Assembly: GCA_963832745.1 (NCBI GenBank)
Contig: CAWHVC010000004.1
Location: forward strand, 96,001 to 160,000
Origin: Candidatus Bathyarchaeota archaeon
Lineage (GTDB): Archaea > Thermoproteota > Bathyarchaeia > Bathyarchaeales > Bathycorpusculaceae
Length of the DNA stretch: 64,000 bases
Direction of reading: 5' to 3'
The position numbers and the translations under genes are program-made. A model generated the notes under the pieces. That model worked only from the letters and a program-made list of their open reading frames with translations, made no database searches and had not been told where the DNA came from. Positions 1-64,000 of this stretch are shown piece by piece (the stretch's first letter is position 1; every line of letters starts with the position of its first letter).

Positions 1-226
1 TTTTAACAAAATGTGCTTATTTCTCGTAAACTTTTTGCTGTAAATAGCTCTTTCATGGTAGCTTTTTATGTTTGCTTGGTTAAAAGTCAAGTAATGCCTG
101 CTTTTCTTATGGTATTATAGATACTTATTGTAAGTAAAGGTTTTTACTTCATAAAGACAAAATAGAGCCTCAATCTAACTATCCCCAAAGGACACTTTAC
201 CCCTAAATTAGAAGGTCCACCACCTC

Positions 227-619
227 GTGAAAAAAAGCTTCCCTCAAGAAAGGAAAACCCGTTTCGTGGAAAAAATAAGCCTCGTAAAACTACGCTTAAG
301 AGCCATGCGCAGCGGCGTATGGTACAGAGCCCTCAACAGAATAGACCGCGTACTTGTAGATTTAACGATAAAAGTCGCCAAAACAAGCATCAAAAGCACT
401 TCACTGATAAACCAGTTGCTATCTGTAACCACGAAAATTGAGACCCTTCTTGAAAACAAACTTTCCCGAACAACAAGAGAATATGGTCTCCCGCAAGCCT
501 GCAAACTAAGCGGCATCGCGCAAAGCTGGGGAAACAAACACGCCCACGCTTGGAGTAGCGATTTTGGGTTTGCAACGTTTTTGGCGGCGCTAAAACTTAA
601 TGCTAGCCATGTCACGTAG
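227..619 (+). CDS. Small basic hypothetical protein
   Basis: 130-aa ORF, co-oriented and 24 bp upstream of the GT operon; no recognisable catalytic motif. Confidence 0.7.
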   Translation: MKKSFPQERKTRFVEKISLVKLRLRAMRSGVWYRALNRIDRVLVDLTIKVAKTSIKSTSLINQLLSVTTKIETLLENKLSRTTREYGLPQACKLSGIAQSWGNKHAHAWSSDFGFATFLAALKLNASHVT

Positions 620-643
620 TTTATTGATGCTGGAAAATTTGGT

Positions 644-1912
644 TTGGAATTAGTTAACATAGCTTTACTTTGCGTTTTCGGGGTCATTTACGCTTGGGTA
701 CTTTATAATATGCCTATCTTGGCTGTTGGCGTAAGGAACCTGCGTGCAACAAAGAAAAAAGAGCCTCCTGTACTAATGGACTCCAAGTTGCCTTTCTATT
801 CGATTATTGTGGCTGCTAAAAATGAAGCAAAAACAATCGGCAGACTGCTTGAGTCTTTAGTGCATCTTTATTATCCAATTGATAACATGGAAATTATTGT
901 TGTTGAGGATGGGTCAAACGATAGCACTTTTGAAATTTGTCAGCAATATGCTCAGAAGTATAGTTGCATTCAGGTTTTGCAGAAGCTTGATTCCACTGGT
1001 AAACCAGCTGCTTTGAATTTTGGTCTTAAAGAGGCTCGTGGTGAATTAATCGCTGTTTTTGATGCTGATAATGTTCCAGCTAAAGACGCGTTGTTAAATT
1101 CTGTAAAATATTTTCATGATCCAAAAGTTGCTGCTGTTCAGGGTAGGACTCAGTCAATTAATTCTAAAGAGAACATGTTAACTCAATTTATTTCATATGA
1201 AGAAGCGGTTTGGTGTGAAGCCTATCTAAGAGGTAAAGATGCCCTTGGCCTGTTTGTTCACCTAAAAGGCAGTTGCCAGTTCATCCGTGGGAATGTGCTT
1301 AGGAAGTTGGCTGGTTTTGATGAAAGTGTTCTTTCAGAAGATATGGAATTATCTGCGCATTTAGCGGAAAATGATTATCAAATTAAGTATGCTGGTGATG
1401 TGTGCACTTGGCAAGAAAGTCCCGCTAACCTTAAAGGTCTCTTTAAGCAGCGTACTCGCTGGTTTAGGGGTACAATGGATGTTGCAGTAAAATATGGTAA
1501 ACTGATTACAAAGCCCAGTAAGGTAAATTTTGATGCGGAAGTAACGCTGTTTGGTCCCTTTATCCTGATTGCTTCTTTGCTTTCTTACCTGATTGGTTTT
1601 GGTGCCTTTCTAACAGAGTATCCTTATAGCGTAATCTGGACTGCCTTCACATACTTCTCCTTATTTGCGATGACTGCGACCGTTTTATTGTGTGGTTTTG
1701 CTTTAGTTTTTGTTTCAAAGCCTCATAAGGCAAGTAATCTGCTTTGGTTGCCTTTTGTTTTTGGTTACTGGTTTATTCAAGGTTTTATTGCGTTTTATGC
1801 TGGAATACTTAACTTGTTACGTAGACCGAAAAACTGGTTGAAAACTGAAAAAAGCGGCAAAATATCTGATCCGGCCTTTATTGTGGAGGAGCCTTTATGC
1901 ATCGAGAAATGA
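644..1912 (+). CDS. Processive-type GT2 glycosyltransferase (cellulose synthase/IcaA-like)
   Basis: N-terminal TM, AAKNE, EDGSND, GKPAALN, FDAD, SED, QRTRW (D,D,D,QxxRW) motifs, C-terminal TMs. Confidence 0.92.
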   Translation: MELVNIALLCVFGVIYAWVLYNMPILAVGVRNLRATKKKEPPVLMDSKLPFYSIIVAAKNEAKTIGRLLESLVHLYYPIDNMEIIVVEDGSNDSTFEICQQYAQKYSCIQVLQKLDSTGKPAALNFGLKEARGELIAVFDADNVPAKDALLNSVKYFHDPKVAAVQGRTQSINSKENMLTQFISYEEAVWCEAYLRGKDALGLFVHLKGSCQFIRGNVLRKLAGFDESVLSEDMELSAHLAENDYQIKYAGDVCTWQESPANLKGLFKQRTRWFRGTMDVAVKYGKLITKPSKVNFDAEVTLFGPFILIASLLSYLIGFGAFLTEYPYSVIWTAFTYFSLFAMTATVLLCGFALVFVSKPHKASNLLWLPFVFGYWFIQGFIAFYAGILNLLRRPKNWLKTEKSGKISDPAFIVEEPLCIEK

Positions 1913-2856
1913 ATGTGTTAGTTACTGGTGGTGCAGGGTTTATCGGAAGCCACTTGGTCGATCGTTTGGTAAATAGTGGCTACCACGTTAAAGTGTTTGA
2001 TAATCTCTCTACAGGGAATTTGTCCAATATACAGGGTCATATTGATAGTGGTAAAATTGATTTTGTTAAAGGTGACATAAGAAACCTTGAACAAGTTAAA
2101 ACTTGCGTTCAAGGTATGGATGCTGTGTTCCATCTTGCTGCCGTGGTAAGTGTGCCTTTATCTGTAAAAGATCCCAAGTTTACTTACGAGACAAACGTTT
2201 CAGGAACTATTAACCTACTTTCTGCGCTTGCAAGCAAGAATTCAAACGGAAAATTCATTTTCGTTTCATCCTGTGCAGTTTATGGTGAACCTCAATATTT
2301 GCCAGTTGATGAGAAGCATCCTACTAACCCCATTTCGCCTTACGCTGACTCAAAACTTTTGGGCGAATATTATACTTTGGGCTTTAATCAAAACAAGCTT
2401 CTAAGAACCGCTGCTTTACGCTTCTTTAATGTTTATGGCCTGCGACAAGGCTTAAGTGAATACAGCGGGGTTATGACCAAATTTATTGATTGCATAAAAC
2501 AAAAAATGCCCTTAACAATCTATGGTGATGGTACTCAAACCCGCGATTTTGTGCACGTTTCAAATATCGTTGATGCGATTGTTGCTTGCTTAGAAAATCC
2601 GGCGGCTGAAGGTCAAGTCTTTAACATTGGTACAGGAAACGCCCTAACAATTGAGGATTTGGCAAAAAGTCTCATTCAGCTTTCTGGTGCCTCTTGTTCA
2701 ATTGCTCATGCGCCGATTAGGGAAGGCGACATTAAACATAGCTATGCAAATATTTCGAAAGCTAAAAGCTTGCTTGATTATCAGTCGACAATGCAGTTAA
2801 ACACTGGCTTGCAAGAGTTGCTTGCAGCTGCCAACGCTTTGAACCTAGAAAAGTAG
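1909..2856 (+). CDS. NAD-dependent nucleotide-sugar epimerase/dehydratase (GalE/WbpP-like SDR)
   Basis: GGAGFIG Rossmann motif, YxxxK (YADSK), RFFNVYG, RDFVHV; ATG at 1909 overlaps the upstream stop. Confidence 0.92.
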   Translation: MNVLVTGGAGFIGSHLVDRLVNSGYHVKVFDNLSTGNLSNIQGHIDSGKIDFVKGDIRNLEQVKTCVQGMDAVFHLAAVVSVPLSVKDPKFTYETNVSGTINLLSALASKNSNGKFIFVSSCAVYGEPQYLPVDEKHPTNPISPYADSKLLGEYYTLGFNQNKLLRTAALRFFNVYGLRQGLSEYSGVMTKFIDCIKQKMPLTIYGDGTQTRDFVHVSNIVDAIVACLENPAAEGQVFNIGTGNALTIEDLAKSLIQLSGASCSIAHAPIREGDIKHSYANISKAKSLLDYQSTMQLNTGLQELLAAANALNLEK

Positions 2857-2874
2857 GCGAGAAGAAAGTTCAAA

Positions 2875-4446
2875 TTGAATCTTAGCTTTAATTCGTCTTT
2901 AAGTATCAATAAGCTTGGTGACTACAAGCTCCTTGGTCTCTGCTTAAGCTTGGGTTTCTTAATTCGTTTAGTTCCTGAAGTTTTGGCTTACTGGACACCA
3001 ATCGGGTTTGACACAATCTATTATGGTTACGTGATGAAAGCCGGCATCATATTGCCCCATTTGAGTAGCTTCTTTACTTCCACGTGGTTACTTTCTGCAT
3101 TAATCGTGCCAGCTTACAGCCTCATACAAGGTGACCCCTTTCTGATACTGAAAATCACGGGCCCATTGCTGTTTGGGTTAAATGTTGCAGGCGTTTACTG
3201 GTTTAGCCGAAAAATGTTGGGCTGGAGTCCTCTGATGGGATTGGCGGCAGGAGTGTTTTTCGCGTTGCAACTTGCGTCGCTTAGAATTAGCTGGGACTTG
3301 TTGCGTAACACGTTAGGTTTGGGTGTATTGCTCTTTGCGCTTTCATACGTTAAAGAAGTCGATACTAAACGTGGTTTTGCTCTCTTCACTGGGCTCTCCC
3401 TGTTGGCGGTTTTTGCGCATGAGTATGCAGCTGTGATTTTGCTGTTCACCGTGGGCAGCTTGTTTGCATGGAAACTTGTTAAGAAGCAGCTTAATCGTAA
3501 TTATAAACTGTTGGCTTTGGGTTTGTTGCCTGCATTGTCAGTATTCATTGTCGGACTCCTCCTAAGAATAAACCCCATACATTACGGTTCAACCTCAAAC
3601 GTTATCACTGCAAGCGATACAATAAGCGGCACATCAGGCTTATTCTTCTTAACAAACTACCTCCAAGTGCAAAACTCTATCGATTACTATTCAAGCTACT
3701 GGATGCTCGCCCTAAACGTCATACTGCTTTTCACTGTATTGTTTGTGCCCTACATTTACTTGGTAAAGAAAGGTTACTTCAAAAACGGCATCCTAACCTC
3801 GTGGACAGTTCTGTTGTTGGTTGGCGCTTTTGGCTGCTTGATAATGCCCTTTTTTGCTTTGCAGTATTGGCATCGTTGGATGTTCATGCTTGTTTACCCC
3901 TTTACTTTCTACGCCATATACGGAATCGCAAAAATCGTTGCCAAATCATCTGCCACAGGGAAACCGCTTTTGTCCGCGTTCTTTTCTAACAAGAAAGCCT
4001 CAGGCATGATCCTCTTAACCATAGGCTTAGGCGTAGCCTACCTATTCACGCCCATAACAATGATGTATGCAAACAAAAGCATACCAAACATGACAGCAAC
4101 CCAAGTTTACTTTTCAACCGACCCAGCTGTACCTTATCAGGATGAACAAAACGTGGTCTTAGCCATGGACTGGATAAACCAGAACGCAAGCCCTGATTCC
4201 TGTGTTATTCTACAGCATCATTTTCTCGAATATGGCAGGTTGTATGTTTCAAGTTCCGAATCAGTCGTGCATTATGATTTGGATGTTGACCAAGCAGTCA
4301 ACAAAGCATCCGAATCAGGATACAACACAGTCTATTTCGTCTGGTGGAACACGCCAATCGGCTGGAATGAAACCCCTGTACCCACAGGTTTTGTTAGCGT
4401 CGCCGATTTTGGCAGAATCTCAGTTTACAGTTACATGAAGGCATAA
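2875..4446 (+). CDS. Multi-pass membrane protein, GT-C-like (putative lipid-linked sugar transferase)
   Basis: Many TM helices, first-loop GFDT motif, C-terminal soluble domain with 'AMDWINQN' segment. Confidence 0.7.
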   Translation: MNLSFNSSLSINKLGDYKLLGLCLSLGFLIRLVPEVLAYWTPIGFDTIYYGYVMKAGIILPHLSSFFTSTWLLSALIVPAYSLIQGDPFLILKITGPLLFGLNVAGVYWFSRKMLGWSPLMGLAAGVFFALQLASLRISWDLLRNTLGLGVLLFALSYVKEVDTKRGFALFTGLSLLAVFAHEYAAVILLFTVGSLFAWKLVKKQLNRNYKLLALGLLPALSVFIVGLLLRINPIHYGSTSNVITASDTISGTSGLFFLTNYLQVQNSIDYYSSYWMLALNVILLFTVLFVPYIYLVKKGYFKNGILTSWTVLLLVGAFGCLIMPFFALQYWHRWMFMLVYPFTFYAIYGIAKIVAKSSATGKPLLSAFFSNKKASGMILLTIGLGVAYLFTPITMMYANKSIPNMTATQVYFSTDPAVPYQDEQNVVLAMDWINQNASPDSCVILQHHFLEYGRLYVSSSESVVHYDLDVDQAVNKASESGYNTVYFVWWNTPIGWNETPVPTGFVSVADFGRISVYSYMKA

Positions 4447-4451
4447 CATAA

Positions 4452-5422
4452 ATGGTTGAAGTACAAGAAACCCCTCAAGTACTGCTAAACAGCACAGCAG
4501 TACAAGAACATCCCTTTATAGTCGTGGGCATCCCCGCGTTTAATGAAGAACACTCAATCGCACGCATAGTGATTGAAGCACAAAAATACGCCGACGACGT
4601 CATAGTCTGCGACGATGGCTCATCAGACTTTACCTCAAAAATCGCTCAACACTTAGGCGCAGTAGTAATACGTCACAAACAAAACATGGGCTATGGTGCA
4701 GCCATCAAAAGCCTCTTCGAACGTGCATTAACTTTAGGCGCCGACGTACTTATCACCATAGACGGCGATGGACAACATGACGCATTAGAAATCCCCCAAG
4801 TCATAAAACCAATCACAGACGGATCAGCCGATGTTGTAATAGGCAGCAGATTCATCGATCAAGAAGGTACAAAAGAAATGCCCTTCTACAGACGACTCGG
4901 AGCCCAAGTAATCACAAAACTTGTAAACGGCTCCTCACAGACAGGTGTCAAAGATTCACAAAGCGGCTTTAGAGCCTACAATCGGCGTAGCACTTGAACG
5001 CCTTTGTGTTTCTGAAGCGGGTATGGGTGCAAGCGTACAAATCCTTCTTGAAGCAAGCAAACAGGATCTACGAATAAGCGAAGTTGCAAGCACATGCAAG
5101 TACGAAACCAGCGGTGGTTCCACTTCAACAGAAAACCCTGTAACCCATGGTGTAGGCGTCATAATGTCGCTGGTTCGTCTTATCGTTGAAGAACGACCCT
5201 TAACTGTCTTAGGAATTCCTGGTGTATTCTGTCTTATTGCAGGGGTATTTCTTCGGAGTTTGGCTACTGCAAATCTATGCAGAAACACATGCGATAGTAA
5301 CTAACATTGCTATTGCAACGCTTGGTTTCACTGTAATCGGATTCTTCATGATATCAACATCAATAACACTGTATGCCATTACGCGGATTACTGATAAAAT
5401 GAACAAAATTAAAACCCTCTGA
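4452..5422 (+). CDS. DPM1-like GT2 glycosyltransferase with C-terminal TMs, split by two frameshifts (~4985, ~5250)
   Basis: PAFNEE, DDGSSD, GYGAA, DGDGQH, DSQSGFRAY; continuation found in ORFs 4945-5304 and 5222-5422. Confidence 0.8.
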
Positions 5423-5437
5423 GGAGAAATTAAAACC

Positions 5438-6289
5438 TTGAAAATATCTATAAGGGCGTTTTTGCAGCGCCTATTAACCTATCCGCTTCTAATGCCTCTT
5501 ATGGTTCTTTATAGTGTAGTCGATAATAAACAGGTGGTTCTCGATATCTTCTACCTGATTAGAGGTACTCCGCATGGCTATTTGACTGGAAAAACACGCG
5601 TTGCTTCATATGGCGGGTTAAAAATGGTTTTTCCATTTAATGAAGACCCTTTCTTTGATGATGTATGGTTAAGAAATGTCTATCAAGCATATACTCCACA
5701 GAAGGGTCACATAGTCATTGATATAGGTGCCCACATGGGTTTCTTTTCTATGAGTCTTATTAAAAAAACGAAAAAGGTAATAGCTATTGAACCCGACCCA
5801 ATTAATTTCAAGTTTCTAAGTCAAAACATTGCTTCAAATAGTGAATTTGGGCAGATTGAACCGTATAATTTAGCTCTTGGAGAAAAATCTGGGAACGTAT
5901 ATCTTGATAGGGATATTTATGGTCATGGTCGCTCATCTATAGTTGGCATAGCCACGAATTTTCCGTGTAAAATGCAGACATTAGACGAATTTTTGCCTCA
6001 ATTAGCTCTAGAAAAAGTAGATTTGATAAAAATTGACACTGAAGGTTTTGAACTTAACATTCTTAAAGGCTCTGTTAAAGTTCTTAAATCGTATCGACCC
6101 GACCTTATCATAGCTGCTTATCATTCTCCCGAAGAGTATATTGTTGTAAGCAATTTTTTAAAAATGCATGGTTACTCTGTCTTGTATTATTATAGTCCAC
6201 TTTTTCTTAGCGGCGGCAAAGAAATCTATCTTTATGCAAAGGCTTTAGAAAGCTCTGTAGAGTCACAAAATTTTTCGCAATCTCGTTAG
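5438..6289 (+). CDS. FkbM-family SAM-dependent methyltransferase
   Basis: IDIGAHMG, AIEPDP, IKIDTEGFE motifs. Confidence 0.9.
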   Translation: MKISIRAFLQRLLTYPLLMPLMVLYSVVDNKQVVLDIFYLIRGTPHGYLTGKTRVASYGGLKMVFPFNEDPFFDDVWLRNVYQAYTPQKGHIVIDIGAHMGFFSMSLIKKTKKVIAIEPDPINFKFLSQNIASNSEFGQIEPYNLALGEKSGNVYLDRDIYGHGRSSIVGIATNFPCKMQTLDEFLPQLALEKVDLIKIDTEGFELNILKGSVKVLKSYRPDLIIAAYHSPEEYIVVSNFLKMHGYSVLYYYSPLFLSGGKEIYLYAKALESSVESQNFSQSR

Positions 6290-6305
6290 GTCAACACTGA
6301 TTGAC

Positions 6306-7526
6306 ATGAAAGTTGCTTTTCTATTGATGCATCCTTTTTCTGAATCTATGGGCTCAGTTGTAAGAGTGCGAGAGCTTGCTTTAGCACTTGAAACGAAAAG
6401 TGTAGAGTCGTACATTTTTACGCCGTATGAGCAATCTTTCGATTTGTCAACAAATGTTCATGTAACCTCATTGAGTAGTTTTATGAATCGTTTTGGGGTT
6501 TCCAGTAAAATCTATAATCTTTCAAAAGCGTTGTATTACAACCAAGCTTTTCCAAGCATCTTTTCGAAGTTTACTTCTAACTCTAACATTGTAGTCGCTA
6601 AAATTGTTAATAATATAGCTAAGATGATTAAGGATGAAGCGATTGATATTATACAAATAGAACAGGACGCAGCATTACCCTTTGCCTTAGGCTTAAAAGA
6701 AAAAACAGAATTGCCTGTTGTAGTTGATGTGCACAATATTTCTTCCGAAGAATTGGTGTCTGTCGGTTTACTTGAAAGAAACAGTAAAAAATATGCAGCG
6801 CTTCAGCAGGCAACCAAATTTGGGCTTTCTACCGTTGACCATGTGATTGTTGTAAGTGAAGTTATGAAAGATTATGTTACTGCCAATTATGGCCTGAGCA
6901 GAAAAAATGTTTCAGTGGTTCCCCCTGGAGGAAGATCAAACGTTGAATGTCTCAGCGGCGTTAAACGTGGTCTTCCACCTAAGGTGGTTTATGCTGGTCT
7001 AGTAGCGTCTCGTGAGCATGTTGATCTTTTCGTTAAAAGCATCCCTGTCGTGCTAAGTAAGCATCCAGATGCAGAATTTTATATTACTAAAAAAGGTGAA
7101 GATATCCACTGTATTAAGAAATTAGCTCAGAATTTACAAGTGAAACCAAATTTTTTCTGGTTCAATAAGTATTCAGAATTGAACAATTTCTTATCGTCTT
7201 GTGATGTCGGCGTTTTACCCTCCTCTTCCGATCTTGCGAGGCGTATGGGAACACCTGCAAAACTATTCACCTATTTATCTGCAGGGCTTCCTATAGTAGC
7301 CAACGATGTTGGAGGATGGACTGACATAATTAAGAATTCCCATGTTGGCCTGTTAACTCCTGATGACCCTAAAGAGTTCGGCGCCGCAATAATAGACTTA
7401 TTAGATAACCCTCAGCATAGACAGGAGTATGCCCTTAACGGCTTAGAATTGATCGCCAGAAAGTATAATTGGGGCAAATCAGCGCAAATCCTACTTGATA
7501 CCTATTGCAATTTGTTAACTAATTGA
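6306..7526 (+). CDS. GT4 glycosyltransferase
   Basis: GT-B features: DVH, VSE, PAKLFTYLSAGLPIV, YNW. Confidence 0.88.
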   Translation: MKVAFLLMHPFSESMGSVVRVRELALALETKSVESYIFTPYEQSFDLSTNVHVTSLSSFMNRFGVSSKIYNLSKALYYNQAFPSIFSKFTSNSNIVVAKIVNNIAKMIKDEAIDIIQIEQDAALPFALGLKEKTELPVVVDVHNISSEELVSVGLLERNSKKYAALQQATKFGLSTVDHVIVVSEVMKDYVTANYGLSRKNVSVVPPGGRSNVECLSGVKRGLPPKVVYAGLVASREHVDLFVKSIPVVLSKHPDAEFYITKKGEDIHCIKKLAQNLQVKPNFFWFNKYSELNNFLSSCDVGVLPSSSDLARRMGTPAKLFTYLSAGLPIVANDVGGWTDIIKNSHVGLLTPDDPKEFGAAIIDLLDNPQHRQEYALNGLELIARKYNWGKSAQILLDTYCNLLTN

Positions 7527-7538
7527 CTGAAGATAAAG

Positions 7539-8558
7539 ATGGCTTCCAACATTTCCTTTAAGAAAGACTGTTTGCCCTTTGTGTCACTTATTATTCCAAT
7601 GAAAAATGAAGAGGCATACATTACTAACTGTTTAGAGTCTTTTGTTAACCAAAGTTATCCAAGGGATCATTATGAGATTTTAATAGTTGATGATCATTCA
7701 ATTGACAACTCTACCAAAAAAGTTGAAGCTTTGATTGATAGATATCCCGAGACAAGAATCACTCTTTTAACATCTGACAGAGTTGGTGTATCTAACGCCT
7801 ATAGAACCGGTATCGGTCTTGCAAAAGGTGTAATCATTTTACGCGCCACTGCGCATTTAATCGCGGAAAAGAATACTATGTTAGAATTGGTTACCAAGCT
7901 CTCGGATTTACCTAGCGAATATGTTGGTACCACTTGCCCCTTAGTGGTATACCCAAAAGATAAGACCTTTTCACGAGCGACAGTGGCTCTTCTTGCATCC
8001 TCACTGGGTGGTTATGGAACCTCTCATTATTCTCCCAAGCAATCAGGCCCTACTCGTGAGGGAAAAACGATTATGGCTTTGAGAGCCGACATTTTTGGCC
8101 TTATTGGCGGTTATCCTGAGGGTGACGATTCGGAATTGAATGCCTTAATTCAAAAGGCTGGTTATAAATTTTGGTTAGTGAAAGAAACACACGCATTTTA
8201 CCGATACAAGCATTTTGGGCTTGTTCGGCATTTTAAACGGATGTTTTCATATGGCGAATCAAGAGCTCGTGAGTTCAGAAAGCACAACTCTTCCAAGAAA
8301 TTGGTTTATATAATTCCTTCAATCCTTACTTTGTCAATATTATTTTTGTTTGCCTCATTGTTTTTCAATAATTGGCTTATTAGACTCATTGCTGGTTCGT
8401 TAATTGTGTCATACTTAATTATTGTCCTGGCATTATCTCTTTCTATTTCTCTAAAAAACCGTAGTTCTTCCTTTCTTCTCATCTTGCCAATAATCATGTT
8501 ATTGACTTATGTCGGATATGGTGCAGGCTTCCTTAAAGGGCTCTTTTTCCGCAGATAA
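7539..8558 (+). CDS. GT2 glycosyltransferase (ExoA-like) with C-terminal TMs
   Basis: SLIIPMKNEE, DDHSID, GDD, YGxGF C-terminal TM. Confidence 0.85.
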   Translation: MASNISFKKDCLPFVSLIIPMKNEEAYITNCLESFVNQSYPRDHYEILIVDDHSIDNSTKKVEALIDRYPETRITLLTSDRVGVSNAYRTGIGLAKGVIILRATAHLIAEKNTMLELVTKLSDLPSEYVGTTCPLVVYPKDKTFSRATVALLASSLGGYGTSHYSPKQSGPTREGKTIMALRADIFGLIGGYPEGDDSELNALIQKAGYKFWLVKETHAFYRYKHFGLVRHFKRMFSYGESRAREFRKHNSSKKLVYIIPSILTLSILFLFASLFFNNWLIRLIAGSLIVSYLIIVLALSLSISLKNRSSSFLLILPIIMLLTYVGYGAGFLKGLFFRR

Positions 8559-8586
8559 TCTCCCAATCCGCTTGATTGATGAAAAA

Positions 8587-9591
8587 ATGTCTGTGAGTAT
8601 TATAATAGTAAATTATAATGGCTTGCTTTATATGAATAAACTTTTAACAAGCCTTCAGAATCAGACTTATACTCATTTTGAGATTGTTTTGATAGATAAC
8701 GCATCAAGTGACGATTCTTTGAGGTTGGTAGATAAGTATGCAGAAATTTTATCTCTCAAGATTATCAAGAACAGAGTTAATGTTGGCTTTTGTGAGGCTG
8801 TTAATCAAGGATTAAACCAATCTAACGGCAAATGGGTTGTGCTTCTTAATAATGATACTTATCTTGATATTCATTGGCTTGAAGAATTAGTCAAAAGAGC
8901 CAATTTAGGCGATAAGCCTGTAGCAGTTGTTAGCCGCATACTTGACGAGGGTTCTAAATTGTCAATATATGGTAATAATTATGACTTTTACGGTGCTACG
9001 CTTGCACAGAATACCTTAAGCCGTGCCAATTTTTTTTACGGTTCTGGGGCATCTCTAATGGTTGAGCGAGAGGTGTTTAAAAAGATAGGTGGATTGGACT
9101 CTGCTTTATTTATGTACCAAGACGATCCGGATTTATGTTGGCGTTTAAGATTAATTAACCGTAAAATTGTGTGTGCCGACCGTTCAATTTGTTATCATAT
9201 GCAATCTTCAGGGACTGTCCTGGTATCTAACATGAGTATGCCCGTTTGGAAGTTCTATTTCGCTCACCCTCGAAACCGCATTCGAGTATTGACCAAGAAT
9301 TATTCAGGTCTAAATATATTGAAACGCTTGCCTCAAGTGGTTGTTTTGATTGAATTTCGTGCAATCCTTCTTACAACTGTGAATAAGAACCCAAATTATT
9401 TGAGTGCAGTAATGAAAGGTTTCGTGTGGAATCTTCGACATCTTAGTGAAACATTAAAGCAACGGCATATTATTCAGCACTCTCGACGAGTGACTGACGG
9501 CGAAATAGAAAGTTTTATGCAACCTTATTCGATTGAGCTTTGGGGTTTTCGAAATTATTCATTACAAACAAAAAACTGCGAAGTTAAGTGA
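8587..9591 (+). CDS. GT2 glycosyltransferase (WbbL/rhamnosyltransferase-like)
   Basis: SIIIVNYN, DNASSD, NVGF, LLNND, FMYQDDPDLCWR; ATG 8587 preferred over 8509. Confidence 0.88.
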   Translation: MSVSIIIVNYNGLLYMNKLLTSLQNQTYTHFEIVLIDNASSDDSLRLVDKYAEILSLKIIKNRVNVGFCEAVNQGLNQSNGKWVVLLNNDTYLDIHWLEELVKRANLGDKPVAVVSRILDEGSKLSIYGNNYDFYGATLAQNTLSRANFFYGSGASLMVEREVFKKIGGLDSALFMYQDDPDLCWRLRLINRKIVCADRSICYHMQSSGTVLVSNMSMPVWKFYFAHPRNRIRVLTKNYSGLNILKRLPQVVVLIEFRAILLTTVNKNPNYLSAVMKGFVWNLRHLSETLKQRHIIQHSRRVTDGEIESFMQPYSIELWGFRNYSLQTKNCEVK

Positions 9592-9600
9592 TATTCAAAG

Positions 9601-10560
9601 ATGATACAAGGAAAGCTTCCTAGTATAATCATTCCCATGTTAAACGAGGCTGAACATGTTGAGAAATTATTAGATAGTATATTGGAACAAACTTACAGGC
9701 CATTAGAATTACTCTTAGTTGACGGTGGATCAAACGATGGGTCCACTGAGATTACTCAAAAATATTCAACGCGTTTTATAGATTCAAGCATTGATATGCA
9801 AATATTTGATGAAACAAAGTTTTCGGGGTTTTTAGGTCCAGCGCATGCTCGTAACGTAGGCATTTTAAATTCTTTGGGAGAATGCCTCCTTTTTATAGAT
9901 GCAGATTTTCTATTATCCGATGACTCAATTGTCAAAAAGGTTATGGCTGCCTTAGAAGTCAATTCTGCCGTAGCGGTTGAAATAAAACCTTTAATTGACA
10001 ATTTTGTGGAAGAACAAGTGGCAATGGACGATTATAACACAAAATACCATAAGACTATACATTATTATTTTGCGCTTCAAAAAAGCGCGTTAGAGGGTCA
10101 GTTGTTTGATGAGCATCTAGGGTTTGGCGAAGACTCCGACTTCTTCGAACGCATAAATGCAAAGCCAATTCTAATAGATGCTACGCTTAGTAGGCATTAC
10201 TGCCATTCATTAAGTGAATATAGCAAACAGTGGCGTTGGTATGGTAAAACAACTGTTCCCCTATTAAGAAAGTATTCTTATAATCCAAAAACGATTTTGA
10301 ACACTGTTGTTTTGTTAGCTCCTTTTTTCTTATTGATATGCGCTGTTTTGATAGGTCTCTTTGAAATCAAATTTAGTATTGCTTTAATTGTGCTCTATTT
10401 TATGTTTATAGCACTTAGATTCTGGAGGTCTCCAGCTAAAACGCTTTCAAGATTTATGTATTTAATGTTTGGAACAATCTTTCGTTCATATTTCTACGCT
10501 GTTGGACTCTGGTTGTATCTGATAAAGCCGCATATAGGGCTAAATAGGCAACGCAGCTAA
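9601..10560 (+). CDS. GT2 glycosyltransferase with C-terminal TMs
   Basis: IIPMLNE, DGGSND, ARNVG, FIDAD, GED. Confidence 0.88.
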   Translation: MIQGKLPSIIIPMLNEAEHVEKLLDSILEQTYRPLELLLVDGGSNDGSTEITQKYSTRFIDSSIDMQIFDETKFSGFLGPAHARNVGILNSLGECLLFIDADFLLSDDSIVKKVMAALEVNSAVAVEIKPLIDNFVEEQVAMDDYNTKYHKTIHYYFALQKSALEGQLFDEHLGFGEDSDFFERINAKPILIDATLSRHYCHSLSEYSKQWRWYGKTTVPLLRKYSYNPKTILNTVVLLAPFFLLICAVLIGLFEIKFSIALIVLYFMFIALRFWRSPAKTLSRFMYLMFGTIFRSYFYAVGLWLYLIKPHIGLNRQRS

Positions 10561-10675
10561 ATTGATTCCATTAATAAGGAATAAATAGTTGGCTTAAAAA
10601 AGAGTTTGAAGATAATGGTAAATGGGACTATCATAAGCCTTTTTAGTATATTTGCAACTTGAGTAGTGATTTGTC

Positions 10676-11590
10676 TTGAACGAAGTCACTGATTATTATT
10701 CATGCTTAGAAAAAAAGGCAAAATTTATAATCGTTACATGCACCAAGAATGAAGAAAGCATGTTACCCCTTCTTAGTGCTTCTATCTGTAACAGTAATAT
10801 CTTGCCTATGCTTTGGGTTATTGCAGATGGCGGAAGTACGGATTCCACAGTTAAATTAATTCAGGAAAATGAACATGAATGTCCCTTCGTAAAAGGTTTC
10901 TTAATTAAAGATGAACATATCTTGCCCATTGAAAGATATGGTTTTACTGTACGAAAAGGCTTTGACTATGCTGAACGAATTTGTAAAGAAAAAGGATGGG
11001 CTTACGATTTTCTTTGTTTGGTAGATGTAGACGTTATTTTTCCAAAAGATTACTTCACTGCTTTGCTTAACGAATTCAGCAATGACCCCAAACTAGGTTT
11101 AGCAAGCGGAGCTTTCTGCGACGAACATAAAAATTTAGTGTTGAAAAACAAATTTAACGAGCCTAAAGGTCCAATATTAGTTTTTCGAAAGGAATGCTAT
11201 GAGGATATTAGTGGTTTTCCTAATGTGGCTTCGCCTGATACAGTTTCTATCTTAAAAGCTAAAAATAGAGGTTGGACTGTAAAAGAATTCCCTAATATCC
11301 GTGCAGTTCACAGGAGGGAATTTGCCAGTAAGAAAGGTCTTTGGAGGGGCTATTTTATGAGTGGAAAAACGAATTACTACTTAAATTATCATCCAGTTAA
11401 CGCTTTGTTAACTAGTTTGTACTATTTAGTTTTTAAAAGTCATAGATACATAGGACTCGCTTATTTGTTAGGCTATATAACAAGTGCACTTTCTAGAGAG
11501 CAAAAAATAAGCGACCCTGAGGTAAAAAACTATTTTTGGTTAAGTTTTTACCGGCTTACTTTGAAAGTTCTATTAAAAAAGGCAAGTTGA
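10676..11590 (+). CDS. GT2 glycosyltransferase
   Basis: KNEE, DGGSTD, DVD motifs. Confidence 0.85.
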   Translation: MNEVTDYYSCLEKKAKFIIVTCTKNEESMLPLLSASICNSNILPMLWVIADGGSTDSTVKLIQENEHECPFVKGFLIKDEHILPIERYGFTVRKGFDYAERICKEKGWAYDFLCLVDVDVIFPKDYFTALLNEFSNDPKLGLASGAFCDEHKNLVLKNKFNEPKGPILVFRKECYEDISGFPNVASPDTVSILKAKNRGWTVKEFPNIRAVHRREFASKKGLWRGYFMSGKTNYYLNYHPVNALLTSLYYLVFKSHRYIGLAYLLGYITSALSREQKISDPEVKNYFWLSFYRLTLKVLLKKAS

Positions 11591-11599
11591 TAGTTTCTA

Positions 11600-12877
11600 A
11601 TGAATAGCGCTAATTCTTTGAGAATTCTGTTTATAGCTGATGAAAGTACGCATATTGCTATCTTTCATAAAATTATAGTTGAATTAAATAAAATAATGCC
11701 TGTATGGTTTAAGATAATATATTCAAATAGCCTGTCAACCAATCCTCTTAGTATCAGGTTTTACTGTAAATATGAACTTAAAAATTACAAAAAAATTATC
11801 GAGAAAGTTCATCCTGACTTACTAATAGTAGCTAACGATCAAGGAATAAAAACTGCATTTATTAGAATTTGTAAGCTAAAAAAAATTCCTTCGATAGTTA
11901 TACAGGATGGTCTTCTCATCAATAATGAGCCGAAGGGAATTAAGCGCTTTCTTGCTTACCAAAATTACTTACTTTGGAGTGTATTCTCACGTTTAACCGA
12001 AATTTCAGTAATAGCCAAGTTGTCGTTTTTGGTTGGACGCCAGTGGTGCATTCCCTCCTGGGGAACTGGTAATGCTGACTATATCACGGCTATGGGTAAC
12101 TATTCAAGGCAAGTTCTGATATCAAGAGGTGTTTCTTCTGATAGAATAGTTGTTACTGGTTATCCTTTACTTGATGACTTTTATTTTAGCAATTTGGAAA
12201 CTGAATTCACACGTTTTAAGTGGCAAACAGCCGAAGGCAATCAGCCTGTAGTGCTTTTATTTACTCAGCCTTTGGTTGAGGATGGTTTGTGGGCTTTGCC
12301 GTTGCGATCCTTGCATTTTAATTCAGTAGTTGATGCTGTTAAACATGTTAATGGTAAGCTTGTTGTGAAAGTGCATCCTAGAGAAGATATTAAAACTTAC
12401 CAATTGTTAGCCAGTAAATATAGTGGAGTTTCGATAGAGGTAGTAAAAGAGTTTAGCGTTGATACTTTGATTTTGGACTCCGATGTTGTGGTAACTGTTA
12501 GTTCAACGGTTGGGTTGTGGGCAATAGCTTATAATAAACCGCTAATAGTTGTAAACTATTTTCCGCAAGGAAACACAGAAAACTTGCTTAAGAACTTGGC
12601 AACTACCATAAACGACCCACAAGAATTATCCGGAGTTTTAAGCCAGATTTTAACCGATAGGATCTATCGAGTAAAATTGATAGAAAAACAAATGTGCCAC
12701 ATTCAAGACCACTTATACCGTTTAGATGGCTGCGCCTGCCAACGGATTGCAAAACTAATACTATCTATCACTAAAAACAAGCTCGCCCTTGAACAGAAAA
12801 CCCCCCAACCCCTTAAATGCTGTGACCCTTTTAACCTTTTTAAAGGTCGTTTTTCACTAACAAGGTACAATAGGTAA
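11600..12877 (+). CDS. GT-B protein of UDP-GlcNAc 2-epimerase/TagF/KpsS-like type; candidate nonulosonate (sialyl)transferase
   Basis: IQDG, TGYP, VKVHPRE, SSTVG motifs; same island as NeuA/NeuB. Confidence 0.65.
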   Translation: MNSANSLRILFIADESTHIAIFHKIIVELNKIMPVWFKIIYSNSLSTNPLSIRFYCKYELKNYKKIIEKVHPDLLIVANDQGIKTAFIRICKLKKIPSIVIQDGLLINNEPKGIKRFLAYQNYLLWSVFSRLTEISVIAKLSFLVGRQWCIPSWGTGNADYITAMGNYSRQVLISRGVSSDRIVVTGYPLLDDFYFSNLETEFTRFKWQTAEGNQPVVLLFTQPLVEDGLWALPLRSLHFNSVVDAVKHVNGKLVVKVHPREDIKTYQLLASKYSGVSIEVVKEFSVDTLILDSDVVVTVSSTVGLWAIAYNKPLIVVNYFPQGNTENLLKNLATTINDPQELSGVLSQILTDRIYRVKLIEKQMCHIQDHLYRLDGCACQRIAKLILSITKNKLALEQKTPQPLKCCDPFNLFKGRFSLTRYNR

Positions 12878-12886
12878 AGAGATGGC

Positions 12887-15800
12887 ATGAAAAGAACGAC
12901 CTATTGGATAATACTCAGTGGAATAGCTGCTTTATTTATACTGTTTTTACTAGGGTCATTTCCGTTAGCATTATGCTTTTCAATACTTTTCTTTTTATTA
13001 TCAGTCACTATCGGCAAGATGCTTTTTACTAACAACGACACTGTTAACGGTATTACGCTTCCAAAAGTAAACGTTAACAAAATTTTTGAAAGCATCCCAT
13101 ATCTTTTGGCAATAGTCGGTAGCATTTTAATTGCGTTCTCGCCTCCATTAAATTTGACCCTTGCCAATAATTCGGTTTTACTTACTTTCTCTTCTCTTTC
13201 AACCGTTTTAATTGTAAAAATACTTTTCAGTCTTTTTCTTATGAGTTTTTTCCCTGGATACATTCTATGTAGACGATTCTTTAACTCTTTTTCAGGAGTT
13301 GAGAAAGCCGGTTTAACTCTTGCTTTAAGCTACTGCTTTAATGCAATCTTAGGGCTACTCCTATCAAGCCTTAACGTATTATCTCCCGTTTCATACTTAA
13401 TTTCCACATGGCTTTTTGTCATAATAATCCTGATAACTAACATTTCAAAAAACTTAGTGCATACGGCTCAAGTATCCTCACAGTATATTCTACGTTGGGA
13501 AACTATTTTGGTACTTTTAACAAGCATAACATTGTTGATTGGAAGCTATGGCATGGCAGTATCCATTGGCCCAATAAGCGGATTGTTCGGTGGCGATCCT
13601 GCTAGGTATATGGTTTATACAAATCAGTATTTTCAGTTAAACATAGCTTCCTATATACCTTGGTTAAGCTCTTACATGCTTATAGGCACGGTTCTAACTG
13701 GTCTGCCTTTGATTTATGTCTATTCTATTATTCAATACTTAGTTCTGCTAGTACCATTCTCCGTTTACTTCTTCATTAAAACATTATTTCCCCAACAAAA
13801 AAAGGCTGCAAGTATAAGTGCATTCATGGTTTCGGTGTTATATGGCTTAAGCAGTTTGCCATTTGTAGCAAGACTTGCAGGGGCACCCTCTCTTTTCACT
13901 GGTTATCTTAACGGTGAGGTTCAATCAACTCTCAGCCAATTCATAAAAATTTTTTGGGCAAACACTCAAAGTTATGTATTATGGAATAGGACAATCGAGT
14001 ATGGCTTAGCTTTTCTAGCATTGGCTTTGCTTTTCAACTACCTGCATAACGATAAGAGAAACGGAAACTTTTCATGTCTTTTAGTAGGCATTTTATTTCT
14101 TAACGCTGCACTCTTTACGCATAGTGCATTTCTAGCCATTCCAGTTTTGAGTACAATTCTTATTTATTCCTTACTTCAGCCCAGTTGCAAGCGTAAACTG
14201 CTTAACATCTCTATTGTATTTGCACTGTTTTTCCTTTCTTTAATTTTAATAACTAACTCGTCATTTTTAAACCAGTTATTAACTCTCGTCGAATATTCCT
14301 TGTTTTCTATTGGAGACTCCAATGCTATACAGAAGTTAGGTATTTTGATGTTAATTTTGTTTCCTACATTTATATTAATACTTTTTAGAGATGAGCTCAA
14401 AATAAAAATTAACTTTTCAAGTTTTCGAAAGGTTAAAAAATTCCATTTGACTATGCCCAACAAGATCCAACGTTGGATAATAGCGTTGCTATTTGTTTCA
14501 TTGTCACTTTTTCTTTGCTATTTAAACTATGATAATTTGTACACTAATACAATGGCTTCTGCTTCAAATCCTTGGTTTGTCTGGGTTGCCTACTTTGGTT
14601 TACAAATAGCTTTAATAATAGTATACCTTCCAATAGTATTTAGAAAATCTGAGCGACGGTCAATATTTTTTTTGTTATCTTTCATCTTTTCGATAGTGGC
14701 TCTATCAGTATTATCATGCCTTCAAATAGTTGTTTTCGTGTCAGGCCTTGGTGCCATGTATCTGTTTTTTATGGCGTATCCGTTAAGTTGTATAGCTGGT
14801 ATAGCTTTAAGTATCTACTCTTCAAGCTCTACTAACCCTCCCAAAGAGCCAACAAAAAATAAACCTTTTAGAATAGGTTTATCTAAAAACAAGCGAAAAC
14901 TATTCTATACCATCGTCACTACTTTTTTACTATTATCAATTGCTGCCTCATTTCTTTCTTACGCTTACTCAGTGTCAATTGATTACCCTCAAGATTTGAC
15001 TCGTCCACGCTTATCAACTTCTGATGCAACGATTCTCCAATTGATGTACAATTCTCTTCCCAAAAGTTCCGTAATAATAGCTCTCTCTGAAAATAGTTAC
15101 CAAATGCTATGTAGTATTTTACCCAACAAAATTCTGCCAATCTATCTAAACATAAACGAAGGCCCTGCGGGTGGTACATGGGCAAGAAACGCAGTTTTGG
15201 AATCTAGTTTACCTGAAGCTGTATTATCAAGTTTGTACCAGTTAGGTGCTACAGATGTTTTTGTGAGTTCAGCTGATGCTTCGTTATTTTCTAATTCAAA
15301 TACTACGTTTGTCTTTAGTAAATGATTTTCCGATAAAATATTCATCAGATAATGTAAAATTGTATAAAATTCCATCTATTCTGTATAGTGACTCAAACTA
15401 TCATTTGGTTTCTGGATTAAATGGTTATCCCTCAAAACAGCCTGTATTCATTGATGTTGACCCTTCCCCAACTGTTATTTTTCCTACTAATCAAAGTACA
15501 TTTTGGGAAGTTACTGCCTTAGATGAAGGAAAAGGCTCTATAGGGTTGCCTGTACTTTCAGAGGATTCTGTAGAGGCATGCGGGAATAGGCGTTTGATGA
15601 TAAGCGTTGGTTCCGGAACTTATTCGAGATGGCAAATTAAACATTCATTTAATGTATCTCAAGATTGGTCACAGTATGACTACCTAGGTTTCTATTGGTT
15701 TGGCACAAATACTAGTGCAACCCTGAGTCTAGGGGCTAACAGTCAACTTAGTGGCTATAATTATCAAAGATATGATTTTGTAGATAATTGGATTGGTTGG

Positions 15801-17229
15801 AAACTGCTTGTAGCCCCACTGAATAAACCGGATGAATCTAGTGCAGGCTGGGTCCGGACGTCACAAGAATAAACAAGATAACTATCGGATTTTGGAACTC
15901 CAGAAACGTTAACGGCACTTTTTCGTTAAATAATGTTACACTAGGTATAGGTCGTTGGATTGAACAGGATTCGTTTGTTCCATCTGACCAATTCCTTACC
16001 AAGTTGCTAGTGAGGGGTTCAGTGCCTTATTCAATAACTCCCGAAAATAGTTTGAATACTCTAGACTCTAACAATGTCTATTTTTTCGCAAATAACCCTT
16101 GTTATGTTTCTTCAGGGCTCTTTAGTAATTTAACCTATTTTGTTAAAAATGGGGCTAATGTCATTTTTACAAATCCTAATTTTGAAGTTCCATGTGCTGA
16201 TTCTACAATTGAGTATTCAATTCCAAATTTGATGAATTACACTTTGACGCTGAATCCCTTGCATGAAAAGTCAATAACTCTAAATAGTAATAGCCAATCA
16301 ATTAATCTCCTTGTTAATGACGCCTTATCGATTGTGTTTTGGGAACTAAGCAGGAATAGAAACAATTGCAAGTTTTAACTTTTCAGACGGGACTAGCGCT
16401 CCTTATATTCTTAGGGAAAAAATTGGCAGTGGATCAATTATATTTGTCGATTTTTCTGTTATATCAGGTCTTTCAATGACTTCTAAAAATGAAATATTAG
16501 ATTTTACTATAGCAATATTGTTAGAAATAATTCCGCCGGCGAATGATTCATTCAATTTTCAACAATTGTCAATTCCTTCACAGGTTTTTAGTGATAAAGC
16601 TTTCAGTGGTACGACCTTTGATTTGTGGAGCAGCCCGGACTTACGCAATAAGTTAACAATATGATAGTGATGTAATAATTCAGGGATCTTTTTCTGTTTC
16701 TTCTGGTTGTATGAAGATGAATTCTGATAGTTTCTATATTGACAAACTACTAATAACTCAAGGTAACAATAGCTATTTTATCGACGATGAATCGGTACGT
16801 AATATTAGCATCTATGGGTCTGGCCAAATATCGTTTAATTCCTCAATTGCAGAATTACACAATTGGCCAACGGGTCAATATAGCATACTTAACGTTACTG
16901 ATTATAGTTCTTCATTAGTTGTTATTACTTGTTACAATGCGACTATTTCGTATGAAACTCAATCAAATGAGACAATATCTTATAGAGGCAATTTTAATCT
17001 TACTTATATTTCAACAGGTAATCCAATATTTATTCGAGCTGAAAAACCTATTTTTGAGATAAATGGGAGTGTTGATGGACGCATGCATGGGGGTTTAATT
17101 TATGATAATTATTACATATACAAGCGTGCAGAACAAACTTCAATTAAAGGTAATTTTTCATTAGTTATACAGTATTCTTCTGGCATTATTTTCGCTGAAA
17201 TGAAAGATGTATGCAATATATTCAATTAG
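12887..17229 (+). CDS. Very large membrane protein (GT-C-like TM region plus beta-rich extracellular domains), broken by several frameshifts
   Basis: Contiguous co-oriented fragments 12887-15325, 15276-15872, 16004-16378, 16476-16664, 16711-17229 read as one protein; CBM-like DWSQYDYLGFYW...WIGWK segment. Confidence 0.6.
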
Positions 17230-17346
17230 TGAATCTTCTAATGACTGCTCAATAGGGTACTACACTGTTATCAGAAAAACAAATTAGCCAACCTTCTTAG
17301 CCAAGTATTCTCAAAATATATAACTTGCAAAGATAGTTTATCCCTC

Positions 17347-18310
17347 ATGTTAGGTAGCAGATACGCATTTGACGGTCAAACGGTAATAAACCTTTGAAAT
17401 CGCAAGTCAATTCAAAAGAGGAATTACTTCAAAACATAACTGTAGGAAAATATCGGCGCGAAGAGATAAAATGTGAATGCGATTCAAACTCTTTTGAATT
17501 ACTATCTGAAAAAGACCGGTACGGTATTCCAGTGAAAACTGTTATCTGCAAAAAATGTGGGCTCATCCGCCAAAATCCCCGTTTAAATGCAGAATCATTA
17601 AGCGATTTTTATGCTAAGCTATATAGGGGTTTGTATGAAAGTTCATCTGTTTCTGCGTTATTTAACAACCAATTACATAGAGGAAAAAAATAATAAAGTG
17701 GATAAACCAAAAATTGGGTTACCTTCCCGAAAAAGTTATTGAAATTGGTTGTGGAGCTGGGGGCATTCTTAAAGCATTTCAGAACATGGGTTGTAAGACG
17801 TTAGGTATAGATTTTAATCAAAAATATCTCGATTTTGGAATTGCAAACGGTTTAGATTTGCGACTTGGTGGCACAGGTGTATTAAAAGACTATACCGCTG
17901 ACCTAGTTATTCTTTCCCATGTTGTTGAACACTTTTCAGACCTGAACAAAGAATTAAGTGCTATTGGTAACTTGCTAAAAGCATCTGGTCATTTGTACGT
18001 GGAAGTTCCTGGAGTTTTTAATTTACGCCCTTATTCTTTTGATTTCCTTCGAAGCCTTCAAAATGCCCATAACTACTATTTTACGCTAGGGACTTTAACG
18101 CAAGTTATGGCGAAATATAGTTGGAGTCTAAAATATGGCGACGAAAGGGTTCGCTCACTATTTATTTTAACTAATAAGAAAGACGACATATCGCAAAACC
18201 ATTACTTTGTAACTATGCATAAACTAAATCAATACGAAAGAATACGTCCCTTATTGCGACCGCAATTAAGCAGTTTGATGAATAACCTTTTGTGGTTAAT
18301 CGATATATAA
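17347..18310 (+). CDS. Class I SAM methyltransferase with N-terminal Zn-binding module, frameshifted (~17392, ~17690)
   Basis: CxC...CxxCG module in 17394-17693 joins EIGCGAG, SHVVEH, YVEVP in 17714-18310 across an A-run. Confidence 0.8.
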
Positions 18311-18404
18311 TTTATTTAAAAAACGCTTGTAGTTAAGCCTTTCATTTTTTCAATATTTTTAAATATCATAGAATAGCCTACGTAACCTAAGCGGTCGTTT
18401 CACT

Positions 18405-19580
18405 GTGTATAAAGGTCATTACATCATATCTATTATTCCTGCACGTGGGGGAAGTAAAGGTGTTCCGCGCAAGAATATCAAAGAGTTATGTGGCAAACCT
18501 TTGGTTGCTCATTCGATAATACACTCTTTGCACTCTCAGTATGTTGATAAGACTATTGTTTCGACTGAGGATCTAGAAATTGCCGATGTTAGCCTAAAAT
18601 ATGGTGCTGAGGTAATTTTACGACCGCAGGAACTGGCTACCGATGAAACTCCGACTGAACCCGTTATGATCAATGTTTTATCTCAACTCGCTAAGGATAA
18701 TATTGTTCCTGATTATGTTGTTCTGTTACAACCTACTTCACCCATCCGGTTGTCTGCTGACATTGATCAAGCAATTAGAAAAATTATTGATGATAAAGCT
18801 GATTCATTGATTAGTGTCCGTGAAAACAGTTCCTTCTTCTGGTCTAAGGAAAACGAACCTTTAAATTATGACTATCAAAAAAGGCCACGCAGGCAAGATA
18901 AGCAATGGGAACTAATTGAGAATGGTTCGATATACATAACCAAAAGAGAGATTTTAGTTAATGAAAAGAACCGGATAGGTGGGCGTATATTAACTTACCT
19001 TATGCCTGAATGGGCTTCATTTGAGATAGATACTGCCTTTGACTTTGATTTGATAGAATTTATCGCACGAAAATATTTTTCTAACTCTATTACTGGACTT
19101 GAAGGCATAAAGCTTGCTATTTTTGATGTTGATGGTGTTTTTACCGATGGCTCTGTTTATTTGGGTGAAAATGGTCAAGAAATGTTAAAGTTTTCTAGAG
19201 TAGATGGCAAGGGCATTGAATTGTTACAGAGAACAGCTATCGAAATTGCTGTAATAACATCGGAAGATAACGCTATAGTTAGAGAAAGAATGAAGAAATT
19301 GAGTATTAATCGTGTTTATACTGGTATAAAAGATAAAAAATGCATTTATGACTTATTAAAAAAAGAACTAAACATAACAGATGAGGCAGTTGCCTACTGT
19401 GGTGATGATACAGGTGATTTAGTTCCAATTAAAAATGCAGGATTCACTGCTTGCCCTCGTAATGCCGTTGATGTAATAAAGCATGAATGCATGTACGTTT
19501 CATCCCTTACCGGTGGTTCAGGTTTTGTTCGGGAAATATGTGACTTAATCATTGCTTCTAAGGAGAAATCTAAAGAATGA
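18405..19580 (+). CDS. neuA: Bifunctional CMP-nonulosonate synthetase / KdsC-family HAD phosphatase
   Basis: IPARGGSKGVPRKN, LQPTSP, ENG, EIDT; then FDVDGVFTDG, DGKG, GDDTGD, GGSGFVRE. Confidence 0.9.
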   Translation: MYKGHYIISIIPARGGSKGVPRKNIKELCGKPLVAHSIIHSLHSQYVDKTIVSTEDLEIADVSLKYGAEVILRPQELATDETPTEPVMINVLSQLAKDNIVPDYVVLLQPTSPIRLSADIDQAIRKIIDDKADSLISVRENSSFFWSKENEPLNYDYQKRPRRQDKQWELIENGSIYITKREILVNEKNRIGGRILTYLMPEWASFEIDTAFDFDLIEFIARKYFSNSITGLEGIKLAIFDVDGVFTDGSVYLGENGQEMLKFSRVDGKGIELLQRTAIEIAVITSEDNAIVRERMKKLSINRVYTGIKDKKCIYDLLKKELNITDEAVAYCGDDTGDLVPIKNAGFTACPRNAVDVIKHECMYVSSLTGGSGFVREICDLIIASKEKSKE

Positions 19581-20452
19581 ATTTAAAAATAGGAAACAAA
19601 GAAATTTCTAATAATAGTCCAATTTTTTTCATAGCTGAAATTGGCATAAATCATAATGGTGACATTGAAAAAGCAAAAGAGCTAATTGATTTAGCTAGTT
19701 TCTGTAAATGCGACGCTGTTAAGTTTCAAAAAAGAACCCCTGAACTTTGCGTCCCCGAAAAACAAAGAGACACCCTTAAGGACACTCCATGGGGCAAAAT
19801 GACTTATTTTGACTATAAAAGAAAAATCGAATTTGAGGAAGAAGAATATAAAATAATTGATGATTACTGTAAAAGGAAAGACATAGTTTGGTTTGCTTCA
19901 CCTTGGGATACGCCCAGTGTCGATTTTTTGGAAAAGTTTGATGTACCTTGTTATAAAATACCTTCAGCAATGATTACAAACAAGGCTCTTTTGCAAAAGA
20001 TTAAAGATACCGATAAACCGATTTTTCTATCTACGGGAATGAGCACTGTAGATGAAATTGACAATGCGATAAACGCTCTTAGCGGTCAACCCATAGTTTT
20101 GATGCATTGTAATTCTTCGTATCCTTCTGATGCTTCAGAACTAAATTTGCGAGTGATCGAACTGTATCGGCAAAAATACTCCGATTGTATTATTGGCTAT
20201 AGTGGTCATGAAAAAGGTTACGCTGCATCCCTCGTTGCTGCAGTCTTAGGTGCAAAAGTTGTCGAACGACATATTACCCTTGATAGAACAATGTGGGGGA
20301 GTGACCAAGCAGCAAGTTTAGAACTAGATGGGTTACGGCGGTTAGTTAGAGATTTATCTTCTCTTGATATGTGGTTGGGTGATGGTGAGAAAAAAATTTA
20401 CCCTTCTGAACTTCCGATAAGAGCAAAACTAAGACCGTCCAATGATACTTAA
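19577..20452 (+). CDS. neuB: NeuB-family nonulosonate synthase lacking the C-terminal SAF domain
   Basis: IAEIGINHNGD, VKFQKR, GYSGHE, ERHITLDRTMWGSDQ. Confidence 0.92.
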   Translation: MNLKIGNKEISNNSPIFFIAEIGINHNGDIEKAKELIDLASFCKCDAVKFQKRTPELCVPEKQRDTLKDTPWGKMTYFDYKRKIEFEEEEYKIIDDYCKRKDIVWFASPWDTPSVDFLEKFDVPCYKIPSAMITNKALLQKIKDTDKPIFLSTGMSTVDEIDNAINALSGQPIVLMHCNSSYPSDASELNLRVIELYRQKYSDCIIGYSGHEKGYAASLVAAVLGAKVVERHITLDRTMWGSDQAASLELDGLRRLVRDLSSLDMWLGDGEKKIYPSELPIRAKLRPSNDT

Positions 20453-20720
20453 TTCTTTTCTACTTCCTTACTTTGTTGGTATCAGTTATTACTTTAGGAT
20501 TATTTTGGTAAGCGAAGAGTAAATAGTTAAGATGGATTATTTTTTCGACGCTTCAGGCAGCAACTATTCTTCTTTTTTAAGGGCTTTTTAGCCTTTTATT
20601 TACTTTATGATGCGAGGTCTTAGTTGATTTGATTTTGCTTCAAAAAACAACCCACAATAAAGCAATTGAAAAAACAAAAAATGGCTTGTTTTACTGCTTT
20701 TTTCAGATACTTATTTGTGT

Positions 20721-20735
20721 GTGCATAATGTGCAC
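20721..20735. promoter_or_regulatory. Imperfect palindrome GTGCAT-AAT-GTGCAC, possible operator (variant at 21058-21072)
   Basis: Seen in sequence upstream of the AbrB-like ORF; near-copy ATGTAT-AAT-GTGCAT at the TrmB start region. Confidence 0.35.
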
Positions 20736-20771
20736 AAATTGCTTTATGTGCATATAACATTTCAATTGATT

Positions 20772-20945
20772 ATGGCGACTCAGAGGCCAACAGTAAAAGC
20801 GAGAACACATCACGGCACCAGTTCCTTGGATATATCTATACTGCCGATGTAATCAAAGAGTGCAACATACACTCGGGCGATATTTTTGAGGTCACAACCA
20901 TCAACGCGAGCTAAAATCGTTACAAAGAGTTTACTCTCAACCCCG
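20772..20945 (+). pseudogene. AbrB/MazE/SpoVT-like small DNA-binding protein, frameshifted
   Basis: Manual translation MATQRPTVKARTHHGTSSLDISI / ADVIKECNIHSGDIFEV matches the swapped-hairpin consensus (xIP..v.....I..GD...V); end approximate. Confidence 0.55.
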
Positions 20946-21057
20946 TGTATATCTGCATTAAAATGGGTTGGCATCTGGTGACTTAGTCAATTCGTACCTT
21001 ATCTTTTCATATTTTGGATTTATTGCAGTGAAATTGCACAAATTATAAATTCTTTAT

Positions 21058-21925
21058 ATGTATAATGTGCATAAAATGCAACCGACTTTAACAAAGCCTG
21101 AGCGATCTCCTCAATCGTTTGGTAGTTGTGGTTTGGGTGATGTTGGTGTTTTGGTTGGTTTGGGTTTGTCTGTTAGGCAGGCTAAGGTTTATTTGGCGTT
21201 GCTTAGGGCGGGTGTGGCTAAGGTGCAGTTGGTTTCTGATTTGTCAGGTGTGCATCGTCAGGAAGTGTATCGTGTGCTTGATGGGTTGCAGCATATGGGG
21301 CTTGTTCAAAGAAAAGTCAGTAATCCTGCAACGTTTAGTGTTACACCGTTAAGTGAGGCGGTTAAGTTGTTGCTTGGCCAGAGGGCAAGTGAGCTTGATT
21401 TGGTGGCTAGGAGGGCTGAGTTGTTGGCTAAGCGTTTAGGTAAGGGGGTTGGTTTGTCGGGGTTGGAGTTTTCGCTTAGGCCGTGTTTTGGTACTATTGT
21501 TGAGGCTGATCGGGGTAGGCATTTTCGGGTTGCACTTAAGGGTGTGCATGAAGTTTTTGAGGCAGCTACGAGTTGGCGTCGTTTTAAACAGTTAAGCATA
21601 CATTTTGAAGCTCAACTGCTCAGTGCAATGCGGCGGGGCGCATCTGTTCATGTGGTAACCGAAAAACCCATCTGGGCAAACGCTTCCAAAATGGATCTCT
21701 GCTGCCCAAACCAAGTATCCATGTTTTGAACTACGCACCCTGCCAGCTCCGCCTGCGGCTGCAGTTACCATTTTCGACCACACAAAAGCAGCGATAGCCT
21801 ACAACCCCAACATCAGCTTAACAAAGGGGCCTGAACTTTGGACAGAAAACCCTACAATGACCACTTTGGCACAAGCATACTTCAAAACAGTCTGGATGCA
21901 ACCACTTGCTTTAGAAGAAAGTTGA
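21058..21925 (+). CDS. TrmB-family transcriptional regulator, frameshift ~21666
   Basis: LGLSVRQAKVYLALL...VYRVLDGLQHMGLV wHTH; shifted frame continues VTIFDH...LWTENP...YFKTVW. Confidence 0.85.
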
Positions 21926-22181
21926 ACAATAAAAAATTGTTAGCACTACTGCTTCTAAGAAACAAGTTGACTAACACGGCTGATTATACCCTTTTTAGCA
22001 AAACAAAACCAATATTGCCAAGGCATTCATCTTGTCATTAAAAACATTTCAAGTTATAAGTCGTTTAACCTTAGACTTTCTATCTAAAATTTTTTATTTT
22101 AACCATAAAACTTTGTAATTAAAACTTAAATATCCATCAAATGCATAAGCATTTTTACATTCAGGGGATTGGGTGCCAAAT

Positions 22182-22295
22182 TTGACAAGAATTGACAAAC
22201 TTCCGCTGTTAATAAAAATATTGGAAGAGCTAGAAAGATATGGCTTTGATGCGGTTATAGATTATGAGAATTGCAAGGTCCTAATACTTGATTAA
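22182..22295 (+). CDS. Putative 37-aa small protein
   Basis: TTG-started MTRIDKLPLLIKILEELERYGFDAVIDYENCKVLILD, preceded by purine-rich GGGGATTGGGTG; below ORF-track cutoff. Confidence 0.4.
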   Translation: MTRIDKLPLLIKILEELERYGFDAVIDYENCKVLILD

Positions 22296-22332
22296 ATGAA
22301 ACGTGCTCTTCTTGCCAAGTAAATGCCAAGGG

Positions 22333-22725
22333 CTAGTAAGCCGAAGAATCAAATATTTTGGAAGTAAAAAGTTCAATTTCTTTTTTGGATTCAAGAATGT
22401 TAGTAAGCAAAAGTTTGCCCTTGGGTGTCAAAGAGTAAACAGTCTTTGCGTTTTCATCCAGTTTCCTTTCTATAAACTGATCCTCTTCAAGAGAATGCAA
22501 AACACGATAAATTTCACTTACATTAAGTCTGATACCTTGCTTTTGTAAAATAATTTTTAGAATATCATAACCCGTTACTGGTTTCTTCTTGTTTAAAATC
22601 ATTAGACTTACGATGTTCAAATAATTTTTTAGAATTTTAGTCTGTATTTCTTTTGATTTTTTAGAGGCACCCTGTTTTGAAGATGTCGTTGTTTCAAGAC
22701 ATTTTTGATCAAATATGAGCGTCAA
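22333..22725 (-). CDS. PadR-family transcriptional regulator
   Basis: TGYDI, IYRVLHSLEEDQFI, YSLTPKG. Confidence 0.85.
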   Translation of the reverse strand: MTLIFDQKCLETTTSSKQGASKKSKEIQTKILKNYLNIVSLMILNKKKPVTGYDILKIILQKQGIRLNVSEIYRVLHSLEEDQFIERKLDENAKTVYSLTPKGKLLLTNILESKKEIELFTSKIFDSSAY

Positions 22726-23500
22726 GCTTCTCTATTACCCCCAGTAAGTCCATCACAAAGGGATGCTGCCCTTTTTCGATAGATAAGATACAGGTGCGTT
22801 TTGTTTGAAGAACATCACAGTAACAGGGAACTGCACCTATAACCGGTCGCTTGAAGGTTGACTGTGCTTGGGTTATCGCATCTGTTTTCCAATCACTTGG
22901 TAAATCAATGGCTGAAGGAAAAACTTTGTTGAGCAATATGACAGCTTTCTTTTCTATCGCATCATAAAGATCAACTAGGAGACTTTTAGTGCCTTGAGTG
23001 TCCAATGAATCAAGCGTTGTAACAATTATTGATAAATCTGAACTTATTGCAGCATTCACCGATGTATACTGGAAACCGGGACTGGTATCCAATATGCAAT
23101 AATCAACATTCATTTCATTGAATAATTGCGACCGTAGAGCGAGAAGTCTTTTAACTGCTGAAACTTCCCAAGCTCGACTCTTCTCAGTAATACTGCGAAT
23201 AGCCCCACCGTCAGGGTCTGAAAAACCAACCAATAATCTGCCACTTAATTTATACCTCGAGGACAAATCGACCGTTGCAACCTCAGCAGGACATCGACCG
23301 TCAAAATAAGAATTCAAGTAACAATCAATAGGTAACGCTTCCCCCCGTGAAAACACGCCTGCTAAACTTGGCGCTCTAAAATCAAGGTCAAGAAGTGCAA
23401 CATTCAAGCCTTTTTTTGCCATCAATGCAGCTAGATTTGTTGACAGAAGTGTTTTACCTGTCCCGCCCCTAGAAGAGTGAATCGAGATACACTTGCCCAT
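22709..23500 (-). CDS. MinD/ParA-family ATPase
   Basis: Deviant Walker A RGGTGKT, LLDLD, ILDTSPG, LLNKV. Confidence 0.9.
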   Translation of the reverse strand: MGKCISIHSSRGGTGKTLLSTNLAALMAKKGLNVALLDLDFRAPSLAGVFSRGEALPIDCYLNSYFDGRCPAEVATVDLSSRYKLSGRLLVGFSDPDGGAIRSITEKSRAWEVSAVKRLLALRSQLFNEMNVDYCILDTSPGFQYTSVNAAISSDLSIIVTTLDSLDTQGTKSLLVDLYDAIEKKAVILLNKVFPSAIDLPSDWKTDAITQAQSTFKRPVIGAVPCYCDVLQTKRTCILSIEKGQHPFVMDLLGVIEKLDAHI

Positions 23501-23502
23501 TA

Positions 23503-23934
23503 TTATTCCTCCTTGGATGCTTCAATGTAAAAATAAACTTCATGACCAACTCTTTTTTTCTTAAAAAAACCCAGACGGGCAAGCTCATTTGCAGCGGCGC
23601 TTTCTACAGCACGCATTCTGTTAGTTTCTTTCGCTAAATCATCAGCCGTAGCCTGCTCAAGCTTGTACAAAACCAACGCTGTTTTTCTTAGAGCCGCAGG
23701 TAATGACAGAAGCGCCATTGAATCAGGCTGGATTTCTATTTTTCCTTTTTTCCCTTGTAATCCAGTGGGCATTCTTTGCAAGATGGTCTCATTAATTTCT
23801 AGAATTCGTTCATTTATTTTTATTAATTTGTTTAATCTATCGTTAATCTGGTTAAGTACACTCACTGTTTGAAAAAGTGGTTGTTCCGACGTTTGTTCTG
23901 AACTCGAATCTTTTGTTTCAGGTGTGATTTCCAT
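23503..23934 (-). CDS. Coiled-coil plus winged-HTH transcriptional regulator
   Basis: N-terminal heptads; ATADDLAKETNRMRAVES...NELARLGF..KKRVGHEVYF wHTH. Confidence 0.75.
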   Translation of the reverse strand: MEITPETKDSSSEQTSEQPLFQTVSVLNQINDRLNKLIKINERILEINETILQRMPTGLQGKKGKIEIQPDSMALLSLPAALRKTALVLYKLEQATADDLAKETNRMRAVESAAANELARLGFFKKKRVGHEVYFYIEASKEE

Positions 23935-23955
23935 GTGTCAATACTCCAGATATGA

Positions 23956-23983
23956 GTGTATTTCTGTATATGCAAAAATACAC
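23956..23983. promoter_or_regulatory. 28-bp imperfect palindrome (operator candidate) in the divergent promoter
   Basis: GTGTATTTCTGTAT-ATGCAAAAATACAC, 12 of 14 arm positions complementary, immediately followed by TTTTAAA. Confidence 0.6.
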
Positions 23984-24048
23984 TTTTAAATTTTGCCTTT
24001 CTCTGGAAAAGCTAAAAAACAATTACACAACAATGGATAACAGAGAAT

Positions 24049-25035
24049 ATGAACGCTCGCGAGCAACTTCAAAACATTCTTGAAACTTATGGCGCACACA
24101 ATGCATATCAGGCAACAAAAACCCTAACAACCTTAGACGTTCAAGAAAATCTCAAACCAATTTTTAATTACATATCAAAAACATGGCGCGACCCTTTAAC
24201 ACCGGCAATGATGAATCTATCCTGTAAAGTTGTTGGTGGCGAACCTGAAGAAACTCAAAAATACGCAATAGCTGTAAGCCTGCTAAACCTGAGCATGAGA
24301 ACCTGGGATGACGTTATAGACAAAACAACCGTAAGAAGCCTTAAAAAAACCACAGTTGGGGAAATCGGAGAGAAAAACTCCATCATCATTGGCGGGTTAA
24401 TATCTGCTAAAGCATTTCTTACCCTAAACCAAACAAGAATAAACTTAAAAAAAGAAGAAGCAATAGCAAAAATCTTATGGACCTATTTATCCACGATGTC
24501 AGAAGCCGAGATTATTGACAATGGCATTAAACCAGAATTTTATTTACCAAAAAATAAACTGCAAAAAATCAAGACTGAAGCAATAGGCTTAGAAACATGC
24601 CTTAGCATCGGAGGCATTGTTGGCAATGGCTCTGAAGAAGAAATAAACGCTTTAGGGAACTATGGTAGAATTCTTGGAACACTACTTGAATTATGGAAGG
24701 ATCTGCTAGTTTCTTTAAACCTGACAATGGAATTAGAACAAAAAATCCGGAACAAAAAATTGCCCTATTTTATCTTAAGAACCAAAAAATACAGTCTTGA
24801 AACACGAGAACTGCTCAAAAAAATGTCAAAAAACGATATTGAAGGCCAGGATATAGGAATCTTGGTTGAAAATGTTCTAAAGAATAACACAAAAATAATT
24901 AAAACTAAAGTTGAATCATTAACAACCCGTGGAATAAATCTCCTTGAACCATTTAGAGGCTGTGAAGAAAAAGAGAATCTGAAAAAAATTCTAAGCATTC
25001 AACCAAAAATATTTGATGAATGCTTAAACGGTTGA
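24049..25035 (+). CDS. Polyprenyl-synthetase-fold (class I isoprenoid synthase) protein with degenerate second aspartate motif; candidate ComQ-like peptide prenyltransferase
   Basis: FARM WDDVID intact; RRG loop is RSL; SARM position reads ELWKDLLV instead of QxxDDxxD. Confidence 0.8.
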   Translation: MNAREQLQNILETYGAHNAYQATKTLTTLDVQENLKPIFNYISKTWRDPLTPAMMNLSCKVVGGEPEETQKYAIAVSLLNLSMRTWDDVIDKTTVRSLKKTTVGEIGEKNSIIIGGLISAKAFLTLNQTRINLKKEEAIAKILWTYLSTMSEAEIIDNGIKPEFYLPKNKLQKIKTEAIGLETCLSIGGIVGNGSEEEINALGNYGRILGTLLELWKDLLVSLNLTMELEQKIRNKKLPYFILRTKKYSLETRELLKKMSKNDIEGQDIGILVENVLKNNTKIIKTKVESLTTRGINLLEPFRGCEEKENLKKILSIQPKIFDECLNG

Positions 25036-25043
25036 AATTTCTG

Positions 25044-25262
25044 TTAATATTCCTCAGGCCATTTTTGAGGACTTACCGACATAATGACGGAAACAACTGA
25101 GCTTATGTGAGCGCTGGGTATTTTGGCTTTTCTGCAAACTTTAACTAACGAATTTTTGTCGTTTTTGTTTACTGCAGCTTGAATTTCGCTTGAAAACTCT
25201 GGCTTCGATAATGTTTGAAGACTACTGGCAACGCCACTTATTTTTGTATTTAAATTTATCAT
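25044..25262 (-). CDS. 72-aa peptide, candidate precursor (helical leader plus C-terminal QKWPEEY)
   Basis: ORF converges on the prenyltransferase with an 8-bp gap; single Trp is 5th from the C-terminus. Confidence 0.7.
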   Translation of the reverse strand: MINLNTKISGVASSLQTLSKPEFSSEIQAAVNKNDKNSLVKVCRKAKIPSAHISSVVSVIMSVSPQKWPEEY

Positions 25263-25356
25263 TTAAACCCACCATATTTTAAATCATTTGATTCTGTTTT
25301 TAAGCTTTCTTAACAATTTAAAATACTTTAAATGCTCTTAGACGCTATCTCTAAAG

Positions 25357-26583
25357 ATGTGCCATAACATGCTTGGCCTTCCTGAAATTAGGACAAAAAT
25401 GAAGTTTTTTAACAGCAATTTTCTTGTAAACGTTTTCTTGTTCGCAAGCTTCTTCAGCTTTTATTACATTTTTTCACTCCATGTTATCCCTCAAGTTTTT
25501 GCAGCAAGCATTAGTTTGCCATTACAAGCTCTGTTTAGCTTTACCATAATTATTGCTTTACTTATGATTAGTCATTCTTTAATAAAAGCCAGCGAAAAAG
25601 AGCGCATAATAATTCCTTGTTTAAGCATTTCTATCTCCCTTTTAGGTTTATTTACTATTCCATTATTTGCCGTAAAATTGGCTTGTGTTTTGGTTATAGG
25701 TGTTGCATTTGCGGTGGGGCAACTTTCGGCTTATACATATTTTTGGCGTACGACTAAAGCTGAAGAAAGGGGGCGTGTGGGTGGACTAATCAGTTTCATA
25801 GGCTTGCCGATTTACTTTGTTGCCAGTAATCTTTTGGCTGCTAACTTTGGTCTTATTGAAAAAATTACTCTTTGTTTGTTTCTTTGCGGCTTAGCAGTTG
25901 TCTCTATTTCCTTCACAAAACCCCTGATTCTTCAGGAGAATAAAAATAAAGGTGGATACTATCCTGAGAAGCGAACAATCCTCTTATACTCAATCCCCTG
26001 GATCATTTTTACGTTCGTAAACGCCACCTTTGCTAAAAACATTTCTGAAATAACTTCAACACTAATTCTGCCCTCATTGTATAACCAGCTAATACTTATC
26101 CAAACATTTGCAGCATTAATAGGCGCTTTAAGCGGCGGGTTCATAGCTGATTATTTTGGAAGAAGGTTGACTTTGGTCTTAAGTGTCACATTATATGGCG
26201 TGAGCATGACATTACATGGAATTACCAGTAGTGAAGTTTTAAACTTTTTTGGATTTGCCGCTGAGGGTTTAAGCTGGGGCATTATTCTGACATTATTCGT
26301 GTTTGTGATTTGGGGTGATCTCGCCAATAAGGTAAATTGTTCAAGAATCTTTGCAGTCGGGTTATCAATTTTTTATTTTTTTACCGGTATTGGAATTTCA
26401 AACTTCTTTGTTATTGATTCATTAACAACTAATACGCTAATTAGTTGTTTGCTTATCTTTTTATCAAATATTCCGATTGTGCTTGCTCCCGAATTATTGC
26501 CTTCTGACACAAAAGAGAAAATGAGACTAAAAAAATACATGAAAAACGTAAAACAAATCGTTAAAGACACAGAAAAAAAATAG
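25357..26583 (+). CDS. MFS-type transporter
   Basis: About 12 TMs; GFIADYFGRR motif A; EERGRVGG. Confidence 0.8.
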   Translation: MCHNMLGLPEIRTKMKFFNSNFLVNVFLFASFFSFYYIFSLHVIPQVFAASISLPLQALFSFTIIIALLMISHSLIKASEKERIIIPCLSISISLLGLFTIPLFAVKLACVLVIGVAFAVGQLSAYTYFWRTTKAEERGRVGGLISFIGLPIYFVASNLLAANFGLIEKITLCLFLCGLAVVSISFTKPLILQENKNKGGYYPEKRTILLYSIPWIIFTFVNATFAKNISEITSTLILPSLYNQLILIQTFAALIGALSGGFIADYFGRRLTLVLSVTLYGVSMTLHGITSSEVLNFFGFAAEGLSWGIILTLFVFVIWGDLANKVNCSRIFAVGLSIFYFFTGIGISNFFVIDSLTTNTLISCLLIFLSNIPIVLAPELLPSDTKEKMRLKKYMKNVKQIVKDTEKK

Positions 26584-26591
26584 TTGACTTA

Positions 26592-27515
26592 CTATTTCAG
26601 CCTGAACAGGGAAACCTGCTTGATACTTTCCAGTCTACATATCCATTGCAAAGCACGTTCTACGCCCAAAGCAAAACCTGCCTGAGGTACACTACCAAAC
26701 CTTCTCAGATCCAAGTACCACTTTTGAGCTTCAGGGCTAATCTCAAGCTCTTTCAACTTATTTATTACGACATTTTTTTGTCTTAACATTTCTCCGCCGC
26801 TGGCAATTTCACCATAACCACCCGGAGCTATTAGGTCACAAGACAAGGTTAATTCTGGTTTGCGAAAAACAGGTTTATGAAAATAGTTTTCGCCATTTAG
26901 TGGAAACTCGGTGATGAAAAAAGGTTTTGTAAACGTCTTGCTAAGTTCACTTTCTTGAGACCAATCAATAGTCTCGCCCCAGAAAACCTTGAATCCTAAT
27001 TTTTGCAGTCTATTAATTGCTTCATCATATGTTAATCGACAAAAGGGTGGCTTAACTAGTTTTAACGTTTCAACCAAACTAGAGCCATTTAAAAATAATA
27101 ACTCTTCTGAAACATCTTCCAATAACTTGGAACATACAAAAGAAATCATTTTCTCCTGAAAATCCATAATTTTTTCAAAAGTAAAATTTAACGCAGACAC
27201 TTCCACTCGCCAAAACTCAATCAAGTGCCTATCCGTGTCATGTTCCGGTCGAAAAGTTGGTGATACAGTATAAATTTTATTAAACATCTCAAGGAAGCGG
27301 TCTGAGTAGGGCTGTAACCTTCCACTTAAATCCATTTTTCTATTTCCATAAGAAACCTCAAAACTAGCCTTTCCCTCAATAATTGGCACTAACAAGGGCG
27401 CTTGAACTTCTGTGAATTCTTGAGCTCCTAACCAGAATCTTGTAGATTCTAACATTTTTGCTCTTACTTTCAAAATTGCTCGATAGCGCTTCACGTCAGC
27501 GTAATCCAGTGTCAT
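26592..27515 (-). CDS. Asparaginyl-tRNA-synthetase paralog lacking the OB-fold anticodon domain (AsnRS2/EpmA-like class II ligase)
   Basis: Motif 1 FTEVQAP, motif 2 FRPE..RHLIEF, motif 3 GFALGVER; only 307 aa. Confidence 0.85.
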   Translation of the reverse strand: MTLDYADVKRYRAILKVRAKMLESTRFWLGAQEFTEVQAPLLVPIIEGKASFEVSYGNRKMDLSGRLQPYSDRFLEMFNKIYTVSPTFRPEHDTDRHLIEFWRVEVSALNFTFEKIMDFQEKMISFVCSKLLEDVSEELLFLNGSSLVETLKLVKPPFCRLTYDEAINRLQKLGFKVFWGETIDWSQESELSKTFTKPFFITEFPLNGENYFHKPVFRKPELTLSCDLIAPGGYGEIASGGEMLRQKNVVINKLKELEISPEAQKWYLDLRRFGSVPQAGFALGVERALQWICRLESIKQVSLFRLK

Positions 27516-27622
27516 AAATAACTGTTGTCAAAAATCGTTTTTAAGTATTAACAAAAATAAAAATTGAACATTAAAAAAATTTAAATTCTTAAAGTTGTAA
27601 TTGCAAATAAGGGCTCGATTGA

Positions 27623-27793
27623 TTGGTCACCTGTCCTAATTGTGGAAAAGCCATTGAAAAACCAGAGAAAATAGTGAGCAACTCGTTTTTTGTTATTGCC
27701 GTTTATTCATGTGACCGCTGTGGAAACAAGTTTAAGGTATCCGTTAAATTCTTTTTTGTAAATTATCACTTGGTTTTCAAGTTCAATAACTGA
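27623..27793 (+). CDS. Small Zn-ribbon protein (CPxCG...CxxCG)
   Basis: Manual translation MVTCPNCGKAIEKPEKIVSNSFFVIAVYSCDRCGNKFKVSV...; not in ORF track; 3' end may be extended by an indel. Confidence 0.7.
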   Translation: MVTCPNCGKAIEKPEKIVSNSFFVIAVYSCDRCGNKFKVSVKFFFVNYHLVFKFNN

Positions 27794-27979
27794 CAACCCA
27801 AAATTTTTTGTGATCGAGTTTATTTTTCTTCGAAATTCCTCATCCATGTTTGCATATATTTTGATTTTAAATCCTTCATTGACTGAATCATCGGAGCCAA
27901 ATATTGAAAATATCTCAGGAAGAACATCCGAGCGCAACAAAATCTCTTTTAGACAAGTTACGGCTTCGTTTCTCTTCAT
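27707..27979 (-). CDS. Small hypothetical protein
   Basis: ATG-started 90-aa ORF with globular composition; tail overlaps the Zn-ribbon ORF. Confidence 0.6.
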   Translation of the reverse strand: MKRNEAVTCLKEILLRSDVLPEIFSIFGSDDSVNEGFKIKIYANMDEEFRRKINSITKNFGLSVIELENQVIIYKKEFNGYLKLVSTAVT

Positions 27980-28170
27980 TCAATTTTTCACATACCACGC
28001 TTTTGGTTCTTTAGCTTTTAAAATTTAGTAACAAAATTAACTATTAAAAAAAATATAACTTGCCTTTTGTTGACTGCAAAATTAGGCTAATCGAGCTACC
28101 GCATCCCGTGGAAACTGGGAATGAGCAGATTTATCTGGAAGTGTGTATACATTATGTATGTGTGGACTGC

Positions 28171-28398
28171 ATGGCAAGACAAATTTCAGTCTCAAACGAA
28201 GTCTATGAACTCCTTTTGGAACGAAAAGGCAAAAAAAGCTTTTCACAGGTAATTAAAGAAAACCTTTGCATCAAAGAGGAAAAAGTTGACATCATGAGTC
28301 TAGCAGGCATCTTAAAAGATGACAAGGAAGAGCTTGAACGATTAAAGCAGCAAATAGCCGCTGAAAGAGAGGCAAATTACGGAAGGACATTTGAGTGA
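28171..28398 (+). CDS. vapB: Antitoxin, VapB-like (archaeal)
   Basis: MARQISVSNEVYELL...KSFSQVI; overlaps downstream PIN gene (GTGA). Confidence 0.85.
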   Translation: MARQISVSNEVYELLLERKGKKSFSQVIKENLCIKEEKVDIMSLAGILKDDKEELERLKQQIAAEREANYGRTFE

Positions 28399-28770
28399 CT
28401 TTTCTTGATACAAGCGTCATAATAGATTTCTTGGCAGGAGACCAAAAAATTGTTGCATTAATACAAGAAATCTTAAAAAAAGAAGAGGTGAAAACCACAA
28501 CAATAACCGAGTACGAGCTGCTTAGGCATAAGACTAAAATAAAAAAACAAGCAGCTCAACGATTCCTCTCCGGAGCAACCGTCTGCTCTTTCGACCGAAC
28601 TGCCGCCCAAAAAGCTGCTGCTCTTTTTGAAGAACTCAGAGAAGCTGGAAAAATGATTAACGAAAACAGATTTGCTTATTGCAGGCATTTCCCTTGCTCA
28701 CGATGAGGTTTTACTAACAAGAGACCAAAAACTATCCAATGTTAACAAAGATAACATAAAAATGGTCTAA
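28395..28770 (+). CDS. vapC: VapC PIN-domain toxin, frameshift ~28668
   Basis: FLDTSVIID, ITEYEL; shifted frame gives DLLIAGISLAHDEVLLTRD. Confidence 0.88.
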
Positions 28771-28845
28771 TAATAATGTGCGCGGTTTGGCCGCTGGTGT
28801 GTTGGTCTACTATTTACTGAATCCCTGAAAAGCTCTATTGCGTTT

Positions 28846-29142
28846 TTAGTCTTTGCATTCTGCAATCTCTTGAGAGTTTTCCAACTCTTCCATAGATCTA
28901 GAGATTGTTACAACGTGCCCGACTGCTTGAACCATGCTAACTGGAATGCATATTGTGGAACTTCTAAATCGCTTCTTCATTCCAAAACTTTCAGCAGCAT
29001 CACCCGTAAGCTTAACGTTCAAGAATTTTATAACCCAAGTTTCGGCGTCAATTTTCGCGCCCTTTACTTCCCCAATAATACTTGCCCCAGAAGTTACTAC
29101 CTCTAAACCAATAATTTCTTCAAAATTTATCACATAAAACAC
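28846..29142 (-). CDS. PRC-barrel domain protein
   Basis: IIGLEVVTSGASIIGEV..ID..TW...IPVSMVQAVGHVV pattern. Confidence 0.85.
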   Translation of the reverse strand: MFYVINFEEIIGLEVVTSGASIIGEVKGAKIDAETWVIKFLNVKLTGDAAESFGMKKRFRSSTICIPVSMVQAVGHVVTISRSMEELENSQEIAECKD

Positions 29143-29250
29143 CTACATATAGATATGATTCGATTCAAAATATATTGTTTACCATTTTAGCACCAGTTAA
29201 CGGCGTAAATCAGCACTATTTTACTAAACGGATTAAAAGCTGAAGACAGC

Positions 29251-29361
29251 GTCCCCTGTATTCCTTGAGATAGAAAGAGGATTTAGAGGTCAAAGCGCTA
29301 CACTGATTCTTCAGAGTCTATGGGTAAATTATCCGAAGGTCAAGAGGAGTTAGGAACGATG
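29251..29361 (+). repeat. Diverged 111-bp direct repeat, copy 1 (copy 2 at 30166-30276)
   Basis: Nearly ungapped alignment GTCCC...AGATAGA...ATTTAG...TGGGT.AATT...GGAGT..GGA.CGATG. Confidence 0.55.
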
Positions 29362-29539
29362 AGAATTAGACGGGTGAGCTTGGTGTGTTGGTTGTAACCC
29401 GCCTTTGAGATTAGTAAATTACCTTCCTCACTCATCAAAAATCCCTATATTAGTTCTTACTGTTCTCTCTAGTTATAAGCTTTAATCACATTTGCTCACG
29501 AGTAATTAACCCTTAAAAAAGAAACGCATGGAGATTGGT

Positions 29540-29948
29540 TTACTCCCATACTGGGTCGGCTGCTGTATAGGTTACGCGCACTGAATCACTGGGAAATTCA
29601 ATGGCGATATTGATGTTTTTTGAGTTTTCTGCTGCAATGTCACCAAAAGAGATTATTTCTGTTTTTAGTGCCTGTTGATTGTCTGCGTTAAAGAACGTAA
29701 TTTCCACACTTACGTTTTTTGCATCTTTTTGTCCAAGGTTTTCTGCGGTGCCTTCCAACTGATAGGCTCCAGTTTGCATGTCATATCCGCCGCCAAAAGA
29801 TGTAGCAATTGAAGCGTCTAAGATTTGAGGGGTCTCTGTAGGGTTAAATACTGCTCCAAGCATTCCTGAAATTAAGGCTACACCAACAACCGATACAACA
29901 ATAACTGCAGAAACAACCGCAAGCAATAATTATATGTGATTTTTGCAT
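29540..29948 (-). CDS. Membrane-anchored FxLYD/Ig-like domain protein
   Basis: N-terminal TM then LEGTAENLG...V.V.ITFFN; ATG 29948 is out of frame by one base with ORF 29540-29926. Confidence 0.65.
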
Positions 29949-30165
29949 AAATCATAGCAGCCATATTCTCCACCTAATAAGCTTTTAAGCGTTAAAAGGA
30001 TAATATCATGGATTCTTTGAATTTTTTTAATTGCTCTTACTTTTTTGTATTAAAAAAATAAAGCATTCATTTGTTTATTTTAAAAGTAGCAAATCATTTT
30101 ACAAAAAATAGTTTTATCAAGAGGAGACGCCATTTTGGCAAGTGTTTTCACTACTTGAAGTTTAA

Positions 30166-30276
30166 GTCCCTTTGTTCCCTAAGATAGAGAAGGAAATTTA
30201 GGTGTTAAAATGTGTGGTTCTTTACTTAGAGACGGTGGGTGAATTGCCTGGGGGCAAGGGGGAGTCGGGAGCGATG
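30166..30276 (+). repeat. Diverged 111-bp direct repeat, copy 2
   Basis: Aligns with 29251-29361. Confidence 0.55.
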
Positions 30277-30439
30277 TGCGTTGCCTTGTCCAGATATTGG
30301 AAGTTGACATAGGTTATAGGTTCGCTATGATTCAAGGAATCATAATATTACCGGTTTATGAGGTTTGTAGATGGAGGATTACAGTCACACGTAGTTATAT
30401 TATCGTGCCCGTTAATTCAATTATAAGAGAGGAAATTTT

Positions 30440-30610
30440 ATGGTACACTGTCATGATATGAAATTAGGTCAGGTTTATTTCTGTGAAGAATGCGGACTCG
30501 AACTGAAAGTTGCTAAGAGCTGCACTGTGGACGGTAACCATCCAAAAGGAGTAACTTGTACTGTTTGCACTCATGTCTGCTGCGATAAAGACATGAAATT
30601 GAAAGCATAG
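30440..30610 (+). CDS. 56-aa Cys-rich desulforedoxin-like/metallothionein-like protein
   Basis: MVHCHDMKLGQVYFCEECGLELKV...CTVCTHVCCDKDMKLKA; GAGG upstream; missed by ORF track. Confidence 0.8.
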   Translation: MVHCHDMKLGQVYFCEECGLELKVAKSCTVDGNHPKGVTCTVCTHVCCDKDMKLKA

Positions 30611-30629
30611 TTAAGGATAGAAAAGAGTT

Positions 30630-31139
30630 ATGGAAGAAAAACTTGAAGCTAAAACAAAATATAAAGTTGATGGCTCCTTTGGAGATAGAATTAATTACTT
30701 TTTCAGCGACATAGGTCTTGCGCCTCTACAAGTGCCCATCACCATTCTTGAAAATTCTGAATATAGCCGCTTTATAGACAGACACTCAATGGCGTCTATG
30801 CGCTTTAGCGACAATGATTCGAAAGCAACGAGCCTTTGCGAGGAAACTGAACAAGACCGTAACAAAATTTATCTTAGAGAACTTGATGGCGCAATAGATT
30901 TGAGCGCAGCAATTCAGGGATTTCTACAGGCATATATTCCAAATTACGAAAAAGCATTGATAGATAGGGCAACAGATGTCTTTGTAAGTGCGTTTAGATG
31001 TTATGACAAACTGTATAGCGAAAAAGTACTTAGAGACTTTTTTGTTTCGATATGCAAACAAGACAGCAATCTCTTCAAACTAGCTCAACTTAAACGCAAT
31101 AGCCAAACAACTACAATTCCAACAACACATTCAACCTAA
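30630..31139 (+). CDS. Hypothetical protein
   Basis: 169-aa ATG ORF 19 bp downstream of the Cys-rich gene. Confidence 0.65.
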   Translation: MEEKLEAKTKYKVDGSFGDRINYFFSDIGLAPLQVPITILENSEYSRFIDRHSMASMRFSDNDSKATSLCEETEQDRNKIYLRELDGAIDLSAAIQGFLQAYIPNYEKALIDRATDVFVSAFRCYDKLYSEKVLRDFFVSICKQDSNLFKLAQLKRNSQTTTIPTTHST

Positions 31140-31587
31140 AACCACAGTCTCCTCCATATTTTCTAAAATAATCAAAACCGCGAACCAGATAGGGCTTGCG
31201 AAAGGGCGCAAGCGAAGTGCCATCGAGTAAGGCTTACGAATAGCGAGTAGCACTCTAAAAAAGCTGTAATTGGTAGCTAATGAAAAAAACCGCTTCTGGA
31301 CTTTAGAAAACGATATCTTAATTCTTAAATCCTAACAAGTTAAACTAACTCCAATTAAATTAAGCTGACCTATAGGCAAAACTGGTTTAAAAAAATATTT
31401 ACAGATGATTTTTCAGCTTCTTCCAAGTTCAAGTTATATTTGAATGAGCTAACAAGGTCAGTCAAATCAGAATATCGACATACAACCTATTGAGCCCTTT
31501 TTACGGAGGGAATAAATATTTGTAGTTGCTGAGTTAACTTCCTTGACAGTTCAATTCATTGATTGAATTAGTGGTTGACGCTATCTG

Positions 31588-32235
31588 ATGACCGAAAAGG
31601 ATGAATCCAAAGACAAAGAAAATTATGGATTGAACAGGGTTTTAGCTTTAACAGATGGCGTATTTGCCATAGCAGCTACACTGCTTGTTGTTGACTTGTT
31701 TGTTCCCACTCTTTCACCAGATGCAACATCCGCAGACCTATGGAATGCATTATCTGGCGAGTTTCACACATTCTTAGCTTACCTTCTAAGCTTTTTCATT
31801 CTTGGAGTTTGGTGGAACGCTCACCACAGACATTATAGTTTAATACGCAACTCAGATGCAAAGTTAAGATGGTTGAATCTTTTTCTTTTACTCTGGATTG
31901 GGTTGCTTCCGTTTTTTACTAAAATTTTAGCTGAGTATGGACCACTTCAATCGGCTGTTGCTCTTTACGCCTTAGACCAAGGAGCCGCAGGCCTGTGTGT
32001 TATGTTATCATGGCTTTATGCGAGCAAAAATCATAGGCTTGTAGACAAGAGTTTGCCTCAAGAAACCATAAAAACCATATTGATGCGCAGTGCAATTGCC
32101 CCAATCATATTTTTTGCTTCAATTGGTTTCTCTTTCATAAATCCATACGCTGCTTATGTTACCTGGATTGTTCTTATGCCCGTTTTTGTTATTGTAACGC
32201 AGTTGGGACGAAAAAACAAAAAGAAACGTGCATAA
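31588..32235 (+). CDS. TMEM175-family potassium channel
   Basis: RVLALTDGVFAIAATLL (RxxxFSD-type), W..HH motif, about 6 TMs. Confidence 0.9.
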   Translation: MTEKDESKDKENYGLNRVLALTDGVFAIAATLLVVDLFVPTLSPDATSADLWNALSGEFHTFLAYLLSFFILGVWWNAHHRHYSLIRNSDAKLRWLNLFLLLWIGLLPFFTKILAEYGPLQSAVALYALDQGAAGLCVMLSWLYASKNHRLVDKSLPQETIKTILMRSAIAPIIFFASIGFSFINPYAAYVTWIVLMPVFVIVTQLGRKNKKKRA

Positions 32236-32468
32236 TCCTACTTACTTAAACCCTTTTTTGGCTACTCAAAAACTAAGTTATTTCACACTAACTCGTATCA
32301 CTTAATCTTAAATAGAGCCTGCTTTTAATGCCCTTTTTTTAAGTGCTGGCACGCTAAACATATGAAAAACAGGCATAGTTGCCATCACTAAGACTCTTCA
32401 TAAGATATTCACTTAACGCCCTTTTATTAGAATAACCAGCTTTAAGTTGCAGCACATGCGATATTTAC

Positions 32469-33809
32469 TTGATGACACAAGCAAAGCAAGAAGACAAAAC
32501 TCAACGCCTAACTCGTTTCCATTACAGTCTCTTAGCATTAGGCAGTTTCATCTACGCTTTTACAGCAATGAACGTTTTACTCATCGCCACCGTGTTAACA
32601 CCCATAATCTCAGAGTTCGGTTTAGCCAATCAGCCTCTGGTTTCCGGATTACTTTTGAGTGCTGGCTACATAGGAATGTTTGTTGGTGCATTAACCTGCG
32701 GCATACTCGCCGACCGAATCGGCAGAAAAAAAACTCTAATCTTTACCATCACAATGATGACTACTTTTACCGCACTTAACGCAGTCGCCCCCGACCCGTT
32801 AACCATGGGAATCCTACGTTTCTTCGCCGGAATAGGCTTAGGAGGAGCTCTACCTCAACCTGGCGTTTACATTTCAGAATACGTTCCAGCAAAATATCGA
32901 GGCCGCATCTTAGGCTTAGTAGAAGCATCATGGGTTTACGGCGCATTGCTCTCACTGGTCTTCCCCTTTATCCTCTACCCCCTAATCGGTTGGCGCCCCA
33001 CCTTCTTAGTAGCGTTAATACCGCTCGTCTTGCTGCCAATCGTGCATTTTTATGCACCCGAATCCATCCGTTTTCTACTCTACAAAGGAAAAACAGTGCA
33101 AGCACAAAAATTGGTTTCAAAGCATAACCTTTGCATCGAGGAATTCAAAGAACAACAAGGGGAAACCAAAGCCAAAAACGGTTTCAAGTACGCATTAAGC
33201 GAAATTTGGTCAAAACAGTTCAGAAAGCGAACAATTATGCTCTGGATAGCTTGGGGCGTATTAGTCTATAGTTATCATGGCATTTTCACTTGGCTTCCAA
33301 CTTTTTATGCATCCTCATTAGACTTGACAGTTGTTAGATCAATTCAATGGGTGCTTATCGTCACTTTGGCACAAGTGCCCGGATACTACACTGCAGCGTT
33401 GCTGCTAGATAAAGTGGGAAGAAAAAAGATCGCTGTTACATACTTGTTGTTTGCTGGAATTGCAAGTGCACTTCTGGGTTTAGCGGTGGGTCTGGAAAGC
33501 ATTTTGTTTTGGAGTATCGTTATTTCTTTTTTCAATTTGGGCGCTTGGTCAGCTCTGTATGCTTACACGCCTGAATTGTATCCTACAAGAATTAGGGGAA
33601 CTGCTTCGGGCGCCGCCGCCAGTATGGGACGCTTGGCAGGAGTTATAGCGCCCACAGCAACACCGCTACTATACTACTATGGAGGCTTACCGGCTGCTTT
33701 TACGGTTTTTGCCCTTGTCCAGCTTATGGGTGCACTGGTGATTTTGGTTCTTGGTGTGGAAACAAAGGGAAAAACCTTAGAGGAAACCTGCAAACCCGCT
33801 ACGTCTTAA
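32469..33809 (+). CDS. MFS transporter (SV2/aromatic acid:H+ symporter/NiaP-like)
   Basis: GILADRIGRK, RFFAGIGLGG, SEYVP..RG, PESIR, PELYPTRIRG, VETKG. Confidence 0.92.
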   Translation: MMTQAKQEDKTQRLTRFHYSLLALGSFIYAFTAMNVLLIATVLTPIISEFGLANQPLVSGLLLSAGYIGMFVGALTCGILADRIGRKKTLIFTITMMTTFTALNAVAPDPLTMGILRFFAGIGLGGALPQPGVYISEYVPAKYRGRILGLVEASWVYGALLSLVFPFILYPLIGWRPTFLVALIPLVLLPIVHFYAPESIRFLLYKGKTVQAQKLVSKHNLCIEEFKEQQGETKAKNGFKYALSEIWSKQFRKRTIMLWIAWGVLVYSYHGIFTWLPTFYASSLDLTVVRSIQWVLIVTLAQVPGYYTAALLLDKVGRKKIAVTYLLFAGIASALLGLAVGLESILFWSIVISFFNLGAWSALYAYTPELYPTRIRGTASGAAASMGRLAGVIAPTATPLLYYYGGLPAAFTVFALVQLMGALVILVLGVETKGKTLEETCKPATS

Positions 33810-33996
33810 CAAAGCTTTAACAGTAAACAATCAAAAAAGAAACGCAATTTTTTTTCTCCTTCTCTTTTGATCATCCAAAACAAAAAAATTTTCGTTGATT
33901 GTTTGTGTGTTTTGTTGTACCTGACTTGAGCCACATCACGCTATGTACCTGCAAAGCAGTTCCTTAAACTTCATAAACAGGAGAAAACAACAAAAA

Positions 33997-36432
33997 ATGA
34001 AAAACAAAAATGTTACAAGTAAAATAATGTTTGGAATTACTTTGACAGTGCTTTTTGCATTATCGACAATTTTTGCTACGATACCTATTAACGCTGCCGA
34101 TACAGAAGTAGAAGTTGAAACAGTCGCTTACCTAAGCTTCAGACCAAATCCCGTTGGACTAGATCAAACTTTCTTGGTCAACATATGGGTTACACCCGCA
34201 ACACATGTACAAAGAAACCTTACTGGTTATACAGTAATTATTACAAAGCCCGATGGAACAGTTGACAAAGTTGGTCCCTTAACCTCCTATGATGGCGACG
34301 CAACTGCATGGTTTGAATACGTAGCTGATCAGGTTGGAACTTGGACGCTACAATTCACTTTTGAGGGCTGCCATTGCCCGTCATTTAATACTACCGCTAG
34401 CATGTTTAGCACTGCTGGAACGTTACCTGCTGCTTACTATAAACCATCAGAGTCAAAAGAGATGACATTAGTTGTGCAAGAAGAGCAAGTTAATTCATGG
34501 CCCGCTTCCGCATTGCCAACAGACTATTGGACAAGACCCGTATCACCAGATAATCGTGAATGGGCTACAATCCTTGGCAATTATCCTTATTCAGGATACT
34601 TGACTAATCCACCCGAAGATACAAACTCTTATGCAAGCAATTATAAATTCACACCTTATGTTCAAGGACCCGAAACTTCTCACGTAGTATGGAAACGACT
34701 AGGTGCGTTATCAGGAATCATCGGTGGAGACTATGGAGCAACAATGGTTGGTTCAGGTGAGGGCACATACGCAGGTACTCCAAGTATAATCTATCAAGGA
34801 CGATGTTACCAATCTGTAACAGCCGCTGGAGGCGAAGATGTCCTACAATGCTATGATTTACGAACAGGCGAAATCTACTGGGAAATTAACAATCCTCTGC
34901 CTGGGTCTTCTTCAGTGTTTGGTTACACGCCAGGTTCTCTAACGGGAATATCAATAAGCGATGGAGCCGAAGTTGTACCCGGCGCAACCGAATCAGCAGT
35001 TGGACAAAGCATATCCTTAATCTATGTAGGTTCAAACCGTCTGGTAAAACTCAATGCATACACTGGAGCAATAACCCTAGATATAACTGCCTTATCAGGG
35101 ACTTACTATAGAGACCCCTATGTCTTAAGCGTACAAAACTTAGGTTCAGGCAATTACCGCTTGATAAATTGGACAACAGCCGGAACTAGCACTGATTTCG
35201 CAAGCAGAATACTTAGCAACACAAGTTATCCATTCAGTAGCTTGGGCGTTTGCGACTATGAAACCGGCATTGCTGTCTCGGCTGCTTCAGTGACACCCGC
35301 CAATTTAGGCGCTTTCTCTGGTTCAAGAATAATGGCTGCTAGTCTAGTAACAGGACAACTACTCTGGAATATTACCGATACAGACACTATTTACAGCACA
35401 AGTACAGCAGTTGCTGATCACGGAAAATTCGCAGTATGCATGTTTGATCGTCATTGGGATTGCTATTCTCTTACAGATGGTAGTAAACTATGGGAAAGTG
35501 AAACAGCAGAATATCCCTGGGGATTCGCTTGGGCTTATAGCGTCGCTTCAGCATACGGTAGCATCTATGGCATGTCATATAATGGTATATACGCTTTCGA
35601 CTGGGACACTGGAGACATAGTCTGGCATTTTGAAGCCCCCGCTAATCCATATGAAACACCATACATTGATGGCAACGGCTCTACTGTATACTCCTTTATG
35701 AGTACACCAGTTGTTGCCGACGGAAAAATATACGTAGGCAATGGAGAGCACTCACCCACTTCGCCAATTACTAGAGGATGGAGATTATTCTGCATTAATG
35801 CAACTACAGGAGAAGGCATATGGAACATTACCGGTGGCATGGCGGCTGGAGCAATCGCAGACGGCTATATAACAGCAGATAATCGCTATGACGGCTACAT
35901 GTATGTCTTCGGTAAAGGTCAAACTGAAACTACAATCTCAGTACCACAAGTAGCTATAACATCCGGAGCTAGCGCAATAATTTCAGGCACAGTCTTAGAC
36001 ATGTCTCCAGCTCAAGAAGGCACAGCATGCGTATCAGCAGAGTCAATGACTGAATGGATGGAGTACCTACACATGCAACATAATATACCAGCTAACGCAG
36101 TAGGTATTCCAGTATCTATTGATGCAGTTGACCCTAACGGCAATGCAGTCCATATCGGCGACGCAGTCAGCGACATAAGCGGCACATTTAGCTACACTTG
36201 GACTCCAACCATTGAAGGCGACTACAAAATTACCGCCACTTTCATGGGTGACAACTCTTATGGTAGCAGTTGGGCAGAAACACACGCAACAGTCGTTGAC
36301 GCATCGGCAACTTCACCTCCAGCAGAAACAACCATAACTATGCCGCCTTTTGAGCTTTACACAATAGGTTCAGCTGTAGCTGTAATTGCTGCAATCGCCA
36401 TAGCGGTGCTGCTGCTTAGAAAGAAACCTTAA
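33997..36432 (+). CDS. Secreted, C-terminally anchored PQQ-like beta-propeller surface protein (copy 1)
   Basis: Signal peptide, LSFRPNPVG Ig-like domain, LPTDYWTRP, xTGxxxW repeats, Ig domain, Thr/Pro linker, TM plus LRKKP. Confidence 0.88.
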   Translation: MKNKNVTSKIMFGITLTVLFALSTIFATIPINAADTEVEVETVAYLSFRPNPVGLDQTFLVNIWVTPATHVQRNLTGYTVIITKPDGTVDKVGPLTSYDGDATAWFEYVADQVGTWTLQFTFEGCHCPSFNTTASMFSTAGTLPAAYYKPSESKEMTLVVQEEQVNSWPASALPTDYWTRPVSPDNREWATILGNYPYSGYLTNPPEDTNSYASNYKFTPYVQGPETSHVVWKRLGALSGIIGGDYGATMVGSGEGTYAGTPSIIYQGRCYQSVTAAGGEDVLQCYDLRTGEIYWEINNPLPGSSSVFGYTPGSLTGISISDGAEVVPGATESAVGQSISLIYVGSNRLVKLNAYTGAITLDITALSGTYYRDPYVLSVQNLGSGNYRLINWTTAGTSTDFASRILSNTSYPFSSLGVCDYETGIAVSAASVTPANLGAFSGSRIMAASLVTGQLLWNITDTDTIYSTSTAVADHGKFAVCMFDRHWDCYSLTDGSKLWESETAEYPWGFAWAYSVASAYGSIYGMSYNGIYAFDWDTGDIVWHFEAPANPYETPYIDGNGSTVYSFMSTPVVADGKIYVGNGEHSPTSPITRGWRLFCINATTGEGIWNITGGMAAGAIADGYITADNRYDGYMYVFGKGQTETTISVPQVAITSGASAIISGTVLDMSPAQEGTACVSAESMTEWMEYLHMQHNIPANAVGIPVSIDAVDPNGNAVHIGDAVSDISGTFSYTWTPTIEGDYKITATFMGDNSYGSSWAETHATVVDASATSPPAETTITMPPFELYTIGSAVAVIAAIAIAVLLLRKKP

Positions 36433-36449
36433 CAATACAAAACTCTGCA

Positions 36450-36469
36450 TTCCCTCTTTTCCTTTTTTT
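36450..36469 (+). terminator. Oligo-pyrimidine/oligo-T terminator
   Basis: TTCCCTCTTTTCCTTTTTTT just after the stop; similar tracts at 41347-41365 and 44368-44382. Confidence 0.55.
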
Positions 36470-36660
36470 GGGCTGAATGTGCTTTACACGCGTTAGATCT
36501 CACAATATTTGGGTTTAACTCTCCTTAACCCTAGTGTAAGCACCAGCAAACCAAACGATTGCAATTTCCTTGAAAAAAATGGCAAGCCAAAAATGAATAA
36601 ATTATGCTTAAGCTGGCTCAAGCGAGACATCCCTAACATCCTTTCGAGGCTTGGTTTTTC
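36470..36660 (+). repeat. Conserved ~190-bp non-coding element, copy 1 (candidate structured RNA)
   Basis: High identity to 41366-41555; pairable stems. Confidence 0.8.
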
Positions 36661-37197
36661 GCCCCACGTCAACGCCAGAACCAGGTTGGAGATTTGTATG
36701 CGTTGCCTTTTTACAGTGTTGTTTTAAGGTTACTTTTTGAGTTAACGGCAAATTTGTTCCTCGCTATATGACTTTATCTGACTGTGGCTGACTTGTATTG
36801 ACGTTTTGAGACGCAGCCTGCAACAGGTTTTAAGCTTTGTTTTTAAAAAGCGACCCAAAACAAAGTCATTCAAAACAAAAATAGTTGTGTTTTACTTCTA
36901 AAGGTAGTTGTATTTAAGGGTCTTAGCGACGACTGCTTCTGAGTGTTCTTAGATAAAGAAGCGCTAAAAGATTTGTTGTTATTCTTGTTTTAAAAGCTGG
37001 CATGTTAAAGGGTATTTGTTATAATATGTTATGGGCGTAGTTTGTGTGTCTTCCTAAGAGGCCTCTGACGGCATCTTTTACGGCATTGATACGATAACGT
37101 AGCTGGCTTCTTTTGATTCGAATAGTTTCTCAAATTTATCTACAATTCTGGGGCAAATTTATTTTTTATATTATATATGCATTTGAACTCGTTCTGT

Positions 37198-37782
37198 TTA
37201 GACAATTTTGTTGGAAACTTTCAAGTTTTTATTCACTGTTTTGGCTATCAAATAACCTGTCGGAACAGTGTAAAGCACAAGTACTGCATCAAAAACCAAT
37301 AAAGCAGGTATCAGTGCAATTATGTATTCGTCAGAAAAACTTTGACCGACTATTATCGGCATTATATATTTATACATAAAAAAACTTACAAAAGGCGTTA
37401 TTGCGAACCTGAATGCAATTGCTGAAGAGGTTAAATAAACAACAGATTTAATTCTGAACTCCTGCATTTGAGTAGTCCTGAGAGTTCTACCGGTAAGCAT
37501 TTGCGCTAAAGAGACTCCGACTATAATAGTTGACATTTCAATAAGATTCCATATAGGGAAAAGAAATCCCAAAGCTCTCGGAAAAATTAATGCTTGCCCA
37601 AAAGCAGTTAACACTGCAACTGAAAAACCAAGTCTATAACCGAAAAGTAAAACGACAATTACTATCGGAATTTCCCAAAAATAGAATTGAATTGGCGCGA
37701 ATAATGCAGGTATTCTAACTTGGTCTAAAGATATGGCAATTGAACTAAAGACGCTGCATAACGCAATCTCTTTTGTGTTCAT
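37198..37782 (-). CDS. ECF-transporter S-component-like membrane protein
   Basis: MNTKEIAL.SVFSSIAI.L...IP...F.EIP....LLFG...G pattern, about 6 TMs. Confidence 0.7.
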   Translation of the reverse strand: MNTKEIALCSVFSSIAISLDQVRIPALFAPIQFYFWEIPIVIVVLLFGYRLGFSVAVLTAFGQALIFPRALGFLFPIWNLIEMSTIIVGVSLAQMLTGRTLRTTQMQEFRIKSVVYLTSSAIAFRFAITPFVSFFMYKYIMPIIVGQSFSDEYIIALIPALLVFDAVLVLYTVPTGYLIAKTVNKNLKVSNKIV

Positions 37783-37860
37783 AGTTTAATATTAGCAAAA
37801 GTTTTTATTATAAAACTAACTATTTAGTCGAGAAAATAACCTTAACCTTAATTTTCTTTT

Positions 37861-38640
37861 TTAAATTTCTTTTAAATTCCAATATTTTTCGAAGTAAGTA
37901 CTGCTTAAATCTACTACCCCTGGATCATTTGACCAGTAAAAAGAAGCCTTAGTAAAAACGTTACTCGGTAAAGTATTAATCAAGGTGTCTTTACTGTCAA
38001 TTATGCCAATACCTGCCTTAATTTTTTCGGAAATAAATTTTACTTTAAAATTTTTATTTTTTTCGAAATTTTTTAAATCTTTTACATTAACTCTTACAGC
38101 ACTATAAGCTACAATCACACGAACTTTGACATTTTTTGCTAAAAGCTTTTTCAAGATTGGATGGAAATCTTCCCACCAACCTGGAAACACTGATTTTCTT
38201 ATCATTGTATCTAAGCTTATTCGGGTTGCTAGCACTTTCTTTCTAGAAAATATGGCAAGATGCTCTTTTCCAAAAATTGAAATAAGTTGAGGCTCTTTTT
38301 TGTTCTCTTCTTTGGATTTATTTTTTATTTGCGCTACTAATTCATCTGCTCTTACTTTTGTTTCATATGCTTCTTTGTTTCTTCGCTCCAATAATATTTT
38401 GACTGCTATATCTATCGGAAATGCCTCAAATTCACTTGGAAAAGAAATTGTTTTCGTAATCAACCCCATTCTTTGAAGCTTAGGTGCCGTTCGGTAAACA
38501 ACTTCTCTAGCAAGGTTTGCGGATTTGGCGATTTGTGTTACAGCGGAAGGCTTTGATTTAACTAGTGCAAGGTAAATTTTTGACTGGTTTATGGTTAGTC
38601 CTAGTTTAGTTAAGGATTCAACTTGATCTGGGGTATCCAT
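37861..38640 (-). CDS. TrmB-family transcriptional regulator
   Basis: LGLTINQSKIYLAL...VYR...LQRMGL; IIDSK...YWSND...YFEKYW. Confidence 0.88.
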   Translation of the reverse strand: MDTPDQVESLTKLGLTINQSKIYLALVKSKPSAVTQIAKSANLAREVVYRTAPKLQRMGLITKTISFPSEFEAFPIDIAVKILLERRNKEAYETKVRADELVAQIKNKSKEENKKEPQLISIFGKEHLAIFSRKKVLATRISLDTMIRKSVFPGWWEDFHPILKKLLAKNVKVRVIVAYSAVRVNVKDLKNFEKNKNFKVKFISEKIKAGIGIIDSKDTLINTLPSNVFTKASFYWSNDPGVVDLSSTYFEKYWNLKEI

Positions 38641-38784
38641 TGTGTTTTTCTTCTTTGTTTTTGGATTTGTTGTTGCTAGATGGTAATTATCAGTTGTGAC
38701 TGTAGCCCTCAGTCCTAATTTGTTATTACCGCTTAACGTTTGTATGCTAAGATATATATATTAAAAAATGGAGAAAAAAACGGA

Positions 38785-41331
38785 ATGAGTTATAATTTTA
38801 AGAAATTTAAAACAAATTCGTTTGCAATCGTATTAGTTCTATTAATGGCTTCTATTACGCTTTTAGAAATGCCAGTCAACCAAGTCCAAGCGCAAGTAGA
38901 GGGCGGGTCACCATCCGGTCTTCCAGGCGGTTCAGTGTATCCCCTGCCCTCTGATGCCACCCCCGATTACACAGTAACCACATATGCCTACCTAAGCGCC
39001 CGACCCAACCCAATAGGGGTTGGTCAAAGCTTGCTGATTAACATATGGCTTACCCCCGCATGTCATGTAGCCAACTACTTTACAGGATACAAAGTAATAA
39101 TTATAACACCATCTGGAGAAGAAGAAACTACAACTCTTAATTCTTATGCCGGAGATGCCACAGCATGGTTTGAATACATTCCAACACAAAACGGTACATA
39201 CAAGTTCAAATTTGACTTTCCAGGCGGATACTTCCCAGCAGGAACCTACTACATAAATCCAGGAGCAGCTTTTTCTGGCGGTTCAACAATCAACATGACA
39301 GAATCAAGATGGTACAAACCCAGCTCATCTCCAGTAACCGAAGTTGTCGTGCAAGATGAAATGGTAGCTTCTTGGCCTCCAGCACCGCTTCCAACTGATT
39401 ATTGGACAAGACCAGTGTATATGCAGAACAGAGAATGGTATTCAATAATGGGCAACTACCCATGGAGTGGCAGCGGTGAAGGATGGCCTGATTGGCCAGC
39501 TGACACGAATTACTACAAAGGCAATACAAAGTATAATGCCTGGGTTGTAGCGCCAAACACAGCCCACATTGTGTGGAGACGACAAGATGCTATTTCAGGA
39601 ATCATCGGAGCTGAAGCAGGAATCGTTTACTCAACGCAAGGTGGGGCTGGAGCAGTGCCAAGCGGTGATACTCCAAGTGTAATATACGCTGGAAGATGCT
39701 ACGACACAAGAACGATATATATGAACAACGGATCATGGGTAAGTTGTGCGGTATGTTACGACCTACGCACTGGAGAAATGTATTATGCAATACCAGGTGG
39801 CACCTCGCCTTCATATGTTACATATGCTTCATCATATTCGACAATAGCCGGTATGGCAGCAGTACCTGGCGGAGAAGCTGGTGCAGGCACTATAGTAGAG
39901 CTTTTGACAATTTCCAACAATAGACTGCTAAAAATTGATCCATGGACTGGAGCTATAACGACTAACGTGACAGCAATGTCCGGAACTGTTATCGGCGAAA
40001 GTGTAATAAGTCTACAGACAAATAACACAGCTACAGGCCCTATGTTAATAAATTGGACTACACATGGCACTAGTACTAATTTTACCTCAAGAATAACGGA
40101 AAACAGATCGGTTGCATTTAGCAGTATTCCCTCTTCAGTAGATTGGCAAGCAGGCTTATTTGCCTCTGCGACAACGCTACAATACAATGGTGCACTATAT
40201 GGCGTTCAGATAACTGGTTATTCATTAAAAACAGGGCAAATGACATGCAATTTCACAGACGAAGACTATGTACCATACACCACAGCCACAGCCGCTGTTG
40301 ACCACGGAAAAATCGCTATACTCATGCAGGATGGTTATGCTGTTTGTTATGATTTGACAACCGGAAAAAGAGCGTGGGTCAGTCAGCATACATACGATGT
40401 CGGAGGTTATCCATGGGGTATCTGGGGTACCTATGATTCAGCTTCCTATGGCGGTAACTATATCGTATCTCTCTATGATGGCATTTACGCTTTCAATTGG
40501 TCAACTGGTAAAATCTCTTGGGTATACAAGGATCCGAGCATTCCATTCGAGACTCCCTATGCAGGATATGATCCATTAATGTCTTCTGTTAGTATAGCAG
40601 ACGGAAAGATTTACGCCTATAACAGTGAACACACACAAAGCCAACCTTTCACTAGAGGATGGAAGCTCCATTGCATTAACGCTACTACAGGTGATGGCAT
40701 ATGGAACATCAATGGACCTTTGACTCCAGGTGCGATGGCAGACGGTTACCTAACCGCAGCAGGTAACGATGGCTATATGTATGTATTCGGCAAAGGGCAG
40801 AGCAAAACAACAATCTCAGCACCTCAAACAGCCATAACTCAAGGACAAAGCATCCTAATAGCAGGCACAGTTTTAGATCAATCACCAGCCCAACCCGACA
40901 CACCATGCGTATCTAAAGATTCAATGGCAACATACATGGAATACCTGCACATGCAAATGCCGATCGACGGAATACTCCATAACGCAACGGTAACTGGCGT
41001 CTCAATATCCATCGACGCTGTTGATCCAAACGGGAACTACATACACATCGGCGACGTTACATCTGACGGCTATAGCGGCACGTTCGGCTACACATGGCAA
41101 CCTGAAATTTCTGGACAGTATACTGTTACGGCTACCTTTATGGGCGACGACTCTTATGGCAGTTCGTTTGCAACAACATATGTGGACGTTACTGAAGCTC
41201 CAGCAATATCGCTAACACCAACTCAGACAGCAATAACTATGCCACCATTCGAACTTTACACGATCGGTTCAGTCATAGCCATAATCTTTGCAATCGCCGT
41301 CGCAGTACTATTGCTTAGAAAGAAACCCTAA
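38785..41331 (+). CDS. PQQ-like beta-propeller surface protein (copy 2)
   Basis: Same architecture as copy 1; ends TM-LRKKP. Confidence 0.88.
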   Translation: MSYNFKKFKTNSFAIVLVLLMASITLLEMPVNQVQAQVEGGSPSGLPGGSVYPLPSDATPDYTVTTYAYLSARPNPIGVGQSLLINIWLTPACHVANYFTGYKVIIITPSGEEETTTLNSYAGDATAWFEYIPTQNGTYKFKFDFPGGYFPAGTYYINPGAAFSGGSTINMTESRWYKPSSSPVTEVVVQDEMVASWPPAPLPTDYWTRPVYMQNREWYSIMGNYPWSGSGEGWPDWPADTNYYKGNTKYNAWVVAPNTAHIVWRRQDAISGIIGAEAGIVYSTQGGAGAVPSGDTPSVIYAGRCYDTRTIYMNNGSWVSCAVCYDLRTGEMYYAIPGGTSPSYVTYASSYSTIAGMAAVPGGEAGAGTIVELLTISNNRLLKIDPWTGAITTNVTAMSGTVIGESVISLQTNNTATGPMLINWTTHGTSTNFTSRITENRSVAFSSIPSSVDWQAGLFASATTLQYNGALYGVQITGYSLKTGQMTCNFTDEDYVPYTTATAAVDHGKIAILMQDGYAVCYDLTTGKRAWVSQHTYDVGGYPWGIWGTYDSASYGGNYIVSLYDGIYAFNWSTGKISWVYKDPSIPFETPYAGYDPLMSSVSIADGKIYAYNSEHTQSQPFTRGWKLHCINATTGDGIWNINGPLTPGAMADGYLTAAGNDGYMYVFGKGQSKTTISAPQTAITQGQSILIAGTVLDQSPAQPDTPCVSKDSMATYMEYLHMQMPIDGILHNATVTGVSISIDAVDPNGNYIHIGDVTSDGYSGTFGYTWQPEISGQYTVTATFMGDDSYGSSFATTYVDVTEAPAISLTPTQTAITMPPFELYTIGSVIAIIFAIAVAVLLLRKKP

Positions 41332-41365
41332 AAACAAGAAACTGCACCCTTCTTTCTCTTTTTTT

Positions 41366-41555
41366 GGGCTGAATGTGTTTTACACGCGTTAGATTTACAA
41401 TATTTGGGTTTAACTCTCCTTAACCCTAGTGTGAAGCACCAGCAAACCACGATTTCAATCAAAAAAATAAAATTGGCAAGCCAAAAAATAAAATGAATTA
41501 AGCTTAAGCTGGCTCAAGCGAGACATCCACAACATACCTCAAGGCTTGGTTTTTC
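41366..41555 (+). repeat. Conserved ~190-bp non-coding element, copy 2
   Basis: Aligns with 36470-36660. Confidence 0.8.
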
Positions 41556-41744
41556 TAAAACAAATTTTTTTAAAATAAATTAACCTGAAAAAATTTGAAT
41601 TATGTAAAAAAACTTCATTACAAATTTACTATCTTGAGGGATATTTTTCTTTTAATGTTGATTTTGTGGAATCTACACTGAATACATTTCAAATATTGAA
41701 TCAATTAAAACATCGTCTTTATTAAAAATATGTGGAGACCTGTA

Positions 41745-44342
41745 ATGTATTTAAAAAATAAACCATTAGTGTTCATGTTTTTAGTTATTCTGATCCTGTC
41801 AGACGTCGCTGTAATGACAAATTCCCAATTTAACACAGCATCAGCACAACTTGCCACACAACAACCTGTCAGTGGACCGCTACAATCAGATGTTACTGTT
41901 GATGCAACAATTGACACCATCGCCCACCTCAGCTTTAGACCAAACCCTGTAGGAATGGGACAAACTTTTCTGGTCAACCTTTGGATGCAACCACCAATTC
42001 ACGCTCAGCGGATGTTTATCGACGCCTTCATAGTCACAATTACCAAACCTGATGGAACCGAAGATGTCATTGGTCCTTTAAGCTCCTACACTGGCGATGG
42101 AACTGCATGGTTTGAATACTTGGCAGATCAAGTTGGGGTCTGGAAAATCAAGTTTGATTTCTTAGGAATGTATTGCCCAGCAGGACGATACTATAACGGC
42201 TATATTGTAACAAACAGTTCAGGTACGCAATTCAACTCATCGGTATACTACAAACCAAGTTCAGATGGACCTTACGAGATAGTTGTACAGAATGAACAAG
42301 TCGCTTCTTATCCTTCATCATCATTACCGACTGACTACTGGACCAGACCCATAGAGCCCATTAATAGAGACTGGTGGTCAATTCTTGGGAACTGGCCATC
42401 AACCGGCGTTGTAGGTGGAGGTGATTATTGGCCAGAAGAAACCAACACTTACAACGTCTATAATGGCGGAACCATGAACAATTATTATGTTGCATACGTA
42501 ACAGCGCCAAACAGTGCACATGTAGTTTGGAAGCGACAGTTCGCAATAGGTGGTCTCATAGGAGGGTCAATGGGGCAACAAAGTGTTGGTGACACTGCCA
42601 CATTGATTTATGGTCACCCAAAAATCATCTATGCGGGAAGAGCTTATCAGACAGTCACTAAAGAGTCCAATGGAGTAGTACAATCAGTGTGGCAGTGCTA
42701 TGACATTCGCACTGGTGAAGTATTCTGGGAAATATCCGGCATAACTCAACCGCCAACATTCATCATGTATGATGATGGTGGTACTACAGGTAATGACGCT
42801 AACGCACAACCATTCACGGCAACAGCATATCTGGGTTATATTGGCGGTGGCAGACTGATAAAGTATCGGCCATTTACCGGAGAAGTAGTGGGGAACTATT
42901 CAATCGCTCCCTTGACGACAGGAGTCTTCTACGCTGATCCATATGTTCTTAGCATTCAGAATATCGGCAATACAGCGAACCCTAACTACCGGTTGATCAA
43001 GTGGACCACCAAAGGAACCCTTGCCAACCTGACAGTTAGCTCAGGCACTAGAATAGTCAGTAACATTTCTTGGCCCTTCAGCACTTTAGGAAACTGTGCT
43101 GATTTCGAAACAGGCATAGCTGTTTCCACGGTAGCAGTTACTAATCCTGCCACTCAAGTAGCCACTGAAACCCGAATAATGGCTGCAAGCCTGACAACAG
43201 GACAACTGCTATGGAACATTTCATCCGGCGTCAACACAGGACAATTCAGCGCAGGCATCGCATTAGCTGATCACGGAAAATACGCCACACGATTTAACGA
43301 TGGGTATTGGTACTGCTGGAATCTAAACACAGGTAAACAATTATGGAAAAGTGAATTATCCAGCTGGCCCTGGGGAACATTCGGAACCTACGGCACAACA
43401 TCATATGGCGGCATGATAATCTCAAGCAATTATGACTGCATTTCAGCAATTGACTGGGATACTGGAAAAATAATCTGGAAATTCGAGGCCGCAACAAACC
43501 CATACGAAACACCGTACACAGGTGAAAACGGCACAACAGTAAATTCTTGGCACAGCGTAGCCTGCGTTGCCGACGGAAAAATCTACACATTTAACGCAGA
43601 ACACTCACCTGACCAGCCGTTAAAACGAGGTTGGAAGTTCCAATGCATCAACGCCACCAACGGTGAAGGTATCTGGAACATAGCGGCCACCCAAGCTGGA
43701 GGAGGAGATGGTTCACGGGTTTTCCAAGGTGCTATAGCGGACGGATATGTAGCATTTTCTGACGCATATGACGGATATATGTACGTGATTGGCAAAGGTA
43801 AAAGTGCAACAACAATTGAAGGACCGCAAACTGAAGTAACACTAGGGCAAAGTGTCATAATAACCGGTGCCGTGCTAGACAAGTCTCCGGGGCAACCAGA
43901 TACGCCATGTGTATCTAAAGAATCAATGACTACACAAATGGAATATTTGCACATGCAATATCCTATCGATGGTGTTTACCACAACATTTCGATAACGGGT
44001 GTTCCTGTTTCGTTGGACGCTGTTGATCCAAATGGCAATTATGTACACATTGGCGATATTACATCTGATGGGTATAGCGGTACGTTTGGCATTACTTGGG
44101 AGCCCGAAGTTTCGGGGCAATACACTGTAACTGCTACATTTACTGGCGATGACTCTTATGGCAGCTCGTTTGCAACAACTTATGTGGGCGTAACTGAAGC
44201 TCCAGCGGCGTCACCTTCACCAACATCCGTTAGCTTTGATGCAATCAATAGTAACTTGTCAATGACTGTCATTGGCGGCGTTATTGCAATAATTATTGCA
44301 GTGGCATTGGCTACCCTTTTGATTCTTAGAAAGCGACCATAA
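41745..44342 (+). CDS. PQQ-like beta-propeller surface protein (copy 3)
   Basis: Same architecture; ends TM-LRKRP. Confidence 0.88.
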   Translation: MYLKNKPLVFMFLVILILSDVAVMTNSQFNTASAQLATQQPVSGPLQSDVTVDATIDTIAHLSFRPNPVGMGQTFLVNLWMQPPIHAQRMFIDAFIVTITKPDGTEDVIGPLSSYTGDGTAWFEYLADQVGVWKIKFDFLGMYCPAGRYYNGYIVTNSSGTQFNSSVYYKPSSDGPYEIVVQNEQVASYPSSSLPTDYWTRPIEPINRDWWSILGNWPSTGVVGGGDYWPEETNTYNVYNGGTMNNYYVAYVTAPNSAHVVWKRQFAIGGLIGGSMGQQSVGDTATLIYGHPKIIYAGRAYQTVTKESNGVVQSVWQCYDIRTGEVFWEISGITQPPTFIMYDDGGTTGNDANAQPFTATAYLGYIGGGRLIKYRPFTGEVVGNYSIAPLTTGVFYADPYVLSIQNIGNTANPNYRLIKWTTKGTLANLTVSSGTRIVSNISWPFSTLGNCADFETGIAVSTVAVTNPATQVATETRIMAASLTTGQLLWNISSGVNTGQFSAGIALADHGKYATRFNDGYWYCWNLNTGKQLWKSELSSWPWGTFGTYGTTSYGGMIISSNYDCISAIDWDTGKIIWKFEAATNPYETPYTGENGTTVNSWHSVACVADGKIYTFNAEHSPDQPLKRGWKFQCINATNGEGIWNIAATQAGGGDGSRVFQGAIADGYVAFSDAYDGYMYVIGKGKSATTIEGPQTEVTLGQSVIITGAVLDKSPGQPDTPCVSKESMTTQMEYLHMQYPIDGVYHNISITGVPVSLDAVDPNGNYVHIGDITSDGYSGTFGITWEPEVSGQYTVTATFTGDDSYGSSFATTYVGVTEAPAASPSPTSVSFDAINSNLSMTVIGGVIAIIIAVALATLLILRKRP

Positions 44343-44566
44343 AAAACTAAAGCAATCAACACACCTACTTTTTCCCTTTTTTAATTCTTAAGTTTAGAGA
44401 AAGCGTTGAGACGGTTTTCAATTGCATTTACCAAGCAATTGCGTGTTTCATCTTCTCATTTGATTCCGGTAAAAGGTCAGGATATTCTAAATTTCAAATA
44501 TTGCCGCTTCTTATTAAGGACTATTTTTATTAATTAAAAAAATTAAAAATTGTGCTTTTTGTAATA

Positions 44567-45376
44567 CTAAGCAGTAATACTGTTTTGTTGTATTTCTGTT
44601 ATCCAAAGGTATTCAAAATAGCCTCTTACTATTGCAACAATTGAACTATTGTTTGTCCATAACAGTGGTGTATCGCACAATCCTGCTTTGTTAGATGTGC
44701 AGATTATAACTTCTTTTTTATCATGAATAGTAAATAACGCCGAAGGCACCGTACTGGTGTATTTTATTTCTGACCCATTTTTATTTATTAGCTTCAGTAT
44801 CGGATTTTCTGACCATAAATTAATATTTCTGGGGTTTTCGATAATAAATCGGAATTTCACGCCTTTCTCTATTGCTTTTTTGGTTAACGCAGCAAGTTTC
44901 ATGTCAGTATATGATTTATGCGCCTTCCAGGATATAACAGCCTCAATGCTGTTACTAGTATTTCTTAACATTTCTCTTCTTTTTTGTATCAATATTTTTG
45001 TTCCGGGAAATAAAATCAAGTCAGAATCTCTTGCAGAGATTTCATCAGTATTTTTTTCTATTTTCACTTCTTTTATAAGCTCTTTAATCCTTCTTTCCAA
45101 TTCTTCTATTTCTTCTCTTTTACGATTAATCATTATAGGTAGCGCTTGTTCAATTTGGGTTGCTTCAAACTTTTTTGGGTATGCAACAACTTTTTGAATT
45201 AATCCATTTTTCTCGAAAATATCCATGATGCGATAAATGTCGGGGCATGCCACTCCTGAGTGTTTGGCTAACGTTTTTGCGCTGGGCCTTCCTAATCTGA
45301 TAAGTGTCAGATAAACGTGTGCTTGTGTGGGGCTCAATCCCAAGAGCTCTAATGTTTTCTCTTTTTCTTGAACCAT
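44567..45376 (-). CDS. TrmB-family transcriptional regulator
   Basis: LGLSPTQAHVYLTL...IYR; TIHDKKEV...LWTNN...YFEYLW. Confidence 0.88.
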   Translation of the reverse strand: MVQEKEKTLELLGLSPTQAHVYLTLIRLGRPSAKTLAKHSGVACPDIYRIMDIFEKNGLIQKVVAYPKKFEATQIEQALPIMINRKREEIEELERRIKELIKEVKIEKNTDEISARDSDLILFPGTKILIQKRREMLRNTSNSIEAVISWKAHKSYTDMKLAALTKKAIEKGVKFRFIIENPRNINLWSENPILKLINKNGSEIKYTSTVPSALFTIHDKKEVIICTSNKAGLCDTPLLWTNNSSIVAIVRGYFEYLWITEIQQNSITA

Positions 45377-45533
45377 GCCGTTGTTCCCCTTCCTCTTATT
45401 AGGAATTCATTTAGCTTATTGAGTTTTCGTGTTAACATTGATTCATTTTTGGATTAATTTTGCGTAATTTCCACTAAATGTGTCTTAAATGTATTTTTCA
45501 GTAATATTCATTAAGAAAAAATAAGGGATAAAT

Positions 45534-45666
45534 ATGAAAAATTTAAAAAATACAAAATCTTTTGCAATTTTTGTCACATTTCTATTGATTGCTTCTGCCA
45601 TTCCATTGACTCTGCCAATTGAATCAGCCCAAGCACAGCTTTCAGAAACACAACCCATAAGCGGTG
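45534..45666 (+). pseudogene. 5' stub of a fourth beta-propeller surface gene (signal peptide plus QPISG), truncated
   Basis: AQAQLSETQPISG matches copy 3 ASAQLATQQPVSG; similarity stops abruptly; divergent from TrmB as copy 2 is. Confidence 0.75.
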
Positions 45667-45746
45667 AACAACCCTCCTGTGTTACACCTATTAATCCGAA
45701 CCCGAAGATGGGGCATTCTTGAATCCAGTACAACTTAGGAGTTTTT

Positions 45747-47226
45747 TTACCTTGGTATTACTGCTAAGTAGGGTTCGGGTGCCATGTCTGTTGTTGCATA
45801 CACTGCTAGTGCTATGCTCCAGAAGACGTCGTCGTGTGTTCCCTGCGGATGACTAAATGCTAAACCGCCATCGGCACGTAAAGCAAATCGCTCTACGTTC
45901 AACTCGTTACAGATATCACCCCGATACGGCTTCTCAAACGAAACCATAGGATAGAAGAGCCGCCCATCTTGCATACGCTTCCTAAGCAGGCTAGCCATCT
46001 CACTTTTACGAGGCACACTAAAGTTAACGCCCTCAGCATTCTCGATGCCTGCGTTTTCCATGTCAGCTATGAAACTTGGGCCTTCACGGGTAATATCCAC
46101 TCGAATTTTTTGAAAGCCTCCCCAGCGATCCTGAAGGGTCTTGATGTAACCCAAAACGGAGGCATCATAGGTTGGATGTGGAAAAATTTTCAGATGCCTT
46201 AGCAAAAGCTTCTCATCAACCGACTCCACAACTGATAACACATGAAAATCCTTAGTTTGTGCTGGATCTAAACCCGCATAAAAGTTGCCTTCACTGCTGG
46301 ATTCAGGGTTAAGCATCTGTAGGTCCATGCCGCAGTTCTTCTCTGTGCCGATGCATGAAGCAATTAAGCTCTGATTTAGCCAGACGTTATCATCTTCAAC
46401 CCAATCCGCCATCATTTCCCGCTGCCAACGAGAGAAATCATCGCCCATCTGAGTCTTTATCTGCCCAATAATGTTAGGCTTAAGAGGCCCGTTTGGAAAA
46501 AGCGCCTGCTCATAGGTGACATGTGAGGTTTTAAAGCAACTAAAATCTTTGTTGATTAAATATTTTAAAAAAGATGCTGTCGGTATGCCATGGTGTGCTG
46601 CTGCAGACGAATTTGCCATCTGTTGTGCCAAGCGTGTAAAGAATGGCGTCGTAGAGGTCTTGATCGTTGGCTACAAAGTTGAATTCGTCAGCGTAGACTA
46701 CGTGCAGCGTTGGTCCCCTGATTGTTTCTGGGTTATTGGGGAAAGCTTCGATGCTGCTTCCGTTGGCGAAGTGAATCTGGGTTTTCTGGGGCTTAAAGAC
46801 GATGCCGGCTGGAAGCCTTTGTGCAAGGGCTGCTATGCGTGCTATGATGCGTTTGCTCTGGCGCCAACTGGGCCCCACTACACCAACTGAAACGTTTGGG
46901 TGTGTAACGGCGTACTTTAGAAGCAGCGCCGAGATGGTTTGAGTTTTACCGCTCTGCCGACACCATCGTGCTGCGGTAAACTGGTTATTCTCAAAGATAT
47001 CAATGAACTCTCTCTGGTAATTGTAGGGTTTGAAACCAATAATTTGCTCAAAAAACAAGTCAGAGCCAGCGCTGAATACTTCAGTCTGCCTTGTAACTGC
47101 CCCTGTGAGTTCAGTGTTTTTTTGCTCAAACGTACGCCATTTATCCAGGAACTGGTTGGGACGTAGAGCCCTGGCTTTTGGCTTGAATTTCTTTGAGCGC
47201 CTGCTGTAGCTTCGCATTCTGCTCAA
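45747..47226 (-). CDS. Terminase large subunit (ATPase plus RNase H-like nuclease), frameshift ~46560
   Basis: YQ, Walker A RQSGKT, IRG, Walker B YADEF, SSTP; nuclease GLD, VD, HDD..W..ALA. Confidence 0.85.
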
Positions 47227-47602
47227 CCACCATGTTTAACTTGTTTTCTACTTCCCGATAATGAACATAGTCAACGATGAGTTCCTTGTACATTTTTGAG
47301 ATATTAGCCACTGTCTGTAAACGTTGAACCTCAACCCTGCTCAACCCAGACTTTACGGAGGCTTTGAGTGCACCGGCTAGAATTTTAGCAGTTTCCTCAA
47401 CACTTGGCAACTCCTTTGGAATAGTAACCGACGTATTCACAAAACCAGCACTTTCAAGCTGCAAGCCCATCCGCTGACACTTGGTGACTACAGCTTTAGG
47501 CGATTTATTAAGTTTAGCAGCAATCACATCAACACCGCTACCTGCACCAACAAGAACCCGCAGATCTGCTTCCTCTGCAGCCGTCCAAACTTTACCCGTC
47601 AT
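47141..47602 (-). CDS. HTH protein upstream of terminase (possible small-subunit analogue)
   Basis: WTAAEEADL...IAAKLNKSPKAV..KC.RMGL HTH, C-terminal coiled coil; overlaps terminase start. Confidence 0.65.
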   Translation of the reverse strand: MTGKVWTAAEEADLRVLVGAGSGVDVIAAKLNKSPKAVVTKCQRMGLQLESAGFVNTSVTIPKELPSVEETAKILAGALKASVKSGLSRVEVQRLQTVANISKMYKELIVDYVHYREVENKLNMVVEQNAKLQQALKEIQAKSQGSTSQPVPG

Positions 47603-47939
47603 ACCAACAGCCCGACAACATACAGCAACTTATAAACTTGTACTCAAAACAATAAAACCCAAAAACTGTACAACACCAACACAAATGCAGCAACCCATCC
47701 TCACCCCACCCAACCAACATACCCCCAACAACAAAAATCCACCCCACCCATCCCAAACCAACCCAAAAAACACCCCAAAACAAAAAACCAAACCCCCCCA
47801 CAACCAAAAACCGGGACAAGAAAACCCCAAAACACCCACCCCCACAAAAAACAAAAAATATTGTAAAACTGTTGCTACTTCTTAAAGAAAAAGAAAAACA
47901 AAATTAAAAAAACCACAAACCACTAGAAACCATAACAAC
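47603..47939. other. Extreme A/C-rich (G-depleted) non-coding tract
   Basis: Long runs such as CCCCACCCAACCAACATACCCCCAACAACAAAAATCCACCCC with almost no G. Confidence 0.8.
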
Positions 47940-48434
47940 TCACAAATCAGTACCGGTGACGTCTGGCTTAGTGGATTTACGTTTTTTTGTTCGCCACGTT
48001 AAACCGCTAAAGATTGTAATCGCCAAAAGAACCACAAAAACCACTACCTTGATTACTGTGAAATCTTGTAAGGCCGAGTAAAGTGCAAACGCTGCCGGAA
48101 ACGCCCCCACAAACAAAGTAAAAAATATTGCTGTAGGCAGCTTGTAACTGTATTTGTAGTCTTTAAAGATGCGCCTGCCAAAGTACAATGCCGCCAAGCG
48201 TCCCATGCCATGAGTGCATTTTATACAATTATAACACGGCCGTAAACATCCAATGAAATGCAGCACACCATAAATTGCTATCAACGCCACTACAAAAAAT
48301 ACTACACCCGCTGTTACGTCATATAATAGAAAAGCGATCGTGTCAAGAACAATCCACCCGAAAAGAGCAAGGTTACCGAATACAACCAATTTTTCAGGAA
48401 AGAAAATTGGTCGACCATTTTTTGGTTCTGCCAT
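47940..48434 (-). CDS. Four-TM membrane protein with Cys cluster
   Basis: CLRPCYNCIKC between TM2 and TM3. Confidence 0.75.
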   Translation of the reverse strand: MAEPKNGRPIFFPEKLVVFGNLALFGWIVLDTIAFLLYDVTAGVVFFVVALIAIYGVLHFIGCLRPCYNCIKCTHGMGRLAALYFGRRIFKDYKYSYKLPTAIFFTLFVGAFPAAFALYSALQDFTVIKVVVFVVLLAITIFSGLTWRTKKRKSTKPDVTGTDL

Positions 48435-48681
48435 GCAAACCTATTGACACAGATAGCATATAAGCATTACAATATATGCATCACCAGCAAAGGCGCATTA
48501 ATTTTTGATGATTTTATCGAACTCACAATTCAAACGTACCGGAAAACCTGCACAAAACTTTCTGATTACAAAAAAACCTTCAATGAACACAAAGTCTAGT
48601 GCCTAACCTATTTTATTAGTAAGTTGCTCAAATGTAGGAGGGCTTTTATAATCAATGCAGAGATTGTAGGTTGAACCTAAC

Positions 48682-49926
48682 TTGCCGATTGTTTACCTAT
48701 GCAGAAAATGCAATAAACAGTACACAAAGGAAGAGTATGCTCAAAGCAGATTCTGTAAAGAATGCGGTTCTTACTTGCTGCTAAATTTTAGAACACCCGA
48801 TAACGGTTTAACAGTTGATACAGGACCAGAAAAACCTGTTAATTCTCTTAAAGAAAAATCTGCACTAAGTAGGGCTGCTGAGAGCCTTAGACAAAAGGTA
48901 GGCAACTCAAAAGAGTATGAAGTCATATCCAAAACAGCACAGGCAGAGTCCAAAAAACCTGCATTTGATAATTGGATATGGAGCTCTGAGTACGATTTAG
49001 CTTTAAAATTTGAAAAAACGCTAATCGAAAAATACCACGGCAAAAGCCTTGAAAATGCCCTGCCTGGAAAAGTAGTTTCTAATGAGCAAGGAGAATGTTA
49101 CTCCATTTCAGACTCTTGCACTTCAGACTTCAAATTAGCAACTTATGAAGAAAGCAGGCGACACCTTATCTCTGACTTAAAGGTCTTATCGGGGATAGGT
49201 CCTGTAAGTGAACAAACACTTAAAACCCAAGGCTACACAACGGTGGAAGAATTGATGCGCCATCCCCGATGGCAAAAACAAGCAAACGACTACATGAAAA
49301 TGATTAATAAAAAAGAAGCAGCTTCAACCCAGAAATGGCTATGGCAACGTCTCCCAAAATCTCACCCGCTACTCCATTATTTAGCTGGGTTCTGCCAAAC
49401 TCAAGACTTCGCCATAGTAGACATCGAAACCTTGGGGTTATCAGAAAGACCCATAATCCTGCTAGGCATAGCAAAACCCTGCAAAGACCATATTTGCTCT
49501 AGCCAGTTTTTACTGCGAGATATCCAAGATGAACCCGGCGCCATATGGGCTCTTATTTCACAATTAGAACCCAATTCATCGCTGATAACTTTTAACGGTC
49601 GAAGCTTTGACATCCCCTACATTAAACAAAGATTAGCTTACTACGGATTAGACGCATCCTTAGAAAACACGCACTTTGATATTCTCCATTTCACAAGACG
49701 CGCCTTAAAACATAAACTATCAGATTGCAAACTGGAAACAGTTGAAAAATACATCGGAATCAAAAGAGACATAGACATCCCCGGCGCCTTGGTTCCCCAT
49801 TATTATGACACCTATCTAAGAACCAAAAACCCCGGACCCCTGGTCGCCATAGTTGAGCATAACAAACAAGACCTATTAACACTTGGAACACTGTTCTCTA
49901 AACTCTACGAGGAATGGACACTTTGA
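48682..49926 (+). CDS. YprB/MrfB-type RNase H-like (DEDD) exonuclease with N-terminal Zn finger and HhH
   Basis: CxxC...CxxC, LSGIGP, DIETLGL, TFNGRSFD, HFDIL, HNKQDL. Confidence 0.85.
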   Translation: MPIVYLCRKCNKQYTKEEYAQSRFCKECGSYLLLNFRTPDNGLTVDTGPEKPVNSLKEKSALSRAAESLRQKVGNSKEYEVISKTAQAESKKPAFDNWIWSSEYDLALKFEKTLIEKYHGKSLENALPGKVVSNEQGECYSISDSCTSDFKLATYEESRRHLISDLKVLSGIGPVSEQTLKTQGYTTVEELMRHPRWQKQANDYMKMINKKEAASTQKWLWQRLPKSHPLLHYLAGFCQTQDFAIVDIETLGLSERPIILLGIAKPCKDHICSSQFLLRDIQDEPGAIWALISQLEPNSSLITFNGRSFDIPYIKQRLAYYGLDASLENTHFDILHFTRRALKHKLSDCKLETVEKYIGIKRDIDIPGALVPHYYDTYLRTKNPGPLVAIVEHNKQDLLTLGTLFSKLYEEWTL

Positions 49927-52206
49927 TAGACGACTTCATCCAAAGCATTAAACGGATGCGTTCCTACAAAAAACAGATCGTCCACATAGAAGAAATTTCA
50001 TCCCAAGACGCCTGCTTTGGAGAATCTAGAAAAGCCCCTTCCCGAAAACATCCAAAACTGCCTGCTTAAACTGGGAATCAAGCTTTATTCCCATCAAGCC
50101 CAAGCCATAAACAAAGCACGAGCAGGCAAAAACGTGGTAATCGTTACACCAACAGCTTCGGGAAAAACTTTTGCGTTCAACATTCCAGTGCTTGAAGCCC
50201 TCACAAACGACAAAAAAGCGTCGGCGCTATACCTCTATCCAACCAAAGCGCTGACAAATGACCAGCTCAAAGTGCTCCGAAGTATAGAAGAAGAAACAGG
50301 CATTGACGCATACTCAAACATTTACGATGGCGATACCCCCTCGCATCAAAGGGCAAGCATCCGCGAAAATTCTAAAATCATCTTAACCAACCCCTATGGA
50401 CTCCACCAGTACCTTCCATGGCACTATAAATGGCGAAGCTTTCTGCAAAACCTCAAATTCATAGTAATCGACGAAGCACACGTTTACCGCGGCGTCTTTG
50501 GCTCAAACGTAGCCATGCTGCTAAGGCGGCTGCTAAGGATATGCAATTATTATCATGCAAACCCACAAATCATTCTCTCATCAGCTACCATCGCTAACCC
50601 ACAAGAGCACGCCCAAAGACTGACGGGAAAAGACTTCGAAATCATCTCAAACGACGGTGCACCCAGAGGGAAAAAATCATTCATGTTCTGGAACCCACCA
50701 TTCATCGACGCAGCTAACACTATCCGGCGATCCACACACCAAGAAACCCGTGATCTCCTGACTCTTAACATCCAAAAAAACCTGCAAACACTCTGCTTTA
50801 CAACATCCAGACAAATGACTGAATTAATCACCCGATGGACCAAAGATGAACTCCAACGAAGAACTCCTAAACTTGCCAACTCGGTAACAGCCTATAGAGC
50901 AGGTTATCTTCCCCAAGAACGACGCGACATAGAAAACCGCCTAAAAACCAAGAAACTAATCGGCGTAGTCTCAACCAACGCGTTGGAACTGGGTATAGAC
51001 ATTGGTTCGCTGGATTCAGTGATAATCTCGGGTTACCCGGGAACAGTTATATCCACTTGGCAACAAGCAGGACGCGCAGGCAGAAGCAACACCGACTCAA
51101 TCGTGACATTAGTTGCTTTCCAAAATCCCCTAGACCAGTACTTCATGAAACACCCCCAAGACTTCTTTGGCAGACCCCACGAGCAAGCAATAATCGACCT
51201 GCACAACCGTTACATCTCCTTAGGTCACATTATGTGTGCGGCAAGCGAGCTACCCCTAATGGATGCCGACCAAAGATTCTTCCCAGAACTATTCCAAGAA
51301 AGTATTCAAGCCTTGGAAGAACAACAATTAATCCGCAAAACCCCCCGAGGATACGTCTACTCAGGCACAGCAAGACCCGCCGAAGTGGTAAATCTCGAAA
51401 GCATCTCCCATCAAACCGTAACTGTAACCTGCAACGGAAACCTACTCGAAACCCTCACCGTAAACAAAGCCTATGAAGAAGCACACACAGGTGCAGTTTT
51501 GCTTCATCAAGGCGAAACCTACATTGTTGAAGATTTAGACCTCAACATGTTAACCGCTAACGTGCGGCAGGAAAACGTCAACTACTACACTGAAGCACTA
51601 AAAACCGTTGACGTCGCCATAAAGAAAACCTTTGAAGAAAAACAAGCTGGTGTTAAAGTTGGACTTGGCGAATTGCTTACAACGGAAACTTACCATACAT
51701 ACGTTATCAAAACGTACGATGAAGTAATCAAAAGACAACCCCTAACTCTGCCCTCGTTATCCTTCTCAACTGTCGGCATGTGGTTTACAGTTCCAAATAA
51801 AATACGCTCAGAAATTGAAGAGCAAGGGCTCGATTTTGACGGCGGATTGCACGCGGTTGAACATGCTATGATTGCTATGTCGCCGATATTTGCTATGTGC
51901 GATAGGTGGGATATTGGCGGTTTATCTACACCTTTGCATCCGGACACCGGGGAACCAACAGTTTTCATTTACGATGGCTTTGAAGGTGGAATCGGAATCT
52001 CTGAAGCGCTTTATGCTAAAATAACGTCTCTTTGGGAGAAGACTCTGCAGCTAATCGATAACTGTGAATGCAAAGACGGTTGCCCCTCATGCATATACTC
52101 GCCAAAATGTGGCAACGAAAATGAACCTTTAGACAAAAAAGCTGCAAGCATAATCTTAAAACACCTCTTAAAATTATGCCCAACAAGCATAACGCCCACA
52201 AAATGA
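49923..52206 (+). CDS. YprA/MrfA/Hrq1-family DEAH helicase with DUF1998, frameshift ~50022
   Basis: TPTASGKT, DEAH, SAT, LELGIDIG, QQAGRAGR, CECKDGCPSC; N-terminus MIDDFIQSIK...IVHIEEI from TTG 49923 in another frame. Confidence 0.92.
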
Positions 52207-52224
52207 GTACAGACGCCAAAAAAG

Positions 52225-52503
52225 TTATGCTGGTTCAAGCGTGACGTTAAGTACGAAATCTTCAACGCTTGTTTTTTCGTCTTGCATTAATACCAAAATC
52301 AGTTTAGGGATTAATACGCGTCCGTCTTTGGCCATTTTTACATAGAAAAGCTCTCCGCTGACCCACATGTTGATTGGTTTAACGCTGATTTTTAGCACCT
52401 GATCGGTTTCCAGTTTAAACTGCCACCTAATCAGTTTTGGTACTTGTACACGGTTGCCTTTCTGCAGTTTTGCTTTAAACGTTACTTTTTCTGTTAACGG
52501 CAA
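52225..52503 (-). CDS. Tandem AbrB-like (swapped-hairpin) DNA-binding protein
   Basis: GNRVQVPKLIR and DGRVLIPKLI repeats. Confidence 0.75.
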   Translation of the reverse strand: MPLTEKVTFKAKLQKGNRVQVPKLIRWQFKLETDQVLKISVKPINMWVSGELFYVKMAKDGRVLIPKLILVLMQDEKTSVEDFVLNVTLEPA

Positions 52504-52758
52504 ACTTTAGTCTCCGAAATTAACTTTTAATTACTATTATTGATCTTTTTCGACGCAAACACAAAAGATTTTAAGTTCTGAATCAAAAAATCGGCTCAAA
52601 ACAGATTCTTTCCAAACTGCCTCAAATCGCTGGCAACTAATTGCATTAATATCGCTAAAATAAGAAAACATTTATGCAAAATTTAAATTATTTCCATAAA
52701 ATAAGATATTTATAAAAAATTATTAAAATAAAAAATATTAAATAATAAAAAATCGGGT

Positions 52759-53214
52759 TTAATCTTTTTGAAGATTTTCCAGTTCCTTCACTCTTGTTTC
52801 AATAAAGTCGGCGACTTTTTGTTCACTAAACGCTTTCTCGTCACTTTGAAGTTTCAACTGTTCTTTGATGACATCTAAAAGCTTGTCTATATCCACTGGT
52901 TTTACGATGTACGCATCTGCTTTCTTGTTTAAAGCTTTAATCGCATTATCCATTGAAGGAAAACCCGTTACTATTACTTTTCTTGTTTTTGGAACGCCTT
53001 CTTTTAGTTTTGATAATAACGTTATTCCTTCCATGTCAGGCAATCGAATGTCGATAAGTGCCAAGTTATAGTTTGCCGTTTCAGATTTTTGGATGGCTTC
53101 ATAACCGTTTTGCGCTAAATCTACAATGTATCCTTTATCGCGCAGAATAGCTGCTAAGGTTTCTCTTATGTTTTGGTCATCATCGATTACAAGAATTCTT
53201 GCGGCACTACCCAA
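52759..53214 (-). CDS. Response regulator (receiver domain)
   Basis: VIDDD, DIRLPDMEG, VTG, YIVKP. Confidence 0.93.
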   Translation of the reverse strand: MGSAARILVIDDDQNIRETLAAILRDKGYIVDLAQNGYEAIQKSETANYNLALIDIRLPDMEGITLLSKLKEGVPKTRKVIVTGFPSMDNAIKALNKKADAYIVKPVDIDKLLDVIKEQLKLQSDEKAFSEQKVADFIETRVKELENLQKD

Positions 53215-55646
53215 ATGCTTTCACCTCCAACACTTATTCTCGGTTTCAAAGGTACCCTAACGGTAAAAGTTGTTCCTTTGCCCTGCTTGCTTTCAACCAT
53301 AATTTTTCCCTCGTGCGCTTCCACGATTCGCTTGCAAATAGCCAACCCTAAACCCATGCCCTTGGCTTTTGTTGTAAACAGTGGTGTAAACATTTTTTCA
53401 GTATTTTCTTTGGATATACCCGTACCTGAGTCTGTGAAACTAATCTCCATTATTTGTTTGTTGATTTTGCTGGTGATTGTTATTGTTCCTTTTTCCGGCA
53501 TGGCTTCAATGGCGTTATTTAATAGGTTGACAAATACTCTTTCAAGCTGATCTGAGTCGACAACGATTTTTTGGTCTTCCCTAGTTCGGTCCAGAATTAT
53601 TACGTTTTCCGGGATTGAAATATTTGCAAGAGCATTTTGCAGAATGATCTTAGGTGTTGTCTCGATATATTCTAAGTGGATTTCTCTTGAATAATCAAGC
53701 AAATCATTTACTATCTTGTTTGCTTGATTAATTGACTTGTTAATAATTGATATCATCATCTTTCTTTTTTCATCAGTAATGGCGCAGCCTTTGCTTTCAA
53801 GATAGTATGCGGCATTTTTGATGCCTGTCAACGGATTACGAATGTCATGACCAACCATACCTGCAAGTTCTCCGATGGCGGCAAGACGTTCGGATTTAAC
53901 CAGCTTAGCCTGAGTTTCGTTTAACTGTTTGGTTCTCTCTTCAACAAGTGTTTCAAGACCAACCGAGTACTCTGCAAGCTGGTTCTCAAGAACCTTTTTC
54001 TCTGTAATATCAACAGCCATTTCGATAGCGGAGACAATTTTTCCGTTTTCATCAAAAATGGGCGTCACAATAAGTTCTATCCACTTTCGTTTGCCTTCAG
54101 CATTGACCGTTTGAAAAACATGTGAGTCAAAATTTAATCCCTCTTCAAAGACCTTTTTAACTCCACAGTTTTCGCAAACATTCTTTTCTCGCGTGAATGT
54201 TTCAAAACAATGTTTTCCTTCAGGTATGCCAACAATCTTGGTCAAGTACCCGTTTTGCCAAACAATTTCATAGTTTTTATTTATTATTGCTAACCCTACA
54301 CCGACATTTTCCGTAACCGCTTCAAGCTTGTGATGTTCTTGCCTGAGAATATTTTCGATGTTTTTGCTTTCAGTGATGTCATGATTTGTCCCTCTGTAGC
54401 CTTCAAAGCCGTTAGGTCCCAAAATTGGTATGGCGCTTGTTTCAATAAAAACGGTGGAGCCATTTTTGTGGCGTCGCCTGCTAACATAGCCTTTAAATTC
54501 TTTTTTAGCCCAAAACTTTTCAAAGCCATCTTTTTTTAGCCTCTCTCTTTCATCAGGAAGGTAAAACTCGTAAAAAGGTCTTCCAATAACTTCATCAATT
54601 TTATATCCAATAATTTCTTCAACGGCAATGTTAGAATATGTATAATACCCGTTTATGTCAAGTTCCCAAATCCAGTCTCCTGTGCTGTAAGCAATATCGC
54701 TGAAGCGTTTTTCACTTTTCTGAAGTGCTTCTACTGCTTTTTTGCTTCCAATTGCCTTCCCAAGTATGTCTCCGTAAATTTTGAGAAGTGCGATGTTCTC
54801 ATAAGTCCACTTTTCATCTTCCTGAACATTATCAAAAGCCACAAAGCCTTCAAGCTTCTTTGACAGGAATAACGGCAAAACAAGTAAGGATTTGATGTCT
54901 TGCATTAGAAGAAGCCGCTTTTCTGCCTCTGCTCTTTTTAACATTTTGGATGTATCTTCAATGTGAATTATTTCTCCCTTTTGAAGCGTTTTAATCCACC
55001 ATGGAAAATCTGAAAGTGGAAGATTTTGCAAAAGCTCTTTTTGGGACGTTATTCCATCCATGCACCATTCGTGTGTATTACTTATTGTTCTGCTTTCCTC
55101 GTCAGTAAGAAAAACGTATCCTCTGCTAGCGTGATTTAACTTGGCGATTTTTGCAAGTGAATTATTGATAACCTTGTTAAGGTTTGGCTCAACAATTAGC
55201 TGGGTTGATATTGATGCAACAATTTTTTCTAACCTGAACCTGTGTTTTAAAGCCTCTTCTTTCTTTTTTAAATCGGAGATATCTTTTATTGCGAAAACAA
55301 TTCCTGTAGATTTGCTGTTTTCTTTGACAAGTTCAGCTGACACATTTGCCATAAACTCATTGCCTTTCGCTGTCACCATGCAGATTTCAATATTCTCAAG
55401 TACCCCTTTTTCCTTAACTTTTTCTACAAGCTCTAAATATCTGGGGTGTTCTGTAAGACAAGTTAGCCCTGAGCAACTATTATTTTTTTCATTTGAATCT
55501 TTCTCATATAGGCTCAATGCTGCTTGATTGCATTTTATGATTTTTCCTTCTGTATTTGTAAATATCGCGGCAGTTGGAAGAGTTTCAAAGATTGTTTGAA
55601 ATATATTTTCTGCTTTGTGAAACATGTTCTTGGCTGGGGGCATCAA
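53187..55646 (-). CDS. Cytoplasmic PAS-GAF-PAS-PAS sensor histidine kinase
   Basis: HDIRNPL H-box, NLLNNA, DSGTG, FTTK, GMGLGL; no TM. Confidence 0.93.
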   Translation of the reverse strand: MMPPAKNMFHKAENIFQTIFETLPTAAIFTNTEGKIIKCNQAALSLYEKDSNEKNNSCSGLTCLTEHPRYLELVEKVKEKGVLENIEICMVTAKGNEFMANVSAELVKENSKSTGIVFAIKDISDLKKKEEALKHRFRLEKIVASISTQLIVEPNLNKVINNSLAKIAKLNHASRGYVFLTDEESRTISNTHEWCMDGITSQKELLQNLPLSDFPWWIKTLQKGEIIHIEDTSKMLKRAEAEKRLLLMQDIKSLLVLPLFLSKKLEGFVAFDNVQEDEKWTYENIALLKIYGDILGKAIGSKKAVEALQKSEKRFSDIAYSTGDWIWELDINGYYTYSNIAVEEIIGYKIDEVIGRPFYEFYLPDERERLKKDGFEKFWAKKEFKGYVSRRRHKNGSTVFIETSAIPILGPNGFEGYRGTNHDITESKNIENILRQEHHKLEAVTENVGVGLAIINKNYEIVWQNGYLTKIVGIPEGKHCFETFTREKNVCENCGVKKVFEEGLNFDSHVFQTVNAEGKRKWIELIVTPIFDENGKIVSAIEMAVDITEKKVLENQLAEYSVGLETLVEERTKQLNETQAKLVKSERLAAIGELAGMVGHDIRNPLTGIKNAAYYLESKGCAITDEKRKMMISIINKSINQANKIVNDLLDYSREIHLEYIETTPKIILQNALANISIPENVIILDRTREDQKIVVDSDQLERVFVNLLNNAIEAMPEKGTITITSKINKQIMEISFTDSGTGISKENTEKMFTPLFTTKAKGMGLGLAICKRIVEAHEGKIMVESKQGKGTTFTVRVPLKPRISVGGESIWVVPQEFL

Positions 55647-55980
55647 TGAAGAACTCCATTTTTCCTTTAATTCTCATTTTGTTGTATTCGTTTCTCATCA
55701 AATCAATGTATTTTTTAAATGACAAATCTGGAATAATGAATTCAGGTCCCTGCCAGTAACATGTTAATCGGATTTTTGGGTAAAACTTTTTCATTATCAA
55801 TAACTCGATGTATCTTGCTCCTAAACCAAACATTTTATCTAAAGAGTTTGAGAATTCCTCTAATTTTCGAGGGATTTCGTGTCTTTTTATTTTGTAGGTT
55901 GCTTCGAGATGGAAATAGACTGATTTTTTGACGCTTTCCCCTAGTGTATTTAACGCTTCATCGATTGCTTCCAGCAGCAT
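55585..55980 (-). CDS. Small archaeal signalling-associated protein (DUF3227/NitrOD5-like)
   Basis: EAIDEAL..LGE......YFHLE...I.R.EIP..LEEF...L..MFG.GA..IE. Confidence 0.7.
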   Translation of the reverse strand: MLLEAIDEALNTLGESVKKSVYFHLEATYKIKRHEIPRKLEEFSNSLDKMFGLGARYIELLIMKKFYPKIRLTCYWQGPEFIIPDLSFKKYIDLMRNEYNKMRIKGKMEFFIDAPSQEHVSQSRKYISNNL

Positions 55981-56240
55981 AAAATCAAATTTTTTTGATT
56001 TGTCATTTGACGTTTGTTTTCTCTCCTTCTCCTTTTAACTGTTGGGCGCTTGGGTTCAATTGAACTTTTTTAGTATAACCGACTGTAGTGTATCATAATA
56101 TATAATAATTATGTAGTGAGGATTAATCAAAAAAATCATTCAACAAAATAAAACAGCCAAAAAATATTCAACAAAAATACAAAAAGCAAGCATAACTTTA
56201 TTTTCCATCTCGCCAACACCTAAATGCGCGCGGAAAAGAC

Positions 56241-56329
56241 AGTTTGGCAAACCAACATAACCATCTCCGACAAGCTAAAAATAAGAGAGAGGGGACGCTT
56301 GCGTTTTGTTGGTAATGGTTTGCCAAACT
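56241..56329. repeat. Perfect 14-bp inverted repeat with 61-bp spacer
   Basis: AGTTTGGCAAACCA ... TGGTTTGCCAAACT. Confidence 0.7.
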
Positions 56330-56531
56330 TGGTAATGATTTGTTTGTTATTCTGTTTTCTTAATGCGTTTTTGATTGACATATGCAGTTTTGATTGCACA
56401 AATACGATAACCGAAACCGTCACCAAAAGTCTCACCGTTCGTAATGAAAATGTGAAAATGTACCCTTAAATTACCACAATCCATAAACCTTGCCGCACAA
56501 ACAACATCTAACTTCAAAGCGTTGGGTAAAA

Positions 56532-58115
56532 ATGAGTAAAGCGGCAGATTTGGCTAAAACTTCCACAAAAGCTGGCTTCCATTACTTGTGGGGTCTGGTA
56601 ATCTCAACAATTATCTCGTCAATAGGTACTATATTTATCGCCAATCTGCTAGGTTCAGACGCGTATGGTCTATATGCAATTGCCCTTACTGTACCTAACT
56701 TGATAATGATTTTTCGGGATTGGGGCATTAATTCTGCAATGGTTCGTTACACAGCCCAATATCGAGCAGAAAATCGTACTTCAGAAATAAGAAGCATATT
56801 TATCTCTGGCATAGTTTTCGAATTAGCCTTGGGACTTATTTTAACTTTAATTTCATTTCTTATTTCTGGCTATCTTGCAAGCGATATTTATAGTCGCCCA
56901 GAGATTGCTCCATTAATTCAGATAGCTTCAATTTCAATATTGGCGGGTGGATTAATTAGTGCTGCAACCGCCGCGTTTACAGGAACTGAAGAAACAACTT
57001 ACAATAGTGTTATGTTGATTTGTCAATCAGTCATCAAAACCTTTCTAATAATTGGTCTGGTAATCGCTGGTTTAGGGACTTCAGGTGCAGTTATAGGTTT
57101 AACAACGGCTTCAATTGTTGCCGGTCTTGTAGGATTTGGATTCATTTTGCTCTTATACCATAGAATACCTAAACCCTTTTCTCATAAATTGGAAATAAGA
57201 GAATACACAAAAGAAATGCTCAAGTTCAGCTTACCCATTTCCTTGCTAACTATAGTTGGTGGTTTTCTTGCTCAATTTTACGTAATGCTTCTTCCAATAT
57301 TTTACGCAGATAATTCTATAATAGGGAATTATAGTGTTGCTCTCAACTTTGTTGTCTTAATTAGTTTCTTTTCTTTGCCAATAACAACCATGCTTTTTCC
57401 AGCGTTCTCAAAACTGGACATTAAAAAAGATAAAGAGGCGCTAAAAAATGTCTTTCAATTCTCTGTAAAATATTCTGCGTTAATTGTTGTTCCAGTTGCT
57501 GCTTTAGTGATGTGCTTGTCTGGTCCAGCAGTTGCCACACTTTTCGGAAATTCGTACAGTTCAGCGCCACTTTTTCTTGCATTGCTGTCAATAACTTACC
57601 TATATACAGCAACAGGCAATTTGAGCACCAGCAATATAATAAACAGTCAAGGGCAAACCAAATTAAACCTAAAATTTACGCTACTTACTGCATCGATAGG
57701 TTTTCCAATGGGTTACATTTTAATTATGCACTATGGTGTTCTTGGATTAATCTTCACTACTATAACCGCTCCAGTGCCAAGTTTGATTTTATCATTAATT
57801 TGGGTTAAAAAACACTACGACTTAACTGTTGATTGGGTCTCATCGGTTAAAATTATTGCTTCTTCAGCAATAACTGCTACCTTAACTTACATGCTTATTA
57901 GCTTCATAAGTTTTGCTAGCGTGATCGAATTATTAGTGGGTGCAGTTTTTTATGCGATAGTTTTGATAGCGACTCTTATGTTAACCAAAACGCTTTCTAT
58001 GACTGACTTAAACAGTTTACGTGCAATGACAACTGGGCTTGGACCGATAAGCAAGATAGTAAGCTTTCTACTAAATACAGTTGAGAAAATTATGATTAAA
58101 CTTAAGTTAAATTAA
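56532..58115 (+). CDS. Oligosaccharide flippase (Wzx/RfbX, MOP superfamily)
   Basis: LGSDAYGLY, D.GI..A..RY, GNYSVA, LFPAFS; about 14 TMs. Confidence 0.9.
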   Translation: MSKAADLAKTSTKAGFHYLWGLVISTIISSIGTIFIANLLGSDAYGLYAIALTVPNLIMIFRDWGINSAMVRYTAQYRAENRTSEIRSIFISGIVFELALGLILTLISFLISGYLASDIYSRPEIAPLIQIASISILAGGLISAATAAFTGTEETTYNSVMLICQSVIKTFLIIGLVIAGLGTSGAVIGLTTASIVAGLVGFGFILLLYHRIPKPFSHKLEIREYTKEMLKFSLPISLLTIVGGFLAQFYVMLLPIFYADNSIIGNYSVALNFVVLISFFSLPITTMLFPAFSKLDIKKDKEALKNVFQFSVKYSALIVVPVAALVMCLSGPAVATLFGNSYSSAPLFLALLSITYLYTATGNLSTSNIINSQGQTKLNLKFTLLTASIGFPMGYILIMHYGVLGLIFTTITAPVPSLILSLIWVKKHYDLTVDWVSSVKIIASSAITATLTYMLISFISFASVIELLVGAVFYAIVLIATLMLTKTLSMTDLNSLRAMTTGLGPISKIVSFLLNTVEKIMIKLKLN

Positions 58116-58280
58116 AATCAAAATTTAAATTTTTCCAGATGAATTTTTCATTTATAAATTTTTTCTGATTTATTTTGTATTTTAATTTGGTTTGCAGTTA
58201 ACTATAAATAAAAAACTAAACAAGCGCTCAATGGGTAGAGCTTATATAGTTTATCTGATAATTCAACGGTACAGAAAAAG

Positions 58281-59042
58281 GTGACCGCCAAGAAAATGAA
58301 TTTACCTTCCGTAGAAGGCAACCTTGATAGCAAATCAGATGTTGGGGTAATTCTTCCAACTTTTTGTGAGGCGGAAAATATTGCTAAACTCATTGATGAA
58401 ATTGAAAGTTTAGATATTAACCTTTCAGTTTTACTGATTGATGATTCAAGTCCTGATAATACAGCTGACCTCGTGCGATCCTTGCAAAGTAAATATGGAA
58501 ACATCATGATTTGTGTTCGACCAAGAAAATCTGGTTTGGGAACCGCAATTACTGATGGCTTCAAAATTTTTCTCTCCCTAAAAAATCCACCAAAATATAT
58601 TATTACTATGGATGCTGATTACTCGCATAGCCCAAAGGATATAATTCGATTAGTTTCCACGGCAAAATCCGCTAACGGGATAGTTATTGGTAGTAGATAC
58701 TGCCCTGGAGGCGGCGCAGTCAACTGGAGCGTTGCGCGGTTGTTGATTAGCAGGGTTGCAAACCTTATGTCATCAGCTTTAATTGCTACAAAAATTCATG
58801 ACTACACAAGCGGTTTCCGTTGCTACTCAACTGACCTCGTCCAGAACATGATCAATGACTTACATAGCGAAACCTACGAGATTCAGGAAGAAACAATCAG
58901 GCAAGCCAGCATCAAGGGTTTTGACGTAAAAGAAGTGCCAATGATTTTTGTTAACCGCAAGAAGGGCAAATCTAAGCTCACAGAAAAAGAGATCAAAGAA
59001 TTTTTGTCTTACACCTTTAACGTTTTAGTTTCAAGGAAGTAA
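58281..59042 (+). CDS. Polyprenol-phosphate mannose synthase (DPM1-like GT2)
   Basis: DDSSPDNT, GLGTA, MDADYSH, GSRY, D.TSGFR, F.NR..G.SKL. Confidence 0.9.
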   Translation: MTAKKMNLPSVEGNLDSKSDVGVILPTFCEAENIAKLIDEIESLDINLSVLLIDDSSPDNTADLVRSLQSKYGNIMICVRPRKSGLGTAITDGFKIFLSLKNPPKYIITMDADYSHSPKDIIRLVSTAKSANGIVIGSRYCPGGGAVNWSVARLLISRVANLMSSALIATKIHDYTSGFRCYSTDLVQNMINDLHSETYEIQEETIRQASIKGFDVKEVPMIFVNRKKGKSKLTEKEIKEFLSYTFNVLVSRK

Positions 59043-59145
59043 TTGTTAGGTTTTTATGTCATACTTTTCTTTTGTATTTTATAATACTTGTAATGTCTCA
59101 AAAAACTTAAAGGTAAAAAGTAACATACTGGTCGGTTAGATTTTC

Positions 59146-60039
59146 ATGCCTGCCCTTAAAACAGCGATTGGAGTATGCGCTTTTAATGAGGAGCATAACA
59201 TTCGTAGGCTTTTAGAATCTCTTGATGTTGAGCCTTTGCCTACTGATTGCAGAATACTTGTTGTTTGTTCAGGGTGCACTGATGGAACAACCGGTGTTGT
59301 AAGGGACTTCCAATCTCGTGACAAAAGAATTCAGTCAATCGTTGAAGAAACCCGGAGCGGAAAAGCCAACGCATTAAACAAAATCTTCCAGGAAACTAAA
59401 TCTGACGACATCTTGATTTTAGTTAACGCTGATGCCTTACCTGAACCTGGAAGCATAAGCAAATTGATTTCTGCTATTACCTTAAGAGATGATGGCGTCA
59501 TTTTTGCACAACCTGTGCCCTTCGAGAGTTCAGGTTTAAGTTATCGTATTGTTAAAGTGATTTGGCGTTTGCATCACTTGATTTCTCTAAAAAACAGTCC
59601 TAAACTTTCAGGAGAACTCTGCGCTATTCGAACAGCTTGTCTTCAACCAATACCTGAAGAAATCGCAACAGATGAACCATATATTGAGCACATAATCCGT
59701 CAGCAGGGCTATAAAATTGGTTATCTTCCAGAGGCTGTTGTGAGAATTCGTTGTCCAACTAATTTGTCAGATTTGTTAAAACAACGTAAACGCATCTGGA
59801 TTGGTCATATGCAGCTTAAACAGGCTACCGGCTTTGATGTTTCTACTTCAAGCTTTAAAAATATCCTGTACGCGCTTCCTGATCTTTCAGTGAGTGAGGT
59901 GTTTTTTGCCTTTTTAGGCGGCGTTTTAGAAGTTATTGCTTATTCTCAAGCAAAGCTTGCTAAAAACAAGGGGGTTCCTTACATGTGGGAGCCTATAAAG
60001 AGTACAAAGATTTCAATAAGCACACGGGATAAATGTTAA
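59146..60039 (+). CDS. GT2 glycosyltransferase
   Basis: AFNEE, CTDGT, GKANALN, NAD, QRKRIW. Confidence 0.88.
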   Translation: MPALKTAIGVCAFNEEHNIRRLLESLDVEPLPTDCRILVVCSGCTDGTTGVVRDFQSRDKRIQSIVEETRSGKANALNKIFQETKSDDILILVNADALPEPGSISKLISAITLRDDGVIFAQPVPFESSGLSYRIVKVIWRLHHLISLKNSPKLSGELCAIRTACLQPIPEEIATDEPYIEHIIRQQGYKIGYLPEAVVRIRCPTNLSDLLKQRKRIWIGHMQLKQATGFDVSTSSFKNILYALPDLSVSEVFFAFLGGVLEVIAYSQAKLAKNKGVPYMWEPIKSTKISISTRDKC

Positions 60040-61148
60040 GCTTGAACAGTATGCGGATCATACAGGTTACGCCACGTTATTATCCTACTCTTGGCGGAGT
60101 TGAAGTCTTTGTACAGAAAATCAGTGAATTACTTGCCGCTAAGGGTAACGAAGTAACCGTTTATTCAATCGATAAACGTAACGGCTTGCCAGCCGTTGAA
60201 ACAATAAACGGAGTGACTGTTAAACGTTTCATGCCGATTTTTGGTGACCCATTATACATTCCCGAATCCAAATTTTCCTCAAGCTTACGCAAAGAAAAAG
60301 CAGACATCATTCACGCTCATAATGTTCATACTTTTCCACAGTTAATTGCCGCAATTAACAAGCAGCAAAATCAGCAATTGGTGTTGCAGCCACATTATCA
60401 CCGTTATGGCCAAACCCCTTTTCGGGATTCGCTTTTTAAACTATACCAAAAAGCTTTCTATGGACTGCTGTTTTCAAGAACAAGCTTGATCATTGCCAAT
60501 TCCCCGCATGAAAAGCAGGCTTTGCATGAAGATTTCCCAAACGCAAAAGGTGTGGTTCTGCTGCCTGAAGGATTGGACACCAAAGAAACAAGAACTGTTC
60601 TTTATGCGCCTATCCCTAAAAGGATACTTTTTGTTGGAGTCCTGAAACGTTATAAAAATGTGCATAAACTGCTTGAAGGGTTTGCTTGGTTGGTACGTGA
60701 CGGAAAAACTGATTACCGTTTAGTTATTGTCGGTGATGGTCCTGAACGTTCTGTACTTTATAGTTTGGCAGCTTCTCTTGGACTTGAAGATCTGATTGAG
60801 TGGAAGCAGAGTTTGACGAGGGCAGAATTACTTGACGAGTATGCTAAGGCAAATGTTTTTGTTATGCTTTCACAACTTGAAAGTTTTAGTCGTGTTGTTT
60901 ATGATGCTCTCTTTATCGGCGTTCCAGTTGTAGTTTACAATTTTGGTGCCTTAGGATGCTTGGTTTCTGACGGTTTTGCGGAAGGTGTCCATTCGCTTAC
61001 ACCCCAAGCCATCGCAGACGCATTAATTAGTGCTTCACAGAATAAGCACCGAAAAATATCTTCTAATTCACAGAATTTTCTTGATTGGGAGACATACGTA
61101 CATAGGTTAACCGTTTATTATAACAACTTACTGGCAAAGAATCAGTAG
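60033..61148 (+). CDS. GT4 glycosyltransferase
   Basis: GGVE, DIIHAH, FVG...YKN, ESF....DAL..GVPVV. Confidence 0.9.
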   Translation: MLSLNSMRIIQVTPRYYPTLGGVEVFVQKISELLAAKGNEVTVYSIDKRNGLPAVETINGVTVKRFMPIFGDPLYIPESKFSSSLRKEKADIIHAHNVHTFPQLIAAINKQQNQQLVLQPHYHRYGQTPFRDSLFKLYQKAFYGLLFSRTSLIIANSPHEKQALHEDFPNAKGVVLLPEGLDTKETRTVLYAPIPKRILFVGVLKRYKNVHKLLEGFAWLVRDGKTDYRLVIVGDGPERSVLYSLAASLGLEDLIEWKQSLTRAELLDEYAKANVFVMLSQLESFSRVVYDALFIGVPVVVYNFGALGCLVSDGFAEGVHSLTPQAIADALISASQNKHRKISSNSQNFLDWETYVHRLTVYYNNLLAKNQ

Positions 61149-61195
61149 TTATATTTTTAAAGGCTCACTAAATACAACCTATTATTTAAGGTGAC

Positions 61196-63703
61196 TTGGT
61201 GATAGAAGTACTCTTTCAACTGTTGTTCCTCACGGTGCTTTTTGTTTTTCTTGGGGAACCGTTGAGAGCTTTGGCTTTGAAAAAATTTGCTATTTTTCAA
61301 GGTTTAGATTTACTCCAAAACGGTATTCTCGATATTTTCTTTGGCGCAATGATTCTTTACTTGTTAGCACTTTTGCCTTTTGGGCTTTTCAGTTGGCCTA
61401 TTCTGCTTGGTTACACAATTTTAAGCATACTTTCAAGTGTCTTTCTAAACCGAAAACAGGTAATCCAACTCTTTAACCTGAAAACATTAAATGTCTTAAT
61501 AGAGAATAACAAAAGACAATTTTACGTATACCTCTCGGTTGTTGTAATTTTCATCATTTTCCTCTCAATAAATCTATCATCCTTAAATGGGTTAATCTTT
61601 GGCAGTGTCAGAGACGAATCAATTCATTCCCTTTACACTCAAGTTATCCTTCAGAACCACGCTTTGACAGGAACCCTGCAACCGTACTTGCCTGAAGGCG
61701 TAATTTACCCGCAAGCTGCTCACGTAATTTTCGCTTACTCAACATACATCCTAAACTTGGATATTCCATGGGTCGTTCTTTACGTTTCTATCCTTTTCAA
61801 GTCTCTTACTATTTTTGGGGCTTACTTCTTAGGAAAAAAACTTGGTAGCAATATCTATTACGGTCTTGCATTAAGTTTTGTAACCGCTTTTATTTCCAGT
61901 TGGCCTTTAAACGTTACTTGGGGCGCTAACCCTTTTCTAATAGGCTTTCCATTCTTTCTTGTTTGTCTAGGATTGCTTTTCAATCTTTATCGTAAGCATG
62001 ACTTGACAGGTTTAGTTGTTGCTGGTTTAATGTTCGGTTTTACTGGTGCAATAATTTTGTCTTACCTTGAAGCGTTGATTGTAATTACTTCTTTGCTTTT
62101 TATTTATTATATTCTTGAGAGTCGCCAAAAAATCGTTAACAGTTTAACAGCTTTGGTCACTGTTTTATTTGTAAGTTTAATACCGTTAACCCCATTTCTG
62201 TACCAGTTTATTGCACTTTATCCTTATCCTGGTCACAACATTGGTTTACCATCTGATATAACCTCATGGGCAAGCCAACAAGGTTATTTTAACCAAGCTA
62301 TCGATTGGGCATTCAATAATTTATCGCCGTATTTTCTTCCTAAAATTTTAATGATGTTTCTTATTGGAAGTTTTGCCATTATTCTACTTATTACTAAGGA
62401 TTATGAAAACCCAAATGATAAACTCATTTCAATTAGCAGGTTTGCTCTAGCGATTTTTGCCCCTGTAGTTTTTCTGTCATTTCTCTCTTTCTTCCTTCCT
62501 GGCGACTTTAACATTATATCTTGGGGGCATCAAGGTATAATTCTTTCAATTCCAATAAGTATCCTAATTATTGCGTCGTACCTTAAATTTGCCGAGGTAC
62601 TTCAAAACGGCAGATTTAAACCGTTAGCACAGATGTTCCCTAAAAATTCCAAAGTTGTCTTATTGATTATAATAACGGTTTTATCCCTGATAACGGCGCC
62701 TTTTCTATATTACCGTTTTGTTGATGATTCACAAACCCTCCGAGGTGCTTACGATATTTATGCTGTTACGACACCTCAAGATTACGCGTTAATGCAGTGG
62801 ATGAAAGTCAATTTAACCTCGCCAGACGCATTAATTCTGGTTCATCCGTACGGTTCAGGCTTGTTTATTCCTTCTGTATCAAATAATAAAGTGATTTACC
62901 CCTATACTGGAAGCGCTATGAGTCTTTCTTACCTGACGCTGGTAAGTTTACTTGAGAACAAAACCCTTAACGCTCAAGCATACCAAATAATGCACAACTT
63001 GAATGTAACCTACATATTTGTCGGCTCAAACGTTGTCGCTGAACCTCCAACTTTGAAATGGGATCCATCTCTATTCTTGGGAAATCCGAACTTTGAAGTT
63101 ATAAAAAACTTTGATGACTCTTACCTGTTCAAAATTATTAGAAATGATTCAAGCGTTAACCTTGTTGACGATTTCCAGTATCAGCTTTGGAATCAGAATG
63201 GCTGGTTAAATGGTGAAGCTGGTTGGGGTCAAGGAAACGTAACTATCACTCAAAATGGTGCATTTGGGTCAAAAGCTTTAGTGATTACATCACAGGCTAC
63301 ACCATTAGTTAATCAGTTTGAGCCGCGTTACACCAACTGGGTTAACAGGGACATTTATGTTGATAACTCCTCACAGGTTTTCCTCTCTTTTGATTTAGAT
63401 GCAAGTCAAGGTTTCCATGGAAACGATTCGTTTGCGTTTATACTTTCTAACTTTAACCAAAGCCAAGCTGTAGTAGTCGTTACGCCTAACAGCATTTTCC
63501 AGAATTATTCAAACACTATAACATTACAAAATAACAAAGGCTCGTTTAGTATTAACATCAGCCAGTTATGGCAAAACTCTTACGGAACATCTATTCCATC
63601 AACACTTATCTTGAACATTTTAAATTATGACTTTGATGGCATTCAAAATGTCGCTCAAATAGACAATATATCAGTAACCTCAAACTCCACAATCAAACCT
63701 TAA
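61196..63703 (+). CDS. Large multi-pass membrane protein, GT-C-like, with C-terminal beta-rich domain
   Basis: DESIH, YPQAAH loop motifs, many TMs, DYALMQWMK segment. Confidence 0.75.
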   Translation: MVIEVLFQLLFLTVLFVFLGEPLRALALKKFAIFQGLDLLQNGILDIFFGAMILYLLALLPFGLFSWPILLGYTILSILSSVFLNRKQVIQLFNLKTLNVLIENNKRQFYVYLSVVVIFIIFLSINLSSLNGLIFGSVRDESIHSLYTQVILQNHALTGTLQPYLPEGVIYPQAAHVIFAYSTYILNLDIPWVVLYVSILFKSLTIFGAYFLGKKLGSNIYYGLALSFVTAFISSWPLNVTWGANPFLIGFPFFLVCLGLLFNLYRKHDLTGLVVAGLMFGFTGAIILSYLEALIVITSLLFIYYILESRQKIVNSLTALVTVLFVSLIPLTPFLYQFIALYPYPGHNIGLPSDITSWASQQGYFNQAIDWAFNNLSPYFLPKILMMFLIGSFAIILLITKDYENPNDKLISISRFALAIFAPVVFLSFLSFFLPGDFNIISWGHQGIILSIPISILIIASYLKFAEVLQNGRFKPLAQMFPKNSKVVLLIIITVLSLITAPFLYYRFVDDSQTLRGAYDIYAVTTPQDYALMQWMKVNLTSPDALILVHPYGSGLFIPSVSNNKVIYPYTGSAMSLSYLTLVSLLENKTLNAQAYQIMHNLNVTYIFVGSNVVAEPPTLKWDPSLFLGNPNFEVIKNFDDSYLFKIIRNDSSVNLVDDFQYQLWNQNGWLNGEAGWGQGNVTITQNGAFGSKALVITSQATPLVNQFEPRYTNWVNRDIYVDNSSQVFLSFDLDASQGFHGNDSFAFILSNFNQSQAVVVVTPNSIFQNYSNTITLQNNKGSFSINISQLWQNSYGTSIPSTLILNILNYDFDGIQNVAQIDNISVTSNSTIKP

Positions 63704-63726
63704 AACATGTCAAACGATTGAACGGT

Positions 63727-64000
63727 ATGAAAACAAACACTGAAACCCCCCGAGTTTCTGTTGTAATTCCAACACGTAACTCTGCAAAAACTCTGGACAA
63801 ATGTCTACAAAGCATTCACTGCCAATCTTTTAACCAAATTGAAGTGATAGTAGTTGATGCGTTCAGTAGTGACGAAACCGCAAAAATAGCTAAAAGCTAT
63901 CAAGCCAAACTGGTACAGGCGAAAGGTTTTCAGTCAAAAGCCCGAAACATAGGCGTTCAAAACTCCACAGGCGACTTTGTGCTTTTTTTGGATTCAGACC
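63727..64000 (+). CDS. GT2 glycosyltransferase (partial, runs off window)
   Basis: VSVVIPTRNS...EVIVVDAFSSD...ARNIG...LFLDSD. Confidence 0.85.
   Translation, partial: MKTNTETPRVSVVIPTRNSAKTLDKCLQSIHCQSFNQIEVIVVDAFSSDETAKIAKSYQAKLVQAKGFQSKARNIGVQNSTGDFVLFLDSD

Follow-up and report, generated by a model that had tools for sequence, protein, structure and literature searches.

Background

The locus described here raises the question of whether an archaeal enzyme with the fold of the isoprenyl diphosphate synthases (IDS) attaches a prenyl group to an aromatic residue of a small protein encoded beside it. Very little is known of modified peptides and cell-cell signals in archaea. A system of this kind, resembling ComQ and ComX of Bacillus and comprising an enzyme, a Trp-bearing peptide and an MFS exporter, had been proposed from the bases alone (hereafter the sequence-only reading). 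Peptide prenylation by enzymes of the synthase fold is described from a few bacteria only (ComQ, PalQ, ChrPC and StheQ), and the characterised trans-IDS-like peptide prenyltransferases are all given as Trp-specific (PMC13290415). An archaeal equivalent of the ComQ/ComX type was not found in the published literature searched, in agreement with the sequence-only reading, and the terms prenyl and tryptophan are absent from the main text of a 2025 survey of archaeal RiPPs.

Organization of the locus

The window is the whole stretch of 64,000 nucleotides of Bathyarchaeota DNA that was analysed. Its relevant features are as follows.

22333-22725, minus strand: PadR-like winged-helix regulator, 130 aa (PF03551 PadR, E 5e-11)
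22709-23500, minus strand: ParA/MinD-type P-loop ATPase, 263 aa (AAA_31, CbiA and ParA Pfam matches)
23503-23934, minus strand: 143-aa protein, C-terminal TrmB/MarR-like winged helix weakly matched (PF01978, E 0.014 only)
24049-25035, plus strand: enzyme ORF, 328 aa, IDS fold, group A, candidate aromatic prenyltransferase
24304-24321, plus strand: first Asp-rich motif (FARM) of the enzyme, W86-D-D-V-I-D91, with invariant Asp D87, D88 and D91
24688-24726, plus strand: pseudo-second motif E214-L-W-K-D218-L-L-V221, followed by S222 and the N224-L-T226 loop
25044-25262, minus strand: small ORF, candidate precursor or acceptor, 72 aa, with a coding signature and homologues
25047-25055, minus strand: three-residue tail of the small protein, E-E-Y, hypervariable columns
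25056-25064, minus strand: K67-W68-P69 of the small protein, K and P at zero entropy
25357-26583, plus strand: MFS-like ORF, 408 aa (PF07690, E 1.4e-7)
26592-27515, minus strand: paralogue of the AsnRS catalytic core, 307 aa (PF00152, 153.9 bits)

The small gene lies tail-to-tail with the enzyme gene, their stop codons being 8 bp apart (25036-25043), and is divergent from the MFS-like gene across a 94-bp spacer; the small protein has a single Trp, in ...SPQKWPEEY. Apart from the length of the spacer, these features had been described in the sequence-only reading, and all are read directly in the bases. The system had been limited there to enzyme, peptide and transporter, which stand as its members, but four more genes, at 22333-23934 and 26592-27515, belong to it. 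The module therefore consists of the enzyme, the small protein, the MFS-like protein, the AsnRS-core paralogue, the ParA-like ATPase and the winged-helix proteins, and a histidine kinase or response regulator (ComP/ComA) is absent from its genes. About 100 loci of the module, which is unannotated, were encountered in all.

The upstream genes form a three-gene operon divergent from the enzyme gene, with the 143-aa protein gene first and the PadR-like gene last. Of the metagenome loci with room for the gene in question, 64/66 have the 143-aa winged-helix gene and 44/46 the ParA-like gene upstream; the latter is also present in the genome loci, and ParA-like homologues adjoin paralogous IDS-MFS pairs of other families. 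Most genome loci have a PadR-like homologue at the equivalent place; in the metagenome set tblastn, whose sensitivity limits the count, recovered one at only 14 of 37 loci with room. The MFS-like protein reached 31.2 bits against Pfam MFS_1 in two stretches, slightly short of the 33.4 cut-off, and a G-x-x-x-D-x-x-G-R-R motif is visible in its sequence. Its gene is in place in 46/48 metagenome loci with room, and MFS paralogues adjoin paralogous IDS genes. The AsnRS-core paralogue is without the N-terminal anticodon-binding domain: its alignment with the AsnRS of P. horikoshii (1x54, 434 aa; E 2e-55) covers only residues 130-425 of that protein. Class II motifs 2 and 3, as read from the sequence, are kept. 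Every NCBIfam match of this protein is below its cut-off, including asparagine synthetase A at 167 bits. The gene is in place in 36/36 metagenome loci with room, and in 5 relatives it is the direct neighbour of the module's MFS gene.

Enzyme

The enzyme matched Pfam polyprenyl_synt weakly (PF00348; 40.8 bits, cut-off 27), and its AF2 model (pLDDT 91.9) has the trans-IDS fold, with TM 0.78-0.82 to solved synthases (Foldseek). It has 47 relatives at 39-59% identity. In the 75 distinct enzymes paired with the small gene, D87, D88 and D91 of the FARM and N224 are kept without exception, T226 in 74, D218 (the second Asp of the second Asp-rich motif, SARM) in 73 and E214 in 62. The first-Asp position of the SARM is K, N, Q, R or H and the fifth is V, I, A or S (K217-D218-L-L-V221 in the window enzyme), GGKRxR is replaced by (K/T)WRDPLTP, and RRG by x-F/L-K. 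The retention of WDDVID (residues 86-91) with loss of the second motif (ELWKDLLV, 214-221) and of RRG, seen earlier in the window gene, is thus a family trait rather than a local accident. In a same-column comparison, the genome's canonical GGPP synthase has GGKRWRP, RRGKP and QDDILD where group A has (K/T)WRDPLTP, x-F-KPT and KDFHV.

This canonical GGPP synthase (218 bits) is encoded elsewhere in the genome, so chain elongation does not depend on the enzyme gene described here. A chain-elongating trans-IDS identity (GGPP or FPP synthase) was itself rejected, since the second DDxxD and the basic IPP-binding residues (GGKRxR and RRG; IBM motifs of PMC10108439) are lost. IDS-derived terpene synthases retain two metal-binding Asp-rich motifs and have lost IPP binding (PMC10108439), a pattern that is not matched by the window enzyme, whose second motif is reduced to a single Asp beside an intact FARM. 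It is fitted better by the sister enzymes of group B, which carry the FARM and a [DE][DE]xxD second motif. A S/T-L-N-L/I stretch after the SARM position is common to groups A and C and absent from group B, which has no peptide.

Judging from sequence comparison, the enzyme belongs to an IDS-derived clade that is specific to Bathyarchaeia. The best match of the family profile among PDB sequences is the Pyrococcus GGPP synthase 1wy0 (97.6 bits), with the Streptomyces indole prenyltransferase Ord1 at about rank 21 (55.6 bits); the best NCBIfam match of the enzyme is archaeal IdsA, and its nearest paralogues are further IDS-like genes of Bathyarchaeia, which score 153-244 bits against the family profile. 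ComQ-like enzymes have a conserved Gln one turn before the pseudo-SARM (PMC13290415), which is Q216 in Ord1 (PMC12510300) and Q212 in StheQ (preprint 10.64898/2026.08.29.745113). The corresponding position, aligned to canonical F-Q-x-x-D-D, is Glu214 in the window enzyme (E 62, A 6, G 4, S 2 and K 1 among the 75 paired enzymes).

Small protein

The small gene has 42 representative homologues, its own frame is the only one open in 17/17 homologous stretches, and substitutions over 94 pairs number 2227, 1452 and 3711 at codon positions 1, 2 and 3; together these place it far beyond chance and mark it as a true coding gene. An SD-like GGTG lies 7 nt 5' of its ATG in the window, and such motifs were seen in 13 of the 20 loci checked.

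A conserved body of about 65 residues leads into the C-terminal motif. Among 87 distinct peptides, K67 and P69 are invariant (zero entropy) and the aromatic between them is W in 69, Y in 18 and F in none, with at least 5 W/Y changes on the enzyme tree; the conserved C-terminal Trp that had been expected is therefore always an aromatic of these two kinds, but not always Trp, so that a refuting condition set in the sequence-only reading applies in part. The tail columns rank 1st, 2nd and 4th in variability of 73, with 79 distinct tails among the 87 peptides, and the tail is always three residues long in the subfamily of the window peptide. Of the variable flanks expected around the Trp, the C-terminal one is hypervariable, but variability is found on that side only. 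More distant relatives have an invariant W-P and Trp-rich tails of 0-5 residues, and each of three distant group C IDS genes is accompanied by a distant peptide relative with Trp 1-5 residues from its end.

The suggested likeness to Nif11-type leaders found no support at the sequence level: Pfam and NCBIfam gave no match for the window peptide at E up to 0.1, including Nif11 and NHLP, four relatives gave no family match at E up to 1, and the peptide profile found nothing below E 0.7 among PDB sequences. Conservation is higher in the small protein than in the enzyme (79% vs 59% in the closest pair; 57% vs 43% for L031), which is unusual for a disposable leader.

Pairing of the two genes

The small gene is convergent beside the enzyme gene in 61/61 metagenome loci whose available sequence leaves room of 100 bp or more (19 further loci with less than 100 bp show no small gene and were left out), in 18/18 Bathyarchaeia genome loci, including one with a frameshift, and in 6/6 orthologous loci of relatives. 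The two stop codons are about -7 to +26 nt apart, except in a single locus at -41. When 401 genomes of the class were searched from the peptide side, an IDS gene adjoined 14 of the 15 places found. The linkage inferred earlier from the window alone is thus confirmed, and enzyme, small peptide and MFS-like gene were found together across Bathyarchaeia, as the co-occurrence search proposed there would have it. Every enzyme locus with room has its peptide, but genome G347 has a peptide (ending KYPIFL) with the MFS-like, AsnRS-like, winged-helix and ParA-like genes while the enzyme gene is gone from the locus; a group A enzyme was not found elsewhere in that genome. At L052 the enzyme is intact and carries NNMMD instead of the FARM. 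No peptide gene accompanies the IDS-MFS pairs of sister group B, so a working IDS-MFS core does not require one.

Prediction of the enzyme-peptide complex

The predicted complex of enzyme and peptide scored 0.52 (runs 0.01, 0.61 and 0.52) and the best of three controls 0.00. The mark applied is reached by 58/80 solved complexes and 2/110 mismatched pairs, and at scores of 0.60 or below by only 7/80 solved complexes but by both passing mismatches; these benchmark counts hold only roughly, since our own alignments were used. The runs share at least 8% of contacts and the partner pLDDT is at least 67. The complex envisaged in the sequence-only reading is thus a weak pass against its controls and gives weak support to the prenylation proposed below. 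Position 182 of the enzyme, which in the alignment lies one turn past the IPP-site floor motif KT[AGI].[FLY] (described in PMC10108439), is Glu in 58/64 partners of W-peptides and 3/11 partners of Y-peptides. This association was chosen post hoc and, for want of power, fails a relatedness-aware test (3 independent pairs, median p 0.5).

Comparison with known systems

ComQ keeps the FARM and has a SARM reduced to its second Asp (PMC5331326; PMC10853753), so the motif pattern of the window enzyme is the one given for ComQ, within the same IDS fold, in line with the sequence-only reading. ComX, a small precursor encoded adjacently, has its aromatic acceptor a few residues from the C-terminus and variable residues around it (PMC5331326), and the layout of ComX, PalX and StheX recurs in the small protein, with a conserved body, an aromatic at a fixed C-terminal distance and a hypervariable tail. 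Unlike ComQ, the window enzyme is archaeal, is nearest to archaeal GGPP synthases and has Glu for the conserved Gln; unlike in ComX, the candidate acceptor is W or Y at a fixed position -5, with exactly three tail residues and a conserved body. The genes are convergent, and MFS-like, AsnRS-core, ParA-like and winged-helix genes are linked instead of ComP/ComA. The core of the natto pheromone is reportedly K-W-P-P-I-E. These letters do not occur in the passages of PMC5331326 covered, where the pheromone is given as residues 53-58 of a 73-aa precursor, the modified Trp being fifth from the pheromone's own C-terminus.

StheX of Sphaerobacter thermophilus is likewise short (69 aa), with residues 1-59 ordered and a flexible tail bearing the modified W68, and StheQ forms a stable complex with the full-length protein; one Mg2+ is bound by the FARM of StheQ and its pseudo-SARM is metal-free (preprint 10.64898/2026.08.29.745113). 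The pseudo-SARM of StheQ is N-D-x-x-D after Gln, that of the window enzyme K-D-x-x-V after Glu; the cluster of StheQ has stheX downstream, whereas the window small gene is on the opposite strand. PalX of Paenibacillus alvei has a conserved leader-like body of the NHLP type, which is long and folded, and a C-terminal acceptor Trp; PalQ/PalX was found through predicted enzyme-peptide complexes, and PalQ reads position relative to the free C-terminus (PMC10853753; PMC13290415). PalQ needs a terminal Trp and is inactive once this is swapped for other nucleophilic residues (PMC13290415), whereas the candidate acceptor in the window precedes P-x-x-x and may be Tyr. The Paenibacillus system has a linked histidine kinase and the window module none, and the window peptide is without an NHLP or Nif11 match. 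In Ord1, an all-alpha indole prenyltransferase, a single metal is bound at the FARM, the pseudo-SARM is metal-free and the aromatic acceptor occupies the former IPP site (PMC12510300). Ord1 (PDB 9V4G/9V4J) shares the fold of the window enzyme (TM 0.73-0.74), but it acts on free indole or tryptophan, keeps Y-Q-x-x-D-D-x-x-A and is no closer to the window enzyme than ordinary synthases. In eukaryotic CaaX prenylation the lipid acceptor also lies at a fixed short C-terminal distance and is followed by three loosely constrained residues. The acceptor there is a Cys thiol and the catalyst an alpha/beta heterodimeric zinc enzyme of unrelated fold, so that the likeness is one of logic only.

Proposed function and alternative explanations

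The likeliest role of the enzyme is prenylation of the aromatic residue of the small protein, as an archaeal counterpart of ComQ/ComX-type peptide prenylation, a proposal given a little less than an even chance. The enzyme would be a descendant of isoprenyl diphosphate synthases that has lost IPP binding. An allylic prenyl diphosphate, its chain length a matter of inference, would be bound and ionised at the intact FARM. The conserved body of the 72-aa protein would serve for docking, so that the K-[W/Y]-P-xxx tail at its C-terminus would enter the former IPP site, where the electron-rich ring of the W or Y, fifth from the C-terminus, would be prenylated. The tail, fixed at three residues, would be a ruler counted from the free carboxylate, and its hypervariability may confer strain specificity or be simply unconstrained. 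The lipidated product would be exported or flipped by the linked MFS-like protein and possibly modified again by the AsnRS-core paralogue. W and Y, the two residues found at this place, are both ring nucleophiles. The system would work like ComQ/ComX, PalQ/PalX and StheQ/StheX, and its origin, from archaeal GGPP-synthase-like stock, is probably separate; a role in quorum sensing is speculative. More tentative, and doubtful as a whole, is the fuller proposal of an independently evolved Bathyarchaeia aromatic prenyltransferase acting on a '[W/Y]-P-x-x-x-COOH box', with a pherotype-like tail, an exported lipopeptide signal and a truncated AsnRS that modifies the invariant Lys.

Several observations count against prenylation: the small protein is better conserved than the enzyme, the group B pairs manage without a peptide, the complex passes only weakly, the position-182 association was post hoc, the convergent genes are not co-transcribed, Tyr stands in 18/87 peptides while the known enzymes accept Trp only, Glu214 (A, G or S in part of the family) replaces the ComQ-like Gln, and G347 has no enzyme and L052 an NNMMD one. 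In the two latter cases the peptide appears to persist without an active enzyme, as would be expected if the small protein were a non-substrate partner (a specificity, regulatory or scaffold subunit) of an enzyme acting on a small molecule or lipid whose product is moved by the MFS-like protein. This explanation, unlikely but the weightiest of the rivals, is also consistent with conservation of the whole small protein above the enzyme, with group B enzymes that have the FARM, a second motif and an adjacent MFS-like gene and no peptide, and with the complex score (0.52 against 0.00 for the best control), which speaks for binding only. It leaves unexplained the invariant K-[W/Y]-P at a fixed C-terminal distance with its hypervariable tail, and the Trp-rich variable tails of distant relatives. 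The large subunit of known heteromeric prenyl synthases keeps both Asp-rich motifs, unlike the window enzyme, which is without the second.

Trp and Tyr, not Phe, together with Lys are also typical residues of membrane interfaces, and this preference counts against reading the W/Y pattern as prenylation. The small protein might accordingly be a membrane-associated partner of the MFS-like protein, with its last helix and K-[W/Y]-P at the interface and its adjacency to the enzyme reflecting a shared pathway. A hydrophobic segment does precede the motif, with a maximum 19-residue Kyte-Doolittle window of at least 1.6 in 14/87 peptides, MFS linkage holds in 46/48 loci, and G347 has peptide and MFS-like gene without the enzyme. 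The median maximum is nevertheless 1.25 (1.17 in the window peptide), under the usual 1.6 threshold, and falls to 0.72 among the distant peptides, which have Lys and Arg in this segment; the stretch spans only about 11-14 residues, and strict pairing with an enzyme lacking its own acceptor site is left unexplained, so that this role is quite improbable. A lower probability still is given to the small protein being chiefly a substrate of the AsnRS-core paralogue, which would transfer activated Asp or Asn onto Lys67, the IDS-like enzyme being separate or secondary. EpmA, a truncated LysRS paralogue, modifies a Lys of EF-P and offers an analogy; Lys67 is invariant, and the AsnRS-core gene, which keeps class II motifs 2 and 3 without the anticodon-binding domain, is in place at every metagenome locus with room, adjoins the MFS-like gene in the 5 relatives and is retained in the enzyme-less G347. 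Some truncated AsnRS paralogues, however, are asparagine synthetases, a family matched here below cut-off, and such a modification would be compatible with prenylation and need not replace it. Least probable by far is true membership of the bacterial ComQXPA quorum-sensing family through horizontal transfer. The shared FARM/pseudo-SARM pattern and the small adjacent Trp-bearing peptide would fit, but the archaeal matches (1wy0 above Ord1, IdsA), the Bathyarchaeia paralogues, the absence of kinase and response regulator, and convergent genes in place of genes overlapping on the same strand oppose it, and in the accessible text of a 2014 census comQXPA was confined to Firmicutes and not found outside them (PMC4008528). 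The ComQ-family kinship of the sequence-only reading, with the conserved Gln replaced, is accordingly not upheld.

Conclusions

The module is well delimited and widely conserved in an abundant uncultured sediment lineage. Should prenylation prove false, the strict pairing would still point to a role of the small protein with a prenyl-diphosphate-binding enzyme. If the prenylation of its aromatic residue is true, it would be the first archaeal prenylation of a peptide or protein on an aromatic residue, possibly with new chemistry on Tyr, the first such acceptor for the fold; aromatic peptide acceptors would have taken over the IPP site of a prenyl synthase in parallel in two domains of life, and the system would open a way to study how Bathyarchaeia communicate or lipidate proteins.

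Organization of the gene module

The group A protein derived from isoprenyl diphosphate synthase (IDS), here called the enzyme, and its 72-aa convergent neighbour, the small protein or peptide, are encoded as part of a larger module of seven genes. The module was the same across 18 genome loci compared with 8-kb flanks, and the genes beyond it were unrelated.

Genes of the module in the window, with occurrence among metagenome loci that have room for the gene
22333-22725, minus strand: PadR-like protein; 14 of 37 loci (tblastn, low sensitivity)
22709-23500, minus strand: ParA/MinD-like ATPase; 44 of 46 loci
23503-23934, minus strand: 143-aa protein with a weak winged helix (wHTH); 64 of 66 loci
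24049-25035, plus strand: enzyme, 328 aa; WDDVID at residues 86-91 and ELWKDLLV at residues 214-221
25044-25262, minus strand: small protein, 72 aa; sole Trp in the terminal SPQKWPEEY
25357-26583, plus strand: MFS-like membrane protein, 408 aa, divergent from the small gene; 46 of 48 loci
26592-27515, minus strand: asparaginyl-tRNA synthetase (AsnRS) catalytic core, 307 aa; 36 of 36 loci

The three ORFs put forward in the sequence-only reading (enzyme, small protein and MFS-like protein) are present in the window sequence as described there, and the stop codons of the enzyme and small genes are separated by 8 bp. The MFS-like protein is a near-threshold match to the Pfam MFS family (31.2 bits against a cut-off of 33.4). 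The AsnRS core matches Pyrococcus AsnRS (1x54) over residues 130-425 of the latter (E 2e-55), and the classical archaeal AsnRS-related peptide 1nnh matches it only weakly (E 1.6e-12). Among 61 relatives, truncated AsnRS copies of at least 38% identity adjoin the module MFS gene in genomes G019, G024, G030, G031 and G035, and the copy in G047 is located on a separate contig. A PADLOC search assigned none of the seven module proteins to a defence-system family (two marginal matches, E ~1e-3), and no likeness to receptor kinases was found among them. A sigma-70 promoter and terminator scan, which is ill-suited to archaea, gave matches no commoner than in shuffled sequence.

At one locus (L048), on a long-read MAG contig, three genes of the module (enzyme, peptide, MFS-like) are each split over several frames, which is likely due to sequencing indels rather than decay. 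Just downstream of the module, at 28060-28706 of the window, the genes for a VapB-like antitoxin (PF02697) and for a PIN-domain protein (PF01850) overlap by 4 nt, forming an ordinary toxin-antitoxin pair. Three consecutive genes at 17714-20452, for a methyltransferase, a fusion of cytidylyltransferase and HAD parts, and a NeuB-family synthase, point to a pathway for nonulosonic-acid sugars.

Conservation and linkage of the small gene

Five relatives of the small protein (51-79% identity) were found in the indexed collection, and an exhaustive profile search gave 42 representatives, nearly all of 56-78 aa; the ESM Atlas held no usable match. The frame of the small ORF was the only one open in all 17 homologous stretches, and across 94 pairs the substitutions at codon positions 1, 2 and 3 numbered 2227, 1452 and 3711. 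These comparisons indicate that the small ORF is a true gene.

The co-occurrence of enzyme and small peptide in Bathyarchaeia anticipated by the sequence-only reading was borne out. The small gene was located beside the enzyme at 6 of 6 orthologous loci among 60 relatives, at all 18 enzyme loci of the species-representative genome collection (one copy, from a long-read MAG, being frameshifted), and at all 61 metagenome loci where the sequence extends 100 bp or more past the enzyme; the other 19 of the 80 metagenome loci stop 98 bp or less past the enzyme and show no small gene. The orientation is always convergent, with a stop-to-stop spacing of -7 to +26 nt (modes +5 and -4) apart from a lone outlier of -41. 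Within the class, a profile of distant peptide members matched 15 places, spread over 14 of 401 genomes, and an IDS-like gene directly adjoins the peptide at 14 of these. A phylum-wide search with the distant-peptide profile matched 5 of 401 genomes; two of the five matches were weak, lay inside 476-aa ORFs and were judged spurious. Six peptide-profile matches in a 2120-aa NACHT and HEAT-repeat protein (P0091) were rejected as generic helical-repeat likeness.

All 18 genome loci are named as Bathyarchaeia or Bathyarchaeota except one labelled Sifarchaeum. This is a 5.3-kb contig (L033) in a Candidatus Sifarchaeum subterraneum MAG, which carries the module with an enzyme sister to a Bathyarchaeia one and could reflect mis-binning or transfer. 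In one 220-aa database protein (P0076), ~175 residues from the start of a group A enzyme run in a single frame into the final ~45 of the small protein. The genes for the two lie on opposite strands; P0076 probably stems from a chimeric assembly or an inversion.

Features of the small protein

The body of the small protein is well conserved, with L18, A30, D35, L39, C43, A46 and P49 invariant in 25 sequences, and conservation is higher in the small protein than in the enzyme. K67 and P69 do not vary across the 87 distinct peptides of the close subfamily, in all of which exactly three residues follow P69. The C-terminal Trp expected to be conserved held in part: residue 68 is Trp in 69 of the 87 peptides but Tyr in the remaining 18, and in none is it Phe. 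The switch between Trp and Tyr occurred at least five times on the enzyme tree and at least twice in a smaller, careful tree. The three tail columns, at 3.2, 3.8 and 2.9 bits (mean 1.45), rank first, second and fourth of 73 by entropy; the 87 peptides carry 79 different tails, and K, R, H and C are absent from all of them. Distant representatives retain L18, P49 and an invariant W-P, with Trp/Pro-rich tails of 0-5 residues (WPPLLWW, WPPPFWW, or a protein that stops at WP).

Features of the enzyme

The enzyme is a weak match to the polyprenyl synthetase family (PF00348, 40.8 bits), and its top NCBIfam match, archaeal short-chain IdsA, is far under the cut-off (66.8 against 468 bits). A word-indexed search gave 47 relatives of 39-59% identity. 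In an alignment of 26 of these, W46, P52, D87, D88, I90 and D91 are invariant and ELWKDFHVSLNLTLEL is conserved at the expected site of the second Asp-rich motif (SARM). The first Asp-rich motif (FARM) has D87, D88 and D91 without exception across 75 distinct enzymes of group A; N224 is likewise invariant among them, and D218 and T226 are present in 73 and 74, respectively. The AF2 model is confident (pLDDT 91.9) and has the trans-IDS fold, with TM scores of 0.78-0.82 against solved synthases.

When all IDS-like ORFs fetched from the relatives were scored against the group A family profile, group A gave 341-548 bits, its sister set, made up of groups B and C, 153-244 bits, and the canonical GGPP synthases encoded by those genomes 47-48 bits. 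In the alignment, corresponding columns read GGKRWRP, IDDIED...RRGKP and FQMQDDILD in the canonical enzyme, and (K/T)WRDPLTP, WDDIIDK...x-F-KPT and ELWKDFHV in group A. From these comparisons group A is a distinct clade that is predicted to be unable to elongate chains; an ordinary GGPP synthase is encoded elsewhere in the genome (218 bits). In this fold the FARM site binds and ionises the allylic diphosphate and the other site binds IPP. Because the FARM is retained and the basic IPP-binding residues are lost, the enzyme is predicted to bind and ionise an allylic diphosphate and to have lost the IPP-binding site. The assignment of sites uses the IPP-binding motifs as listed in PMC10108439.

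Groups B and C

Group B, the sister IDS-like genes without a peptide, has lost the same basic residues and retains HDDIID and a [DE][DE]xxD second motif. It is widespread in the order (L008-L029; L050, at G000:C5:431217-433484), usually as PadR-like, IDS-like and MFS-like genes on a single strand. At 26 group B loci, a search for conserved antisense small ORFs found only antisense images of coding sequence that is itself conserved. Two loci, L010 (1357-1500, plus strand) and L016 (2365-2502, minus strand), share a 45-47-aa ORF with EVLNRYTGEEKWR, convergent to the enzyme 3' end, which was not found at other group B loci. The MFS-like partner of the group B paralogue in the window's own genome contains two read-through TGA stops and may be broken.

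The more distant group C enzymes have convergent, distantly peptide-like ORFs at L064, L065 and L066 (= L030), which end in ...GDIIW, ...NPWMTGA and ...PGWFLK. An S/T-L-N-L/I stretch past the second-motif position is common to groups A and C and lacking in group B; in group C it lies in D[DE]V[KR]D[ST]LN[IL]E. In many genomes an MFS-like paralogue comes after the enzyme of group B or C, and ParA-like homologues accompany these enzymes in some families, so the association of IDS-like with MFS-like genes (and with ParA-like and PadR genes) predates the peptide-bearing group A.

Comparison with known prenyltransferases

ComQ, PalQ and StheQ were compared with the enzyme through published descriptions. 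According to a Beilstein review (PMC5331326), ComQ keeps the FARM and retains just the second Asp, which is essential, of a degenerate pseudo-SARM, and the PalQ paper (PMC10853753) agrees on this motif pattern; the enzyme of the window likewise has an intact FARM and only the second Asp of the pseudo-SARM. StheQ is described as having a single Mg2+ at the FARM and a metal-free pseudo-SARM, and its partner StheX as a 69-aa protein ordered over 1-59 with a flexible tail (preprint 10.64898/2026.08.29.745113). PalX has a conserved NHLP-type body, with its C-terminal Trp in the active site of the predicted complex (PMC10853753). Section 2.4 of a 2026 review (PMC13290415) gives Trp as the target of every characterised trans-IDS-like peptide prenyltransferase, and a Gln shortly before the SARM as a shared feature. 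At the position of this Gln, the enzyme of the window has Glu214. Positions 214 and 217 co-vary (window 24688-24702 and relatives): most group A enzymes pair E214 with K217, and a subset has A, G or S at 214 together with N, Q or E at 217. The known peptide prenyltransferases of this type refuse residues other than Trp, whereas Tyr occurs here in one fifth of the peptides.

Ord1, with the motif Y215-Q216-x-x-D219-D220-x-x-A223 (PMC12510300), is no closer to the enzyme (55.6 bits) than dozens of ordinary synthases and ranks 43-49 in the fold comparison (TM 0.73-0.74); the GGPP synthase of Pyrococcus horikoshii is the best match by sequence (97.6 bits). The likeness to ComQ-type systems lies in layout and predicted mechanism rather than in demonstrated family membership, and the simpler reading is that the enzyme arose independently from archaeal IDS ancestors.

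Relation of the enzyme to the peptide

Complex prediction for the enzyme and small protein gave weak support, with a score of 0.52 (runs 0.01, 0.61 and 0.52), and the best of three controls 0.00. Both chains were supplied as alignments made for this analysis, so the benchmark counts hold only roughly: 58 of 80 solved complexes and 2 of 110 mismatched pairs attained the mark, and scores within the mark but no higher than 0.60 came from just 7 of the 80 solved complexes and from both passing mismatches. Contacts common to the runs amount to 8% or more, and the small protein has a pLDDT of 68-75. With the strict synteny, the score lends mild support to enzyme-peptide binding, but it does not inform the tail position.

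Enzyme positions 84 and 182 were picked in 22 pairs as columns tracking Trp against Tyr; the association at position 84 vanished in a larger set. At position 182, which by alignment lies one helical turn past the residues that form the floor of the IPP site, Glu is present in 58 of 64 enzymes with Trp partners against 3 of 11 with Tyr partners (75 pairs). A relatedness-aware test was not significant for it (median p 0.5, 3 independent pairs), and it is a lead rather than a result.

Interpretation of the system

ComQ-like prenylation of residue 68, of parallel origin from archaeal synthases and set within the MFS-like module, is the best reading, although it is held at slightly less than even odds. 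The MFS-like protein would be the handler within this module, and a second tailoring enzyme may be encoded in it. Several observations cut against prenylation: the Tyr at residue 68 in part of the family, the conservation of the small protein, the lack of any receptor-kinase-like protein in the module, and group B, in which IDS-like and MFS-like proteins can work without a peptide. So does locus L052 (G161:C115, minus strand, ~1688-2713), where an intact group A enzyme has NNMMD at the FARM position and the partner peptide ends LKWPILE. The same holds for G347, a genome of the same genus (L063, G347:C9:195825-199025), which keeps the AsnRS-core, MFS-like, peptide, wHTH and ParA-like genes and has ~250 bp of non-homologous sequence in place of the enzyme gene between peptide and wHTH. 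No group A enzyme was found elsewhere in G347 (best 197 bits); its peptide is intact, more diverged, and ends KYPIFL.

That the small protein is a partner of the enzyme and not its substrate is rather unlikely, and a modification centred on the AsnRS core, a gene retained with the peptide in G347, is unlikely. Trp or Tyr without Phe is also expected at a membrane-interface position, and the absence of Phe at residue 68 fits such a role for the small protein; its hydrophobic stretch, however, is short and mostly under the usual hydropathy threshold (maximum window before the motif, median 1.25; at least 1.6 in 14 of 87 peptides), which also bears on whether the last helix could be a transmembrane anchor, and a membrane-interface role is rather improbable. 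Quorum sensing, proposed in the sequence-only reading, found no support in any result and is speculative, being based on analogy and the hypervariable tail. No earlier report of this system was found in the literature searched. The pairing of enzyme and peptide is itself real, is conserved in about 100 loci, and is so far confined to Bathyarchaeia.
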